Shown one piece after another: positions 1 to 64,000 of a stretch of 64,000 nucleotides of DNA (positions within the stretch are counted from its first letter, which is position 1; each line of letters begins with the position of its first letter). The position numbers and the translations under genes are program-made. This DNA comes from a bacterium. GTDB lineage: Bacteria > UBA8248. The notes beneath the pieces were generated by a model. The model had not been told where the DNA came from, searched no databases, and saw only the letters and a program-made list of their open reading frames with translations. The stretch lies in NCBI GenBank assembly GCA_965213625.1, contig CBDBZU010000004.1:3360001-3424000 (forward strand). Reading direction: 5' to 3'.

Positions 1-4
1 GACG

Positions 5-1429
5 ATGCGCCAGTATTCGGGTTACGGAACCGCCGAGGAAACGAACCAGCGATACCGATTTCTGCTTGATGAGGGAAACACCGGACTTTCCGTCGCGCTC
101 GACCTTCCGACACAACTTGGACTCGACAGCGACAATGAAAAATCAGCCGGTGAAGTCGGCAAAGTCGGGGTAGCCATCGACTCGCTGGCGGATATGGAAA
201 CCATTTTTCAAGACATCCCGCTCGATAAGATCAGCACGTCTTTCACCATCAACTCAACGGCCGCCATCCTCTACGCCATGTACGTCGCGGTGGGGAAGAA
301 ACAAGGTGTTTCGCCCGCTCAATTAACCGGCACCATTCAGAACGATATCCTGAAAGAATACGTTTCCCGCGGCACGTGGATTTTTCCGCCCGAGCCATCT
401 TTAAGGCTGATAGTAGATACTGTTGAATATGGCGTGAAAAACACCCCGAGGTTCAACACCATCAGCGCTGCGGGCGCTCATTTCAGGGACGCCGGCGCAA
501 CCGCCGTCCAGGAAGGCGGTTTCACTCTCGCTGACGCCATTGTTTACGTGGAAAGATGCCTGGAACGTGGGCTTGACATCGACGAGTTCGCCCCCAGGCT
601 CAGTTTTTATTTTTACACCCACATGGATTTTTTCGAAGAAATCGCAAAATACAGGGCCATGCGGACGCTTTGGGCCAAAATCATGCGTGAGCGCTTTGGC
701 GCCAAAAACGAGAGAAGCCGGCTGTTCCGTTTCGGCGTCGTTTGCGGCGGCAGCACACTCACCGCGCAAGAGCCCGAGAACAATATCGTCAGGGTCACCT
801 ACGAAGCGCTGTCCGCCGTGCTCGGCGGCGCCCAGACCATCTTCACTTGCGCTTATGACGAAGCGCTCGCTTTGCCGACCGAGGATAGCGCCCTCCTCGC
901 CCTGCGCACCCAGCAGATCATTGCCCATGAAAGCGGCGTGCCCGATGTAGCGGACCCATTCGGTGGTTCATATTTTTTGGAAAATTTGACTTCTCAAATG
1001 GAAGATGGAATGGCGCAGATTATCGAAGATGTGGAAGAGCGCGGTGGAATGGTCGAGTGTATCCAGCGGGGCGCAGTGCAAAAGTGGATAGCAGAGAGCG
1101 CTTTCCGCTGGCAAAAAGCGGTGGATGCACAAGAGCAGACTATCGTCGGCGTCAATAAATATGTGAGAGAGGAACCCCTCGCACAGGAAATATTCACGAT
1201 AGATTCTAAACTCGAAGAACGCCAGAAGAAACAGCTGAAAAAATTGAAGAAAGAGCGAGACGCCTCGCAGGCGGAGCAGAGTCTCAGACGTCTCGAAGAA
1301 GCCGCCAGAGGTGATGAGAATCTCATGGACCCCATTTCCGAGGCGGTGGAAGCATACGCCACCATCGGGGAGATAACGGACGTGCTGCGCGGCGTTTTTG
1401 GAGAATTTCAAGAGCCTGTTGCTTTCTGA
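5..1429 (+). CDS. Methylmalonyl-CoA mutase family protein, large (TIM-barrel) subunit; 5' end truncated by the window
   Basis: MRQYSG, GLSVALDLPTQLG, GEVGKVGVAIDS, GTIQNDILKEY, DEALALPT and LRTQQIIAHE motifs; no B12-binding domain at the C-terminus. Confidence 0.92.
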   Translation: MRQYSGYGTAEETNQRYRFLLDEGNTGLSVALDLPTQLGLDSDNEKSAGEVGKVGVAIDSLADMETIFQDIPLDKISTSFTINSTAAILYAMYVAVGKKQGVSPAQLTGTIQNDILKEYVSRGTWIFPPEPSLRLIVDTVEYGVKNTPRFNTISAAGAHFRDAGATAVQEGGFTLADAIVYVERCLERGLDIDEFAPRLSFYFYTHMDFFEEIAKYRAMRTLWAKIMRERFGAKNERSRLFRFGVVCGGSTLTAQEPENNIVRVTYEALSAVLGGAQTIFTCAYDEALALPTEDSALLALRTQQIIAHESGVPDVADPFGGSYFLENLTSQMEDGMAQIIEDVEERGGMVECIQRGAVQKWIAESAFRWQKAVDAQEQTIVGVNKYVREEPLAQEIFTIDSKLEERQKKQLKKLKKERDASQAEQSLRRLEEAARGDENLMDPISEAVEAYATIGEITDVLRGVFGEFQEPVAF

Positions 1430-1531
1430 AGACTCACCACGTCCGTCGGCTTGCCCAACAAGGCAAAACACGGAATAATCACGGACTGAGAAAAACAATC
1501 AATCGCAAAAAATATAACTCTAGAATCCCAT

Positions 1532-3430
1532 GTGGCATATTCATCGGAGGCAGGCAGAAAAATGTGGACAGACGCCAAAAACGGGAACAACTCGGCAACT
1601 GATTACAAGTACAGAAGCGCAACCGTTGAGCTGAGTAGCGGAAGCATCACGATAGAAGACAAATCCTGTGAGGATTTGGAGGATTTTCTGGGCGGGATCG
1701 GCAGGATATTCAAGATTCTTTCCCATCACGACGTATCTGATCCCTATGCCCCCTCCGCCCCGCTCGTCATGGAACTGGGCTGCTTCTCGGGCACGAATCT
1801 CATGACCGGGCTGAGAACCTTCTTCGGCGGCTACAGTCCGCTTAAGAGCACGCTCGCAGGCGCTCCTTCCGCCATGTATTCGGCGGGTTCGGGCAAATTC
1901 GGAACCAAGGTCGCCTGTGCGGGCATCGATGAAATCATCTTTACCGGCAGGAGCGAGAAGCCCGTCACTTTGGTTATCAAGAGCGATACTCTGGGCGGTC
2001 CGCCGAGCCTGGAACTTGTGGACGCTTCTCCTCTCGTGGGTCAGGATTCGCATGAAAAAATGATGGCGCTCGCCGATGAATACAACGACGCGCACTTCGC
2101 CGTCATCGGCCCGCCGGGGGAGAATTTTGAAACGAACCGCATGGCGTCCATCGTTCTGAGCACGGAAAACCAGCTCAAAACGAGAGAATGCAAGCCGAGA
2201 TTCTGCGGACGCGGCGGTTTCGGCGGCGTGATGGGTTCCAAAAACCTCATCGCTATCGTCGCGCAGGCGCCGGACGACAAAGCCGCCGTCACGAATGTCG
2301 TCAAAGAGGCGAACAAGGTCATCTCACGGGGCGCAGGTTCCAAGAACTACCGAGACGCCCACAAGGCCGACGGCGGCGGCGGCACCTGGAGAAATATCGC
2401 GGGTCTCCACCCCATGGGCTGTCTCCCCGAGAGAAACTTCTGGGCCCCGGGAAACGATGAAGCCGTTCAACTGTACCGGGGCAGTTTTGAAGAACCCTAC
2501 GTCATCAAGGATGAATCCTGCTTCAAGTGCGGCATCGCATGCCATAAAAACATCTACGACAGGCCCGAGGGCGAGACGGCCGAAGGCAGGCGGGCGAAGA
2601 AAGGGAAATTCAGGGTCAAGTTCGACTATGAGCCGCTCGACCTCATCACGGCGAACTGCGGCGTCTACGATGCGGAAGAATCCCTGGACCTCGTCGAACT
2701 GGGTGATCGCATGGGCTACGACGCCATCAGCCTGGGCGCAACAATCAGCTACGCCATGGAGTGGAACGAGCGAAACCCCGACAAACCCGTGCTCGACGAT
2801 ATCCGTTTCGGCGACGCCAAGAAGATGGATGAATTGATTCGCAAAGCGGCGGCGGGCGAGTGCGAAGAACTGGCCCAGGGCACCATGCGTCTGGCCCAGC
2901 AGTGCGGCGACCTATCTTTCGCCATGCAGGGCAAGGGCCTCGAATATCCCGCCTATCTGCCCGAAACCAACCCCGGCTACCCCTGGGCGCTGGCCGGCGG
3001 CCACATGAGCATGCGCACGTTCCTGCTCCTCATCCTCGATGGCCAGCAGACGGACATCGACTATTGGGAAAACGCCATCCAGAACGGCATCTACTACACG
3101 AGGGACGACCTCATCGGGACTTGTAAATTCGCAGGCGCGCCCAACGAGAATATCGTCGACAGCCTGAACGACATGTTCGGCGTCTCATTGACCGAAGAAA
3201 ACGTGAACCAGGCGATTCGGCGTTCCTACCTGAGAGGGCGTCTGCTGGAGAAAAAGGTGGGCTATACTGACGAGGAATACGACGTGCCCTCCCGCGTGTA
3301 TGAAGGGGCAAATGAAAACGTCAAAATGCCCAGTTTCATGACGCGCGAGTTCATGGACGAATTGAAAAAACGGACCGAGGCGAATTGGGACAGGCTTACG
3401 GAAGAAGAGGGAATCGCCCTTCCCGCCTAA
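1532..3430 (+). CDS. Aldehyde:ferredoxin oxidoreductase (AOR/WOR family, W/Mo-pterin); start may be 1562
   Basis: FLGGIG, SPL, GKFGTKV..AG.D.IIFTG, GRGGFGGVMGSKNL, CFKCGIAC (4Fe-4S), DRMGYDAISLG, KGLEYPAYLP. Confidence 0.9.
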   Translation: MAYSSEAGRKMWTDAKNGNNSATDYKYRSATVELSSGSITIEDKSCEDLEDFLGGIGRIFKILSHHDVSDPYAPSAPLVMELGCFSGTNLMTGLRTFFGGYSPLKSTLAGAPSAMYSAGSGKFGTKVACAGIDEIIFTGRSEKPVTLVIKSDTLGGPPSLELVDASPLVGQDSHEKMMALADEYNDAHFAVIGPPGENFETNRMASIVLSTENQLKTRECKPRFCGRGGFGGVMGSKNLIAIVAQAPDDKAAVTNVVKEANKVISRGAGSKNYRDAHKADGGGGTWRNIAGLHPMGCLPERNFWAPGNDEAVQLYRGSFEEPYVIKDESCFKCGIACHKNIYDRPEGETAEGRRAKKGKFRVKFDYEPLDLITANCGVYDAEESLDLVELGDRMGYDAISLGATISYAMEWNERNPDKPVLDDIRFGDAKKMDELIRKAAAGECEELAQGTMRLAQQCGDLSFAMQGKGLEYPAYLPETNPGYPWALAGGHMSMRTFLLLILDGQQTDIDYWENAIQNGIYYTRDDLIGTCKFAGAPNENIVDSLNDMFGVSLTEENVNQAIRRSYLRGRLLEKKVGYTDEEYDVPSRVYEGANENVKMPSFMTREFMDELKKRTEANWDRLTEEEGIALPA

Positions 3431-3445
3431 GCAACTGAGCTAAAA

Positions 3446-3487
3446 CAAGAACGCCCTCCAGGCTGATCCTTGGGGGGCGTTTTCTTG
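3446..3487. terminator. Intrinsic terminator between convergent AOR and queE
   Basis: caagaacgccctcca-N10-tggggggcgttttcttg stem-loop with T-run. Confidence 0.7.
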
Positions 3488-3522
3488 TCACCGGATACTA
3501 TCGAATACCCTGTTGCCTGAGG

Positions 3523-4227
3523 TTAGACCCCGCGCTTGTCACCCCACAGCATGACGTGCAGCCTGGGAGTGAACCGAAAGCCTCGATTCATCGCAGGCTC
3601 CGCCAGGGCGAACAGCCTGTGCTCCATCTGCTCGCGCGTTTTGCCTCCCGGAGAAATGATGACGCGGCTTCGCGGGAAATCACCTAGGCTATATTTTATG
3701 AGAACAGACTCGACTTCATCGAGTTCATCCGCCCGGTGAACCACGAATTTGAGGTAGGGTTCTTTGGCTCGGCGCAGCCAGTCGAGGGTAGTCGACTGTT
3801 TTTTCTCTGAAATCTGGGCTGACTGTAGTTTTGGCGAGACGTTCCATTGGTCCACCCGCTCGAGGAGGTCTTCAGACGGCGGGATGTGGCCCGCCGTTTC
3901 CACCTCCACCCTTAAACCCGCGGCATCGAGGGCCTCGATTAGCGTTGGGAACTGCGGGGATTCCAGAGGTTCTCCCCCCGTCACCACCACCTGGGCGCCT
4001 TCGTGTTCCTCACAAAAACCCAGGATTTCCGCTATCGTTCTCTCCTCGACGGGAGGCCCCGACCAGGAATACTTCGTATCGCACCACACGCAGCCCACAG
4101 AGCAGCCCATGAGGCGAATGAAGATTGACGGTCGGCCGATGGTCGCGCCCTCTCCCTGTAAAGAGAAAAAAAGCGGATCCGCAAGCGAAACCCTGAAATC
4201 CGCTTTTCCCTTGAGTTTTATCATCAC
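3523..4227 (-). CDS. queE: 7-carboxy-7-deazaguanine synthase (radical SAM)
   Basis: FFSLQGEG, FIRLMGCSVGCVWCDTKYSW, VTGGEPL, VETAG, SPK, PRLHVMLWGDKRGV. Confidence 0.92.
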   Translation of the reverse strand: MMIKLKGKADFRVSLADPLFFSLQGEGATIGRPSIFIRLMGCSVGCVWCDTKYSWSGPPVEERTIAEILGFCEEHEGAQVVVTGGEPLESPQFPTLIEALDAAGLRVEVETAGHIPPSEDLLERVDQWNVSPKLQSAQISEKKQSTTLDWLRRAKEPYLKFVVHRADELDEVESVLIKYSLGDFPRSRVIISPGGKTREQMEHRLFALAEPAMNRGFRFTPRLHVMLWGDKRGV

Positions 4228-4302
4228 GTCAGGTCCGCTTTTTCACCCTTGCTCAGAGGCTCTCGATGCCAGGGTCACAAGAGCAACAACGCTTATCCCC
4301 GA

Positions 4303-4584
4303 TTACCCCAACGCCGCCGCGACGATGAGCGCCACGCCGATGAAAATCGCGCCCACAACAATGCCAACCGCCCTGTTCTGATCTTTCGACAGCGCATCGT
4401 TTACCGAGAAGGGCGTGATCCACTCGAAAATCTTGTACCCGATCATCAACAGAGCGATGCCGACCAGGCCATAGACGATCGAAAGGAACAGGCCCGTGCC
4501 GATACCCATACGCGCCTCGCCCTGTGCGAGGGCCACGGCGGGCGTCATCAGGAGCAAAGCGGTTGCATATGAAAATTTTTTCAT
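4303..4584 (-). CDS. DUF350-like small membrane protein
   Basis: YGLVGIALL..GYKIFEWITPF.....L...N.AVGIVVGAIFIG pattern; SD AAGGAG upstream. Confidence 0.75.
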   Translation of the reverse strand: MKKFSYATALLLMTPAVALAQGEARMGIGTGLFLSIVYGLVGIALLMIGYKIFEWITPFSVNDALSKDQNRAVGIVVGAIFIGVALIVAAALG

Positions 4585-4615
4585 GTGAGAAACTCCTTGT
4601 TCAGTGACGGAAAAT

Positions 4616-5047
4616 TTAACGTCGCGACATCATTCGCATAATGAAAATCAAGATGAGGGGAAAGAGAAGCATCCGGCCCAGACCGAAGAGACCCATCCCG
4701 CCGAATCCCCATCCCCCCAGCATTCCCAAACCCATTCCCATGCCGAAACCGCCGAGCCCGCGCCGGCCCGCGAACCCCCGGCTGTAGCCCCGGCCATAGC
4801 CTCGTCTCGAAAATGAACGCGCGCCGAAAGAACGCATGCGCCCGAACCCGCCAAATGAACGGCCCCCGCCGAAACGCCTGGCTTCCGCAATGGATGGCTG
4901 CAGTACGAAGACGGCGGTGATGGCGGAGGCCCCTACGGCGCCGCGCACGATGTGCGTCATTGAGACGGGAGCAAGCGCAAAGAATGCGCCCGCAACAACG
5001 ACCGAGAGACAATACGCGGGGCGGAACGAGAATGGAGTTGTCTTCAA
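4616..5047 (-). CDS. Gly/Arg-rich membrane protein (AEARRFGGGRSFG type)
   Basis: Signal-like segment, ARRFGGGRSFGG, Gly-rich GMGLG stretch and C-terminal TM helix; start uncertain. Confidence 0.55.
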   Translation of the reverse strand: MKTTPFSFRPAYCLSVVVAGAFFALAPVSMTHIVRGAVGASAITAVFVLQPSIAEARRFGGGRSFGGFGRMRSFGARSFSRRGYGRGYSRGFAGRRGLGGFGMGMGLGMLGGWGFGGMGLFGLGRMLLFPLILIFIMRMMSRR

Positions 5048-5124
5048 TGCGGCCTCGCATCCGGGGCGGTCGAAACTACGGAAACAGCCTAGCAGGGCGT
5101 GCGCAATTTCTCAATCACCCGTTT

Positions 5125-5904
5125 TCAGTCCCACTTCCTGCCCGGCATGTGATTGTAGACGCTGTTCAGGATGCCGCCGTCGATATCGAGACGCGAAGCC
5201 GTGATCCAGTCGGATTCCTCGGACAGCAGGAACAAAATGCCGTGCGCGATGTCCACCGGCTGGCCCACGCGGCCGAGCGGCGTCACGTCGCTTCTGCCCT
5301 TTTTGATCTCGGGGTCCTGGAGATAGGCGGTGAGCGGCGTTTCCGTATGGCCGGGGCATACGGCGTTCACGCGAATCCCCTTGCGCGCCCACTCGATGCC
5401 CAGCTGCTTGGAGAGCATGATGATGCCCGCCTTCACCGTGCTGTATGCGCCCGACATGCCGTACGGCTGGACGCCTGCGTTAGACGATAGATTCACCATG
5501 ACGCCCGGCCTCTCGTTCTCTATCAGCCAGCGGCCCGCCGCCTGACACATCAGGAACATGCCCGTAAGACCGATGTCCACCACCATTTTCCAGCTCGCCA
5601 GAGGCAGGTCGACCAGCGGGGCGGGGTCCATCTTGATGGCGCAGTTCACGAGGTGGTTCAGGCCGCCGAACTCGCCCACAGCGCGCTCCACCGCCGCCTG
5701 GCAGGACGCCTCGTCCGACACGTCGAGCGTTTGAAATACCGCCTTCTCCTTGCCGAGCCTGGCTTCGAGTTCTACGCCCAGCTCATCGTTCACGTCGCCG
5801 ATGAGCACGCGGCCGCCCTGCTCCACATACATTTCACACGTCTTGGCGCCGATGCCCCGGGCGCCCCCTGCGACGATGCAGACATCTCCATCGAAACGGC
5901 CCAT
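5125..5904 (-). CDS. Short-chain dehydrogenase/reductase (SDR)
   Basis: GGARGIG, NLSS, YSTVK (YxxxK), IRVNAVCPG. Confidence 0.93.
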   Translation of the reverse strand: MGRFDGDVCIVAGGARGIGAKTCEMYVEQGGRVLIGDVNDELGVELEARLGKEKAVFQTLDVSDEASCQAAVERAVGEFGGLNHLVNCAIKMDPAPLVDLPLASWKMVVDIGLTGMFLMCQAAGRWLIENERPGVMVNLSSNAGVQPYGMSGAYSTVKAGIIMLSKQLGIEWARKGIRVNAVCPGHTETPLTAYLQDPEIKKGRSDVTPLGRVGQPVDIAHGILFLLSEESDWITASRLDIDGGILNSVYNHMPGRKWD

Positions 5905-5924
5905 AAGGAACCTCCTCTCTCAAG

Positions 5925-6725
5925 TCATTTATACTCGATTTTCCTGCCGCCCCAGTTTCGTCCGGGCGTATGAATCATCTTGCTCTCCACCTGCCCGCCA
6001 TCGATGGGCAGGTTCGCCGCCGTGATGTACCTCGCCCGCTCCGAGAGCAGGAACACGCACCCCTCCGCGATGTCCTCAGGCGTCGCCACGCGGCCCATCG
6101 GCACGACGGAGGCCCGCCCCGCCGCGATTTCCGGGTCCTGAAACATGGCCTCGGTCATCGGGGTGCGCACCTGGCCGGGCGAGACGGTGTTCGCGCGAAC
6201 GCCGCGTCCGCCCCACTCCACGCCGAAGAGCTTGCTGAGCATGATGGCCCCCGCCTTGCATACGCTGTATGCGCCCGCGAGGGGGTAGGTCTGCATGCCG
6301 CCGATGGAGGAGACGAAGACGATGGAGCCGCTCCCCTTCTCCAGCATCACCCGTCCCGCCGCCTGAGCGCAAAGAAAATAACCCTTTAGCCCGATATCCA
6401 TCACCATGTCCCAGTCGGCTTCCGGTAATTCCTCAAGCTTTCCGGGCACGAGCTTTATCGCGCAGCAGACGAGGCCGTCTATCGTGCCGAAGGCGTCTAA
6501 GGCCTCGGCCGTCATGCGCTCGGCATCGGCTTTTTTCGCCGTATCCATCTCGATGAGGATAGCCTGAACGCCTTGTTTTTCCACCATTTGGACCGTCTCG
6601 GCGGCGGTCTCGGGGTTGATGTCGGCGACGGCGACGTCGGCGCCCTCGGCGGCGGCGAGGAGGCACGTGGCGCGGCCGATGCCGCTGCCCCCTCCGGTGA
6701 CGATTACCTTCTTCCCCTCGAGCAT
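5925..6725 (-). CDS. Short-chain dehydrogenase/reductase (SDR), paralog of 5125..5904
   Basis: TGGGSGIG, YSVCK, VRANTVSPG; shares CAIK and H(M/T)PGR.W with its neighbour. Confidence 0.93.
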   Translation of the reverse strand: MLEGKKVIVTGGGSGIGRATCLLAAAEGADVAVADINPETAAETVQMVEKQGVQAILIEMDTAKKADAERMTAEALDAFGTIDGLVCCAIKLVPGKLEELPEADWDMVMDIGLKGYFLCAQAAGRVMLEKGSGSIVFVSSIGGMQTYPLAGAYSVCKAGAIMLSKLFGVEWGGRGVRANTVSPGQVRTPMTEAMFQDPEIAAGRASVVPMGRVATPEDIAEGCVFLLSERARYITAANLPIDGGQVESKMIHTPGRNWGGRKIEYK

Positions 6726-7283
6726 GGCGCGCGATCCTCCAAATTGTGGTTATTCAACGTGTTACGGCTCATCTGTGGCGCTGTGACCCGCATTCTACGC
6801 GAGAGAGGCCCCCTGGGCCAGCCCCGCGCTCACCCCCCCGGTTACGGCTCCATATCCCCTCATATTACAACGGCTTATGCGGGGCGCACGACGCTTTTTC
6901 AAGGGCTTCCGGGCGCTCGTTTTTTTACGGAAAAACACCGGTAATTTACAGATAAACCCCGTGAATTTATCGATATTTATGGAATTGTTTTCGCCGGTTC
7001 CGGCTAGGTGATGAGCGTACGCCGCGGGCGGTGGCGGCAACAGTCGCTGTGGGACCAACCCGCAAACCTCCTCCCCTCCCCCAAGGTTGTCCTTTTCTGT
7101 TCGACGGCTTCTGACAGGCGCCGGTTCCGGGAGGCTACGAGAAATTCGATTCCTCCGCGGTGCCTGCCCGCATGAAATCCTGCCATGCGCGCGAGGCCGC
7201 CCGGTGACGCCAATTGCGGGGAAATGCGCCTTGAACCTGACCGTCCCGGGGCAGAAGCGTTCGCCGACCGGGACGGGAGAGAT

Positions 7284-7313
7284 TTGACGAAGCGCGCGCG
7301 CTCTATTTATAGT
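7284..7313 (+). promoter_or_regulatory. Putative sigma70 promoter of small protein copy 1
   Basis: TTGACG-N18-TATAGT; equivalent motif precedes all three gene copies. Confidence 0.65.
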
Positions 7314-7375
7314 CGTATGCGACAGTCATGAACGTACGCGAGGATACCGAGGGACCCACATCCCGGGAGCTACGC

Positions 7376-7675
7376 ATGACGACATTCGAAAACCTCAGCC
7401 TCATCGCCGCTTACCTGAACCTCATCGCCCACTATATTGCCCTCGCTCTCATCTACTACGGCATCCGCACCATGGAGAAGGACGAGAAAATCCGCGATGA
7501 GAAGTCAAAACGCAGGCATGCCGAGTTCATGGCTAAGTCCAGTCGCAGGCACAACGAGTTCATGACCGACTCCCACCTCAGGAAAGAGGAGTCTGATCGC
7601 AGGCACGCCGAAGCCCGGAACAGGCAAGAGGAGTCCATGGCCGCCCTGCGCGCGCTCATCGAACGGACCAGGTAA
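7376..7675 (+). CDS. Small TM + coiled-coil repeat protein, copy 1 (99 aa; upstream in-frame ATG at 7328)
   Basis: GGGAG SD before MTTFENL; hydrophobic N-terminus, (E/D)S.RRH.E.M repeats, LIERTR end; three paralogs in the window. Confidence 0.75.
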   Translation: MTTFENLSLIAAYLNLIAHYIALALIYYGIRTMEKDEKIRDEKSKRRHAEFMAKSSRRHNEFMTDSHLRKEESDRRHAEARNRQEESMAALRALIERTR

Positions 7676-7754
7676 ACGAACCCTCATCCCTCAATCGCGT
7701 CGAACCCTCATCCCTCAATCGGGTTGGACCCACGAAAACCGCTAACGCCTCTTT

Positions 7755-7798
7755 CCTCACCCTGAGTAGCCGCCATCGGCGGCGTATCGAAGGGCGAG
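7755..7798 (+). repeat. Dispersed palindromic element CCTCACCCTGAGTAGCCGCC..GGCGGCGTATCGAAGGGCG (also ~8946, ~49652, ~50793)
   Basis: Near-identical copies; the 49652 and 50793 copies are followed by an inverted partner (..TCGATAC..CTACTC.GGATGAGG). Confidence 0.85.
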
Positions 7799-7912
7799 GG
7801 GCATTGAACGCCTCGCACCTGACGAGAGGGCATCCTTCTGACTGGCAAAGACCCCCTTTCAAGGGGCTGTTGAAAAAGCCTGTTTCGTTTGGGATTGACA
7901 TTAGCCTTTGCT

Positions 7913-8152
7913 CGTCATTCCGGCGAAAGCCGGAATCCATTTTCGCCTTTGTCTTTGGCCTTTCGCCCGGACGTTCTCGCTCCCGGCGAAGAAGATACGG
8001 ACGCCGCCACATATATCCGCCTCATCCGTTCCGGATTCAGGCGCGGCAAACGCTCTCTCCTCCGGTAGCGTTTGACCTCCCGCGAGTCGGAATCAAATGC
8101 GAAAACGAAAGCAAAAATCACAAAATGGATTCCGGCTTTCGCCGGAATGACG
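7913..8152. repeat. Unit bounded by ~30-bp inverted repeats CGTCATTCCGGCGAAAGCCGGAATCCATTT (second copy 9104-9343; single hairpin ~26235)
   Basis: 7913-7943 is the reverse complement of 8122-8152; each arm is itself a hairpin. Confidence 0.88.
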
Positions 8153-8441
8153 GTGGTTTTCCTTCATCAGAGGTCAAACGCGAGTGAGGAGGGAGGGCCA
8201 GACGCGAGTGAGAAGCGAGCGTTTGACCCTTTGTCGGGGTTGTTGAAAAAGCCCTGTTTCGGTAGCTGGCGACATGATGATCCCGTAGCGGACAGGCCCC
8301 TGCGCCTGTCCGAGGCCTCCGTGCCTGTCCTGATTGCAACCATCCTGCAAAAGGACAACCACGGAGGGCAGGACAACCCCGAGGAGGGAGGGTTTGACCC
8401 CTGAAATGGGAGCTGCTCCAGCACCCCCGAGGCGCGGGGAT

Positions 8442-8471
8442 TTGACGAAGCGCGCGCTCTCTATTTATATT
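8442..8471 (+). promoter_or_regulatory. Putative sigma70 promoter of small protein copy 2
   Basis: TTGACG-N18-TATATT. Confidence 0.65.
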
Positions 8472-8533
8472 CGTATGCAACTGTCATGAACGTACGCGAG
8501 GAAAATGATCGGCCCACATCCCGTGAGCTACGC

Positions 8534-8866
8534 ATGACGACGTTCGAAAACCTCAGCCTCATCGCCGCTTACCTCAACCTCATCGCCTCCTACGGCGGCC
8601 TCGCGCTCATCTACTACGGCATCCGCGTCATGGCCAAAGGCGCTGAATTGCGCGCGGCCGACTCCGAGCACAAGCACGCCGAAACAATGAAAGAGTCTGA
8701 TCGCAGGCACGACGAAGCCATGGCCGAATCCGAACGCAGGCACAACGAGTTCATCGCCGATTCCCGCCGCAGGGATGAGGAGTCGGTCCGCAGGCACGCC
8801 GAATCCATGGCCAGGCACGAGGAGTCCATGGCGGCCCTGCGCGCGCTCATCGAACGGACCAGGTAA
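8534..8866 (+). CDS. Small TM + coiled-coil repeat protein, copy 2 (110 aa; upstream in-frame ATG at 8486)
   Basis: Paralog of 7376..7675, 11 aa longer. Confidence 0.75.
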   Translation: MTTFENLSLIAAYLNLIASYGGLALIYYGIRVMAKGAELRAADSEHKHAETMKESDRRHDEAMAESERRHNEFIADSRRRDEESVRRHAESMARHEESMAALRALIERTR

Positions 8867-9515
8867 ACGAACCCTCATCCCTCAATCGCGTCGAACCCTC
8901 ATCCCTCAATCGGGTTGGACCCACGAAAACCGCTAACGCCTCTTTCCTCACCCTGAGTAGCCGCCATCGGCGGCGTATCGAAGGGCGAGGGGCATTGAAC
9001 GCCTCGCACCTGACGAGAGGGCATCCTTCTGACTGGCAAAGACCCCCTTTCAAGGGGCTGTTGAAAAAGCCTGTTTCGTTTGGGATTGACATTAGCCTTT
9101 GCTCGTCATTCCGGCGAAAGCCGGAATCCATTTTCGCCTTTGTCTTTGGCCTTTCGCCTGGACGTTCTCGCTCCCGGCGAAGAAGATACGGACGCCGCCA
9201 CATATATCCGCCTCATCCGTTCCGGATTCAGGCGCGGCAAACGCTCCCTCCTCCGGTCGCGTTTGACCTCCCGCGAGTCGGAATCAAATGCGAAAACGAA
9301 AGCAAGAATCACAAAATGGATTCCGGCTTTCGCCGGAATGACGGTGGTTTTCCTTCATCAGGGGTCAAACCCGACCGAGGAGGGAGGGTTTGACGCGATT
9401 GATGAATGAGCGTTTGACGCGAGTGATATAGGAGCGTTTGATTTATCCCCTCCAGGATACCAATGGCTGGGGGTCAATTCCGACTGAGGAAGGAGGAATT
9501 GAATTATTCTCACAC

Positions 9516-9554
9516 AAAAAGAGGCGGCCCCGTGAAGGGACCGCCTCTTCTTTT
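9516..9554 (-). terminator. Intrinsic terminator downstream of the lipoprotein pair (possibly bidirectional)
   Basis: aaaaagaggcggccccgtgaagggaccgcctcttctttt GC stem with A/T runs on both sides. Confidence 0.8.
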
Positions 9555-9826
9555 CAATCTTGCATTGGGGTTGCCAAGTATTCTTTAATACACGTATAAA
9601 GTCAGCAACACGCGTATCAAAGATGGCTGGGAGTCAAACGCGAGTGAGAAGCGAGTGTTTGATTTATTCCCCCCTACGCCCTATAAAACTGGCTGGGGGT
9701 TACTCATTATTCCCTGCCCACACCGAGAGGACTCAAACTCTGTAGCATGGGTAGGTACAATTTGCTCCCGACGATGTAGAGCAACCAATGAGTAACCCCC
9801 AAAAAGCCTGCCCTTTCTCTTTATAA

Positions 9827-11539
9827 TTACCTGTGCGCCGCAAATGACCCGATGAAGGCGGCGTCTCCCACCGGCGCGCTCTGCTGCGTGGCGTAAAAGG
9901 TTCCCGCCACCGAACCGGGCGCCTGGGGCGAATACGTCGTCGTTATCGTACTTGTCGTCACCGGTGGAGTTTCCGTATTCGTTGTCCTTACCGTTGTTTG
10001 GGACCTTGAGACCCTCGTCATCCCAAAAAACTGGCCCTTCCAGGAGCCGCTGAAGGATTTGCCGTCAACCACGCCAATGGTGGAACCATTATTGAATTTG
10101 TCATTCCCGCTGATATCATCTCCAAGGCTCTGGTCCTGTAATTCGATGCTGCCCACCATTCGTTGCCCACCAGCGACGATGTTCGTGACCGCGCCCACGA
10201 TGCTGCCCGAGCCATCCGAACCTGCACCTGTCGGATTCTGGAACTCGGCGGTGAGCGTAACGTCCGCCGTGAAATAGCTCGTATCGCTTCCCGCGAGGTA
10301 GGCGCCGTTCGCATTCCCCGTGTAAGTGGCTGTCACATCCTGGCCGTCTTTCACAAAAGTGCTGATGGTGTTGAATCCACCAGTATCACCGCATTCTCTG
10401 ATGGTTACGGATGTTGTTCCGGTTCCGGATTCACCACTACCTTCATTACCACTACAGAAGTTTAAATCACTGGCGTTGCTTGTGGGTTGGCCCCCGTAAG
10501 CGAATGCCGTAATAGTGGAAGTACTCAAATTGTCGTTTTCCACTGTAAGCCAGATTCCGGCGATCAGATAGTCGGTATCGGGTTCATAGTCATACCGCTC
10601 GTCGTGAAGCGTATCGGGCATATCTTCCATGACGGTATTTCTTGCCCTGCTCTCTTTAGAGATGTCCGTGTAGGCGTTAACGAAGGTCGAGGTGGTGCCG
10701 TCCACTCCTGTCAGATCGAAGCCACTGGAAAGGCGGCCCGTTCCAGTGAGTGAAGGCGTCGTGCTGTCCGATACGAGACCCTCTATTCGGACCGTCTTCT
10801 GTCCGGTAACCCTGTCTGCGCCGCTCCCGATATCTGCTGGGAATTCGGCACATGGTGCAGTGCAAGCAACACGAGGATTGCCGCTGGACGGCCCGGAGTT
10901 GCCGGCCGCGCCCACGACTATGCTACCGGCTGTCAAGCCCTTAACGGCGTCGGCGAGAAGTTTATTATCTCTCAAGTGCTTGATGAGCCCTGAATTGTTC
11001 GTCAAGGCGGCCTCGTCCGCTTCACGTTGCATGCGGGCGGCAGCAACCGCGTTAACGGCGCTCTGGATGGCTGCCACAGCCGATTGCGCGGATATCAGGT
11101 CGGCGAGCGCCGCTCTCGCATCATCCAGCGCGCTCTCCGCCTCTGCAGGCGTGGTGGCCGCATCCGCCGCGTCTCTCGCATCTTCGATTTCCGTCAATTG
11201 GTTTTGCGCTTCGACTGCATTGGCGAGAGCGCTCGTTATTTGATCCGCCGTGGCGTCGGGGTGAACCTGCACCGCCGCCGCCGCCGCGCGCGCCGCTCCC
11301 TCTCGCGCCCGGGCGTTTGTTACGATGCCGTCGAGTGTATCCTGTGCATCGGCTATCAGTTCCGCATCCGTCGGCCCCGGAGCCATGCAGTCCGGGTACG
11401 TGCCGATCTGGCCCTGCGGGCATTCCATCACCATCTCATCCGCAGTACCGCCGCCACCGCCGCCGCCGCCGCAACCGGAGGCAAATGCCGCAATGCACAC
11501 GACAAGTACCGCCAATCCTGAATATCTGAGCATTTTCAT
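9827..11539 (-). CDS. Surface lipoprotein with TbpB/HpuA-like C-terminal beta-barrel
   Basis: MKMLRY signal peptide, lipobox ASGC followed by poly-Gly; Ala-rich helical stalk; ATYTGNANG, GSWKGQFFG, VAGTF, FIGSFAAHR. Confidence 0.75.
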   Translation of the reverse strand: MKMLRYSGLAVLVVCIAAFASGCGGGGGGGGTADEMVMECPQGQIGTYPDCMAPGPTDAELIADAQDTLDGIVTNARAREGAARAAAAAVQVHPDATADQITSALANAVEAQNQLTEIEDARDAADAATTPAEAESALDDARAALADLISAQSAVAAIQSAVNAVAAARMQREADEAALTNNSGLIKHLRDNKLLADAVKGLTAGSIVVGAAGNSGPSSGNPRVACTAPCAEFPADIGSGADRVTGQKTVRIEGLVSDSTTPSLTGTGRLSSGFDLTGVDGTTSTFVNAYTDISKESRARNTVMEDMPDTLHDERYDYEPDTDYLIAGIWLTVENDNLSTSTITAFAYGGQPTSNASDLNFCSGNEGSGESGTGTTSVTIRECGDTGGFNTISTFVKDGQDVTATYTGNANGAYLAGSDTSYFTADVTLTAEFQNPTGAGSDGSGSIVGAVTNIVAGGQRMVGSIELQDQSLGDDISGNDKFNNGSTIGVVDGKSFSGSWKGQFFGMTRVSRSQTTVRTTNTETPPVTTSTITTTYSPQAPGSVAGTFYATQQSAPVGDAAFIGSFAAHR

Positions 11540-11681
11540 CACTTGCCCCCTGAGGGTTACGTCCCCTTCCGGGAAAGAAGAGGGCGGGCGGTTGAAACCA
11601 GGTAAGTAAAATGAATCGTTTGCTTTGAGAACCCCCGGCCCCGGGCTCAAAGAGCCCGAGGCCAAAGGGAGTCGTGCGTTG

Positions 11682-13400
11682 TTACTGCCTGTGTGCGCCG
11701 AACGCGCCGATCAGACTCATCTTGTTGTCCGCGCTGGATGCGCCGAATGTGCCGGCAACACCCGTCGGGTGCGTGGTGTTTGCAGCGCTGCCCGAGCCGT
11801 TCGGACCGTATAGCTGACCGCCCCAGTTCCCCCTGAGGCCGGTTCCACCGAGAACGCCGTCCGTGGTGCCTGTGAACGATCCAGCTTCGCCTGCTGTATC
11901 AGCCAAGGTGGCTTTCACCAGATTCAGGGAGCCGTCAACAGCCTGTCCGGCGGCCCTGATACCCGAGATGCTTCCCGAGATTGACCCCAGCGTGGCGTTC
12001 GTTGCGCTGAGGAAGTCGACCTCGAGCGAGGCGTCCGCGTCGAAGTACTGGACCATGCCGCCCGCTGAATAGAGGCCGGTGGCGCTTCCTTCATACGAGG
12101 CATTACCCGTGATAGCTACATTCACCGTGTACGTGTCACTGCCGTACGCGAAGGCGCCTGCCTGGGCGGGATCAATTGCTATGGCAGTAGTACCATCGGC
12201 AGCTATCAGGGAGTCCCTGACGGAAGCGGTTACCCACATACCCCAAGCCATGTAGTCTTCGTCGTGACCGGGATCTTTTCCTGTGGCGGTTCGGTATGTG
12301 TATCCAGTATTCTCTACAATTTTCCCGTCTTCATCCACGCTTATAGAACATGGTGTATTGGTGGGGTCTGCACAGTAAATTTGAGCTGGAACCGCGACAT
12401 TGTTGTCAGCGGGATCCAAATTGAGCAACACTTCAAAATTGCTGCCATCGCTCGGGATATCACCCGTCAATACAGCAGACATTTCTATTGCGTCTGTTAT
12501 TTCAATTCCTGTTCCCGTATATATGTTCTTTTCAACCGACGCTTCGATGTCCGTGGTGACGACGAGATGAGTTTTCGTATTCTCGCTTGTTGTGCGAACC
12601 AAATCTGCGCCTTCGTTTCCTTTGATATGGAAACGTGAAGGCTCTTCACCCGTCCGCATTCGATTTACCTCAGCAGCACCGCCATGGTTTATCCCGAATG
12701 CTGATCCACCCGCTTTATGCGCCACGAATGGAACGTCTGTTATTCCACCACTTATCGTAACAGTGGCAGTGGTATCACTGCTTCCGCCCTGGTTGGTAAG
12801 ACCATCAGTAGTAGCAGCCACACCGGCAGCTGCAATCGCCGACCCTACGGTAGCCGAATTTGTCATTGCCTTTAGCGGATCCGAGCCATCCAGCTCGGCA
12901 TTTTCGATGTCGTCGCCGTTGAGCAGCTTGTTCGACAGGTTGATAAGCACCAGGCTGCTCATGCCAGCTGCTTCCATCGCCTTGTCGCGGGCCGTCTCGG
13001 CCGCCATCTGGTGACCCATTGCGTCTGCAGAAGTCGTGGCCGCCTGCGCCGCCGTGTTGGCGTCACCAGCCATGCTCGCGTAACCGTACGCGTTGCCGGC
13101 CGCCACGGGGTCAACCGCGCCGCCCACGGCCGCCATCGCAGCCGCTGCCGCCATCGCAGCCGCGTCCTGCGCGCCGCTCAGGGCAGCTTCTTCGGCAAGG
13201 TCAGCGGCGGAGGTGCAGGAACCGTCCGCGTTATACCGGCCGCCGGCATCCATGCATTCCGCCTGCGGGTCAGGCATCGGCATCGGCATCTCTTCTTCCA
13301 TCTCAGCCGTTCCGCCGCCGCCGCCGCAACCAGCCAGCGTCAGCGCGAAGGCCGCCGCCAGCATGAATGAAAAGATTTTATTTCTGTTGAGTTTCATCAC
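11682..13400 (-). CDS. Surface lipoprotein with TbpB/HpuA-like C-terminal beta-barrel
   Basis: AGGAGG SD; lipobox LAGC followed by poly-Gly; DYMAWGMW, ASYEGSATGLY, GNWGGQLYG, VAGTFGA, LIGAFGAHRQ. Confidence 0.8.
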   Translation of the reverse strand: MMKLNRNKIFSFMLAAAFALTLAGCGGGGGTAEMEEEMPMPMPDPQAECMDAGGRYNADGSCTSAADLAEEAALSGAQDAAAMAAAAAMAAVGGAVDPVAAGNAYGYASMAGDANTAAQAATTSADAMGHQMAAETARDKAMEAAGMSSLVLINLSNKLLNGDDIENAELDGSDPLKAMTNSATVGSAIAAAGVAATTDGLTNQGGSSDTTATVTISGGITDVPFVAHKAGGSAFGINHGGAAEVNRMRTGEEPSRFHIKGNEGADLVRTTSENTKTHLVVTTDIEASVEKNIYTGTGIEITDAIEMSAVLTGDIPSDGSNFEVLLNLDPADNNVAVPAQIYCADPTNTPCSISVDEDGKIVENTGYTYRTATGKDPGHDEDYMAWGMWVTASVRDSLIAADGTTAIAIDPAQAGAFAYGSDTYTVNVAITGNASYEGSATGLYSAGGMVQYFDADASLEVDFLSATNATLGSISGSISGIRAAGQAVDGSLNLVKATLADTAGEAGSFTGTTDGVLGGTGLRGNWGGQLYGPNGSGSAANTTHPTGVAGTFGASSADNKMSLIGAFGAHRQ

Positions 13401-13606
13401 TTTTGAGTCCTCCTAGTCTCGTGATATTAAAGAGCTTTGCATCTAACAAAACCTGAAATGTTCGGATTAGACCTCCTTTCTTTGACTTTCCGACTTTCTA
13501 TCCTTTCCGTTATCGGGCTTATTTCGTTTCATCGTTTCATCGAACCGGAACCGGAGGCGCGGCCGCCGGCCCGGACTTACGCGTCCGGGCCGGTAGCCGG
13601 CATATC

Positions 13607-13938
13607 CACGAGACTAGCGTGGGAGTCTTTTCGGGAATCATCATGGTTTGAGTCCTCTAGCCTCGCGATATAAAAACGTCTCCGGCCCGAGCCGGGTATT
13701 CCATATTCCAGGTGGAACGATTCACGAGACTGTAGAGGGATTTGCTGCGTGGTGCATCCTGGGTTGAGTCCTCTAGCCTCGTGATTTGCTGCTTCCCGGC
13801 TCTCGCCGGGCTTACCGCTTTCCTGCGCCGGGGCCTCCGCTTTTACGAACGCGAAACTCCGGGACATTTCATCGATTCACGAGACTGGAGAGGGTCTTAC
13901 GGCGTGGTGCATCGTGGGTTGAGTCCTCTAGCCTCGTG
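13607..13938 (-). promoter_or_regulatory. Array of three ~61-nt hairpins (13607-13667, 13723-13783, 13878-13938), each with SD+ATG and an 11-codon mini-ORF register
   Basis: Minus-strand 5' arm C(A/G)CGAGGCTAGAGGACTCAA, 3' arm ..AGTCTCGTG; the same 5' arm forms the real RBS at 13403-13423. Confidence 0.8.
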
Positions 13939-14278
13939 TTTGTTGCTGCTGAAGCCTGGAATCTTTCCGGGTCGTCGTCTTCCGGGCTTCGTCAAGCCAT
14001 CTGCGATTGCAGGCTGCTCCCCTTGGCTCCCGCTCTATGCGTCCTTCACGAACGAAGTCCGCGCTGCGTTCTGCGGGCGGCCCCTGGGCTGCTGCTCCCG
14101 TGTATTACTTGACATATACGATAGTGCGTCAAATTTTCCGGTTTTGTCAAGCCTTTATTTGAACTTGCGCGCGACTTGCGAATCGCGGCGGGCGGTTCAA
14201 AGATGTTGCGATTATGAAGCATCGGGGGATGGGGGTCAAACGCCTACCGGATGAAGGAGGGTTTGACGCGAGGGGGTG

Positions 14279-14390
14279 TGTAGCCGGACAGGCCCCCGTG
14301 CTTGTCCGGCCCTCCTCGGGGTTGTCCTGATTGACGCGAGGGGGTGTAGTCGAACAAGCCCCCGTGCTTGTTCGGGGTCGCGACCTGTGC
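14279..14390. repeat. GTAG-type REP palindromes downstream of RAYT
   Basis: gtagccggacaggcccccgtgcttgtccgg and gtagtcgaacaagcccccgtgcttgttcg. Confidence 0.75.
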
Positions 14391-14422
14391 GCATTCTCTT
14401 TTTTTGAATGCAGGGGCCATCC

Positions 14423-14980
14423 TTACAGGCGGGGTACGGTGTTGTACCTGTCGAACGCCCATTTCAAGGGATTGTTGCGGATGTATTCCCGGATGCTGTT
14501 CAGGTTTTCTTCGTTGCGGATAATGTGGTCGTAAAACGAGCGTTGCCACCCGAAAGCATTCTTGCTCCGGCGTTTTCGCACTTTTCGGGTTACGGATGAT
14601 TTGAACCCCTGAATGATTTTCGGCAAAACCATTTTCGAGCGGTCGATGTTTTGTCGTTTCGATTGTAGGTGGCGACCCCTCCTCGGGGTCGCCCCTCACA
14701 TATATGCGTCCCGCTCGGGGTTGTTATCCCCAACGATAATCACGATCCCGTGTAAATGATTCGGCATCACGACGTAATCATCGATGTCCGTATTCGGAAA
14801 ATGACCGGGGATTGCCAGCCAACATTCTTGCGCAATCATTCCGGTTGCATTCAACCGCATTTTCTCGTCCAAGACTTCGCCGAAGCATTGGGTGTGATTC
14901 CGCGTGCAGATTGTCACGAAATAGTATCCTTGCCGAGAATAATCACGTTCTTGAAGTCTGTTTTCCTTTCTGGATTTCAT
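14423..14980 (-). pseudogene. REP-associated tyrosine (Y1/HUH) transposase, RAYT type, with in-frame TGA at 14696-14698
   Basis: RL...DYS..GYYFVTICT, MPNHLHGI (HUH), IIQGFKS, WQRSFYDHIIRNE, EYIRNNP; both ORF halves share one frame. Confidence 0.88.
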
Positions 14981-15278
14981 TTCTCAAGGATCATCCTTTC
15001 CCATCAACTCGTTCGGCGGCACAACCGTTTGCATCATCAAATAGCAACTTGTAACGGGACGCATATATTTGCACGGCCCATGACCGGCTGCAAAAAGCCG
15101 GGTGGGAAATTGGTGCGGGGCGCATATCTGTCGGACATATATGTCCGACCTACAAATTCATATACGTCGAACCGAACCGCAGAGTCGGGACTCTTTCTAC
15201 AACCTCATGCGGCATGTCGTACAGGAGATTGAGATTATAATTCACCGGAACATCAAAAAGGAATGCGCGATGGGTTTT

Positions 15279-15440
15279 GTAGGGACAGGCCTCCGTGCCT
15301 GTCCGCTACGGTGAACAAATTCGGTAATCGGGATTCTTCCTCTCCTCTTGGTCGTCCCGCCCCCTGTGGTTGGCCCTTGCAAAACGCGGCCACGGACAGA
15401 CGCGGAGGCCACGGACAGGCGCAGGGGGCCTGTCCGCTAC
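15279..15440. repeat. Pair of GTAG-type REPs in inverted orientation
   Basis: gtagggacaggcctccgtgcctgtccgctac ... cggacaggcgcagggggcctgtccgctac. Confidence 0.8.
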
Positions 15441-15639
15441 TACGAAAACCGCAAACGCTCGTTCTTCACTCGCGTTTGACCCAATCTTCACAAACTCTTT
15501 ACAAAACTTTCCCCTGTCCCCCGCCCCGCCGTTGTTGTAAGATGTCCCCCTCCCCGGCTCAAGGACGGCGCGGGAACTTGTACCCGCATTTGTATGCCGC
15601 CGTATCCGAAGGCCGGGGTTTATTACGGGAGTATCGCAG

Positions 15640-16605
15640 ATGTCCTCCCCGTCCGATCTTCCCCAGCGCCTCGTCGCCGTCGGCGGCAACGCGACCCACC
15701 CGCCCGAGATACGCGGCACGGCCGCCGAGCAGGCCGCCATCGCCGCCGCCACGGGCCGCGCGCTCCTGCCCCTCTTGCAGCTGAAGAACGAACTCATCAT
15801 CACGCACGGGAACGGCCCCGTCGTCGGCAAGATACTCATGCGCCAGGCGGTATCGAGCGAGCAGGTGACGCCCATGACGCTCGACATCTGCGTCGCCCAC
15901 AGCCAGGGCGGCATCGCCTACCTTCTTATGCAGGCGTTCGAAAACGCGCTGAGGCGCGCGGGCGACCCGCGCCACGTGGTCTGTCTGCTGACGCAGGTGG
16001 AGGTCGACCCCGAAGACCCGGCCTTCGACGCGCCCACCAAGTTCGTCGGCTACACCTACACGGAAGAAGAGGCCCGCCGCTATGAGCGCGATATGGGCTG
16101 GACGTTCCGTGAGGATTCCGGGCGCGGCTGGCGGCACGTGGTTCCCTCGCCCATGCCGAAGCACATCGTGGACATCTCGCTCATCGAGACTATCGCCAAG
16201 AGCGGCGCGGTGGTGATAGCGGGAGGAGGCGGCGGCATCCCCGTCGTGCGCGAAGCCGACGGCGCGCGCAGGGGACTCTCGGCCGTCATCGACAAGGATT
16301 TAACCTCGGCCTTGATGGCGAACGTCCTGGGGGTCGAGACGATGATGATCCTCACCGCCGTGCCGCAAGTCTCTATCCACTTCGGGACGCCGCAGCAGCA
16401 GGATTTGGAGAGAGTCTCCCTTGCAGACCTCAGGGAATATCACGCCGAGGGCCACTTTCCCCCCGGCAGCATGGGCCCCAAGATCGAGGCGGCTATCCGG
16501 TTTCTGGAGGGCGGCGGCAAGCGCGTCCACATCGCCGCGCTCAAGGACGCCGTCCCCGCCCTGCGCGGTGATGCCGGGACTTGTGTATTCAAGGAGGAGG
16601 GGTGA
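15640..16605 (+). CDS. arcC: Carbamate kinase
   Basis: VAVGGNA, ITHGNGPVVG, PTKFVG, RHVVPSP, GGGGIPV, AVIDKD, GSMGPKIEAA. Confidence 0.95.
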   Translation: MSSPSDLPQRLVAVGGNATHPPEIRGTAAEQAAIAAATGRALLPLLQLKNELIITHGNGPVVGKILMRQAVSSEQVTPMTLDICVAHSQGGIAYLLMQAFENALRRAGDPRHVVCLLTQVEVDPEDPAFDAPTKFVGYTYTEEEARRYERDMGWTFREDSGRGWRHVVPSPMPKHIVDISLIETIAKSGAVVIAGGGGGIPVVREADGARRGLSAVIDKDLTSALMANVLGVETMMILTAVPQVSIHFGTPQQQDLERVSLADLREYHAEGHFPPGSMGPKIEAAIRFLEGGGKRVHIAALKDAVPALRGDAGTCVFKEEG

Positions 16606-16633
16606 TTCCCCGCGCATCAATCGAATTTTCCCT

Positions 16634-16859
16634 GTAGGGGCGTTTCGCGAACCGCCCGTATTTCGTTTTTTTTCGTCAACGAATTTGTAGGGACAGGTCG
16701 CGACCTGTCCCTACGGTCGGAACCCGATTGGCGTGGACGATGATATTGTAGGGGTCGCATATATGCGACCCATGACGGGCGGCGAAAAAGGCCAGGTCGC
16801 GCTACAAATTCTTTGTCAACCGAACGAAAAATGGGAGGACACACGGGTCCTCCCCTACG
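16634..16859. repeat. BIME-like cluster of distinct GTAG-type REP hairpins between convergent genes
   Basis: gtaggggcgtttcgcgaaccgccc, gtagggacaggtcgcgacctgtccctac, gtaggggtcgcatatatgcgaccc, ggaggacacacgggtcctcccctac. Confidence 0.8.
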
Positions 16860-16882
16860 AAACCATTCTCACCAAGAGGATT

Positions 16883-17953
16883 TTACCCCGCCCTCACGTT
16901 CCGCCTCGCCTGCACGAACACCACCGTCAAGACGATGATCGCCTGAAAGACGAACACCGCCGCCCCCGGCAGTCCGATGCTTCTCTGGAGCGAATCCGAC
17001 CCCGAGACCAGCACCGCGAACACCGCGGCGGCGATGGTGACGCCGAGCGGGTTGTTCCGCCCGATGACGGCGATGAGGATGGCCATGGCGCCGTAGTTGG
17101 GCGCGCCCTCCGCCCCGCTGATGCCGAGCAGCAGGCTCTGGTGGAAACCCGAAACCTCGATGGCCCCGGCGAGTCCCGAGAGCGCGCCGCAGGTCGGCAT
17201 GATGATGAGCGTGACGCGCGCGACATTGATGCCGCCGAAGCGCGCCGCCCGGGGGTTGTCCCCCACCGCGCGGATTTCGTAGCCGGCGATGGTGCGCGTC
17301 ATGAAGTAGTACATGCCGGCCGCCGCCGCCAGCGCGATGAGGAAGCCGGCGTGCGCGCCCGCTCTCGGCATTACCTGGGGCAGCACCGAGGCGTCGGGGA
17401 TCGGGAGCGAGATGGCGTCGCCCGCCAGCGGGTCGTTCCACGGGCCGTTCGCGAGGTAGTCCACGAGGTAGAGTGCTACGAAATTCAGCATCACCGTCAC
17501 GAATATCTCGCTCACCTGGAAGCGCACGCGCAGTATTCCGGGGATGAAGCCCCAGAACCACCCGCCCAGGATTCCGCCCAGCAGTCCCAGCGGCACGAAT
17601 ACCGGCCAGGGCAGATTCAGGCCCTCGAGCGCGAAGGCCGTGCCCGTCATGCCGATGGCGCCCGCGTAAATCTGCCCGTCCACGCCGATGTTGAAGTGCC
17701 CGCCCCGCATCCCGAAGGCCACCGCGAGCGAGGCGAGCAGCAGCGGGCAGAACTTGTTGAGCGTCTGCGCGAACCCGCCCCACGTGCCGAGCGAGGATCT
17801 GAGAACCGTGCCGAGCGCGACGAACACGTCGCCGCCGAAGGCGACGATGAAGACGGCCCCGCACGCGAGGGCCAGCGCGCCCGCCGCCGCGTAGGTGACG
17901 GCGAACTCCATCGCCATCTTTTTCCTGTCGCTCACGTTCGCAGGCGCCGCCAT
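16883..17953 (-). CDS. ABC transporter permease (nucleoside/BMP type)
   Basis: FNIGVDGQ, EIFVTVMLNFVA, GYEIRAVGDNPRAARFGGI. Confidence 0.92.
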   Translation of the reverse strand: MAAPANVSDRKKMAMEFAVTYAAAGALALACGAVFIVAFGGDVFVALGTVLRSSLGTWGGFAQTLNKFCPLLLASLAVAFGMRGGHFNIGVDGQIYAGAIGMTGTAFALEGLNLPWPVFVPLGLLGGILGGWFWGFIPGILRVRFQVSEIFVTVMLNFVALYLVDYLANGPWNDPLAGDAISLPIPDASVLPQVMPRAGAHAGFLIALAAAAGMYYFMTRTIAGYEIRAVGDNPRAARFGGINVARVTLIIMPTCGALSGLAGAIEVSGFHQSLLLGISGAEGAPNYGAMAILIAVIGRNNPLGVTIAAAVFAVLVSGSDSLQRSIGLPGAAVFVFQAIIVLTVVFVQARRNVRAG

Positions 17954-17954
17954 G

Positions 17955-19505
17955 TCAGGAAACCTCTCCTTCTTTCTGGCCCGCCATCAAGGCGCCTATC
18001 TGGTAGATGTCGTATTCGGGGCCGTCGAAGGCGCCCAGAATCTCCCCCGCATAGATGACGACGATGCGGTCGCTCATCTGGCAGAGTTCGTCCAGGTCTT
18101 CTGATATCAGCAGGACGCCCGCGCCGCCCGCGCGAAGCTCACGCAGCCGGCCGTGCACGAACGAGGCGGCCATGACGTCGAGCCCGCGCGTGGGGTTGTT
18201 CGCGATCATCACCTTCCCGCCCGTCCTGTGGGCGAGCATGACCGCGCGCGCCACGATGGTCTTCTGGATGTTCCCGCCCGAGAGGTGCGCGGCCGGCACG
18301 TGTTCGTTACGCGCCAGAATGTTGAACTCCGCAATCGCGTTCCTGCCCAACTCATGCGCGGCCTCGCGCTCGAACACCCCGCGCCGCCTGAAGATGTGCG
18401 GGTGGAGTCCCAACACGAAATTCTCCGCGAGACTCAGGCCCGGCAGAATCCCCTCCTCTATCCTGTCCTGCGGCAGGAGGCTCATCCCCCGCGCGATGCG
18501 CCCGGCCACCGAGAGGGCGGATACCTCCTCGCCGTCGATATGGACCTCGCCCGCTTCCGTCTCGATGAGACCGGCCAGGGCTTCCGCCAGCTCCTTCTGG
18601 CCGTTCCCCGAGATGCCTGCCATGCCGACGATGAGTCCCCGGGGAACGTCGAAGGCGACGCCGGTGAGCGGGACTCCCGACTTCGCCGAGGTGCGCACCC
18701 CCCGGACGGAAAGCGCGGGTGTTCCCTCACGCGCCGCCGAGGGTCCGGTCGGCCGCTCGCCCACGGGCGGCATGCCGCGCTCGCCCATCATCATCTGCAC
18801 GAGCCTGTCGCGGGTGGCCTCCTGGCGGGGGATGGTGTCTATCTTGCAGCCGCCCCGGAACACGGTGATGCGGTCGCAGTTGTCCAGGACCTCCTGGATC
18901 TTGTGCGTGATGAAGACGACCGTCAGCCCGCCCCTGGCGAAGGACTTGAGAATCGCGAACAGGCCGTCCACCTCGTGGGGGGTCAGCATGGTCGTCGGCT
19001 CATCGAGTATGAGGATGTCCGCGCCGTGGTAGAGCGCTTTCAGGATTTCGACTTTCTGCTGGATACCTGCGGGCAGGGTTTTCACCTGCTCGTCCAGCGG
19101 GATGGTGAGGCCGTAGTTCGCGGCCAGTTCCTCCACGGAGCTCCGCCTGGCTTCGACGTCGAGCCGCCAGCGCGAGCCCTCGCGGCCCAGCAGGATGTTC
19201 TCGAGCGCGGTGAAGTTGCCGATCAGCTCCACGTGCTGGTGCACCATCCCGACGCCGACCGCAATCGCATCCTGCGGCGAGTGGATATCCACCGCGCGCC
19301 CGTCGACCGCGATTCGCCCTTCGTCCATGCGGTAGAGGCCGCTCAGGATGTTCATGAGCGTGGTCTTGCCCGCGCCGTTCTCCCCGAGCAGGGCGTGTAT
19401 CTCCCCCTTGGCGGCCTCGAAGTCCACCGCGTCCAGGGCGCGGACCGCCCCGAAGGACTTGCTGACGCCGGTCATCTCGACGCAGGAGTCGTTGTGTTCC
19501 GTCAT
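17955..19505 (-). CDS. ABC transporter ATP-binding protein (double NBD, sugar/nucleoside type)
   Basis: GENGAGKT, ILILDEPT, LSGGNIQK, LLISEDLDE. Confidence 0.95.
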   Translation of the reverse strand: MTEHNDSCVEMTGVSKSFGAVRALDAVDFEAAKGEIHALLGENGAGKTTLMNILSGLYRMDEGRIAVDGRAVDIHSPQDAIAVGVGMVHQHVELIGNFTALENILLGREGSRWRLDVEARRSSVEELAANYGLTIPLDEQVKTLPAGIQQKVEILKALYHGADILILDEPTTMLTPHEVDGLFAILKSFARGGLTVVFITHKIQEVLDNCDRITVFRGGCKIDTIPRQEATRDRLVQMMMGERGMPPVGERPTGPSAAREGTPALSVRGVRTSAKSGVPLTGVAFDVPRGLIVGMAGISGNGQKELAEALAGLIETEAGEVHIDGEEVSALSVAGRIARGMSLLPQDRIEEGILPGLSLAENFVLGLHPHIFRRRGVFEREAAHELGRNAIAEFNILARNEHVPAAHLSGGNIQKTIVARAVMLAHRTGGKVMIANNPTRGLDVMAASFVHGRLRELRAGGAGVLLISEDLDELCQMSDRIVVIYAGEILGAFDGPEYDIYQIGALMAGQKEGEVS

Positions 19506-19584
19506 AACGCCTTCCGTTCCAGGCGCCCCCGCCCTTGATCGCAAATCCGGGAGGGGGCGCCCACACCTTCTATTTACTTCCTGT

Positions 19585-20586
19585 TTACTTCGCCAGCATG
19601 ACCTTCTTCATCACGAGCCGGGGCTTGATCGCGCCCGAGCGCACTTTGCCATACGTCTCCTTGGTTCGCTTCACGGCCTCGGCGGATACGTTCCCCAGCG
19701 AGCCGAGCTCGAAGCCGTTCCCCAGGTTCATGGCGACGTATCCCCCCGGCGATCCTTTCAGGATTCCGTCCATCACCTGCCGGTAGGGAGGCCGGAAGTC
19801 GATGATCAGCGTGCCCGCGAAGTGCTTGGGCGCCTTGTCCGTCTTGTCGGTGTAGAACGTGGTGATCAGCACCTTGCCCTTCGCCTTCTTGGCGGCCTCC
19901 GCCACGCCGTACACGCCAAGATTCACCATGTTGATGATGAAGTCGACGCCGCCTGCGATCATGGCGTCGGCGGTCTGGCGCGCCTTGACCGGATCGTTCT
20001 GGTTGCCGGTGAAGGCGTAGGAGAGCTTCGCCTTGGGGTTGGTCGCCTTGAGCGCGTCCGAAATCGTGTTGATGGAAGCCTTGAAGTCCGGAAGCGGAAT
20101 GCCCGCGATGACGCTCACCTTGTTCGACTTCGTCGAGAGGCCGGCCAGCACGCCGAAGGGATAGAAGGCCTCGTAATAGTGGCGGTGAATGTTCCAGACG
20201 TTCTTGGGCACCTTGAATTTTCCGGAACTCTCCATGACGAAGGTCACTTCTGGAAATTTCGGCGCCAGCTTCTGCACGAGCCGGACGTACTGCCCGCCGT
20301 GGAAGCCGATGATGGTGAAGCCCGAGGAAATGTATTCGCGCGCCACCCGCTCGGCGTCCGCAGGCGAGATGCGCTCCGAATAGGATGTCTCGATCTTGTA
20401 CTTCTTCTTGATGTCCTGGGCGACCTCGTAGCCGCGGAAGTTGTAGTCCGCATCCTCGATGGGTCCGGGCAGGATGACGGCGAACTTGTGGGCCTTCGCG
20501 GCGAGCGCCGTGCCAGGCGCGATCAGGGCCAGGGCGATGAGCGCGGCGGCGGCGAAGAACAGTCTGCGTGTCCATTTGGTTTTCAT
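19585..20586 (-). CDS. BMP-family ABC substrate-binding protein
   Basis: AAGGAGG SD; signal peptide; ILPGPIED..YN..GY, YSERI, KFPEVTF. Confidence 0.85.
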   Translation of the reverse strand: MKTKWTRRLFFAAAALIALALIAPGTALAAKAHKFAVILPGPIEDADYNFRGYEVAQDIKKKYKIETSYSERISPADAERVAREYISSGFTIIGFHGGQYVRLVQKLAPKFPEVTFVMESSGKFKVPKNVWNIHRHYYEAFYPFGVLAGLSTKSNKVSVIAGIPLPDFKASINTISDALKATNPKAKLSYAFTGNQNDPVKARQTADAMIAGGVDFIINMVNLGVYGVAEAAKKAKGKVLITTFYTDKTDKAPKHFAGTLIIDFRPPYRQVMDGILKGSPGGYVAMNLGNGFELGSLGNVSAEAVKRTKETYGKVRSGAIKPRLVMKKVMLAK

Positions 20587-20631
20587 TTCACATTCCTCCT
20601 TGATGAGAAAACACGATATCCCGGGCACCGG

Positions 20632-21573
20632 TCAGTTCCGGGCTTCACGGTCGTATGGCCTCGTGAGCGCGCGCGGGCTTTCGGCCCCCCGCGCGACCTG
20701 GACCAGAACTATCATGGCGAACACGTACGGCAGCATGAGTAAAAACTGCGGCGGTATGAGTTGGGCGTATTGCGGCAGGGCGTTCACCTTGAACTGGAAG
20801 GCGTCAACGTAGGCGAAGAGCAGCGCGCCGACGAACGACCAGACCGGCACCCAGCGACCGAATATCACCAGCATCAGGGCGAGCCATCCCCTGCCGTTCA
20901 CGATGTTGTCCGTAAACGACCCCGAGATCACGAGCGGCAGGTACGCGCCCGCGACGCCCAGGAAAAGTCCGCCCACAACGCACGCGCCGTAGCGCATCCG
21001 GGCGACGTCTATCCCCACCGTGTCCGCCGCGCGCGGGTTTTCCCCGCAGGCGCGGAGCCTCAGGCCCAGCGGCGTCTTGAACAGAAAGAAACTCACCGCA
21101 GCGACGAGGAAATAGGACATGTAGACGAGCCCGTTCTGCGCGAAGAAAATCTCGCCGATGAAGGGGATGCTCCCCAGCAGCGGGATGTGTATCTCTTTTA
21201 GTGTCGGCACCTGGGGGATGGACTGCACGACGCCCACCGCCAGCCGGTAGATGGTGGGCGAGATTCCCAACCCCAGGACGAATATCCCTAGCCCGATGAC
21301 GATCTGGTTCGCCCGCAGGGTGATCGAGAAATACGCCAGGAGCAGCGTCAGGACGCTCCCCGAGAGCGCCGCGACCATGCAACCGATGATCGCGCTGCCC
21401 GAGTAGTAGGTGAGCAGAAAGCCCGTCACCGAACCGAGCGTCACGACCCCCTCGATGCCGACGTTCAGTATCCCCGAGCGCTCGATGATGGTCTCGCCCA
21501 GGCACGCGATGATGAGCGGCGCCATCATGAGCATCGTGAGCTGGAAAAGGGATATGTCGAACAAAAGGGACAA
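20632..21573 (-). CDS. ABC transporter permease (nucleoside/BMP type)
   Basis: ERSGILNVGIEG, GLRLRACGENPRAAD, GRGWLAL..VIFGRW, MLPY. Confidence 0.93.
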   Translation of the reverse strand: MSLLFDISLFQLTMLMMAPLIIACLGETIIERSGILNVGIEGVVTLGSVTGFLLTYYSGSAIIGCMVAALSGSVLTLLLAYFSITLRANQIVIGLGIFVLGLGISPTIYRLAVGVVQSIPQVPTLKEIHIPLLGSIPFIGEIFFAQNGLVYMSYFLVAAVSFFLFKTPLGLRLRACGENPRAADTVGIDVARMRYGACVVGGLFLGVAGAYLPLVISGSFTDNIVNGRGWLALMLVIFGRWVPVWSFVGALLFAYVDAFQFKVNALPQYAQLIPPQFLLMLPYVFAMIVLVQVARGAESPRALTRPYDREARN

Positions 21574-21925
21574 GAAGGCGCACTCCCGACAATGGTGTGA
21601 AAATGCGAAAACTCGCCTCCGAGTGCCGCTTCCCGGGAGACGGGGTGTATGTCCTTGTGGCTTGGCGTCAGTATGCCTTATATATCCTCAAATTCAAAAT
21701 CTAGCGATTTTTTTTCCTGCGTGTAACGCGGATTCCCTTTCTCTCCGGTTCACTCCGGTTTTGGAAAACCGGCCGGCACGCCGCGCACCGTTCGACGTGA
21801 AAGCGGATGCGTTGCCCGCCGCTTTTGGTTCATACATAATGCGCGCATTGCACACGCTTCCCATAATGAACCGACTGCCAAGATGGAGATCGTTTCTTTT
21901 CTTCCTCCTATAGGAGACCTCCGAG

Positions 21926-22642
21926 ATGGAATTGATCGATCTGAGCATGGAAATTTACCGGGACATGCCGATTTACCCGGACCTCCCCGGCCCCTCACTC
22001 ACCGTCGATGAAGACTGGGACACCGTGGCCAGGCGGACGGGCTCCATCAATTACGGCGCCCCCATCGTAACGAACCACTGCGTCATCTTCATGAGCGATC
22101 ACACGGGAACGCACATCGACTCCCCCTGGCACAACAATCCCGACGGCTTCACGACCGAGCGCATCCCGATCGAATGGTGCATGTCTGACGGCGTCGTTCT
22201 CGATTTCACAGATAAAGAGTCGGGCTACGCCATTACGGCGGCGGACTTAGAAGGCGCGCTCCAGAAAATCGACTACACCCTCAAGCCGCTCGACATCGTG
22301 CTCATCCGCACCGACGCGAGCGTGGACTGGCAGACGAACCCCGACTACACCATGAACCAGCCCGGCATGAGCGCCGAGGCGACACACTACTTAATCGACA
22401 ACGGTATCCGCGTGATGGGTATCGACGCGAGCGGCTGGGACGTGCCGATCTGGAAGATGCACGAGACGCGCAGCTACTGGGAGGCCCACCGGGTCATGCT
22501 GGAGAAGGACTACTGCCACATCGAGAACATGATTAACCTGAACCTCATCCCCAAGTCCCACGGGTTCAAGCTCTCGGTGCTGCCCATCAAGTTCCGCGGC
22601 ATGTCGGGCTCCCCCATTCGCGCGGTGGCTATCATCGAGTAG
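21926..22642 (+). CDS. Cyclase family metal-dependent hydrolase (kynurenine formamidase-like)
   Basis: HTGTHIDSPWH (HxGTHxDxPxH), HIENM, GSPIRAVA. Confidence 0.92.
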   Translation: MELIDLSMEIYRDMPIYPDLPGPSLTVDEDWDTVARRTGSINYGAPIVTNHCVIFMSDHTGTHIDSPWHNNPDGFTTERIPIEWCMSDGVVLDFTDKESGYAITAADLEGALQKIDYTLKPLDIVLIRTDASVDWQTNPDYTMNQPGMSAEATHYLIDNGIRVMGIDASGWDVPIWKMHETRSYWEAHRVMLEKDYCHIENMINLNLIPKSHGFKLSVLPIKFRGMSGSPIRAVAIIE

Positions 22643-22667
22643 TCCCCGGGCAACGGAAGCGAGTGAA

Positions 22668-24224
22668 ATGGCGCTGGCCGTCCGCGTCTTAAGCGGCGCG
22701 TACCACGATTCGGTGAAGCTCATGCGCATCAGCGCCGCCGCCTGCGAACGATCGGGCGTCCGGGGGGCGGCGGCCCTCATGGGCACGCCGATGAACCTGG
22801 AGCAACTCGCAGCAAGCGGCCTGTTGGCGGAAGAGGCGAAAAGCGCCGGGCCGAACGACCTCGTACTCGTCGTGGATGCGGAAGACACAGACGCGGCGCA
22901 AGAAGAACTCACCAATATGGAAGCGGCGCTTACCGCCCCCCGCACAAGCGGCGGAGCAGGCCCGCTCGCGAATCTCTCCGCCCCCACGCTCGACGCCGCC
23001 CTCGGTGAAGACCCCGCGATAAACCTCGCCCTCTTCTCGATTCCCGGCCCGAGCGTGCGCAGAGAGGCCGAGCGCGCACTGCGTAAGGGCCTCCACTGCC
23101 TGATCTTCAGCGACAACGTATCCGTAGAAGATGAGGTGGCCCTCAAGCAAATGGGGCGCGATAAGGACTTGCTCGTCATGGGTCCCGACTGCGGCACGGC
23201 GCATGTCGGAGGTATCGGCCTCGGTTTTTGCAACGTCATGAGGCCTGGAAAAATCGGGATCGCGGGCGCTGCGGGCACGGGGATTCAGGAGGCCATGGCC
23301 GCCATCGACGCTGCGGGCGGCGGCATCTCCTGCGCCCTGGGAACCGGCGGGCGTGACGTGTCGGACGCCGTCGGTGGCCTCGGCATGATCCAGGCCATCG
23401 AAACTTTAAGAGAGGATGCGGCGACGGAGGTTCTCCTCGTTCTCGGGAAACCGCCCGAGCCCGCCGCCATGAAAAAAGTGTTGGAGACGACTGCTCGGTG
23501 CGCAAAACCCGTCGTCATCCACTTCGTCGGGGACCGGAGCGAGGATGTCCGCAAACACCCCGGTCTTCACGCGGCGGATTCTCTGGCAGAGGCGGGGCGG
23601 CTCGCCGTCTCGCTGAGCGGTGGACACGCCGACGCTACACCTCCAGAACTCGACTCCGAGGCCAAAGGAAAAATCGCCCAGTGGAGCCGCGTGCGCGAAA
23701 AAGGCCGCCGATTCCTGCGCGGCGTCTACACGGGCGGAACGCTTTGCGCCGAGGCGCAGGCGATCGTTGGTAAAACTATATCGGGGATTCGCTCCAACAC
23801 GCCCGTGAATAAAACGAATGGCGCTATGTCTGACCCCATGAGATCGCAGGGCCATTCCGTCGTGGATATGGGCGACGACCTCTTCACGCGGGGAAAACCC
23901 CATCCCATGATTGACCCCGCGCCCAGAAGCGCGCGTATCCTTCAGGAAGCCCGTGACCCCGAAACGGCGGTGGTGCTCTTGGACTTGGTGCTGGGTCTCG
24001 GTGCGCATGAAGACCCGGCGGGAGAGGCCGCTAAAGCTATAGAGAGTGCGAGAGTCTCTCATCCAGGCGTCTTGTTCATCGGTTCGGTGACGGGAACAGA
24101 AGGCGACCCGCAGGGTATTACGGCCCAGCGCGCCAGATTGAAAAAGGCCGGCGTCCTGGTGGCGGATACGCACGCCGGAGCCTGTCTCGCCGCCGTTTTT
24201 GCACTAGAGGGGCTGGGCGGATGA
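22668..24224 (+). CDS. fdrA: FdrA family acyl-CoA synthetase-like protein (oxamate carbamoyltransferase subunit AllF-like)
   Basis: YHDSVKLM, MGTPMN, FSDNVS, MGPDCGT, GTGGRD, GGTLCAEA, GKPHPMIDP. Confidence 0.9.
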   Translation: MALAVRVLSGAYHDSVKLMRISAAACERSGVRGAAALMGTPMNLEQLAASGLLAEEAKSAGPNDLVLVVDAEDTDAAQEELTNMEAALTAPRTSGGAGPLANLSAPTLDAALGEDPAINLALFSIPGPSVRREAERALRKGLHCLIFSDNVSVEDEVALKQMGRDKDLLVMGPDCGTAHVGGIGLGFCNVMRPGKIGIAGAAGTGIQEAMAAIDAAGGGISCALGTGGRDVSDAVGGLGMIQAIETLREDAATEVLLVLGKPPEPAAMKKVLETTARCAKPVVIHFVGDRSEDVRKHPGLHAADSLAEAGRLAVSLSGGHADATPPELDSEAKGKIAQWSRVREKGRRFLRGVYTGGTLCAEAQAIVGKTISGIRSNTPVNKTNGAMSDPMRSQGHSVVDMGDDLFTRGKPHPMIDPAPRSARILQEARDPETAVVLLDLVLGLGAHEDPAGEAAKAIESARVSHPGVLFIGSVTGTEGDPQGITAQRARLKKAGVLVADTHAGACLAAVFALEGLGG

Positions 24225-25639
24225 GCAGAATAAATTTACTTGAGGGCGTCCGCGTCGCCAACGTCGGCGTGGCGTTGTTCGCGGAAAGTTTGGCCGCGCA
24301 GAATGCCCCCGTGGTGCAGGTGGACTGGCGTCCCCCCGCCGGAGGAGACCCCGAAATGATCGAACACCTCGACCGACTGTCGGTTTGTGATGCCGCGAAC
24401 GACGACGCCATCGAGCGGCTTCAGGCCGCAAGGCCCGTATGGGTGGACATCGGGCTCGCCATAGATGACGTCCCCGGCATGGGTGAGCGCACCCTCTTGC
24501 ACGCAGGACCTCCCATCACCTGGGAACACATGTCGGGGCCTCTCAAGGGCGCGATGATCGGCGCGGCCCTTCTGGAAGGCTGGGCGCAGAACGCGGACGC
24601 TGCCGAACAACTCTGCGCGAGCGGAGAAATTACTTTCGAACCCTGCCACCACCACGCGGCGGTGGGGCCAATGGCGGGCGTGGTCTCGCCCTCGATGCCG
24701 GTGAGCATCATCGAAAACCGCGCGCCCGAAGAACTCGGAGGCGGCGGGAGGGCCTATTGCACGCTGAACGAAGGCCTGGGCAAGGTGCTGCGTTACGGCG
24801 CGTATTCAGAAGACGTGCTGACGCGCCTCAGATGGATGGCGGACGAGCTGGCCCCCGCCCTTCGCGCGGCGCTGCGGGCGACCCCTGAGGGCCTGGATAT
24901 CAAGAACGTCATCGCGCGCGCCCTGCAGATGGGCGATGAGGCCCACAACCGGAACGTCGCGGCCACCTCCACGGTCGCCCGCACCCTCATGCCATACCTC
25001 GCGGAGGCGGTGAGCGATACAGGGGTGATCTTCCGCGTGGCGGAATTTCTTGCAGGCAACGATCACTTCTTCCTGAATCTCGCGATGCCCGCCGCCAAGG
25101 CGAGCCTGGACACCATGGCGGGGGTCGAGGGCTGCTCTCTGGTCTACGCCATGTCGCGCAACGGGACGGATTTCGGCATCAGGGTCGCCGGCCTGGGGGA
25201 CGCGTGGTTCACGGCGCCCGCGAAGCACCCGGTGGGACTGTTCTTCCCGGGCTACTCACAAGAGGACGCCAACCCCGACATCGGGGATTCCGCCATCATG
25301 GAGACGCTCGGCGTCGGCGGCTTCGCCATGGCCGCGGCGCCCGCCATTGTCGAGTTCGTGGGCGGCTCGACGGCGGAAGCATTCCAGGCGACGAACGAGA
25401 TGTACGGCATCACCTGGTCACGGAGCCGCGACTACACCCTGCCCGCCCTCGATTTCGCCGGCGTGCCGACAGGGGTCGACGTGCGCAAAGTGATCGAGAC
25501 GGGCATCTACCCCGTCATCAACACCGGAATCGCCCATAAGGAAGCGGGCATAGGACAGATAGGCGCAGGGGTTCTGCGCGCGCCCGAAGCGCCGTTCCAA
25601 AAAGCCTTCGAAGCTCTGGTCGAGAAATTGTCAAGGTAG
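24221..25639 (+). CDS. DUF1116 protein (YlbE/YahG; AllG-like)
   Basis: VDWRPPAGG, LHAGPP, PCHHH.AVGPMAG, NEGLGKVLRYGA, MGDEAHNRN, DIGDSAI.ET, INTGIAH; overlaps the fdrA stop. Confidence 0.88.
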   Translation: MSRINLLEGVRVANVGVALFAESLAAQNAPVVQVDWRPPAGGDPEMIEHLDRLSVCDAANDDAIERLQAARPVWVDIGLAIDDVPGMGERTLLHAGPPITWEHMSGPLKGAMIGAALLEGWAQNADAAEQLCASGEITFEPCHHHAAVGPMAGVVSPSMPVSIIENRAPEELGGGGRAYCTLNEGLGKVLRYGAYSEDVLTRLRWMADELAPALRAALRATPEGLDIKNVIARALQMGDEAHNRNVAATSTVARTLMPYLAEAVSDTGVIFRVAEFLAGNDHFFLNLAMPAAKASLDTMAGVEGCSLVYAMSRNGTDFGIRVAGLGDAWFTAPAKHPVGLFFPGYSQEDANPDIGDSAIMETLGVGGFAMAAAPAIVEFVGGSTAEAFQATNEMYGITWSRSRDYTLPALDFAGVPTGVDVRKVIETGIYPVINTGIAHKEAGIGQIGAGVLRAPEAPFQKAFEALVEKLSR

Positions 25640-25716
25640 CCGTTCAGGGCTGTTCAGTGCAAGAAAAACCACTCAATTTGGCTCGCGTCAAACGCTCGCT
25701 CTGCGCTTGCGATTGA

Positions 25717-25983
25717 CTATCTGGTTCGCTCGATGAGTTCGCGCAGGGCCATGCGGCTTTCCACCTGCCCTTCGATGAGTTCGCGCAGGGACGCCATCGA
25801 CTCCTCGTGTCTGCGGATGCCTTCTTCTTCCCTGCGGCGGGATTCGGCCATCGCTTCGGCGTGTTTGCGCTCTGAGTCGGCTGCGCGCAATTCGGCGCCT
25901 TTCGCCATGACACGGATGCCATAATAGATCAGGGCGAGACCGCCGTAAGAGGCAATGAGGTTGAGGTATTCGAACGTCGTCAT
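25717..25983 (-). CDS. Small TM + coiled-coil repeat protein, copy 3 (88 aa)
   Basis: GGGAGA SD; MTTFEYLNLIASYGGLALIYYGIRVMAKGAELRAADSE...LIERTR, nearly identical to the copy 2 N-terminus. Confidence 0.78.
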   Translation of the reverse strand: MTTFEYLNLIASYGGLALIYYGIRVMAKGAELRAADSERKHAEAMAESRRREEEGIRRHEESMASLRELIEGQVESRMALRELIERTR

Positions 25984-26022
25984 GCCAATTCTCCCAGGAT
26001 ATGGGCCCCTCATTTTCCTCGT

Positions 26023-26087
26023 TAAGTAATGACTAACTATTAAGTAATGACTAACTATATATAAGAGTTGAATTCGCGTTTCGTCAA
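26023..26087 (-). promoter_or_regulatory. Putative promoter of copy 3 with an 18-bp perfect tandem repeat downstream of -10
   Basis: TTGACG (26087-26082)-N18-TATATA; taagtaatgactaactat twice at 26023-26058. Confidence 0.6.
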
Positions 26088-26445
26088 ATCCCCCTGTAGT
26101 GACAGCCCCTCCTCGGGGCTGTCCCGCAGGTCGAGACCTGCCCGTCCCTACCTTACCGACGAATTCCCTCAAACGCCGAGCTTGACAAGCCGTCCTCTGA
26201 ATCAAGCACATCCAGATTACCGGCCTTCTTCGTCCGTCATTCCGGCATACGCCGGGATGACGACGTTTTGTGATCAATACCGAAAAAAAGGTCATAACGC
26301 CCCTGTGTTTTCGCTTAGGGTTTGCGCGGCGCGTTTTGGGAGCTATGATAAAGATATCTTAAGAAGAATAAATCAACGGTGGGAAATTACCGGCCATTGG
26401 GTTCGTACTTTGGTTTCGCATCGTATTCAAGGAGAGGAGTTAACC

Positions 26446-27414
26446 ATGGAATATACGAAATCGGAAGCGAAAGCGTATTGCAGGGAACACATGACGGGCG
26501 TCTGGGCAGCCCTCACGACACCCTTCACGCCATCTGGAGAACTGGACGAAGAGGGCCTTCGCCGGATCGTGAGAACGTGCATCGACGATCTGAAGATCGA
26601 CGGGTTTTTCTGCAACGGGCTGATGGGCGAGTACTGGTCGCTCTCGCCGGAAGAACGCAAGCGTGTCCAGCACATCGTCTGCGAGGAAAGCCGGGGAGGC
26701 GCGCAGACCATCCCCCACACCCCGCACATCAACATCAAAGAGGCGGTGGAACTCACGAAACACGCAGAGGAAGTGGGGGCGGATTACGCCATCATGATCA
26801 ACCCGATCTACGGCGCGCACGATGACGACGAGATTTTCCTCTATTTCAAGACCATCTGCGATCAGATAGATATAGGGCTTTCACTGTTCAACCAGCCGAA
26901 GTCGGGCACGACGCTCAGCCCCGAACTCATCGAGCGACTTTGTACGCTCGAGAACATCTGCTGCATCAAGAACGCGGTTCCGAGCATGGCGCACCAGAGC
27001 GAAGTGCGACGCCGCGTGGGGGACGAAATCGTCGTCTGCGACCCGAACGAGGAGAACTTTCTCGTGAGCCTCCTGCACCTGGGAATGCAGGTGCACATGT
27101 CCTCGCCCGTGCCGTATCTCTTCCAGGTGCCGAGCTATACGCCGATACGCAATTACTACGAGGCGGCGATGGCCGGCGACCTGGAGAAGGCCTGGCAGAT
27201 CAACTACTCGCTCGAGCCCCTTCGCACGGTCCGCAAGAAGTATTTCACGACGGGTCCGAACGGACGCACAACGGCGTATCTCAAAGAATGGTCGAGTCTG
27301 CTCGGCATGCCCGCAGGCGATCCGCGTCCACCCATCGTGCCCCTCACGCAGCGGGAGAAGGACGCATTCAGAAAAGACCTGGAGGCGACGGGGATACTGG
27401 ACCGAGTGAAGTAG
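26446..27414 (+). CDS. Dihydrodipicolinate synthase family (class I aldolase/lyase), probably not DapA
   Basis: GAGGAG SD; ALTTPF..GELDEEG, NGLMGE, GADY, IKN Schiff-base Lys, PRPP. Confidence 0.85.
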   Translation: MEYTKSEAKAYCREHMTGVWAALTTPFTPSGELDEEGLRRIVRTCIDDLKIDGFFCNGLMGEYWSLSPEERKRVQHIVCEESRGGAQTIPHTPHINIKEAVELTKHAEEVGADYAIMINPIYGAHDDDEIFLYFKTICDQIDIGLSLFNQPKSGTTLSPELIERLCTLENICCIKNAVPSMAHQSEVRRRVGDEIVVCDPNEENFLVSLLHLGMQVHMSSPVPYLFQVPSYTPIRNYYEAAMAGDLEKAWQINYSLEPLRTVRKKYFTTGPNGRTTAYLKEWSSLLGMPAGDPRPPIVPLTQREKDAFRKDLEATGILDRVK

Positions 27415-27570
27415 GGTTTGATTGCAGGGACAGGTCGTGACGTGTCCCTACGCATTCGGCGATTGTGATTTTCGTTCGTAATAACGGCGCAAACAGGAAC
27501 GACGTAGGTTGTAGAAAGGGGGATATTTCACTTTCACTTAGTTCCCAACATACCGAATGGAGGTGCCACT

Positions 27571-29154
27571 ATGCTGCCAATGCTGATATCCGTTCTTTCC
27601 ATCCTGTTTTTGGCGCTCAGCCCGCTGACCGACGCCCATGCCGCTAAGAGGGGCGGCACCCTAAAGGTCGCCATCGAGGGAGAAGCCGCCAACCTGGACC
27701 CGCTTGGAGTCGGCTTCGGGCGCAAAGTGTACCGCGAGGCAATCGGTTCAGGCCTGGTGCGCCTCGATGATAACTACAACGTCGTCGGGGACTTGGCGAA
27801 GAGTTGGGAAGTCTCCGACGAAGGCCGCGTCATCACCTTCAAGCTTCACCCGGGCGGCACCTACCATGACGGCACGCCGCTCGACGCCGCGTCGGTCAAA
27901 TGGAACTTCGATATCATCAGCGGCAAGGTCGTTCCGACGTGGGTCAAGGAACTGAAGAAAAAAAGCCCGAAATACAAATGGCGAAACATATTCATCGGCT
28001 ACCTCTTCCACATCAACAAGGTGGAAGTGCTCGACAAGTACACCGTGCGCATTCACCAGAACGACGTCGGCAAGGCGATGACGTTCGACGCTATGTCCTC
28101 GGCCTTCTCGCGCTTCGTGCTGGTTTCCCCCAAATCGTACGACATGAATATCGAGAAGTTCAGGCGCCACCCGGTGATGAGCGGCCCGTACAAATTCGTC
28201 GAGTGGAAGCGCAATCGGCACTTCTTCGCCGAGCGGCACAAGGGATACTTCAGAAAGGGCCTGCCCTACCTCGACAGACTCGAGTTCTACTTCATGGCGG
28301 ACGCGAACCAGCGCATGAACGCCCTCGCCGCAGGCGAGATAGACATCATCAACAACCTTCCGTTGCCGCTGTACGCTACGGCGAAGAAGACGACGGGCGT
28401 GAAGGTGCTCGCCGGGCCCCAGACCTTGAACTACGCATTCCCGATAAACAACCAGAGGGCCCCGTGGAAGGACAAGAGGGTTCGAAGGGCGCTTTCCTGC
28501 TTCGGCGTGGACCGCACCCAGATCGTCAAGACCGCGCTGCGTGGGCTCGCCAAGCCGTGGGTGAGCTACTCGCCCGCGGGCGCAAAGGACGCGCTCGATC
28601 TCACCGCCGAGTGCCCCTACGATCCCGCCAAGGCCAAGGCGCTGCTCAAGGAAGCCGGCTACGGATCGGGCGGCAAACCGCTCAAGATCACCCTGACCAC
28701 CAACAACTCGGATCCGGCCCACATCGAGGTGTCACAGGCGCTCAAGCTGCAATTCGCCAAGCTCGGTGTTTCCATGGACATCCGCGTCGTGGACTACGCC
28801 ACCTGGGTCCGCGCCTTCGTGCGCAAGAGAAAACTCCAGCTCACGCTTCAGAACACGCTTTCCTCCCGCACAGCGAACAGCAACTCGCATACCATTCACT
28901 CGAAATCGGGAATCGACTACTACAACATGAAGAACCCAGAGATCGACCGACTGCTCGATCTCTGGCGCTCCACCATCGATCCGAAAAAGCAGATCGGCAT
29001 CAGCCACAAGCTCCAGCGATACATACTGTCGCAGGGGTTTTACCCGAACATAGCGAGCTTCTCCTTCCTGCAGGCCACGAGGTCCGACGTTAAGGGCTTC
29101 ACGAATCTGGGCAAGATGATGCTCGACTACACGTCCGTGTGGCTTGATCGGTAA
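27571..29154 (+). CDS. Peptide/nickel-type ABC substrate-binding protein (family 5)
   Basis: Signal peptide, GGTLKVA, LDP, LAKSWEVS, HDGTPLDA, SGPYKFVEW, PYLD. Confidence 0.92.
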   Translation: MLPMLISVLSILFLALSPLTDAHAAKRGGTLKVAIEGEAANLDPLGVGFGRKVYREAIGSGLVRLDDNYNVVGDLAKSWEVSDEGRVITFKLHPGGTYHDGTPLDAASVKWNFDIISGKVVPTWVKELKKKSPKYKWRNIFIGYLFHINKVEVLDKYTVRIHQNDVGKAMTFDAMSSAFSRFVLVSPKSYDMNIEKFRRHPVMSGPYKFVEWKRNRHFFAERHKGYFRKGLPYLDRLEFYFMADANQRMNALAAGEIDIINNLPLPLYATAKKTTGVKVLAGPQTLNYAFPINNQRAPWKDKRVRRALSCFGVDRTQIVKTALRGLAKPWVSYSPAGAKDALDLTAECPYDPAKAKALLKEAGYGSGGKPLKITLTTNNSDPAHIEVSQALKLQFAKLGVSMDIRVVDYATWVRAFVRKRKLQLTLQNTLSSRTANSNSHTIHSKSGIDYYNMKNPEIDRLLDLWRSTIDPKKQIGISHKLQRYILSQGFYPNIASFSFLQATRSDVKGFTNLGKMMLDYTSVWLDR

Positions 29155-29175
29155 ACCGGCGCGGATGGGGAAGAT

Positions 29176-30123
29176 ATGAGGGCGTACATCATCCGCCGCA
29201 TTTTGTTGCTGATTCCGACGCTGCTCGGAATCACGATGGTGGTCTTCCTGACGATCCAGTCGATCCCGGGCGACCCCATCGAGGCCTACCTCGGCGAGTT
29301 CTACGAGGAGGACGTCGCGGCGGCGCTGCGGAGCCACTACGGCTTGGACCGCCCCATCTATGTGCAATACGTACTCTGGCTCGGCCGTCTGGTCCGGGGG
29401 GACTGGGGAAAGGAAGTCCTCTCGGGCCTGCCGGTCCTCGACCAGATACTCGAACACCTGCCAGTTAGTCTCGAACTCATCCTCGGGGCCATGATCGTGG
29501 CGCTCATGGTGGCGCTTCCAGCGGGGATCATTTCCTCCGTCCGCCCCTACACGCCGAGCGACTACACCGCGATGACCGGAGCGATGGTGGGCATTTCAAC
29601 GCCCGAGTTTTTCGGCGGAATCGTTCTTGTGTTGATCTTTTCGCTGGGCCTTGGCGTTTTACCGGTGCAGGGTTACAAGCCCTGGTCGGCGGGCGTCGGC
29701 GAGCATCTCTCCCACATGGCGCTACCCATACTTACCCTCGGGCTCACCCGGGGCGCCATTCTCACCCGTCTCGTCCGCGGATGCATGCTCGAGGTCGTCG
29801 GGCAGGACTACGTGAACACGGCCCGCTCGAAAGGAGCCGTCGAGTTCGTCGTCATCCTCAGGCACGCGTTCAAGAACGCCCTCATCCCCGTGGTCACGGT
29901 GATGGGCCTTCAGGTGGGCTTCCTCGTCGGAGGCACCATCATCGTCGAAACGATATTTTCCATTCCCGGCCTGGGGCAGTATGGAATCAACGCCATTTCG
30001 AGCAGGGACTACCCGGCCGTGATGGGTTTTATTCTGGTGTCTTCCTCCATTTTCGTGCTGGCGAACCTGACGGTGGATATTCTCTACGCCTATCTCAATC
30101 CGAGAATCCGCTATGAGAACTGA
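29176..30123 (+). CDS. Peptide-type ABC permease (DppB-like)
   Basis: YIIRRILLLIPTL, PGDP, YVNTARSKG, ETIFSIPGLG. Confidence 0.93.
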   Translation: MRAYIIRRILLLIPTLLGITMVVFLTIQSIPGDPIEAYLGEFYEEDVAAALRSHYGLDRPIYVQYVLWLGRLVRGDWGKEVLSGLPVLDQILEHLPVSLELILGAMIVALMVALPAGIISSVRPYTPSDYTAMTGAMVGISTPEFFGGIVLVLIFSLGLGVLPVQGYKPWSAGVGEHLSHMALPILTLGLTRGAILTRLVRGCMLEVVGQDYVNTARSKGAVEFVVILRHAFKNALIPVVTVMGLQVGFLVGGTIIVETIFSIPGLGQYGINAISSRDYPAVMGFILVSSSIFVLANLTVDILYAYLNPRIRYEN

Positions 30124-31066
30124 ACCGGAACGGCGCGAAGCCATAACCGCATCCATCGGGCAGGTCGACGGGAAACCCGCATCGACGGTTCTCGATCCGC
30201 TTGCGAGCAACGGTGAGGAGATCGACCATCAAAACATGCTCTCGGTGTTCTGGCGCAGCCTGCGCAGGAGCAAGACGGCCGTCGCCGGGCTCGTCATCGT
30301 GGTCGCCCTCGTCCTGATCGCCATTACGGCCGACATCGTCGCCCCCAATTCATATCAGGACCCTGCCGGGCCGAGCCTGATGCCGCCCTCCCTGAAATTT
30401 CCGTTTGGAACGGACCCGCTGGGCCGCGATATTTTCTCGCGCGTCATCTACGGCACCCGCGTTACGCTTTTCGTGGGTCTCGGCTCCATCGTGCTGGCGG
30501 TCGTTCTGGGCATTCCGCTCGGGGTATGCGCGGGCTATTACGGTAGCTGGTTCGATCTGATCTCGATGCGTTTCATGGATCTCATCCTCGCCTTTCCCAC
30601 GTTCTTGCTTGCCATCGTCATCATGGTCATTCTCGGGCCGAGTACTGCCAACGTGGTTTTGGCGCTCGCCATCGTACGCATTCCCATCTTCGCGCGCGTC
30701 GTGCGGGGTAGCGTTCTGGCCGTTAAGGATCAGGAGTTCGTCGAGGGCGCCCGGAGCGTATCGGCTTCGGACTTCCGGCTGCTCTTCCTGCACGTTCTGC
30801 CGAACTGCCTCGCCCCGCTGATTGTGTCGGCCACCATCTCCATCGCTTTCGCCATCCTGCTCGAGGCGAACCTCTCGTTTCTGGGTCTGGGCTCCCAGCC
30901 TCCGACGCCTTCGTGGGGCTTCGACCTCAAGCAGAACCTGACTTCGCTCGCCGTTCGGCCATTCAACGTCGTGGCGCCCGGACTGGCAATCATGGTGACG
31001 GTGCTCGGCTTCAATCTTTTCGGCGACGGTCTGCGCGACGCGCTGGACCCCAAAACGCGAAACTAA
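30113..31066 (+). CDS. Peptide-type ABC permease (DppC-like)
   Basis: FGTDPLGRDIFSRVIYG, LSFLGLG.QPP.PSWG, FNLFGDGLRDALDPK. Confidence 0.93.
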   Translation: MRTEPERREAITASIGQVDGKPASTVLDPLASNGEEIDHQNMLSVFWRSLRRSKTAVAGLVIVVALVLIAITADIVAPNSYQDPAGPSLMPPSLKFPFGTDPLGRDIFSRVIYGTRVTLFVGLGSIVLAVVLGIPLGVCAGYYGSWFDLISMRFMDLILAFPTFLLAIVIMVILGPSTANVVLALAIVRIPIFARVVRGSVLAVKDQEFVEGARSVSASDFRLLFLHVLPNCLAPLIVSATISIAFAILLEANLSFLGLGSQPPTPSWGFDLKQNLTSLAVRPFNVVAPGLAIMVTVLGFNLFGDGLRDALDPKTRN

Positions 31067-31087
31067 TATTACGGGCAAACCCGTGTA

Positions 31088-31240
31088 GGGGTTGTTGAAA
31101 AACCGGCCCTGGCATCTCGTGCGTTTGACGCTCTCTCATCGGTCGCGTCGTATTCTCGTCTTCTATGACCGCCTTATCGACCTCATCCTGAGCAGGTATC
31201 GGAGATCAAACGCGACTGATGAAGGTTTTTTGCATAACCC
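31088..31240. mobile_element. MITE-like unit with GGGGTTGTTGAAAAA left end and degenerate right end
   Basis: ggggttgttgaaaaa ... tttttgcataaccc, flanked by GTA on both sides. Confidence 0.5.
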
Positions 31241-31388
31241 GTAAAGAGACAATTTTTTTGTAGGTGCCAACCCCTCCTCGGGGTTGTCTCACACATAAAT
31301 TCGTACATGGACGCCCCTACGAAGTCTTTGGCTCCCAAGCAACGATAGACAGGCTCGGAGGCCTGTCCCTACCAACTCCCCCTCCAAA

Positions 31389-32264
31389 TCACGCGGCCTG
31401 CCAGATGATCACCACCATCCCGATGAACAACAAGACGGCGCCCACCGTTTTCTGCCAGGTAATCTCCTCCTCCCCCTTGAGCCATATCCGCGCCAGCAGC
31501 AGCGAGAACAGCGGCGCCGTATACACGATGGGGGCGATGATCGACACGTCGCCGTATTGATACGACGTGAAATGGCAGAAAAAAGAAAGCGTGAGAATCG
31601 AGCCTGCCAGCGCGAATCCCTTAACACCCGCCCTGTTGAAGGAGAGGCGCTCGTTATCGGGCAGGAAGGGATAGAACAGGAACAGCACGGGGATGGAGAT
31701 CGCATAGGAAAGCGTGGCCCCCAGCAGCGGTTCGGGCATAATGGTGAGTACCTGTTTTCGGATGGATGCGGCGAAGGCGAACGAGACGGCGTGCGCCATC
31801 GGCATGAGGATGAAAATCCGCCGCCAGGGTTTTTCGCCTTCCCTTTTAAGCGCCAGCAGAACGCATCCCGCAACCACGAATAACGTCGCGCCCAGTACCA
31901 CGGCACCCGGGCGCTCGCCCAGCCAGGCCATCGCCACGAGCGTTGAGAAAAAAGGCGTCACCGTGATGAGCGGCATCGCGCGACCCACCCCGATATAGCT
32001 GATGCTCAGGAACATGAGCGCCTGCGCCAATCCGGGCGCGAGCGCGCCGCCCACCAGAAACCACAGGGCGACCGGCAGCGTGAGTTCCCTCCATGAAGAG
32101 AGAAAGACCGAAACGACGACAAGAACCACCGTACCGATGCTGAGCGTGATCAGGCTGCCCGTAAAAGCGCTCGTGTAGCGCATGGTTCTTCGCGCCATGA
32201 CGCTGAAGACGGCGAACAGCACCGATGAGGCGAGCGCAAATAACGAGGCCAGCAAGGGGTTCAA
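31389..32264 (-). CDS. DMT/EamA family transporter
   Basis: About 10 TM helices; WLGERPG, GDVSIIAP, LARIWLK..EEI. Confidence 0.88.
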   Translation of the reverse strand: MNPLLASLFALASSVLFAVFSVMARRTMRYTSAFTGSLITLSIGTVVLVVVSVFLSSWRELTLPVALWFLVGGALAPGLAQALMFLSISYIGVGRAMPLITVTPFFSTLVAMAWLGERPGAVVLGATLFVVAGCVLLALKREGEKPWRRIFILMPMAHAVSFAFAASIRKQVLTIMPEPLLGATLSYAISIPVLFLFYPFLPDNERLSFNRAGVKGFALAGSILTLSFFCHFTSYQYGDVSIIAPIVYTAPLFSLLLARIWLKGEEEITWQKTVGAVLLFIGMVVIIWQAA

Positions 32265-32551
32265 GGAATTCTCCAGATTGAGGCTTTTCCCGTTTCGACT
32301 ACGCGCTCGCCCGAGCGATGCTCGCGTTCCGTAAAAGAGCAGCGTCGCACCGGCCCGTTCCCGCCACGTCAGTTTTTCCTCTCGCAGCCATTTTCAGGCA
32401 TATGGCGAGGTGGTGATCCCAGGAAAGGACTTACCAGCAAAAGAATAGGCGGAGGGGAGGATTCACGCCAACGCACCTTCTTAGATGACGGCGGGCGGCG
32501 TCCACCGCATCGCGAACACCCCTGTTTACGGCAAGGGCCGCGCGCAAGCGC

Positions 32552-33064
32552 TCAGCAACCCGATATTTTGCACCTGATGCACTCGACGATGTTGTCCGGC
32601 TCACTCGGCCTGGTAGAGTTTTTGACATCGTAGCCTTCCATCTTTCCGTCGCCGAACAAGCCGATGAGCATTCGCCCGTCCTCGGGGATGATGTAATCCC
32701 CAATCAAAACTCTTCCGGTGGCTTCATTCCGGGCGGCCCGCCGGTAAATGTTCCGGGCCCTGATTTTATGGTTGCAAGAAGACGCGTACCGGACTCCATT
32801 CTTCAGTGTGTGGACTTTCCCGTCCACGATTTCCGTCTGCGTTACGCGCTCGCCTCCGGAAGCCCAGCCGTCCATGAAGGTAACTCTCTGGATTCCGTCT
32901 TCACCCACGGTGAAGGATATTTTCACGTAGCGGGTATTGCCGCAAATCCATTCACCGATCATCGCCGGGTTGCACTCGGATACGGGCTCGGCGGCGGACG
33001 CACTCCCGGCGGGAACGATAAAAACGAGCGAAAGTAGCAATGCTTTCAGGACGTAATAAAACAT
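32552..33064 (-). CDS. Hypothetical secreted protein
   Basis: GGGGAGG SD; signal peptide ending SASA; several Cys. Confidence 0.6.
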   Translation of the reverse strand: MFYYVLKALLLSLVFIVPAGSASAAEPVSECNPAMIGEWICGNTRYVKISFTVGEDGIQRVTFMDGWASGGERVTQTEIVDGKVHTLKNGVRYASSCNHKIRARNIYRRAARNEATGRVLIGDYIIPEDGRMLIGLFGDGKMEGYDVKNSTRPSEPDNIVECIRCKISGC

Positions 33065-33176
33065 GAGCGCCTCCCCGTAAACTTCAAGGTTCGCGGAATT
33101 CTACACCAGGCCGTTGAAATCCGCCGCTCGCATTGAGGGAAACTATTAGCGTTTAGCAGACAGGAAACACGAATAC

Positions 33177-33208
33177 GCGGCGGTGGAAAATAACGCTTCC
33201 ACCGCCGC
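33177..33208. terminator. Stem-loop downstream of the hydrolase gene
   Basis: gcggcggtggaa-N8-ttccaccgccgc 12-bp perfect stem; weak U-tract. Confidence 0.5.
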
Positions 33209-33261
33209 GCATCAATCTTCTAGATGTAGTTCAGTTCAACGATTTTCACACTGAACATCTA

Positions 33262-34482
33262 TTAGAAATACACCTCACCTGGCCTTACGGGCGGCGTCCA
33301 CTCGCACTCGCCGAAGGGTCCGTCGCTTTTCTCCTTGACGTAGGCGATGCGGTCCTCGTTCACGCTCTCGCCTATCAGCGTCCGGTGCAGCCAGTCGAGA
33401 ATGTACTGGTGGTTGTCCATGCCGCCCAGGTTCTTCAAGCTCACGAGGGGGTGGAACTGGTTCTCGAACACCCACATCTCTTTTTTGCAGGTGAGGTCCT
33501 CATACACTTCGATGGCGTCCTCGAGCGGGCAGAGCGGGTCGAACTCGCCCGTCACCAGCAGCGTGGGGCACTGGATCTTGTCCATGTAGCCCTTGACGGT
33601 CATGTTGCGCGCCATCTCGTCGAACGCATCCTCATCGTCCATACCGGCCATGTACATGAACACCTGTTTGAAGCGGGGTGAGGACTGCGTGAAGATGGTG
33701 TTGTTCGGGTTGAAGCACGCCACGGCGCTCGCCACCGCCGCCGCCCGGTGGTCGTAGCTCGCCAGGCGGAGCGACCAGAAGCTCCCCATGCTGATGCCGT
33801 AGATGCCGATCTTGGTGGGCTCGATTTCCTCGCGCCCCAGGAGGTAGTCCATCACCGCGGCGCCTGCCCGCTCGTAGTTGTCGCCCACGGCGCGGATCTT
33901 CTGGATGTTGGAATTGCCCTGCCCCGGACCGTCCATCGCCAGGACGTGAAAACCCCTGTCCGCCGCCACATTGTGCCGCGCGTGGGGGAAGACCTCTTTG
34001 CTCTGATCCATGCCAGGCACGTAGATGATGCACGGCGCCTTCCTGCGGTCGGGCAGGAGGTGCAGGAGGCATGAGATTGTCTTGCCGTCGTCGAAGGGCA
34101 CCTCGACGCGCTCGATGGGGTAGGAGGCCGTCTCGGAGCGCCTGTCGACCACCTCCTTCAACTTGTTGCAAAGATAAATCTTTACCGGGTTGTCGTCATA
34201 GAAAATCGGGTGCTGCGCCATGCGGTACGCCTCGATGGCGTGGTCGTAGTGCTCCGTGGCCGTGGCGTTGAAACCCTCTCTCTGCGCCTTTTTGGCGAGT
34301 TTTTCATGCTCTTCGGCAGACTCGCGCCAGACCTTGGGCAGCATCTGATAGTTGTGGGCGCGCTTGCCCTGGGGGACTTCCAGGTAATCGCGCTCGAAGT
34401 TCTGGACGCGGCCCCTCATGTTCAGGGCCAGGTCGAGCATCCACTGCTGGTTGTCTCTTTCGGTGCGTAGTTTGCGAATCAT
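33262..34482 (-). CDS. Alpha/beta hydrolase (FrsA / 2,6-dihydroxy-pseudooxynicotine hydrolase-like)
   Basis: IERVEVPF, PGMDQSKE, DGPGQG, GISMG nucleophile elbow, GEFDPL. Confidence 0.85.
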   Translation of the reverse strand: MIRKLRTERDNQQWMLDLALNMRGRVQNFERDYLEVPQGKRAHNYQMLPKVWRESAEEHEKLAKKAQREGFNATATEHYDHAIEAYRMAQHPIFYDDNPVKIYLCNKLKEVVDRRSETASYPIERVEVPFDDGKTISCLLHLLPDRRKAPCIIYVPGMDQSKEVFPHARHNVAADRGFHVLAMDGPGQGNSNIQKIRAVGDNYERAGAAVMDYLLGREEIEPTKIGIYGISMGSFWSLRLASYDHRAAAVASAVACFNPNNTIFTQSSPRFKQVFMYMAGMDDEDAFDEMARNMTVKGYMDKIQCPTLLVTGEFDPLCPLEDAIEVYEDLTCKKEMWVFENQFHPLVSLKNLGGMDNHQYILDWLHRTLIGESVNEDRIAYVKEKSDGPFGECEWTPPVRPGEVYF

Positions 34483-34613
34483 TTTCCTCTCCACGTTTGA
34501 TTAAAATGGCAAAAGAAGTTTCGCCGACAAATTTGTCTGTCCTGGATTCCGGCGGAATGCTAAGCGGGCCGTCTCCCACCGGTCAATCCACTCGACACAA
34601 AATATGAAACTCG

Positions 34614-35786
34614 CTAGCAGACGATGTCCTCCTTCCTGAGGGCGGCTATCTCCACTCCCGAGAAGCCGAGTTCCTCCAATACCTCATCACTGTGCTGGCC
34701 GAGTGTTGGCGGCGGCCTCCGCACGGCAGACGGCGTCTTGTCGAACTTCACGGGTACGCCCCCGAGCTGCAAGACCCCGTATTCGGGATGCTCCGCCTGC
34801 GCGAGATAGCCCATCGCCTTCATCTGCGGATCCTCGTAGAGGTCGGTAGGTTTCCGCACGCGCGCGCAGGGCACGCCCTCGCCCTCGAACTTGCGAACCC
34901 ACTCCTCGCCCGGTGCCGTGCGCAAGACCTCCTGCACGAGGGGGATGATGGTCTCGCGCGCATCGTGCCTTCCGCGAAATGTGCGCCAGGCCTCTTCTTC
35001 GAGCAATACGGGAAGGCCCAGGATCTCTGAGGATTTCTCCCAGAAGCCGTCCACGTCCAGATAAAGGTAGATGTGTCCGTCCGAAACTTCATAAACGCGG
35101 GCGATGCGGTCGTTCAGGGCGTCTACCACGTCCGAGACGGGTTCTGTGTCACTCGCCCACATGAGGCGGCCGAACTGCATGGCCGTGGCCCCGCCCAGTA
35201 GCGATGCGTCAATACGCTGGCCCTCGCCGGTGCGCTCCCGCACGTAGAGCGCCATCATCACCGCGCCGTAGGCGAGCGCGCCCGTCATGTAGTCCACGAA
35301 CGAACCCTGCACCAATTCCGGCGCACCGCCCCCGCCCTGCTCGGCGGGAATGCCAGCCGTGGTCTGGATGATGGGGTCGATGCCCCGGCGTTCGCGCAGG
35401 GGACCCCCCTGTCCGTAGGCCGAGACCGAGAGATAGATGAGCCGGGGGTTTTCGCGCATCAGGGCGTCCGCGCCGAGCCCGAATTTCTCGATGGCTCCGG
35501 GGCGGTAGCCTTCCACGAACACGTCCATCTGCGCGGCCAGTTTTTTGGCGATCTCCCTGCCTTGTTCCGTGCGCAGGTTGAGGGCGAGGCTCCGCTTGCT
35601 GCGGTTCAAGCCGAGAAACAGCCTGCTCTCCCCGGAAAAAGAGGAGGGGAAATTCCGCACGCGATCACCATCGGGCGGTTCGAGCTTCACCACGTCCGCG
35701 CCCGCGTCCCCCATCATCAGCGTGCAGAACGGACCCGCCACGTAATGCGTGAGGTCCAGCACCCGAATTCCTTCCAACCCGTCCAT
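34614..35786 (-). CDS. Class III CoA-transferase (CaiB/BaiF)
   Basis: LEGIRVLDLT..VAGP, GADVVKLE, NRSKRSL, NPRLIY, D nucleophile in FVDY, PPTLGQH. Confidence 0.94.
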   Translation of the reverse strand: MDGLEGIRVLDLTHYVAGPFCTLMMGDAGADVVKLEPPDGDRVRNFPSSFSGESRLFLGLNRSKRSLALNLRTEQGREIAKKLAAQMDVFVEGYRPGAIEKFGLGADALMRENPRLIYLSVSAYGQGGPLRERRGIDPIIQTTAGIPAEQGGGGAPELVQGSFVDYMTGALAYGAVMMALYVRERTGEGQRIDASLLGGATAMQFGRLMWASDTEPVSDVVDALNDRIARVYEVSDGHIYLYLDVDGFWEKSSEILGLPVLLEEEAWRTFRGRHDARETIIPLVQEVLRTAPGEEWVRKFEGEGVPCARVRKPTDLYEDPQMKAMGYLAQAEHPEYGVLQLGGVPVKFDKTPSAVRRPPPTLGQHSDEVLEELGFSGVEIAALRKEDIVC

Positions 35787-35827
35787 ATCTTTCCTTGAAC
35801 CTAGCGAGATATCCGTACCTATTTGAA

Positions 35828-36245
35828 TTATATTTGTTTGCCTACTTGTTCAATCTTTTTCATCAGTTTTTCGTTCGTGCGCTCGCGGGGAACGATGAAG
35901 CGCTCGTTCGTCCCACGGGCGACGAGATCCACCTCGTCGTGAATCTCCACCTCGAAGACACAACGCCTCCTCTCGCGCTCGACAAGCCGCGCCCGCGCCT
36001 CCACCCGCATACCCTTGGGCGTTCCCGCCATGTGGGTGAGCGATACCTTCGTCCCCACGCTCGTCTGATCGGGGCCTAAATGTTCCTCCAGCGCAGCCAA
36101 GGCGGCCTTTTCCATAAAGCGTACCAACTCCGGGCGTCGCCACCACCTCGGCGTTCGTGCCTCTCAGGTGTAAGGGAACATGCTCATCCGCTACGACGAC
36201 GGCATACGTCCCCGTAAGTCCCGGCCGGATCGCGTCGTCACTCAT
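35828..36245 (-). pseudogene. FlK-like hotdog thioesterase with +1 frameshift near 36131
   Basis: N-terminal frame ends VVATP; second frame continues ELVRFMEKAA..TSVGT...TH..TP.G..GTNERFIV; one extra G joins them. Confidence 0.82.
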
Positions 36246-36276
36246 TTGGGTTCACCCAATGGCTTTGATACGGCGG

Positions 36277-37257
36277 CTAGCCGCCCATCGTAAGTACGAT
36301 TTTCCCAAAGACTTTCCCGGTCATCAGCACGTCATGGGAGCGCGCGGCCTCTGCGAGCGGCATCGTCTCCCCCACCGAGGCGCGCACACGGCCATCGGCA
36401 AGCATTAAATCAAGCTGACGAACCATATCCGGGAATACGTGGTCGGTGTTGAACAGGCTCATTCCCCGCACGTCGATGTCTTTGGAGTAAAACGGCGGAT
36501 AGTTCACCGAACCCACCGGGTTCTTGCCTGTGCCTGCGCCGAGCACGACGATGCAGCCGTATTTCTTCACCGCCCGGCAGTCGGCGTCGAAATTCTCCAC
36601 CGCCACCATCTCGACCACCGAGTCCACCCCGACGCCGCCTGTCTCGGCGAGGCAGCGTTCGGCGAAATCCTCCTCGCGGTAGTTGACGATCACGTCGGCG
36701 CCGAACTGACGGCAAAATTCTGCTTTTTCCTCGGAACTCACCGTCGTGATGACACGCGCCCCGGCAGCCTTTGCAATCTGGATCCCCATGCAGCCCACGC
36801 CGCCCGCGCCCGCGTGGATGAGCACCGTCTCTCCCGCCTTGAGCCCCGCCTTGTATATCAGCGCGTTATAGGCCGTGTACAAAACCACTGGGAGGGAAGC
36901 GCCTTCTTCATAAGAGAGGTTGTCGGGAAGTTTCGCCGTGCGGAGGGGATTCAGGATCGCCTTTTCGGCGTAAGAGCCGCTTGCCGCGGCGCCGAAGACC
37001 CTGTCGCCCGGGGAGAAGCCGCTCACCCCTTCGCCCACGGCGACCACGTCGCCCGCCGCGTCGACGCCAGGCGTCCATGGCAAGGCCAGGCTCTTCGAGA
37101 GCGGATGCGCGCCCGAGCGGAAGGTGGTGTCCACGGGGTTCACGCCCGCCGCCTTCACGTCAACCAGTATCTGGCCCGCGCCGGGCGTCGGGTCCGCCGC
37201 ATCTTCGAGCACCATCACCTCGGGGTCGCCGAATTCATGTACGTGTATCGCCTTCAT
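36277..37257 (-). CDS. NADPH:quinone reductase (zeta-crystallin/MDR family)
   Basis: MKAI.V.EFG.PEV, AAGVNPVD, PGVDAAG, VLIHAGAGGVG, GKIVL. Confidence 0.93.
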   Translation of the reverse strand: MKAIHVHEFGDPEVMVLEDAADPTPGAGQILVDVKAAGVNPVDTTFRSGAHPLSKSLALPWTPGVDAAGDVVAVGEGVSGFSPGDRVFGAAASGSYAEKAILNPLRTAKLPDNLSYEEGASLPVVLYTAYNALIYKAGLKAGETVLIHAGAGGVGCMGIQIAKAAGARVITTVSSEEKAEFCRQFGADVIVNYREEDFAERCLAETGGVGVDSVVEMVAVENFDADCRAVKKYGCIVVLGAGTGKNPVGSVNYPPFYSKDIDVRGMSLFNTDHVFPDMVRQLDLMLADGRVRASVGETMPLAEAARSHDVLMTGKVFGKIVLTMGG

Positions 37258-37616
37258 CTTCTTCTCCCATCGAATTGGGGCATCATGGAGTTTGAATTTC
37301 TCTTAAATGTTGGAGCAATAATTTCCGTCTGATTTCCTATTCCTTACCACACCTCAAGGGAAAATGCTCTCGCTTCCGGGCCGTGTGCGCGGGTCGCCTC
37401 GGGCCTTGACACGGAGTTATCAGCGGAGATAATGAGTCATTCTCAGCAGTGTAAGCAAAACCGCGCGCCCTGCCCGTTGGAACGGCGGGGTGGAGAATAA
37501 CGGAAGGCAGAGGACTTGAGTTCACGGGGAACTCTGAAAGGACATAATCGTTCATCTGGTGATGAGGCGTCATCATCAACATTCGTGCATGTTTTCACCA
37601 TGAAAAGGAGCCCGTA

Positions 37617-38609
37617 ATGAAGAAATTCGCATTCCTGGCAACAGTGGCGGCAGCCGTGGCGTTCACGTTCTGCGTAGCCGACGCCGCCGAGCGCTATCGC
37701 TTCGGCGGAGGCCCCTCCGGCGGCGCGTGGCATCCCTCCATCAGCGCGGGAACCCAGCTTCTGAACAGAAAGGTCGGCAAGAAGTTCTACTTCCAGTATT
37801 CCCCCTCGGCCGGTTCGGTGGCCAACGTCCGTCGCGTGAGCCTGGGCGAGTTCGCCACCTCGTGGGGACACGTCGGCCAGGTCTACCAGTCCTGGACGGG
37901 CACGGGCCTGTTCAAGAAAGACGGCGCCAACAAGAACTTCCGCATCGTCGCCAACGTCCGCGCGCAGTCGCAGATCATCGCCGTGCTGGCGGACAGCCCC
38001 ATCAAGACCTACAAGGACATGGTCGGCAAGCGGGTGAACTTGCTCAAGCAGGGAACCGGCAGCCACGTGAACTGCAAGAACATCTTCGCCGCCGTCGGCA
38101 TCCTCGACAAGATCCAGCCGCGCTACCTGGGCTTCTCCGCCTCGGGCCGCGCCCTGGGTGACCGCCAGATCGACGTGTACTGCTCCGCCGGCGCGCCGTT
38201 CACCATTCCGGCCCTCACCCGGCTTTCCATCCAGAAGCCGGTGCGCTACATCAGCCTGAGCGAGGCCGAGCAGAAGAATGTAACCGGCGCTCACAAGTTC
38301 TACGTGCCGATCACCATTCCCGTCCAGAAGGAAGTCATCGGAATGAAGGCTCCGGCGCGCTCCATCGCCTACGACGTCTGGTGGATCGCCCACAAGCAGA
38401 TGTCCAACGACGCCGTCTACAACATGCTCAAGGTCATCGCCGCGCCCGAGAACCTCAAGCAGCTGACCAAGACGGCGCGCTACTGGCGTGACCTGAGCGG
38501 CAACTTCAACGCGCTCAAGGTTCACAAGATCTTCGTGCACCCCGCAGCCGCGCGTTATTGGAAAGAACGCGGCGTGAAGGTGCCCGACGAGGTCGTGAAA
38601 GGCTTCTGA
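37617..38609 (+). CDS. TAXI-family TRAP solute-binding protein
   Basis: Signal peptide, GGGPSGGAW, SAGSVANV, GKRVN...GTG, VHPAAARYWKE. Confidence 0.9.
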   Translation: MKKFAFLATVAAAVAFTFCVADAAERYRFGGGPSGGAWHPSISAGTQLLNRKVGKKFYFQYSPSAGSVANVRRVSLGEFATSWGHVGQVYQSWTGTGLFKKDGANKNFRIVANVRAQSQIIAVLADSPIKTYKDMVGKRVNLLKQGTGSHVNCKNIFAAVGILDKIQPRYLGFSASGRALGDRQIDVYCSAGAPFTIPALTRLSIQKPVRYISLSEAEQKNVTGAHKFYVPITIPVQKEVIGMKAPARSIAYDVWWIAHKQMSNDAVYNMLKVIAAPENLKQLTKTARYWRDLSGNFNALKVHKIFVHPAAARYWKERGVKVPDEVVKGF

Positions 38610-38641
38610 TTCTCGCAACGATAAACCGGCGGGAAATCGCG

Positions 38642-38683
38642 CCCGGGGAGGAGGAGAAAACGAAAAATCTCCTTCTCCCCGGG
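38642..38683. other. Intercistronic stem-loop after the SBP gene
   Basis: cccggggaggaggag-loop-ctccttctccccggg. Confidence 0.55.
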
Positions 38684-38748
38684 ATTCTTTCGCCTCGCTG
38701 TTTTTCTCGCATTTGACGGCCCGATCGCCCGGGCCGAGGTAGGTCGCC

Positions 38749-41217
38749 ATGTTTCGAAACCTCTTGCCCATATTGATGAAGATCGGCCTCATATCGGACG
38801 AGATGGTCGTCCCGCGCGACCTGCGGGGTTATTCGCGCGTCATCGTCTCGATTATATCCGTCGCGTTTTCCTACTTCTTCGTTCATATCTCATACTTCGG
38901 TCCCCCGCGTTCGGAAATCTTCAAGGGCGTCTACATCCTGGCGACCGCCAGCTTGTGCATCCTCGTCTACAAGGGCAGGCAAAGGCCCGTCCGCGAGGGG
39001 TTCGCCTATCTCGATGAAATCTTCTCGTTCCTCGCCATCGTCGTCATGTGCGCCACCCTGGCCCTGTGGGCGTATTGGGGCGCTTTCTTCGGCGACGTGC
39101 TCTGGACTGAGTTCATGGTCGGGGGAACCTACCTGGTCGTTCTGCTCGGCGGTCTGTTCGGCGCGTTCCTCTACCGGTTTGAAGCCACCGTAGAGCGCGT
39201 ATCGGAACTCCCTACGCTCTCGGACTGGCTGTTCATCATATCGGCCGTCTCTCCCATCATCTGGTGGAACATCTACAACATCGAGCTCACCACGCGCATC
39301 GGCGGCCCCGTGCCCGCCTCGGTGGCCATATACACGCTGATGCTCGCTGTGGTGAGTTTCGACATCGCAAGGCGCGTCATTGGCCCCGTCATACCGTTCA
39401 TCGGCTTCTTGTTCCTGATCTACAGCTTCAAGCCCATTGCGCAGATATCGCCGGGCCTTCTCTACCATGAGGGATTCAGCCTCGACCGCGTGACCGAGTT
39501 CCTGATGCTCGAGGCCGACGGCCTCACCGGCCTCATCGTCGAGGTCTTCGCTACCTATATCGTCATCTTCGTCGTCCTGGGCGCTTTTCTGGAAAAGACG
39601 GGTCTGGGCGAATTCCTCATCGACGCCACCTACCGGGTGACGGGCCAGAAAACGGGTGGACCCGGACTCACGGCCGTCATGTCAAGCGGGCTGTTCGGTA
39701 TGATCTCGGGCAGCGGCGTGGCCAACGTGGTGACGACGGGCACGTTCACCATCCCCCTCATGAAACGGGTGGGCTACCGCCCCGAGTTCGCGGGCGCGGT
39801 GGAGGCGGCCGCCTCGACAGGAGGGGCCTACATGCCGCCCATCATGGCGGGCGGGGCTTTTCTCGTCGCGCAACTCACCGAAACGTCTTATTTCGACATC
39901 GTCAAGATAGCGACGCTACCGGCCATTCTCTACTATCTCTCGGTGGGCTACATGGTCTTCATCCGCGCCGTGCGGCGCGGGCTCCACGGCGTCGACCCCT
40001 CGGAGCTGCCCCCCTGGAGCAGAATCATCCCGCGCCTCCATTTCCTGCTGCCCATCCCCGTGATGGTGTACTACCTCGTCATCGGCGATTCCGCGTTCCT
40101 GGCGGCCTTCAAGACCATATGCCTCATCGTCATGCTCAAATCCTGCGAACTGCTCTCGAACATCAAGGCGCCCACCGCAAACCGGACGGCACGCCCGTTC
40201 CTGGCCGTCTCTATCACATTCGGGGTCTTCTCCTATTTCTTCGGCCTCACGGTCGGCGCGCCGTTCTCGTGGTTCGCGGACACGCTTCGCGGAATGAACT
40301 GGGGAGACGCCCTGTTCTGGACGGTAGCGGCGTTCATCGTCCTGAAGCTCGGCGAAATCATCATGGCCGCGACGCGAGGCGAATCTGCGGACCCGGAATA
40401 TGAGTCGGGCCCGATTCTATTCAGGCGGCTCTGGGAACTCCTGGTGGATATCGTCAAGATCACCTGGATATCGCTCGAGGCGGGTGCGCGGAACACGCTC
40501 GTCATCGGCTGCATCGCCTGTGTGCTCGGCATCCTGCTCTCCTGCGCGACGCAAAGCGACCTGTCGGGCCGCATCTCCATATTGTTGACCGAGTTCAGCT
40601 TCGGCCTCCTGCCGCTCACCATCATCTGGGTGATCATCGCGGGCTACATCGTCGGCATGGGCCTGCCCATCACGGCGAGCTACGTGGTGCTGGTCATATT
40701 CGGCGTCATCGCGCTCACCAACCTGGGCGTGCCGACCCTCCACGCGCACCTCATCTGCTTCTGGGTAGCCGTGGTGAGCGCCGTGACCCCGCCGGTCGCA
40801 TTGGCGGCCTACGCGGCGAGCGCCATTGCAGTATCGGACCCCGTGAAAACAGGCTTCCAGGCGCTGAAACTCGCCTCATGGCTGTTCATCATGCCGTTCC
40901 TGTTCGTCTACACCCCGCTTCTTCTCGACGGCACGAGGACCGAGGTGACCATCACCTTCATCGCATGCCTCATCGGCATCGTCGGCTGGACCGGTTGGAT
41001 GGAGAACTTCATGACGCGGCACGCGAACAGCCTCGAGCGGGCGTTGATGTTCATCGGCTCCGTATGCCTCCTCCTGCCCGTGGGGAATTTCGTGGTATTC
41101 ATTACCCCGCTGGAAGGAGATTTGAGGTATATCTCCTACGCCGTAGGCATCATCGCCCTCGTAGCGGTGCTCGTCTTGCAGCGCACGCGCGGCGGCGTGG
41201 ATCCCGAACCCGCATAA
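38749..41217 (+). CDS. TRAP transporter fused permease (4TM/12TM)
   Basis: SGLFGMISGSGVANV.TTG.FTIPLMK..GY, EAAASTGG..MPPIM, GMGLP.TASY, VTPPVALAAY. Confidence 0.94.
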   Translation: MFRNLLPILMKIGLISDEMVVPRDLRGYSRVIVSIISVAFSYFFVHISYFGPPRSEIFKGVYILATASLCILVYKGRQRPVREGFAYLDEIFSFLAIVVMCATLALWAYWGAFFGDVLWTEFMVGGTYLVVLLGGLFGAFLYRFEATVERVSELPTLSDWLFIISAVSPIIWWNIYNIELTTRIGGPVPASVAIYTLMLAVVSFDIARRVIGPVIPFIGFLFLIYSFKPIAQISPGLLYHEGFSLDRVTEFLMLEADGLTGLIVEVFATYIVIFVVLGAFLEKTGLGEFLIDATYRVTGQKTGGPGLTAVMSSGLFGMISGSGVANVVTTGTFTIPLMKRVGYRPEFAGAVEAAASTGGAYMPPIMAGGAFLVAQLTETSYFDIVKIATLPAILYYLSVGYMVFIRAVRRGLHGVDPSELPPWSRIIPRLHFLLPIPVMVYYLVIGDSAFLAAFKTICLIVMLKSCELLSNIKAPTANRTARPFLAVSITFGVFSYFFGLTVGAPFSWFADTLRGMNWGDALFWTVAAFIVLKLGEIIMAATRGESADPEYESGPILFRRLWELLVDIVKITWISLEAGARNTLVIGCIACVLGILLSCATQSDLSGRISILLTEFSFGLLPLTIIWVIIAGYIVGMGLPITASYVVLVIFGVIALTNLGVPTLHAHLICFWVAVVSAVTPPVALAAYAASAIAVSDPVKTGFQALKLASWLFIMPFLFVYTPLLLDGTRTEVTITFIACLIGIVGWTGWMENFMTRHANSLERALMFIGSVCLLLPVGNFVVFITPLEGDLRYISYAVGIIALVAVLVLQRTRGGVDPEPA

Positions 41218-41245
41218 CTCACACAAGTACCGAGAAGGAGGCATC

Positions 41246-41878
41246 ATGAGCACTTCTCCTCCCGCTCTCAGGCGCATCCAGCACGTGGGACTCAAGGTCC
41301 ACGACCTCGACGAGGCGGTGGCCTTCTACCGCGACGTTATGGGACTCCGGGTGTCGGACCGCTACGAGCCGGGCGACAACCCCCACAGCCCGTGGGGGAT
41401 ATGCTTCATGCGCTGCGGCGAGGGACACCACGAGGTATCCCTCATCGCATACCCCAAGGAAGCCGGCCTCACGCCCAAGAAAGGCGGCATGCGAAAGCCC
41501 GAGGTCGGCCTGCACCACGTGGCCTTCGAGGTCGGCTCCAAGGAAGAACTCGAAGCCTGGGCGGCGCACATCCGCTCGAAGGGAATCAAGATCGCGGCGG
41601 GGCCGCTCGTCCACAGTCCCACGCACCCCGAGGGCGACGGCACCCTGGGCGAGAACCGCGCCTTCTACTTCCACGACCCGTGCGGAAACGGCATCGAGAT
41701 TTTCTGCGACCTCGCCAGAATGGACTCAGGAACCAACCGCATCAACGAGGCGTGGTTCCGCGACAGGCTCGAACGCGACGGTTTATCGCGAGACGACGCC
41801 GACCCGCCCCCCGCCTGGCGGCCCGGCATTTCGAGCATGGCGGACGCGAAAGAGAGATTCGGCCAAACTTCTTCATGA
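41246..41878 (+). CDS. VOC/glyoxalase family protein (extradiol dioxygenase-like domain)
   Basis: HVGLKV.D....FY..VMG, HHEVSL, LHHVAF, FYFHDPCGNGIEI. Confidence 0.85.
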   Translation: MSTSPPALRRIQHVGLKVHDLDEAVAFYRDVMGLRVSDRYEPGDNPHSPWGICFMRCGEGHHEVSLIAYPKEAGLTPKKGGMRKPEVGLHHVAFEVGSKEELEAWAAHIRSKGIKIAAGPLVHSPTHPEGDGTLGENRAFYFHDPCGNGIEIFCDLARMDSGTNRINEAWFRDRLERDGLSRDDADPPPAWRPGISSMADAKERFGQTSS

Positions 41879-41879
41879 C

Positions 41880-42138
41880 GGAGTTGTTGAAAAAGCCCAG
41901 GTTTCACGATTCGGCAAAGGTAACCGATCGGGGAGAGGGAGACATCACTCCCCCCTTGAGGGTCGGGCATCCCGAGGGGAATGCCCGACGATGAAGCCGA
42001 GCGTTTTATGCGATGGCTGAATCGGTGGGGGGAGTTTTTATATTTTGCTTGGAGATTACAATTTAAAATCATCCCCCCACCGACTCGCTTGCGGGCTTAC
42101 GCCCTTACCTCGTCGACTCCCCCTCAAGGGGGGAGTGA
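41880..42138. repeat. Composite repeat: MITE-type left end plus inverted TCACTCCCCCTTGAGG/CCTCAAGGGGGGAGTGA arms
   Basis: ggagttgttgaaaaagccc at 41880; inverted arms at ~41945 and ~42122; internal hairpin related to ~49400-49435. Confidence 0.7.
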
Positions 42139-42280
42139 ATTGTTCTCTCGCCGGACGGCAAGAACTCCCTAGAGGAGAGCCATTTCATATCCGAATGTCG
42201 ATTGAGAAACCCATTCCCGGTTTGAGAAAGCTTATTCATCATTCCCACGATGCACCGACACTACGGAGGAAATTATTACA

Positions 42281-43237
42281 ATGACACACCGCGTCCTGAG
42301 CGTGGATGAGCGCACGAAAACGCAGCCGGCCCGCAGGGCCTTCATGGAGGAATACCTGCACGAGGGATATGCGTTCGTGGAACCCGAATCGTTTGACGAC
42401 GCCGCACTACTTGAGGCGGCCGCGTGCGCGTGCGCGCTCACTACCGGGTTCGCCCCCATCACGCGGGAGATGATGGAGGCGGGGCCTGCCATCAAGGTGG
42501 TCGGCAAGGTGGGCACAGGCGTGGACAACATCGACGTGGCAGCGGCCACCGAACTCGGCATCCCCGTCGCCAACGCGCCGGGGTGGATGCGCTGCATCCC
42601 CGTGGCGGAACACGCGATGGCGCTCACCCTCATCATGGCGCGAAGGCCCTGGCTCTGGCCGGTCGGTGAGCGCAAGCTCCACGTTCAGCTTCAAGGCGCT
42701 GTGCTGGGCATAGTAGGGCTGGGGAACATCGGGGGGGCCCTCGCCAGACGCGCCGCCGCCTTCGAGATGGAGATATGCGCCTACACGCGCACGCGGGGAA
42801 AGTTCAAGCCCCAAGGCTTCGAGGTGGAAGAGTTCGAGACGCTGCACGAGTTACTTGTGCGCGCCGACTTCGTGGCGCTTACCCTCCCTCTCACACCCGA
42901 GAACACGGGAATGATCGGTGATAAAGAACTAGACCTCATGAAAGAGACGGCCTGTCTCGTAAACGTATCGCGCGGCCCCCACGTGGATACCGATGCGCTC
43001 GCGAACGCCATACGCGAGGGAAAAATCGCGGGCGCAGGCCTGGACGTGGTCGAGCCGGACCCACTGCCCGGAGACCACCCGCTCCACGGGTTTCCCAACG
43101 TCGTGATGTCACCCCACAACGCCGCCCAGACCGAAAGCGTCCAGCGTGAGAGCTACAAGCTTTTGTGCGATAATATCAAGCGGGCGGTGGAGGGTGAGAA
43201 AGTCACCTCGCTCGCCAATCCCGAAATTTATGAATAA
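42281..43237 (+). CDS. D-2-hydroxyacid dehydrogenase family protein
   Basis: GTGVDNID, VAEHAMAL, GLGNIG, LVNVSRG, GLDV.EPDP, SPHNA. Confidence 0.92.
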   Translation: MTHRVLSVDERTKTQPARRAFMEEYLHEGYAFVEPESFDDAALLEAAACACALTTGFAPITREMMEAGPAIKVVGKVGTGVDNIDVAAATELGIPVANAPGWMRCIPVAEHAMALTLIMARRPWLWPVGERKLHVQLQGAVLGIVGLGNIGGALARRAAAFEMEICAYTRTRGKFKPQGFEVEEFETLHELLVRADFVALTLPLTPENTGMIGDKELDLMKETACLVNVSRGPHVDTDALANAIREGKIAGAGLDVVEPDPLPGDHPLHGFPNVVMSPHNAAQTESVQRESYKLLCDNIKRAVEGEKVTSLANPEIYE

Positions 43238-43261
43238 ATCGCGCCGCAGAGGAGATTCCTG

Positions 43262-44398
43262 ATGGAAGATACACCGGTTCGAGGGCTTGAGGGCGTCATC
43301 GCGGCCGACACGAAGATATGCTTCCTCGACGGCGTGAACGGGATTCTGGGGTATTACGGCTACGACGTGCCCGAGATGGTGCGCAAGAAGGTCACCTTCG
43401 AGGAGATCGTCTATCTCCTGTGGCACGGCGAGTTGCCCACCCGCGAGAGACTCAAGGAATTCGACCAGGCCATGAAGGCCGAACGCGCGCTCTCGCCCGG
43501 GATGATGCGCGCTTTAAGGCAGATACCCCCCGGCGAGCAGAGAACGGCGGCGCTGAGAGGCGGCGTGGGGATTCTGGGGCTATTCGACGAAGAGGCGGAG
43601 GACGACTCCTCCGAGGCGAACCGCAGTAAGGCACTCCGGCTCACCGCGAAGATGCCCACCATCGTCGCGGCGCAGCACCGCCTCGCGGCCGGTCTCAAAC
43701 CGCTCAACCCCCGCCGGGGACTCGGGCACGCGGCGAATTTCCTCTACATGATCACGGGCAAGGCACCCGACAAGATCGACGCCCGCGCACTCGACGCCAC
43801 CCTGGTGCTCTATGCGGAGCACGAGTTCAACGCATCGACCTTCGCGACGCGCGTCGTCACCTCCACCATGTCGGATATCTACTCCGCCGTCACCGCGGGA
43901 ATCAGCGCCTTGAAAGGCCCCTTGCACGGGGGCGCCGGCCTCGCGGTGATGGAGACTTTAAGGGAAATCGGCGATATCGAGAACGTGGAGCCCTTCGTTG
44001 AGGCGGCGCTCGCCAGGAAAAGGCTCTTCATGGGCTTCGGTCACCGGGTCTACACAAGGAGCGGCGACCCGCGCGCGAGCGTGCTCATCGAACTGGCCGA
44101 GGAAGTGTGCCGCCAGCCCGGGCGGGACGCCAAGTGGTTCAACATGGCGCGCGCGCTCGACCACGCCGTGCAGAGCCGAAAGGGCGTCATCCCGAACGTG
44201 GACTTCTACTCGGCGCCGCTGTGGCAGGGTCTGGGAATCCCGATGGAGCTGTTCGTTCCCATCATCGCCATGTCGCGCGTCGCGGGCTGGACGGCCAACA
44301 TTCTGGAGCAGCAGGCCGACAACCGCCTCATCCGCCCCCGGGCGCGCTACACCGGCCCCGAAAAGCGGCGCTACAGGACATTGAGAAGCCGTGGCTGA
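43262..44398 (+). CDS. Citrate/2-methylcitrate synthase family protein
   Basis: GLEGVIA, EHEFNASTF, LKGPLHGGA, MGFGHRVY, PNVDFYS, RLIRPR. Confidence 0.92.
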   Translation: MEDTPVRGLEGVIAADTKICFLDGVNGILGYYGYDVPEMVRKKVTFEEIVYLLWHGELPTRERLKEFDQAMKAERALSPGMMRALRQIPPGEQRTAALRGGVGILGLFDEEAEDDSSEANRSKALRLTAKMPTIVAAQHRLAAGLKPLNPRRGLGHAANFLYMITGKAPDKIDARALDATLVLYAEHEFNASTFATRVVTSTMSDIYSAVTAGISALKGPLHGGAGLAVMETLREIGDIENVEPFVEAALARKRLFMGFGHRVYTRSGDPRASVLIELAEEVCRQPGRDAKWFNMARALDHAVQSRKGVIPNVDFYSAPLWQGLGIPMELFVPIIAMSRVAGWTANILEQQADNRLIRPRARYTGPEKRRYRTLRSRG

Positions 44399-46373
44399 AC
44401 AAGGCGCACGCAGCCTCACGCAAAAGCTCATCGACGCGCACCTCGTCTCGGGCGCATCGAGAACGCCGGGCGAAGAAGTCGAGATACGCATCGACCAAGT
44501 GCTGCTGCAGGACGCCTCCGGCCCCACCGCCCTACTCCACTTCGAGGCGATGGGCTTTGCGCGGGTGAAGCAGAAGATAGCCGTCATGTACGGCGACCAC
44601 CAGACCATCCAGGTCAACAGCCTGCACACCGACGCCCACCGCTTCATGCTCGGATTCTGCCGCAAGCACGGCATCCATTTCTCGAAACCCGGAAACGGCA
44701 TCTGCCACAACGTACACCTGGAGGAATTCTCCGTTCCGGGCGAAAGCCTCCTGGGCACGGATTCCCATACGCCCCAGGGCGGCGCGGTGGGAATGCTGGC
44801 GATCGGCGCCGGCGGCATGGACGTGGCGACCGCCATGGCGACGGGGGCGACAATCATCCCGCGTCCGGCCATCGTCGAGGTTAGGCTTTCGGGAAAACTG
44901 AAAGCCTGGGCGACGGCGAAAGACGTGATTCTCGAACTCCTGCGCCGCCTCGGCGCGCGCGGCGGAATCGGCAAGTATTTCGAATACACAGGCCCCGGCG
45001 TCCGCACCCTCTCGGTGCCGGAGCGCTTCACGGTCGCGAGCATGGGCACGGAACTGGGCCTCACGGGCAGCATCTTCCCGAGCGACGCGCAAACCAAATT
45101 GTTCTACGAGCGCATCGGCCGCGTGTCAGACTGGAAGCCGCAGGAGGCGGAGGCGGACGCCGCGTATGACGAGAGGATCGAACTCGACCTCTCAGACGTC
45201 CAGCCGCTCGTCGCCCTGCCCTCGAACCCCGAGAACGTGGCGCCCGTCACCGAAGCCATCGGCACGCCTATCCACCAGGTCATCATAGGTAGCTGCACGA
45301 ACGGCACGTTCACCGACGTGGCCTCTTTCGCGCAGGTGCTCAGGGGCCGCAAGGTGGCCGACGGCGTAGACGCCATCGTCTTTCCGGGAAGCAGGCAGGC
45401 TTTTGAGGAACTCGCGCGAGAGGGCCACCTGGCCGACCTGCTGGCCGCAGGCGTCTGCGTATCTGAATCCACGTGCGGCTCATGCCCCGGCTACGCCCAC
45501 ATCCCCGCGCCGGGCATGAACTCCCTGCGCGCTTTCAACCGGAACTTCAAGGGCCGCTCGGGCCTGAGCGAGGACGCCGTATATCTCGCGAGTCCGGAAC
45601 TGGCCGCCGTCGCCGCACTGTACGGCGAGATAAGAGACCCGAGGGATGAGGGCAAGGCGCCGGACGTTCTACTGCCCTACCGCTTCGCGAGCGACAAGAC
45701 GGGAATCGTCGCGCCTGCGGATGATCCCGCGGCGGTGGATATCATCAGAGGCCCGAACATCCAGCCCGTCCAGGTGGGCGAGGCGCCCGGGGATTCCTAC
45801 ACGGGAGAGGTCCTCATCAAGCTGGGCGACAACGTCTCGACCGACCACATCAGCCCGGCGGGGGTCGACGCCATCACCTACCGGACGAACATGCCCGCGC
45901 TGGCCGACTTCACCTTCAGGCGCGTGGACGAGACCTTCGCCTCACGCGCGAGGGAGGCGGGCGGCGGCATCATCGTCGGGGCGAAGACATACGGGCAGGG
46001 CTCGGCGCGTGAGCAGGCGGCCATCTGCCCGATGATACTCGGCGTCCGCGCCGTCATCGCCAAGAGCTTTGCGAGAATCCACCGGGCGAACCTCATCAAC
46101 TGGGGCATCCTGCCTCTCACGTTCGTCGATGAGGAGGATTACGAAAAAGTGGACTCCGGGCAGAAGCTCTCCATCTCGAACATCGAGGATTCGCTACTTA
46201 CCGGCTCATTCCAGGTCGAAAACCGCGAGACGGGCCACGTCTTCGGCACCGCGTGCGCGCTTACCGATCGCGAGAGGCGCATGCTCGCCGCGGGGGGCGC
46301 GCTGGCCCTGGCGCGCATTGAGGGGGGAAGCGCCGACGCGACGAACCCCTCCCCGGCTCGGGGCGGCGCATGA
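44391..46373 (+). CDS. Aconitate hydratase family protein (short, ~660 aa type)
   Basis: GICH, GTDSHT, GSCTNG, CGSCPG, RNFKGRSG, TDHISPAG, AKSFARIH. Confidence 0.9.
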   Translation: MAEQGARSLTQKLIDAHLVSGASRTPGEEVEIRIDQVLLQDASGPTALLHFEAMGFARVKQKIAVMYGDHQTIQVNSLHTDAHRFMLGFCRKHGIHFSKPGNGICHNVHLEEFSVPGESLLGTDSHTPQGGAVGMLAIGAGGMDVATAMATGATIIPRPAIVEVRLSGKLKAWATAKDVILELLRRLGARGGIGKYFEYTGPGVRTLSVPERFTVASMGTELGLTGSIFPSDAQTKLFYERIGRVSDWKPQEAEADAAYDERIELDLSDVQPLVALPSNPENVAPVTEAIGTPIHQVIIGSCTNGTFTDVASFAQVLRGRKVADGVDAIVFPGSRQAFEELAREGHLADLLAAGVCVSESTCGSCPGYAHIPAPGMNSLRAFNRNFKGRSGLSEDAVYLASPELAAVAALYGEIRDPRDEGKAPDVLLPYRFASDKTGIVAPADDPAAVDIIRGPNIQPVQVGEAPGDSYTGEVLIKLGDNVSTDHISPAGVDAITYRTNMPALADFTFRRVDETFASRAREAGGGIIVGAKTYGQGSAREQAAICPMILGVRAVIAKSFARIHRANLINWGILPLTFVDEEDYEKVDSGQKLSISNIEDSLLTGSFQVENRETGHVFGTACALTDRERRMLAAGGALALARIEGGSADATNPSPARGGA

Positions 46374-46374
46374 T

Positions 46375-47523
46375 ATGGGCCAAATAAAATATCCGGCGGT
46401 GTTCATGCGCGGGGGCACGAGCCGCGCCATCGTCTTTCACGAGAAAGACCTGCCGGAAGACCAGGCTGAGCGCGACGCCATATTCCTGAAAGCCCTGGGC
46501 AGCCCAGACCCGAACGGACGCCAGCTCGACGGTTTGGGGGGCGGGATATCCTCTTTAAGCAAAATCGCAATGGTAGCGCCCTCCGAGCGAGCGGATGCGG
46601 ACGTGGATTTCACCTTCGCGCAGGTGGGCGTGACGGATGAGACCGTGGATTACGTCGGCACCTGCGGGAACATATCGAGCGCGGTGGGGCCGTTCGCAGT
46701 GGACGAAGGACTCGTGCGGGTGAATGGGGGCGATAACGCCACCGTGCGCGTCTACAACACGAACACGAGCAAGACCTACCACGCGCGGTTTCCGGTGGAA
46801 GACGGCGCAGCCAGCGTGGGCGGTGCGTACGAACTGCCGGGCGTATCGGGCGCAGGCGCGCAAATCACGCTGGAATTCATGGACCCCGGCGGCGCGGCCA
46901 CGGGCAAGCTCCTGCCCTCGGGCAACGCGGTGGACACCTTCGAGATCGAAGGGGTGGGAAGAGTCGAGGCGAGCATGGTGGACGCCACCAACCCGATGGT
47001 GTTCGTACGCGCCGCCGACTTAGGCCTCACCGGCGGGGAAGGCCCCGGCCTCATCGACGCCCGAGTCGAGGTGATGGTGAACCTGGAGCAGATACGCGCC
47101 GAGGCGGCGGTGCGCATGGGGCTTGCGCGCGACAGGCGAGAGGCTTCCGAGAGCGTGCAGGCGGTGCCGAAGGTGGTGCTCGTAGCGCCTCCCCTGGAAT
47201 ACATGGACTTGAAAGGCGAGATAATCGCGGCGGATGACTGCGACATCGCGGCCCGCATCATCTCGATGGGGAAGACCCACCGCGCCTTCGCCCTCACGGG
47301 CGCGATGTGCCTGGCCGTCGCCGCGCGGATTCCGGGTACCGTGACACACGAGGCCGCCCGAGGTGGGGACGGCGACATCCGGCTGGGGCATCCTTCCGGC
47401 GTCCAGACGATAAACGCGGTGGTCTCGGACTCGCCCGAAGGCCCCCTGGCCGAGAAGGTAATCGTCTACCGCACGGCGCGAAGGCTCATGGAAGGAATGG
47501 TCTGCGTGCCCGCGACATCCTGA
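46375..47523 (+). CDS. prpF: PrpF family aconitate/methylaconitate isomerase
   Basis: MRGGTSR, GSPDP..RQLDGLGGG.SSLSK, CGNISSAVGPFA, SMG..H, HPSG, RTARRLMEG. Confidence 0.88.
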   Translation: MGQIKYPAVFMRGGTSRAIVFHEKDLPEDQAERDAIFLKALGSPDPNGRQLDGLGGGISSLSKIAMVAPSERADADVDFTFAQVGVTDETVDYVGTCGNISSAVGPFAVDEGLVRVNGGDNATVRVYNTNTSKTYHARFPVEDGAASVGGAYELPGVSGAGAQITLEFMDPGGAATGKLLPSGNAVDTFEIEGVGRVEASMVDATNPMVFVRAADLGLTGGEGPGLIDARVEVMVNLEQIRAEAAVRMGLARDRREASESVQAVPKVVLVAPPLEYMDLKGEIIAADDCDIAARIISMGKTHRAFALTGAMCLAVAARIPGTVTHEAARGGDGDIRLGHPSGVQTINAVVSDSPEGPLAEKVIVYRTARRLMEGMVCVPATS

Positions 47524-47621
47524 AGCGGGCGCAGGAACACGCCCGTGCTCTTAACACCTCCGTAGAAAACCCTTGTTTTCACGCCGGCTCAATGCAGCTT
47601 TCATCCGCAGGGATCGCATGT

Positions 47622-47844
47622 GGGGTTGTTGAAAACCCCGCAATGCCGGTATGACGGCGACGGGATATCGCCTTGCCGGAGGGAGTTTAGGGGTCGCATA
47701 CATGCGACCCACATACCACGGTCGGGGAGGGCCGCATATATGTAGCGCTCCCAAGAAGGGAGCGCTACCTACAACAGAAACGGCATTGACGCAGGTATTA
47801 AAGCAATGGTCAAAGCAGAGCGAGAAAAACTTTTTCAACAGCCC
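47622..47844. mobile_element. MITE-like element with TIRs and internal REP
   Basis: ggggttgttgaaaa ... tttttcaacagccc; contains ggggtcgcatacatgcgaccc. Confidence 0.7.
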
Positions 47845-47974
47845 ATCATCAATCGCGTTTGACCTTCGTCCGCTACTCAGAGTGAGGAGGAGAGGCGGGT
47901 TGCTCGGGGTGGGATGGTGGTTTCGCAGCCGGACAGGCGCAGGAGCCTGTCCGGGGACCCGCGCATCCGCTCGC

Positions 47975-48850
47975 CTACCTCCGCTCCCCCGTCACGAGCC
48001 ACACGCCCGCCGCCGTCAGACAGGCGCCGATCAGCAGATGCCAGCCCAGTTGCTCGCCCAGATAGAGGGCGCTGCCCATCACACCGACGATGGGCGTCAT
48101 GAAGAAGAACACCGATATCTTGGCGGGCGAATACCTGAGCAGCAGATGTCCCCAGTAGGCCAGGAGCAGCGCGCTCGCCAGGACGCCCATGTAGAACACC
48201 GCGAAAATCTGCGGCCCGCCGATATGGCTGATACCGAAATTCGGTTGAGAGAATGACAAGAAGAAATAGGTCGGCGCGCCGATGAGCATGGACCATCTGG
48301 CGATCGAGGTGACGTCGGATTTGCCGAGATAGCGGCGGTAGTGGATCGTCTGCGTCGCCCATCCTGCGGCAGCGATGAGGATGAAGAAATCGGCCTGCAT
48401 GGAGCCGCCCGCGTCGAGGCTGTTCGAGAACACAGTAACGGTGCCCGCCATCGCCGTCGCGAAGCCGAGCGCCCGCACAAGGGTGATGCGCTCGCCCGTG
48501 AGAAAGAGGGCGCTCAGCAGCATCACCCAGACGGGCTGCGTGTAGAGCAGCACCGAGGCGCGCGCGGCGGCGGTTCCGAACATCCCCTGGTAGAGGAACC
48601 AGACGTAGGCGTTGTGCATGAGGGCGTTCAGGATGCGGTGGCCCTTCTCCTTCCAGGGGTCGTGGTAGGTCACGCTCTCGGGGATGCGCATCACCAACCT
48701 GTAGAGCGTGAGGGTCAGCACCCCCGCGCAGCAGCGCATCCACACGATGGCGTAGGGGGTGAGACCTGAGTAGGCGCCCTTGATGACGGGCTGCGCCATC
48801 CCCCACACCGTCGTGAGGAGGAGCGAGCCCAGCACCAGTTCGAGCGTCAT
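47975..48850 (-). CDS. DMT/EamA family transporter
   Basis: TVWG, ASVLLYTQPVWV, LTGERIT, MTPIVGV...LYLGE; start uncertain. Confidence 0.87.
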   Translation of the reverse strand: MTLELVLGSLLLTTVWGMAQPVIKGAYSGLTPYAIVWMRCCAGVLTLTLYRLVMRIPESVTYHDPWKEKGHRILNALMHNAYVWFLYQGMFGTAAARASVLLYTQPVWVMLLSALFLTGERITLVRALGFATAMAGTVTVFSNSLDAGGSMQADFFILIAAAGWATQTIHYRRYLGKSDVTSIARWSMLIGAPTYFFLSFSQPNFGISHIGGPQIFAVFYMGVLASALLLAYWGHLLLRYSPAKISVFFFMTPIVGVMGSALYLGEQLGWHLLIGACLTAAGVWLVTGERR

Positions 48851-48891
48851 TCCCAAATCGGCGGATGGTTTCGGTGAGGCCGGGTGTCTGT

Positions 48892-49302
48892 TCAATCGTT
48901 CTCCCCGGAGGCGCGGGGCCGCTCGCATATCTCGACGCGGATGTTCTCGGGTCCCTTGATGAAGGCGATCATGCGGCCGCCCACGCCCGCGGGCACGGGG
49001 GCCATGTCAACCTCCGCACCGCGCTCTACCAAGCGAGCGACGCTCGCCGCCACGTCGTCCACCGCGACACCTAAGTGATCCAGGCCGTGCGTGAGCTCGG
49101 GCGCGACGGCGTCCGGCTCGTCGCCGGGGCGGTAGCCCCGGATGCGCAGGTCTCCCTCGCCCAGCTTGTAGATGGCGTAGGGCGCGCCCTTGAAGTCCTC
49201 CTCGTAGGAGATGCACTCGAGGTCGAAGACATTCTCGAAGAAATCCGCCATCGCGCGGACATCGCGCGTCAGGAAATGGACGTGGTCGTACCTGAATTCC
49301 AC
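48892..49302 (-). CDS. VOC/glyoxalase family protein
   Basis: AAAGGAG SD; DHVHF, GLDHLGVAVDD, AFIKGPENIRVEI. Confidence 0.88.
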   Translation of the reverse strand: MEFRYDHVHFLTRDVRAMADFFENVFDLECISYEEDFKGAPYAIYKLGEGDLRIRGYRPGDEPDAVAPELTHGLDHLGVAVDDVAASVARLVERGAEVDMAPVPAGVGGRMIAFIKGPENIRVEICERPRASGEND

Positions 49303-49395
49303 AATAAACTCCTTTCGTGATTGTTCAACTTCACACGCTCATATTACGCTGAACCGAGAATCCCACAGGAAGCGCGGTTTGCACAAACGATTTCC

Positions 49396-49735
49396 ACTTT
49401 GAGGGGTCGGGTATCCCGAGGGGGAATGCCGATGAAAAAGTCCGTAAGGAGAGCATGCAAGCAGTTGGTTTGTAGGGACAACCCTCCGTGGTTGTCCATT
49501 TGCAGGGTGGTTACAATCAGGACAGGCACGGAGGCCTGTCCCTACGGTCGCCATTCGAGGGGGATGCGTAGGGGGTGCTGGTCGGGATTGACCCACCGCG
49601 CGGCATCGGGCTTCGCAGAACGCTTGAGGCCCTCATACCGGTGCCCTTAACCCTCACCCTGAGTAGCCGCCGAAGGCGGCGTATCGAAGGGCGCTCCCTC
49701 GATACGGCGCGCAAGCGCGCCTACTCGGGATGAGG
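49396..49735. repeat. Cluster of repeats: CCCGAGG hairpin, REP pair (49472-49545) and CCTCACCCTGAG element with inverted partner
   Basis: Each part recurs elsewhere in the window (41956, 8284/59879, 7755/50793). Confidence 0.8.
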
Positions 49736-49796
49736 GAGTGGTGAATTCCGACCGAGGATAACTGTTTCAACAACTCACCTTGAAGAAAGGATACCC

Positions 49797-50708
49797 ATGC
49801 CGAAAACAAAAATCATTGGCGAGGAGCACCGGGCGCATCGAGACGGAGCCGACTTGTTCTTGTGGAGAAAGCGAAATGCGGGCCTCGAAAAACCGGGGGA
49901 CGCCGTACTCCTCGTGCACGGTTCGTCCATGGCCTCCACGCCCACTTTCGACCTCCAGGTGAAATCGCGGCCCGGATACTCCCTGATGGACTATCTCGCC
50001 GAACGCGGCTACGACGTCTGGTGCGTGGACTGCGAGGGTTACGGGAGGTCCACCAAGTCGAGGCGGGTCTCCTGCGGCATCGAGCGCGGCGCGGGGGACC
50101 TCCTCGCGGCGGCGAACGTGATCCGGCGAGTGAGCAGAAAGAACGCGCTTCACCTCTACGGCATCTCGTCCGGCGCGCTGCGGGCCGCGCTTTTCGCGCA
50201 GAAAAACCCCCGGCGCGTGAAGCGGCTCATCCTGGACGCCTTCGTCTGGACGGGCGAAGGAAGCCCGACCCTCGCGGAGAGAAGCAAGCGGTTTGAGGGC
50301 GTGGCCTCCACGTCGAGAAGGCCCGTGAACCCGGCGTTCATCAAGACCATCTTCACGCGCGATCATCCCGGCACGGCGTACCACGACGTCATCAATGAAT
50401 TCGCAGAGGCCATCTGCGAACTCGACGACACGATCCCGAACGGCACCTACATCGACATGTGCGAGCGCCTGCCGTTGGTGAACCCCAAGAAAATCACCGC
50501 CTCGGTGATGATTACGCGCGGGCAGTTCGACGGAATCGCCCATCTCGACGACCTTGTGGAGTTCTTCAAGCTGCTGCCGAACCCGGACAAGCAGTTCGTC
50601 GTGATGCCCGGGATCGCGCACGCGAGCCTGCAGGAGAAAAACCACGACATCGTCTACTACCTGATCGAGCGCTTCTTCAGCCAGCCCGCGCCCGTTTTCA
50701 AGGGTTGA
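49797..50708 (+). CDS. Alpha/beta hydrolase
   Basis: LLVHGSS, SLMDYLA..GYDVW.VD..GYGRS, GISSG, GQFDGIA, GIAH. Confidence 0.88.
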   Translation: MPKTKIIGEEHRAHRDGADLFLWRKRNAGLEKPGDAVLLVHGSSMASTPTFDLQVKSRPGYSLMDYLAERGYDVWCVDCEGYGRSTKSRRVSCGIERGAGDLLAAANVIRRVSRKNALHLYGISSGALRAALFAQKNPRRVKRLILDAFVWTGEGSPTLAERSKRFEGVASTSRRPVNPAFIKTIFTRDHPGTAYHDVINEFAEAICELDDTIPNGTYIDMCERLPLVNPKKITASVMITRGQFDGIAHLDDLVEFFKLLPNPDKQFVVMPGIAHASLQEKNHDIVYYLIERFFSQPAPVFKG

Positions 50709-50748
50709 AGGCGCCCGGCGGCGGGAATGGCCCCCGGGCGCAGCGCAC

Positions 50749-50933
50749 GGGGTTGTTGAAAATGCCTGTCTGCGACCCCCGCAAGCCTCTTTCCTCACCC
50801 TGAGTAGCCGCCGGAGGCGGCGTATCGAAGGGCGAGGGAATCGAACGCCCCGCGCCGATGCGAGAAGACATCCTTCGATACGCAGCTTCGCCGCTACTCT
50901 GGATGAGGCAGAGAGGACTTATTCAACAACCCC
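50749..50933. mobile_element. MITE-like element with TIRs carrying a CCTCACCCTGAG palindrome pair
   Basis: ggggttgttgaa ... ttcaacaacccc, 12-bp perfect TIR. Confidence 0.75.
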
Positions 50934-51068
50934 ACACCCTCCCTCGCTTGATTCGGGCGGGGCAATGGGGCTAGATTAGGGCCATCTATTCGTACAGACG
51001 GCAGGGGCGAGAACGTCCCTTATCGAAAAGCGAATGAAATCTTATCCCTCAAGCAGAAAGGCTTATTT

Positions 51069-51890
51069 ATGGAAACCCAGGACTGGTATTCCGTCAACAA
51101 TTTTGCTCCGGGCAGCTACCAAATCACCGAGGGCGGCAGGTTCAACATGCTCCTCCTGGTGGGAGACGAGAAGGCGGTCGCCATCGACGGCGGCATCGGC
51201 ATCGCGAATCTGAAGAAACTCTACGAGAGCATTACGGACAAGCCCATCGACTTCGTCCTCACCCACACGCACTGGGACCACGTGGGCGCGGCCTCGCAGT
51301 GGGACAGCGTGGGCGTACATCCCGTTGGCAAGGACCTCCTCGCCAACGATTTGTCGAAACTCGAACAAGGCTTCCTGAACATGTGGAAGAACAACGGGAA
51401 CACCTTCCCCGACTGGTTCGACGAGGACGCCTACGGCATCAAGCCCGCCACGTTCGGCTGGACGCTCTCAGAGGGCGACACTTTCGACCTGGGCAACAGG
51501 AAGTTCCACGTCTACGAGACGCCCGGGCACTCCCCGTGCAGCATTTCGCTCTATGACGAGCGCGAGAAGATTCTCGTCTCGGGCGACCTGATCCGTTGTG
51601 AGGAATACCTCTTCTTACAAGTGCCCACGGCGGTGCTCTCCGACTATGCGCCCTCGCTGCGGAAGCTCGAGAAAGTCGCCGCGGAGAACGAGGTGCGCTG
51701 GATCACCTCGGGCCATACCGACCCCTACCCCGACCCCTCCATCATCGGCGAAATGGCGCAGAACATGGAGGATCTCGAAGCGGGCAAGTGCGAACCGCCC
51801 GCCAAGGTGGACGGCGGCGCATGGGGCGAGGTGGACGAGTACGTGTTCCCCCGCGTGAAGGTGTGGATTCAGGACCACGCGAGAAAGTAA
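51069..51890 (+). CDS. Metallo-beta-lactamase fold hydrolase
   Basis: THTHWDHVG, TPGHSP, SGD, SGH. Confidence 0.92.
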   Translation: METQDWYSVNNFAPGSYQITEGGRFNMLLLVGDEKAVAIDGGIGIANLKKLYESITDKPIDFVLTHTHWDHVGAASQWDSVGVHPVGKDLLANDLSKLEQGFLNMWKNNGNTFPDWFDEDAYGIKPATFGWTLSEGDTFDLGNRKFHVYETPGHSPCSISLYDEREKILVSGDLIRCEEYLFLQVPTAVLSDYAPSLRKLEKVAAENEVRWITSGHTDPYPDPSIIGEMAQNMEDLEAGKCEPPAKVDGGAWGEVDEYVFPRVKVWIQDHARK

Positions 51891-51909
51891 CCCTCTGAAA
51901 AGAGACGCC

Positions 51910-52725
51910 ATGGACACGCAAGGCTGGTATGAGGTCATAGAGTTCGCGCCGGGCGCCTATCAGATATCAGAGGCCGGGCGGTGGAACATGTTCCTCCTCG
52001 TGGGCGAGGAGAAGGCGCTTTCGCTCGACGGCGGAATCGGCGTGGGCAGCGTGCGCAGGCTCTGCGAGTCGATTACCGATCTGCCGGTTGAGCACGTCCT
52101 CACCCACACGCACTGGGACCACGTGGGCGCGGTGCATGAATGGGAGGCGGTGGGCGTTCACCCGAATGGCAAGGACAAGCTGGCAAACGACTACAGCGCG
52201 GGTTGCAAGGATTTCGTCCAGACGTGGACCGGCAAACCCTTCCCCGAAGGGTTCGACCCCGAGACCTTCACCATACCGCCCGGAAAATTCGGCCGGGCGG
52301 TTTCCGAAGGCGATACGATCGACCTCGGCGGCAGAAAGATTCACGTATACGACACGCCGGGACACTCGCCTTGCAGCATCTCGCTCTATGATGAGAAAGA
52401 GCGCGTCCTGATCTCGGGCGATCTGGTGAAGCCCGGCCAGCCGCTCTTCATCCAGGTGCCGACGGCCGTCCTGTCCCAGTACGGGCCTTCGATGCGAAGG
52501 CTCCAGAAAATCGCGGAAGAAAACGACGCCAGATTCGTCTGCTCGGGCCATACCGACCCGTGTGAGGATATCGCCGTCATCGGGCGGATGGCGCAGTTCG
52601 TGGAAGAAGTAGCTGCTGGAGCGCACGAGCCACCCGCCAAGGTGGAAGCAGGCAAATGGGGCGTCGTGGACGAGTACGTAGCAGATGGCTTCAAGGTTTG
52701 GACGAACGATAACGCGAGAAAATAG
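51910..52725 (+). CDS. Metallo-beta-lactamase fold hydrolase (tandem paralog)
   Basis: Same motifs, co-linear with 51069..51890. Confidence 0.92.
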   Translation: MDTQGWYEVIEFAPGAYQISEAGRWNMFLLVGEEKALSLDGGIGVGSVRRLCESITDLPVEHVLTHTHWDHVGAVHEWEAVGVHPNGKDKLANDYSAGCKDFVQTWTGKPFPEGFDPETFTIPPGKFGRAVSEGDTIDLGGRKIHVYDTPGHSPCSISLYDEKERVLISGDLVKPGQPLFIQVPTAVLSQYGPSMRRLQKIAEENDARFVCSGHTDPCEDIAVIGRMAQFVEEVAAGAHEPPAKVEAGKWGVVDEYVADGFKVWTNDNARK

Positions 52726-52741
52726 CGGAGGATCAACCCAA

Positions 52742-54688
52742 GTGAACGCCTCGGACATCATTTGGCGACCGGATGAGGATTTTCTGACGAACAGCCACGT
52801 CGCCAAGCTGATGAAAAAGCTCGGCATGACGGATTACCGCGAGTTCCTCAAGTGGTCGATCGAGGACATCCGCCGCTTCTGGGAGGTCGTGCTCGAAGAC
52901 ATGGGTTTTGAGTGGTACAGACCCTATGACGAGCTTCTCGACCTGAGCGGCGGCTTCCCGTGGGCGAAATGGTTCATCGGCGGGGAGACGAACCTCGTCC
53001 TGAACTGCATCGACCGCCACGTGGCGGGCGGCCGCAAGGACCAGACCGCGCTCGTCTGGGAGAGCGACGGTGGAGAAACCCGCACATTCACCTACGCCGA
53101 ACTCTCTGCGGAAGTATCGCGCCTCGCGAACGCCATGCGCGAGATGGGCCTGAAACCAGGCGACGTGGCGGGCGTGTTCCTCCCCATGGTGCCAGAAGCC
53201 GCCATCGTCATGTACGCGTGCTTCAAGACGGGCGTGGCCGTGCTGCCCGTCTTCTCGGGCTTCGGCCCCGAGGGTCTGGCCGAGCGCCTCATACACGCCG
53301 AGGCGCGCATTCTCTTCACGGTGGACGGCGCCGTGCGCCGGGGCAAGAAGGTTCCCTTGAAAGGCACGGTGGACGCAGCGCTGGAGCGCGGCACGAAGGT
53401 GGAGAAAGTGGTCGTGCTCGAACGCTCGGGCGACGCTGTTCCCATGCAGGAGGGACGCGACGTCTCCTGGGACGATTTCGTCGATGGAAAATCGACAGAA
53501 GCCGAGACCGAGCGGCTTCCCGCCAACGCCGTCTCGATGATCATGTACACCTCTGGCACCACCGGCAAGCCCAAGGGCACCGTCTACACCCACGCAGGGC
53601 TGATGAGCGGCCCCGGGCGCGAACTCAAGTATTGCCTCGACATGCGGGACGGCGACACCGTCTTCTGGGTGACGGACTTCGGCTGGGTGATGGCGCCCTA
53701 CGAGTTGGTTGGCTCTCACTTCAGCGGACACTCGTGCCTGCTCTATGAGAGCGTGCCGAACCACCCCACGCCCGACAGGCTGTGGCAAATCATCGCGAGA
53801 CACGGTGTCACCCACCTGGGGCTTTCGCCCACGGCGGTGCGCGTGCTGATAAGCGCGGGCGATGAATGGGTGGAAGGCCACGACCTATCTTCCCTGCGCG
53901 TGCTGGGCTCGACGGGCGAACCCTGGGACCCGGAATCCTATATGTGGTATTTCGAAAAAGTGGGCGGCGGGCGGTGCCCCATCATGAACATATCGGGCGG
54001 CACCGAGATTGGCGCATGTCTCCTGCAACCCCTGCCCGTCATGGACTTAAGCCCGTGCACGCTGGGTGCTCCCGCCATGGGAACGGACGCCGACGTGTTC
54101 GGCGAAGACGCAAAACCGATTCGCGGCGAGGTGGGCCATCTCGTGCTCAAACAGCCCATTCCCTCGCTCACCAACGGCTTCTGGAAGGAGCCGGACCGCT
54201 ACCTGGAAACCTACTTCTCCCGCTGGGAGGGCGTGTGGTACCACGGCGACTGGGCCAAGGTGGACGAGCAGGGGCTCTGGTATCTCTACGGGCGCTCGGA
54301 CGACACCATCAAGGTATCGGGCAAGCGCGTGGGGCCGAACGAAATCGAATCGGAACTCATCAAGCACCCCGGCGTCATCGAGGCGGCCGTGGTGGGGACG
54401 CCGCACCCGGTGAAGGGAGAGGGTTTGACGTGCTTCGTCGTCATGCACGACACCTACGAGCCGACCGACGCCCTGCGCGAGGAGCTTAAGGATCAGGCGG
54501 TGGAATATCTCGGCAAGAGCCTGCGGCCTGATGAGGTCAGGTTCGTGAAAGCGCTGCCCAAGACGCGCTCCGCGAAAATCGTGAGAAACGCCATAAAGAA
54601 GGTCTACCTGGGCGAGCCGGTGGACCACATGGACTTCAACTCGCTCGAAAACCCCGCGCACCTGGACGCCATCAAGGAAGCGGTGTAG
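52742..54688 (+). CDS. AMP-forming acyl-CoA synthetase (acetate-CoA ligase-like)
   Basis: GGAGGA SD before GTG; YTSGTTGKPKG, TGEPW, SGGTE, WYHGD, GRSDD, LPKTRSAK. Confidence 0.92.
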   Translation: MNASDIIWRPDEDFLTNSHVAKLMKKLGMTDYREFLKWSIEDIRRFWEVVLEDMGFEWYRPYDELLDLSGGFPWAKWFIGGETNLVLNCIDRHVAGGRKDQTALVWESDGGETRTFTYAELSAEVSRLANAMREMGLKPGDVAGVFLPMVPEAAIVMYACFKTGVAVLPVFSGFGPEGLAERLIHAEARILFTVDGAVRRGKKVPLKGTVDAALERGTKVEKVVVLERSGDAVPMQEGRDVSWDDFVDGKSTEAETERLPANAVSMIMYTSGTTGKPKGTVYTHAGLMSGPGRELKYCLDMRDGDTVFWVTDFGWVMAPYELVGSHFSGHSCLLYESVPNHPTPDRLWQIIARHGVTHLGLSPTAVRVLISAGDEWVEGHDLSSLRVLGSTGEPWDPESYMWYFEKVGGGRCPIMNISGGTEIGACLLQPLPVMDLSPCTLGAPAMGTDADVFGEDAKPIRGEVGHLVLKQPIPSLTNGFWKEPDRYLETYFSRWEGVWYHGDWAKVDEQGLWYLYGRSDDTIKVSGKRVGPNEIESELIKHPGVIEAAVVGTPHPVKGEGLTCFVVMHDTYEPTDALREELKDQAVEYLGKSLRPDEVRFVKALPKTRSAKIVRNAIKKVYLGEPVDHMDFNSLENPAHLDAIKEAV

Positions 54689-54690
54689 CC

Positions 54691-56634
54691 ATGCCCGAAG
54701 AAATCATCTGGCAACCGAACGAGGATTTTCTCGAAAATTCGAACGTCGCCCGTTTCATGAAGAAACAGGGGCTGGCGAGTTACGAAGCGCTGATTGATTA
54801 TTTCCGGGAAGACGTCGGCCGCTTCTGGTCGGCCATCGAGAAGGACATGGGGGTCTCCTGGTACAAGCCGTATGACGAGATAATGGACCCATCGGGCGGC
54901 CTGCCCTGGACGAAGTGGTTCGTGGGCGGGGAGCTCAACATCGTCCACAACTGCATCGACAGACATCTGACGACGCCCAGGCGCGACAAGACGACCCTCA
55001 TCTGGGAAGGCGACGGCGGCGAGGTACGCCGGTACACCTACGCCGAGATGAACGCCCGCGTCTGCCGCCTGGCGAACGCCATGCGCGAGATGGGGATGCG
55101 CCCCGGCGACAGCGCCGGCATTTTCATGTCCATGCTCCCCGAGACGGTGTTCGCCATGTTCGCGTGTCTCAAGATCGGAGTGGTCGCGATTCCCATCTTC
55201 TCGGGCTTCGGCCCCGAGGCGGTCGCCGAGCGACTCGAGCACGCCGAGGCGCGGCTCGTCTTCACCTCGAACGGCGGGATGCGCCGGGGCAAGGAAATCG
55301 GTGTGAAGGACCTGATGGACAAGGCCCTGGACCTCGGGACGCAGGTCGAAAAGGTGGTGGTCTTCAAGAGAACCGATACGGACGTCCCCATGCAGGCCGG
55401 ACGGGACGTGTACTGGGACGATTTCATCGACGGACAATCCGAAGAAGCCGAAACCGAGCGCCTGCCCGCCGAGGCCCACTCCCTCATCATCTATACCTCG
55501 GGCACCACCGGAAAGCCGAAAGGCACGGTGCACACCCACGCGGGCTGCATGCTGAACGTCTCCAAGGAGATCCGCTACTGCATGGACCTGCGCGATGAGG
55601 ACACCTTGTTCTGGGTGACGGACATCGGCTGGATGATGGGTCCCTGGAAGATGATAGGCGTTCAGTTCGGGGGCGGCACCTATCTGATTTATGAGGGCGC
55701 GCCCAACTGGCCCGAACCCGACAGGCTCTGGAAGATGCTGAGCGACCACGGGGTCACCATCTTCGGCGTCTCGCCCACCGCCGTGCGGCTCTTGATCAGC
55801 ATGGGCGATGAATGGGTGGAAAAACACGACCTCTCAAGGTTGCGCGTGCTGGCCTCGACCGGCGAGCCATGGGACCCTGAATCCTACATGTGGTATTTCG
55901 AAAAGGTGGGCGGCGGGCGGTGCCCCGTCATGAACATATCGGGCGGCACCGAGCTTTGCGGCTGCATACTCCAGCCCTACCCCATCGTCCCGCTCACGCC
56001 GTGCTCCCTCGGCGGCCCGGCCCTGGGCTCTGACGCCGACGTGTTCAATGAGGAGGGTGAGCCCGTGCGCGGGGAAATCGGCCATCTCGTGCTCAAACAG
56101 CCCGTTCCCTCGATGACCAAGGGTTTCCTGAAAGACGATGCGCGCTTCCTCGAGACGTATTTCTCGCGCTGGCCGGACGTGTGGTACCACGGCGACTGGG
56201 CGCGCCTGGATGCGGACGGGCAGTGGTATCTCTTCGGGCGGTCGGACGACACCATCAACATCGCGGGCAAGCGCGTGGGACCCGCCGAGGTGGAATCGGC
56301 GCTCATCCGGCATCTCGCCGTGGTGGAGGCCGCCGTCATCGGCGCGCCGCACCCCATCAAGGGCGAGGGGCTATGCTGTTTCGTGGTGCTGGCCGGGGGC
56401 CATGAACCGAGCGATGCGCTCCGTGAGGAGCTGAAAGAAGAGACCGTCAAATATCTGGGAAAGAGTCTCAGGCCCGATGAAGTGAAGTTCGTCGAGGCGC
56501 TGCCCAAGACGCGCTCGGCCAAAATCGTGCGCGCCGCCATCAAGAAGGTGTATATGGGCGAGGACCCCGCGAGCATCGACACGTCATCCATCGAGGTACC
56601 GGAGTTTTTACGCGCCATCAAAGAGGCGCGATGA
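54691..56634 (+). CDS. AMP-forming acyl-CoA synthetase (tandem paralog)
   Basis: Same motifs, co-linear with 52742..54688. Confidence 0.92.
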   Translation: MPEEIIWQPNEDFLENSNVARFMKKQGLASYEALIDYFREDVGRFWSAIEKDMGVSWYKPYDEIMDPSGGLPWTKWFVGGELNIVHNCIDRHLTTPRRDKTTLIWEGDGGEVRRYTYAEMNARVCRLANAMREMGMRPGDSAGIFMSMLPETVFAMFACLKIGVVAIPIFSGFGPEAVAERLEHAEARLVFTSNGGMRRGKEIGVKDLMDKALDLGTQVEKVVVFKRTDTDVPMQAGRDVYWDDFIDGQSEEAETERLPAEAHSLIIYTSGTTGKPKGTVHTHAGCMLNVSKEIRYCMDLRDEDTLFWVTDIGWMMGPWKMIGVQFGGGTYLIYEGAPNWPEPDRLWKMLSDHGVTIFGVSPTAVRLLISMGDEWVEKHDLSRLRVLASTGEPWDPESYMWYFEKVGGGRCPVMNISGGTELCGCILQPYPIVPLTPCSLGGPALGSDADVFNEEGEPVRGEIGHLVLKQPVPSMTKGFLKDDARFLETYFSRWPDVWYHGDWARLDADGQWYLFGRSDDTINIAGKRVGPAEVESALIRHLAVVEAAVIGAPHPIKGEGLCCFVVLAGGHEPSDALREELKEETVKYLGKSLRPDEVKFVEALPKTRSAKIVRAAIKKVYMGEDPASIDTSSIEVPEFLRAIKEAR

Positions 56635-56635
56635 G

Positions 56636-56893
56636 GTGTCGCTCCTGAATTGCCCCGAATGCGGGGGGCTCCTGAGCACCGAAGCCGAATCGTGTCCCCA
56701 CTGCGGTTATCCGCTCAAAAAAGGCGGCATCGCGGGCGTCTTCAAAGCCATCGCCCAGATCCCGTGTTTCGTCGCCGGGCTGATTCTCATCTTCATTTTT
56801 CTGTTCTTCGGCCTGATTCTCCTGGACGTCTACTACTTCCACGGACTGCTCTTCAAGTTGTTCGGGGTCGAGACCCACGTCACCACTTTCTAG
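56636..56893 (+). CDS. Zinc-ribbon membrane protein
   Basis: CPECG..LS..A..CPHCG.P followed by a TM helix. Confidence 0.75.
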   Translation: MSLLNCPECGGLLSTEAESCPHCGYPLKKGGIAGVFKAIAQIPCFVAGLILIFIFLFFGLILLDVYYFHGLLFKLFGVETHVTTF

Positions 56894-56919
56894 GCGCAGG
56901 CGTAAGGGGTTGCGTTTTT

Positions 56920-57045
56920 GTAGGGACAGGCCCCCGTGCCTGTCCTGGCGGGCAACAACCAGGGAAGAAGGTCAACCACAGGGGGTTGTCCCTACTACAA
57001 ACCCTCGGGAGAAACCCCTCCCCCTTTTGAGAGGGAGAGGGGACT
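56920..57045. repeat. REP pair plus CCCCTCCCCC..GGGAGAGGGG hairpin
   Basis: gtagggacaggcccccgtgcctgtcc ... ggtcaaccacagggggttgtccctac. Confidence 0.72.
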
Positions 57046-57163
57046 TTTTCAGCAGATCCGGCTTTCGACAAATTCCCCCACGCGAACCCGCCCGGCCCTT
57101 GTTCCCTGCCCCTCGAATGGCTAAGCTGGCGCTTCGTTTCGTCACAGGCAAGCAGGGGATACT

Positions 57164-57910
57164 TTGGACTACTCGACGTATGAGCTACAGGCGGTCGGGA
57201 TCGCCGCCTTTTTCGTCGGCTTTCTGAAAACCACCTTCAGCTCCGGGATCGGCATCTTCCTCGTCCCGATCATGATCATGTTCTGGCCCACGCGGTTCAT
57301 CATCGGCATCATCGCCGTCGTCATGTGGGTGACGGACTTTTTCGCCATCCCCATGTTCTGGAAACAGTGGGAGAGCCGCTATCTGCGCTACCTGGTGCCG
57401 GGCTTCTACATCGGCATCATCATCGGCGTCTACGCGCTGGTGAACCTGCCCGATTACTGGCTGAGAAAGGGGATCGGCCTCACCTGCGTCTTCTTCGCCG
57501 GGCTGTTCATCTGGCGCCAGTTCCGGGGGGAGATCAAGCCGCCGCCCATCAGTCCCCAGGCGGGCGTGGGAATCGGGATAGGCGGCGGAATCATCAGCGC
57601 CATGTTCCACTCGGGCGGCCTCGTACTGAGCCTGTTCTTCGTCAGCCAGGGCATGTCCAAAACGGCGATAGTGGCGAGCATCCTCATCGTATGGTTCTGC
57701 GTGAACCCCTTCAAGGTCACCTCGCTCTGGTACGGGGGCGTCGTCCAGACGCCGATGCTCGTGGCGGGGGCTCTCGCCTTTCCGCTGGCGTGGGCCGGGA
57801 GCTGGTTCGGCAGGCAGGCGCTCCGCCAGATACCCCAGAGAGGATTCACCTTCATCTTACTGCTCCTGTCCCTCATCACCGCCCTGCGCCTTTTACTCGA
57901 GACGAACTAG
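57164..57910 (+). CDS. TauE/SafE family sulfite exporter-like membrane protein
   Basis: GF.KT.F..GIG...VP, about 8 TM helices, H.GG, NPFK. Confidence 0.8.
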
Positions 57911-57912
57911 GA

Positions 57913-58659
57913 ATGCCGGATTTCACCCTCATCGAGTGGTGCTTCGTGCTCGCGGCGGCGTTTTGCAACGGGTTTCTCGTGCGCACGTTCGGGGCGGGCG
58001 TGGGCCTGGTGATCACCCCCTTCCTCATATTCGCGTTCTCGCCCTCTTTCTCGCTCGGCCTCATTGCGATGTTCAGTTGCTGGTCGGGCCTGGGGTCGGC
58101 GCCCCATTTCTGGGGAAAGTGGAACCTGCGCTACGTGTTCCTGCTGGCGCCCGGCATCGTGGTCGGGCTGGCCGGAGGCGTCTGGCTGCTCACCTGGCTC
58201 CCGGGCGCGGGACTGAAACTCCTGATCGGCGCCATCTGCTTATCGCTCGCCTCCTACCAGACGCTCATCGAGATCAGGGGCAGGCCCTTCGATATCCCTC
58301 CCCTGCCGATGTGGCAGGGCGGGGGCTTCGGGGTCATGAGCGGGCTTTGCTCCGCGCTCGCCAACAGCGGGGCGATCTTCCTCACCCCCGTGCTCATCAG
58401 CCAGAGACTGGAGAAACTCACCCTGGTGAGCACGATATGGGCGCTCTACGCGGTGTTCAACCCCATCAAGGTGGTCGCCTTCTGGCAGGTATCCGTGGTG
58501 ACATGGGACACCATCTGGGCGACCGTGGTCGGCCTGCCCGTGCTGTGGCTGGGCATCAAGGCGGGCGCATGGGTGCAGGAGCGGCTGAGCGGACGCACGT
58601 TCAACCTGTGCGTGCTGAGCATCGCCCTGGGGGGTTCGATACGGCTGTTGCTCGTCTGA
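57913..58659 (+). CDS. TauE/SafE family membrane protein (tandem paralog)
   Basis: [26 protein letters not shown], about 8 TM helices. Confidence 0.8.
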
Positions 58660-58715
58660 ATCCCTTCCCCTCCCCTCTCATGATAATATGGGTCAATTCT
58701 CAAGGAGGAACCACA

Positions 58716-59828
58716 ATGAGCACGACGCCGCAAGCCGCGAAATCGCCCATGCCGGTCACCGAATCCATCCTCGGCATGGTGGACGCCGACATCCACCACG
58801 TACCGCCCTCGTTGGACGCCCTCAAGCCCTATCTGCCGCTCGTGTGGCAGAATTACGTGGAAGAGACCGACTATACGAAGCTGCCGAACGCCCCTTATCC
58901 CAAGACGGCGGGCGGCGGCGTGCGCAAAGACGCCATTACGCCGGACGGCCCGGCGGGTTCGAGCCTCTCGATGCTGCAGGAACAGGTGCTGGACGCCTAC
59001 GGGGTGAGCTACGGGGTGCTGAACGGGGCGTATTACAACGTCTCCTTCATGGGAATCCCAGAGTTTGGTGCAGCCATGGCGCGCGCGCACAACGACTGGA
59101 CGATTGAGCACTGGCTCGAAAAAGACGAGCGCCTAAGAGGCGCCATCACCGTATCGCACCATGACCCAATGCACGCGGTGGACGAGATAAAGCGCGTCGG
59201 CGAGCGCGACGACATGGCGCAGGTGCTCTTCCCGGCGGGTTCGCACGCCCCTTACGGACAGAGGCGGTATCACCCTATCTACGAGGCGGCGGAAGAGCGC
59301 GGGCTCCCTATCGGCATCCATTTCGGGGGTACGGGCGCAGGCAACGCGCCGCCGCCCACAGCTTCTGGCTGGCCCACCTACTACATCGAGTGGCACACGG
59401 CGATGAGCCAGGCCTTCATGACGCATGTGGTGAGCTTCATCTGCGAGGGCGTGTTCGAGCTGTTCCCGAAGCTGAAAGTCGTGCTGATCGAGGGCGGACT
59501 ATCGTGGATTCCGGGGCTTCTCTGGCGGCTGGACAAGAACTACCGGGGGATGCGCGCCGAGGTGCCCTGGCTCAGGAAGCTGCCGAGCGAGTATTTTTAC
59601 GAGCACTTCCGGGTGACGAGCCAGCCCATCGAGGAACCCGAAAAAGACGAGCATCTCGTCCAGATATTCGAGATGGTCCACGCCGAGAAAATCCTGCTCT
59701 TCGCCACCGACTACCCCCACTGGGATTTCGACTCCCCCGTCCACGCCCTGCCGCGCCAAGTGGACGCAGAGCTGCGCGAGCGCATCATGCGCGAGAATGC
59801 GACAGAGCTTTACGGGCTTAAGGGTTAG
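58716..59828 (+). CDS. Amidohydrolase 2 family protein
   Basis: AAGGAGG SD; [46 protein letters not shown]. Confidence 0.92.
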
Positions 59829-60032
59829 GGGTTCTTGAAAAAGCCCACTATGCGTCCGGTCGGCGGCGTGATGATCCCGTAGGGACAGGCCTCCGTGCCT
59901 GTCCGAGGCCCCCCGCGCCTGTTTTGATTGTAACCATCCTGCAAAGGACAACCACAGAGGGTAGGACAACCCCGAGGAGGGGTTGTCCCTACAACCGCCA
60001 TTCCTCCTTCTGCGGACTTTTTCAACAACCCC
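59828..60032. mobile_element. MITE-like element with TIRs, 5-bp target duplication and REP cargo
   Basis: ggggttcttgaaaaa ... tttttcaacaacccc flanked by GGTTA at 59823-59827 and 60033-60037. Confidence 0.8.
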
Positions 60033-60157
60033 GGTTAGGGGGGAGGAATAGAGATTCCTCCCCCCGGCGAGAACTCTTCTCGCTTCCGGTTATCATTCGG
60101 GTTTCACTCCGCATTCGCCTTTTTCGCGCGTTGCGGTGGCCGGCCCCTGCGAGCCAG

Positions 60158-63100
60158 TTACCAGCGTCTGGCGCCTTGCAGCAGGATTGCGCCTTGCCTC
60201 TCCCTGTCCGAGGCGGATTCTTTGAGGCTCGCCTCGAGGTCAAGTGTGGTCATGGCGCCGATCTGCCAGCGCGCGCCGGCGCGCCAGGTCTCCGCGTTCT
60301 CCGAGACCGCCACGCCCGTATACGGCGTGAGCAGCCCGCGCGGGGCGTCGAGGCCGTAGGAGACCTCGGCGTCGAAACGTGAGTCGGCCTCGAAGCTCCC
60401 CGCGCCGAAGCCGCCGAAGCGCTGCTCCCAAAGCCTTTCCGCGCCGCCCGATACCGCCCCCCAGGCGGAGCCCAGCCGCACCGAAAGCCCGCGTCCGTCC
60501 TCACCCGGCTCCACGCGCATCGAGCCGCTCACGCCCCATTCCTCGTAATCGCGCACCTCGTGCGAAAGAAGCCCCCGCGCGCTCACCTCCAGGGTGAGGC
60601 CGATGGCGGGACGGCGGTAGCGCAACCCGCCCCCCACCTCCAGGCCGCTTCCCTCGTCCGCGTCGCCCCCATCGAAGCGAAAGCCGAATTCGAGCGTGGG
60701 TTCGAGCACGCCTCCCGCCCCGAACCTGTAGCTGCGCGCGCCCTCGAGGAGCAGCCGCAGGCGGCTCGTGTCCGTCTCGCCGTCCAGGAGGCCGCCCGCG
60801 CCACCGGAGTTCGAACGCGCCGAGACGAACAGGGCGTCGGAGCGGACCGCGAGTTCGACCCCCAGCGGGTTCGAGGCGCCCAGCACGACCCCGCGTCCGC
60901 CGAACGCCGCCATCTGCATCACCGTGTTCGCCTCGATGTCGGCGCCGCCGCCCGGGGTCAGCGTCATCTCCCCCTGCCCGTGACCGAGGATGCCCCACAC
61001 CGAGAGACGCTCGCTCACATCGTAGCGCACGAAGGGATAAAAGCCCGTGATCACGCTCTTCACGTCGCCCCCGCACCCCGAAGCGCACCCTGCGCCCTGG
61101 CGGAACGAACCGTCGCCCTGGCTGCGCGAGAGCGCCATGCCGAATATCCATCGCTCCCATTCGTAGTCGAGCCCCAGCGTCGCCGTCACAACCTCGCCGT
61201 CGATGGAGACCGCGTCTTCACGCGCGTCGAACCTCGATTTCGCCCCCCGGCCCCACACCGACCAGCGCGCGTTCTTTTGCCGGTTCTTCGCGGACGCCAG
61301 GTGGAACGAACTCTCCAGCAGCAGCTCGGGCATCGAGACCTCGCGCACCGAAGGCGGCGGCGCTTCTTCCCTGCGCAGGAACCTCTCTTCGGTTCCGTAC
61401 GAATATTCTTCCGAGAAGCGCGCCGCGAAGGCCTCGCGCTCCGCCTCACCGCCCAGGGCGAGGCTTTGCCCGCCCAGCATTACGCGCGTACCAGCGCCTC
61501 CTCGGAATCACTCCATCACCGCGTCAGCCACGTGCTCCACCGCCGTCCGCGAGAAGCGCGAGAGCCACGCCCGTGTGAGAGCGTCGAACCGCCCCGAAGT
61601 CGAGGGCGCCGACCACTCGCTCGGCATCTCGCCGTTGCGCGCACGCACCCGCACCTCGTAGACCGCATCCGCATCGAGACCCGTGATCCGCGTACGCAAG
61701 CCCGCGCCCGCGTGCGGCCAGTCCGTCCATGCGCCGCCCGCGCCCCGGCGGTACTGCACGTCGTAACCCGTGATGTCGGGACCCCCGTTCAGCCCGGGTT
61801 TCATCCACGTCGCCTCCAGGCTCGTCGGCATCGCCTCATCCTCCGCCACTACCGGCGGGTGGGGCGTCGCCGGCTTCTCGGCCACGTCGGCGACCTCGAT
61901 GGTCACCCGGACCGCGGCCGAGCCGCCCGCACCGTCTTCCGCGCGGACGACCACCGAATACGAAGCCTGCGTCTCGTGGTCGTAGTCCACCCCCGCCCTG
62001 GTCCGTATCTGGCCCGTCGCGCCGTCGATGGCGAACGAACCGCCGTCCGCCCCCTCGAGCGTGTAGGCGAGCGCGCCGCCGCTTGGGTCGTTCGCCGCCA
62101 CCGGCTCACCCACGGCCGCGCCCGCGGGCGCGTTCTCCGGCACCTGCCGCGTCAGCGACTCGCCCGCAAAGTCGGGGACGGAGCCGCCCGGGGGCGTTTC
62201 CGCGGCGTCGTCATCCACAAGCTCCACCGTCGCCGTCGCCGGGGCGCCAATCGTCACGCCGGCGGGCGGCGCGCCGAAGCCCAGAACAACGCTCTCGCCG
62301 TCGTCGTTCTCCGCGTCGTCCACCGCCGTCACCATGAACGTCTTGCTCATCTCGCCGGCGGCGAAGGTCAGCGACGCCGGCACGCCCGACCAGTCCGCTT
62401 CCGTCGCGCCGTTCTGGCCCGTCGCGCTCAGGTCCAACGTCACGGGCGCGGCAAGCGGCGGGCTCAGCCTCACCGACACCATCGCCACATCGCCGCCTTC
62501 CGCAGCCGTATACGCCGACGCCCCGAACCGGAACATCGATGCGCCCGGCGATCCCGTCCGCCCGCTGCCGGGTAGCGACCAGGTGCCGTCGCCGTCCGCG
62601 TTGGTCGCGCGCACCCGCACCTGGTAGAGCGTGTCCTGCGTGAGACCCGTAATCTCCGCATTCAGGCGGGTCACGTCCTGCGGACCGTTCGTCCACGACC
62701 CCGACGCGCCCGCCCGGTATTGCAGGTCGTAGCTCGCGATCTGGGGCCGACCGGTGTTGGCCGGCGCGCTCCAGGCGACGTCGAGGACCGAAACGCCGTC
62801 CGCCGCCGCACCCGGCGCAGCCGGCGCGATGGGCGGCTCGTTCGCGTCGTTCGTCACGTCCACGGTCACCCCGATCGAGACGTTCACCGTGTCGTTGGAG
62901 ACCGTGACCGTCAACGCATAGCTCGCCTTCTCCTCGTGGTCGTAGCGCTCACCGGCCTTCGTCCGGACCTGGCCGCTCGACGATACGATGTCGAACTTCT
63001 CCGCGTCCGTCCCCGCGAGGGTGTAGACCAGCGTGTCGCCGGCGTCGCCGTCCGTCGCCGAAACGGGGTTCCCGACGTCGCGCGCGTTCTGCTCGACGGC

Positions 63101-64000
63101 ATCGCCCGCCGTCTCGGCGATGCTGCGCGTAGCGCTCGCGCCGTCACTGAACACCGGCGGGTCGTTGCTGCCGTCAGACGCGATCGTCCCCGTTACGGGG
63201 CTCTCGAGCGGACCCTCGGCGTTACCCCTGTCGTCGGTGAAGCTCACCTTCACCTTGACGGTCTTGCCCTCGTCGTCGTTCGTAAGCGTATAGGTATTCG
63301 ACGTGGCGCCGGTGATGTCGGTCTCCGAGCCGCCGTCCACGCGGACCCACTGGTAGGCGTAGGCGAAGCCGGCTTCGCCGCCGTCGGCCTTCGTCTTGCC
63401 GTCTTCATCCGTTATCCCGTCCGTCGACGCCGTGAGCGTCTGGCCCGCCTGCGCGGCGCCCGAAATCGAGGGCATACCCGCCGCAGCTCTGTTGGGGCGA
63501 CCCGCAACCGTCCCGCTGGAGGGGTACGCGCCGCTTTCGAGCGGACCCTCCTCCTTGCCGCCGTCGTCCTTGAAGCTCACCTTCACCTTGACACTCTTGC
63601 CCTCGTCCTCGTCCGTGAGGGTGTAGGTATTCGACGTGGCGCCGGTGATGTCGGTCTCCGAGCCGCCGTCCACGCGGACCCACTGGTAAGTGTAGGCGAA
63701 GCCGATGTCGCCGTTCACGGCCTTCGTAGTGCCGTCGGCGTCTGATATCCCGCTCGTCGACGCCGTGAGCGACTGGCCCACCTGCGCCGCGCCCGAAATC
63801 GCAGGCGCGCCCGCGGGAACGGCGTCGGCCCTGCAGCGCGCACCGGCCCGTTCTTCGTAGCCACAGCTGGTGATGACGCCGAATCCCGGATGGCTGCAGT
63901 CCGCCAGCGAGTTCTCGTTCCCGTTGCACGCCACCTCGTCGAGCCAGAACTGGGTATTAACAAAATTGGCGAAGTACGAACCCCAGGTATGAGAGTTGGC
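60158..64000 (-). pseudogene. Large autotransporter adhesin (SRCR, 2 Ig-like repeats, cadherin x2, FN3 x2, Calx-beta-like, beta-barrel) with in-frame TGA at 61508-61510; 5' end outside the window
   Basis: FWLDEVACNGNE..L.DC..PG.G...C...E.AGARC; YQWVRVDG repeats; YDHE...SY cadherin; YDLQYR/YQVRVRA FN3; barrel GLDY, GSGLEVGGGLRY, terminal W; both ORFs in one frame. Confidence 0.82.

Follow-up and report, generated by a model that had tools for sequence, protein, structure and literature searches.

The window, by which we mean the whole 64,000-nt stretch of DNA that was analysed, carries on its minus strand a lipoprotein gene (11682-13400; 572 aa) preceded by an array of repeated hairpin units. 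By reading of the sequence, the encoded protein begins with a signal peptide with the lipobox LAGCGGGGG (MKLNRNKIFSFMLAAAFALTLAGCGGGGG), and it ends in a predicted eight-stranded barrel of the TbpB/fHbp type. For this C-terminal part, an AF2 model of residues 400-572 gave eight strands with a pLDDT of 90.2, and Foldseek returned TbpB (4o4u_B; E 3.9e-4, TM 0.51) as the best match, followed by HpuA, NHBA and fHbp (TM ~0.5). These models agree with the preliminary description of the locus, in which the downstream gene was called TbpB-like, and make a TbpB/fHbp-like fold probable. We found no family match for the lipoprotein in Pfam (E<=10) or NCBIfam (E<=0.01), and no Pfam domain among 47 of its homologues. 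Its body is hypervariable and poorly conserved between genomes, and it belongs to a multigene family; a second, paralogous lipoprotein gene (9827-11542, minus strand) has its own, unrelated RBS. Slam (PF04575) gave a single match of 94.2 bits in the genome carrying the window (G000), at G000:C4:1466180-1467049, far from the window. On the other side of the array lies a RAYT-like N-terminal remnant (14696-14980; NCBIfam NF047646, E 8.9e-6; 25.7 bits, the cut-off being 80). A Pfam search of this remnant, of a paralogue in genome G014 and of a duplicated small ORF gave no matches.

A repeat search of the window recovered one direct-repeat family of three 69-nt copies on the minus strand, in keeping with the three repeated units already described on the coding strand upstream of the lipoprotein gene, and all coordinates and sequences of that description were verified. 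The middle unit (13718-13786, minus strand; 85.4 bits in the CM R1 search) is the reference copy of the family, to which the distal unit (13873-13941, minus strand; 81.7 bits) is 90% and the gene-proximal unit (13602-13670, minus strand; 74.6 bits) 71% identical; start-to-start spacings are 116 and 155 nt. Each unit consists of a 5' arm, a loop with an ATG and a 3' anti-RBS arm, and the gene-proximal unit is a distinct subtype whose stem runs on past a bulged G. The 5' arm does reproduce the real translation start region, as had been stated, and we found the copy to reach as far as the start codon. The 18-mer CGAGGCTAGAGGACTCAA occurs three times on the minus strand of the window (0.03 expected; three reached in 0 of 100 shuffles), and its exact copies in the 4.15-Mb genome are also three, all at the array locus; with three mismatches allowed, the genome gave five matches against three for a control. 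Below an E of 0.1, the CM R1 search of the same genome returned only the three units.

The leader has further parts besides the units. Upstream of the array, a consensus scan gave one promoter-like site, P1 (TTGACC-17 nt-CATAAT; 14211-14239, minus strand; 10 of 12 positions), which alone is not significant (0.8 sites expected), and the same motif is present in five of 12 genomes. The predicted site P2 (TTGACA-18 nt-CACTAT; 14121-14150, minus strand) is kept as TTGACA-N18-CA(C/T)TAT in all 12, some 150-170 nt 5' of the first unit. Measured from these sites, the leader is about 720 nt (P2) or 810 nt (P1) long. Downstream of P2 follows a GC-rich 5' leader segment with predicted hairpins (13942-14120, minus strand), 70-80% identical across genomes and without an Rfam match. 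The spacers between the units had been called unrelated, which is not fully the case, as each has a CCCGGC...GCCGGG-type hairpin just 5' of the next unit. One of these (GCCCGGC-GAGA-GCCGGG; 13795-13811, minus strand) stands just 5' of the middle unit and is conserved in a four-genome alignment; the other (CCGGC-UCGG-GCCGG; 13672-13695, minus strand) is terminator-like, being followed by AGACG and a U5 run. Because not every genome has this U run (CATA stands before the proximal unit instead in five of the 12), the hairpin is not a conserved terminator, and no conserved intrinsic terminator was found between P2 and the lipoprotein gene in the 12 genomes. Closer to the gene, a large GC-rich hairpin with 17-nt arms and a 6-nt loop (13560-13599, minus strand; inverted repeat I1, 88% complementary) is conserved; changes confined to one of its sides give G-U pairs, and do so on the sense strand alone. 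The SD-like sequence GAAAGGAGG (13472-13480, minus strand) is startless, the next ATG, GTG or TTG being >25 nt downstream; present in all 12 aligned genomes, though shifted by about four columns in G008 and G022, it is predicted to pair with an upstream GGCCCC.

This leader is conserved as a unit. The block from about 14272 to about 13312, reaching from the promoter-like sites to the signal peptide, shares 74-84% nucleotide identity with 11 other species-level genomes, as compared with 82-88% for the neighbouring carbamate kinase gene; the DNA at 15500-14272 and most of the lipoprotein body gave no alignment across the same genomes. Such a pattern of sequence identity supports purifying selection on the whole leader as one contiguous block. 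CM searches of 42 genomes of the family found the block in 12 of the 23 genomes of one Nitrospinota MAG genus and in none of the 19 of other genera. Two MAGs of this Nitrospinota group carry names that, we presume, resemble those of marine sponge metagenome bins. Arrays hold two to four units depending on the genome, which amounts to 37 units (26 distal, 11 proximal) in the 12 genomes. A scan of genome contigs gave 10 stretches, eight of which are loci of genomes already found, and stretches L021 and L028 end before the RBS; a scan of metagenome contigs gave one locus, L034, from a relative of G020. Three other lipoprotein-type genes of G014 each carry one divergent unit, 20-80 nt 5' of their own RBS, which implies that the unit recurs as a leader element.

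As the preliminary description had it, the units belong to no known Rfam family: with Rfam 15, the whole window had no match at gathering score, and at E<=1 the region 12500-15000 gave two chance-level matches, both outside the array. Nor are they dispersed. REPs are scattered in tens to hundreds of copies per genome, whereas the 18-mer and CM R1 searches of the genome place all three copies of the unit at one locus, which rules out a dispersed repeat of the REP or MITE kind; the palindrome that truly is dispersed in G000 is a different 26-mer, with 63 copies. A CRISPR-like array was ruled out on anatomy (three copies, 71-90% identical, with repeats variable inside). More broadly, the units could act as DNA, being REP-like substrates of a RAYT, recombination sites for lipoprotein cassettes or a CRISPR- or attC-like array. 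Imperfect palindromes beside a RAYT-like remnant are indeed reminiscent of REP/BIME systems, and both the differing unit number and the hypervariable gene body within a multigene family would fit. We nevertheless consider such a role very improbable. The units are not exact repeats and stand at a single locus, while the remnant, found by the array in G000 and as a weak match in G013, is absent from the other 10 loci (flanks of 1.5-5 kb) and hence is no conserved neighbour, so that the earlier proposal of sites used by an adjoining HUH transposase fails; furthermore, in the proximal unit the G-U-compatible changes favour a sense-strand RNA.

The sequence to which the units relate is the real translation initiation region, CACGAGACTAGGAGGACTCAA (13403-13423, minus strand), with a start at GTG 13400 or ATG 13397. 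It is unique in its genome even when up to three mismatches are allowed, and the 19-mer of the real RBS does not vary among the 12 genomes. On the minus strand of the window, AGTCTCGTG is found at the three units only, and its complement, CACGAGACT, at the real start region only. Complementarity of the 3' arm to the real RBS, as claimed in the preliminary description, was confirmed, and in 29 of 37 units (24 of 26 distal, 5 of 11 proximal) the arm is predicted to bind the real RBS more tightly than its own 5' arm. Predicted duplexes with the real RBS range from -19.5 to -28.2 kcal/mol over every unit, with a mean of -24.0 against -22.6 kcal/mol for the own 5' arm; the real RBS is thus favoured by a mean of just 1.4 kcal/mol, and eight of the 37 units show the opposite order. 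At one wobble position, all 37 5' arms read GGC where the real RBS of 12 of 12 genomes reads GAC, and the pair formed there within the unit is G-U in 34 cases, G-C in two and G-A in one. The 3' arms, which lie 185-660 nt from the real RBS, further match 9-11 nt of gene-specific sequence (CACGAGACU) beyond the SD.

Minus-strand unit folds have energies of -20.3, -21.4 and -19.3 kcal/mol and z-scores of -2.9, -3.5 and -2.25, as against plus-strand z-scores of -2.1, -1.5 and -0.65. It had been argued that stem mismatches which are G-U on the minus strand and A-C on the plus strand point to folding of the mRNA strand. This is firm for the proximal unit, where pairs across relatives comprise 99 Watson-Crick, 21 G-U and one mismatch in the sense direction and 22 mismatches in the antisense direction; distal units give no strand discrimination, and have C-A mismatches on the sense strand too (14 of 26 at one pair). 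The real RBS was also thought to have no partner arm of its own, and there is indeed no downstream copy of the 3' arm, but the region is predicted to fold locally into a weak hairpin (AUCAC/GUGAU) whose loop holds the SD. In minimum-energy folds of the 759-nt leader, a type of prediction that is unreliable for RNAs of 760 nt, the real RBS is paired with the 3' arm of a unit in 11 of 12 genomes (two only partly), and opening it by force costs a predicted 3.1-13.4 kcal/mol. The RNAalifold consensus of the proximal domain chose the local hairpin and the small RBS hairpin, not the long-range pairing.

Of the cells in hairpin columns, 84.9% are paired, and sliding the partners by one to three columns lowers this share to 36-47%. 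Formal covariation is weak, with two pairs changed on both sides, a score that 414 of 500 shuffles reached, and an RNAalifold covariation term of only -0.95 kcal/mol. As both attempts to use covariation as proof of structure were weak, we claim no support from it, and the pairing of arm and real RBS lies beyond such a test because the RBS never varies. The proposed leader structure rests on conserved complementarity and G-U-compatible changes.

Two 11-codon mini-ORFs and one read-through ORF had been described for the units of this genome, and their sequences are as stated: those of the distal (13912-13877, minus strand) and middle (13757-13722, minus strand) units have 11 codons and a TGA, and that of the proximal unit (13644-13537, minus strand) has TGG in place of TGA and continues through the next hairpin. 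As a constant feature with a fixed register of ATG and stop, the mini-ORF did not hold up across the 12 genomes. It is usable in only 17 of 26 distal units, where it has 11-12 codons and ends at the TGA of the arm; seven others are without any ATG, five of these being one conserved orthologous unit type with GGCG replacing GATG, and another two are out of register with the stop. All 11 proximal units examined have an in-frame ATG, as does that of the metagenome locus L034; the ORF tails that follow vary in frame and length (33-47 codons). One might suppose that the mini-ORFs encode functional micropeptides of the form M-x-H-A-x-x-P-S/P-P-V-S and that the hairpins are secondary. The retained distal ORFs would be consistent with this, as would in-frame relocations of the ATG (unit 1 of G014 and unit 1 of L034) and one change of TGA to TAA. 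However, units that have lost the ATG, including a whole orthologous type, or the stop register, the dissimilar proximal tails and the free, non-synonymous variation of codons 2, 5 and 6 make this reading highly unlikely. The P-S/P-P codons near the stop arise because the anti-SD arm is C-rich, and the TGA is also explained by the stem extension UCACGAG/CUCGUGA.

Leader ORFs can also act through their ribosomes. In ermC and cat attenuation and in secM-secA coupling, one leader ORF works with a local SD hairpin and a defined stalling signal. The present leader may resemble these systems through a short upstream ORF with its own SD, whose ribosome would cover or melt the RBS-complementary segment; it differs from them in its repeated units, in the distance of 185-660 nt between complement and RBS, and in that nine of 26 distal units are without a usable ORF.

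A translational switch was the favoured interpretation of the preliminary description; its anatomy, conservation and arm complementarity stand, and the constancy of its mini-ORFs does not. The anatomy and conservation of the array are firm, as are its confinement to a single locus and genus and the order of energies predicted for its pairings; we infer that it is transcribed with the gene as one RNA, that the arms pair in the cell, which way regulation runs and whether the mini-ORFs have a role. Judging solely from the promoter-like motifs, array and gene would be co-transcribed, and the anti-RBS arms and the real RBS presumably lie on one mRNA. Among sequencing runs, four from a single study contain this DNA, and one presumed RNA run contains next to none of its sequence words. 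We give an even chance to a model in which the array is a cis-acting part of the leader whose decoys compete with the real RBS for the complementary arms and so control translation. In each unit, a duplicate of the gene's own initiation region, from the SD through the spacer to the start codon, is matched with an anti-RBS 3' arm, so that n arms have n+1 RBS-like partners, namely n imperfect decoys and the real RBS. The decoys appear weakened by a G-U pair (34 of 37 units) where the real RBS would give a Watson-Crick pair, and often by one more mismatch; because of these defects, an anti-RBS arm at equilibrium would prefer the real RBS and the gene would be off. During transcription, by contrast, an arm would be captured first by its adjoining decoy, leaving the gene on. 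Expression would then be set by the partition of arms between decoys and real RBS, which may be shifted by anything that binds to a decoy or an arm or unfolds it; candidates include a 30S subunit on an exposed decoy, a ribosome that reads the proximal leader ORF across its arm, temperature or some factor.

A stricter arrangement is conceivable, and in our estimation rather unlikely, in which the array would adopt two exclusive registers that propagate along it, forming a graded or timed translational controller. In one register, each arm would pair with its upstream decoy and leave the real RBS free; in the other, each arm would pair with its next downstream partner, the last arm occupying the real RBS and the first decoy being free. 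Loading of 30S, translation of a mini-ORF or binding of a ligand or protein to the conserved ~175-nt 5' segment might trigger the shift.

The competition between decoys and real RBS on one mRNA has to be weighed against action in trans. A separate non-coding RNA, or small RNAs processed from it, might be made from P1 or P2, with the gene having its own proximal promoter; the anti-RBS arms would then bind a short lipoprotein mRNA and, in some genomes, also mRNAs of paralogues. The complementarity of the 3' arms to the RBS suits this reading. In 11 of 12 genomes, a TAATAT or TAATGT stands immediately 5' of the real RBS; it might serve as the -10 of a proximal promoter whose short transcripts bypass the leader, but no acceptable -35 precedes it at 16-18 nt, and this stretch before the RBS is the homologue of the AUAU stem extension found in the units. 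G022 has a paralogous lipoprotein gene whose start region is related and which starts without an array: an intrinsic terminator and an extended -10-like site, TGnTATTAT, come directly before it. In G000, on the other hand, the target 21-mer is unique, which leaves no paralogous targets there. Since there is no conserved terminator after any unit or the array, individual units have no preceding promoter-like site and the anti-RBS 'seed' is buried in a hairpin, we regard trans action as holding only a small chance. The notion of one small RNA gene per unit was rejected, as no promoter- or terminator-like sites flank the distal units and the one hairpin with a U5 run (13695-13672) is absent in part of the genomes.

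A leader of this kind could also serve without any switch. Stabilisers of the STAB-SD type are SD-like sequences in a 5' leader that have no start codon, and the startless GAAAGGAGG at 13480-13472 is similar to them, although it covers only one small part of the leader. By this account, SD-like sites that lack a productive start, namely the decoys and GAAAGGAGG, would join with stable hairpins to hold 30S subunits or block RNases, and so give an abundant surface protein a long-lived mRNA. Besides the STAB-SD precedent, the strong SD without a start codon in all 12 genomes and the many stable hairpins predicted speak for it, and RBS accessibility, according to a preprint, matters for mRNA stability (PMC12697547). 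It leaves the anti-RBS arms and the repeated decoy architecture unaccounted for, however, together with the 9-11 nt gene-specific match beyond the SD (CACGAGACU) and the contrast between G-U in the decoys and A-U at the real site; the decoy SDs are, moreover, paired in a closed hairpin, and stabilisation as the whole function therefore seems unlikely to us. A CsrA-bound leader or sponge was set aside for now, as no CsrA gene (PF02599) was found in G000, which is 96.6% complete, by a search that was positive in E. coli, B. subtilis and T. maritima.

Pairing between an RBS and distant complementary sequence has been seen elsewhere; for icaR, such long-range pairing reportedly joins the 5'- and 3'-UTRs. 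Gill et al., in a preprint, report that distant anti-SD-like sequences pair with the RBS, lower translation and promote mRNA decay, and that such antagonistic sequences are generally selected against (PMC12697547). These cases share with ours a pyrimidine-rich, anti-SD-like sequence hundreds of nucleotides away that can pair with the RBS; unlike those single sequences, the arms described here are conserved, repeated, extended by gene-specific sequence and buffered by decoys. A further parallel is the meningococcal fHbp mRNA, which is reported to be thermoregulated by two anti-RBS sequences inside the coding region (Loh et al. 2016; PMC4999090). As in fHbp, the RBS of a lipoprotein would here be targeted by at least two anti-RBS sequences of its own mRNA, and solved structures of fHbp are among the Foldseek matches to the barrel domain of our protein. 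An RNA thermometer with several anti-RBS arms facing one RBS would thus be a special case of the competition model, with temperature as its signal. We think this quite unlikely, as helices with predicted energies of -20 to -27 kcal/mol are, in our judgement, far too stable for physiological melting and these organisms have no known temperature link. Furthermore, the fHbp sequences lie in the coding region and, as described, have no decoy partners (PMC4999090), whereas the ~700-nt leader considered here has two to four arms, each paired beforehand with an RBS copy and matching 9-11 nt past the SD.

Sequestration of an RBS by complementary sequence is a common form of translational control, and the element described here is a fresh variant on that known principle. 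Literature searches and Rfam scans gave no description of it, and as far as these searches show, an array of anti-RBS sequences, each pre-paired with a weakened copy of the target RBS, is apparently undescribed. If the competition model is true, it would offer a natural case of decoy-buffered, possibly multi-step, translational control and a compact natural design for RNA engineering; if the register shift is true, it would be a controller of a kind not described in bacteria. Because the leader is conserved almost like a housekeeping gene and the protein is not, sequence comparison indicates that the constraint at this locus acts on expression control and not on the protein sequence. The gene behind the array belongs to a family of surface lipoproteins that diversifies rapidly in uncultured Nitrospinota, and the array could reveal how such bacteria tune the exposure of surface antigen-like proteins.

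Three related 69-nt units (13873-13941, 13718-13786 and 13602-13670, minus strand) lie upstream of the lipoprotein gene at 13400-11682, with start-to-start distances of 155 and 116 nt. Each has C(A/G)CGAGGCTAGAGGACTCAA as its 5' arm and a C-rich 3' arm terminating in AGTCTCGTG, separated by some 30 variable bases that include an ATG. The real start region of the gene, CACGAGACTAGGAGGACTCAAAAGTGATG (13423-13395, minus strand), is a near copy of the 5' arm, the similarity reaching the start codon; in the comparison with relatives this likeness is that of GGACTCAA-AAGTGATGAAAC to GGACTCAACTCATGATGAACC. An 18-mer common to the units occurs three times in the window against 0.03 expected, and none of 100 shuffles gave three. 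Mini-ORFs were located at 13912-13877 and 13757-13722, together with a read-on ORF at 13644-13537 (all minus strand). As the repeats, the arms, the start-region copy and the mini-ORFs were all found where the preliminary description had placed them, its observation is correct, subject to minor corrections.

The array has a narrow distribution. A 621-nt array query matched, at 74-85% identity, 11 of 22 further genomes in the Nitrospinota genus to which the window belongs and none of 18 genomes outside it, and a covariance model from 37 units was positive in 12 of 23 genus genomes, including the one holding the window, and in none of 19 genomes from eight other genera of the family. Scanning one genome per species (185,579 species) for the two-arm pattern returned 10 stretches, of which eight include the real ribosome-binding site (RBS) and belong to genomes identified by the searches above, while the other two are cut off before it; a metagenome collection contributed a further three-unit locus, L034. 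Arrays number one per genome and contain 2-4 units. All 12 genomes share the same 19-mer at the real RBS. Compared with the genome of the window, the block from ~14272 to ~13312 has 74-84% nucleotide identity and the neighbouring carbamate kinase gene 82-88%, the DNA between them being unaligned except for short repeat matches. The body of the lipoprotein gene aligns at the nucleotide level in four genomes only, and partially; at the protein level most genomes have only the first 70-90 residues in common.

We found the units to belong to no known or dispersed element, either of which the preliminary description had named as counting against it. Rfam gave no family match in the whole window at the gathering score and, around the array at E<=1, just two chance-level hits, both outside it. 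The 18-mer has no exact copies in the 4.15-Mb genome beyond these three (five matches at 3 mismatches, versus three for a control), and the covariance model recovered only the three units there (E 1e-16 to 1e-19; next best E 0.1), confining them to one locus. The genuine dispersed palindrome of this genome is a different, REP/MITE-like 26-mer, GGATTCCGGC...GGAATGACG, present 63 times when up to 3 mismatches are allowed and mostly arranged as inverted pairs spaced 110-215 nt apart; its copies in the window lie at 7913-7938, 8127-8152, 9104-9129 and 9318-9343. The RAYT-type transposases of this genome probably have this family as their real substrate. A 94-aa truncated RAYT-like ORF (14696-14980, minus strand), an N-terminal remnant, scores 25.7 bits against a cut-off of 80 with NCBIfam NF047646, covers profile positions 3-64 of 146, and sits in a ~740-nt insertion that the relatives lack except for one genome, G013. 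By tblastn, such a remnant was located near the array in the genome of the window and, as a weak match, in G013, but near the array of none of the 10 other genomes. Because it is missing at those arrays and is thus no constant neighbour, and the units are not dispersed, we reject the earlier suggestion that they serve an HUH transposase; any DNA-level reading of the array is unlikely. The array architecture is without an Rfam entry and was not found in the literature searched. A CsrA gene was not found in the genome (96.6% complete) by a search that did detect its positive controls in E. coli, B. subtilis and T. maritima.

A structure in the sense-strand RNA is likely, judging from folding and substitution patterns. 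On this strand the units have predicted folding energies of -19 to -21 kcal/mol and z-scores between -2.25 and -3.5, as compared with z-scores of -0.65 to -2.1 on the antisense strand, and the proposed hairpin pairs 84.9% of cells in the 37-unit alignment, against 36-47% when partners are slid by 1-3 columns. Compensatory changes are weak: both-sided change occurs at two pairs, the covariation score was matched by 414 of 500 shuffles, and RNAalifold assigns the proximal domain (12 sequences) a covariation term of only -0.95 kcal/mol. Where the stems vary, the change mostly affects one side and leaves a G-U-compatible pair on the sense strand. The initial argument for strand, G-U pairs on one strand against A-C mismatches on the other, holds for the proximal unit, nearest the gene (99 Watson-Crick pairs, 21 G-U and 1 mismatch, versus 22 mismatches antisense), but is ambiguous for the distal units, which show sense-strand C-A mismatches at two pairs, in 14 and 9 of the 26 units respectively. 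The extended stem of the proximal unit, past a bulged G, has one A-U to U-A exchange, and the large hairpin at 13599-13560 follows the same one-sided G-U pattern.

The best-supported reading is that the array acts as a cis-acting leader. Its anti-RBS arms would be divided between the imperfect decoy copies and the real RBS, and this sharing would set how often the real RBS is open; we infer the transcript structure, the direction of regulation and any signal. An asymmetry between decoys and target points this way. At one wobble position all 37 5' arms have GGC and the real RBS has GAC in 12 of 12 genomes, so that the decoys face their 3' arm with G-U in 34 of 37 units (G-C in 2, G-A in 1), where the real RBS would pair Watson-Crick. 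The 3' arm positions opposite the real RBS are nearly invariant, whereas decoy arms tolerate mismatches. In 29 of 37 units (24/26 distal, 5/11 proximal) the 3' arm is predicted to form a more stable duplex with the real RBS than with the 5' arm of its unit; the margin in the means is small (-24.0 vs -22.6 kcal/mol). Minimum-energy folds of 759-nt leaders, unreliable for RNAs this long, pair the real RBS with a unit 3' arm in 11 of 12 genomes, in two of them partly, and forcing it open would cost 3.1-13.4 kcal/mol. Counting against this pairing, RNAalifold favours local hairpins over long-range arm-RBS pairing, and predicts for the real RBS an alternative small local hairpin with the Shine-Dalgarno (SD) sequence in the loop.

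A promoter-like TTGACA-N18-CA(C/T)TAT, at 14150-14121 in the window, precedes the first unit by 150-170 nt in 12 of 12 genomes, and a second such site, at 14239-14211, is seen in 5 of 12. No conserved terminator was found between these sites and the gene; a hairpin with U5 at 13695-13672 is absent from some genomes. One main rival holds that the array yields a separate or processed trans-acting RNA and that the gene has a proximal promoter, at which a TAATAT ahead of the real RBS hints. In its favour, too, one relative (G022) has a second lipoprotein gene without an array (L018, 4960-5090), with an identical signal peptide; an intrinsic terminator and an extended -10-like site, TGnTATTAT, immediately precede this gene, whose start region, AACGAGACCAGAGGGGACTCAA, is a related one. 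Another main rival, a leader that stabilises the transcript or serves as a ribosome decoy, draws on a startless SD-like GAAAGGAGG (13480-13472, minus strand) present in all 12 genomes. The consensus fold predicts 6 pairs between this element and a GGCCCC upstream of it, at about 13535-13545 (minus strand).

The ATG/stop register, whose conservation the preliminary description had made a test, held only in part. In the proximal unit the ATG stays in frame in 11 of 11 genomes and in L034, and 17 of 26 distal units retain an 11-12-codon ORF stopping at the arm's TGA, which also forms part of a stem extension (UCACGAG/CUCGUGA). However, seven of the 26 lack the ATG, five of these being one conserved orthologous type with GGCG instead of GATG and an improved inner stem, and two have lost the stop register. 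Counting for translation are an in-frame shift of the ATG by three bases (unit 1 of G014, another relative, and of L034), TAA in place of TGA in one unit, and the retention, by two of the three divergent single units in G014, of a 12-codon frame opening with GTG. These units (L031, 1036-1109, minus strand; L032, 671-741; L033, 696-769) score 31-32 bits with the covariance model, and each lies 20-80 nt ahead of the RBS of a further gene that has a lipobox but no known family; the third lacks a start and has a weakened SD copy and anti-SD. The proximal ORF, of 33-47 codons, crosses the large hairpin and varies in frame and end. Its translation is plausible, and the distal mini-ORFs are optional features. 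We consider a functional peptide unlikely, which tells against the peptide array suggested earlier and leaves a micropeptide reading unlikely. The boldest reading, a multi-stage register-shift switch, we consider improbable.

The product of 13400-11682 has a lipoprotein signal peptide (LAGCGGGGG) and no family match in Pfam or NCBIfam. Modelling of the C-terminal 173 residues, with 38 homologues, gave an eight-strand barrel (pLDDT 90.2) whose best structural matches are TbpB, HpuA, NHBA and fHbp (E from 3.9e-4, TM ~0.5); this fold-level evidence supports the proposed TbpB-like surface lipoprotein. The leader could be an RNA thermometer of the fHbp kind (PMC4999090 for the comparison system), a further main rival to the cis-acting leader with shared arms. 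The one Slam-type gene of the genome (PF04575, 94.2 bits; G000:C4:1466180-1467049) is far from the window. A second paralogue, 11542-9827, follows in what would be a putative operon; it has an unrelated RBS and is preceded by a 140-nt spacer with a hairpin. A 24-nt periodic repeat (CAAACGCGAGTGAG...-like) occurs in short runs (8175-8226, 9366-9441, 9635-9662) between this gene and a ~1.19-kb tandem duplication (7281-9400, copies 79-90% identical), which has paralogous small ORFs of 115 and 126 aa (7328-7675 and 8486-8866, plus strand; no Pfam family for the first) and identical 118-aa antisense ORFs. Copies of the barrel domain make up a multigene family across the genus, found in 19 of 23 genomes with 0-21 matches each (up to 21 in G020, 4 in the genome of the window); the array occurs at a single locus in each genome. 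Of the 12 genomes with an array, eight have 7-21 matches and the other four 1-5, versus 0-3 in the 11 array-less ones, a comparison in which related genomes do not count as independent observations.

That complementary RNA can sequester an RBS, and that a leader ORF may relieve this, is a known principle. What sets the present case apart is the conserved tandem array of RBS-copy/anti-RBS hairpins, its fixed thermodynamic bias towards the real RBS, as predicted for most units, its confinement to one locus in one genus, and its location ahead of a hypervariable lipoprotein.
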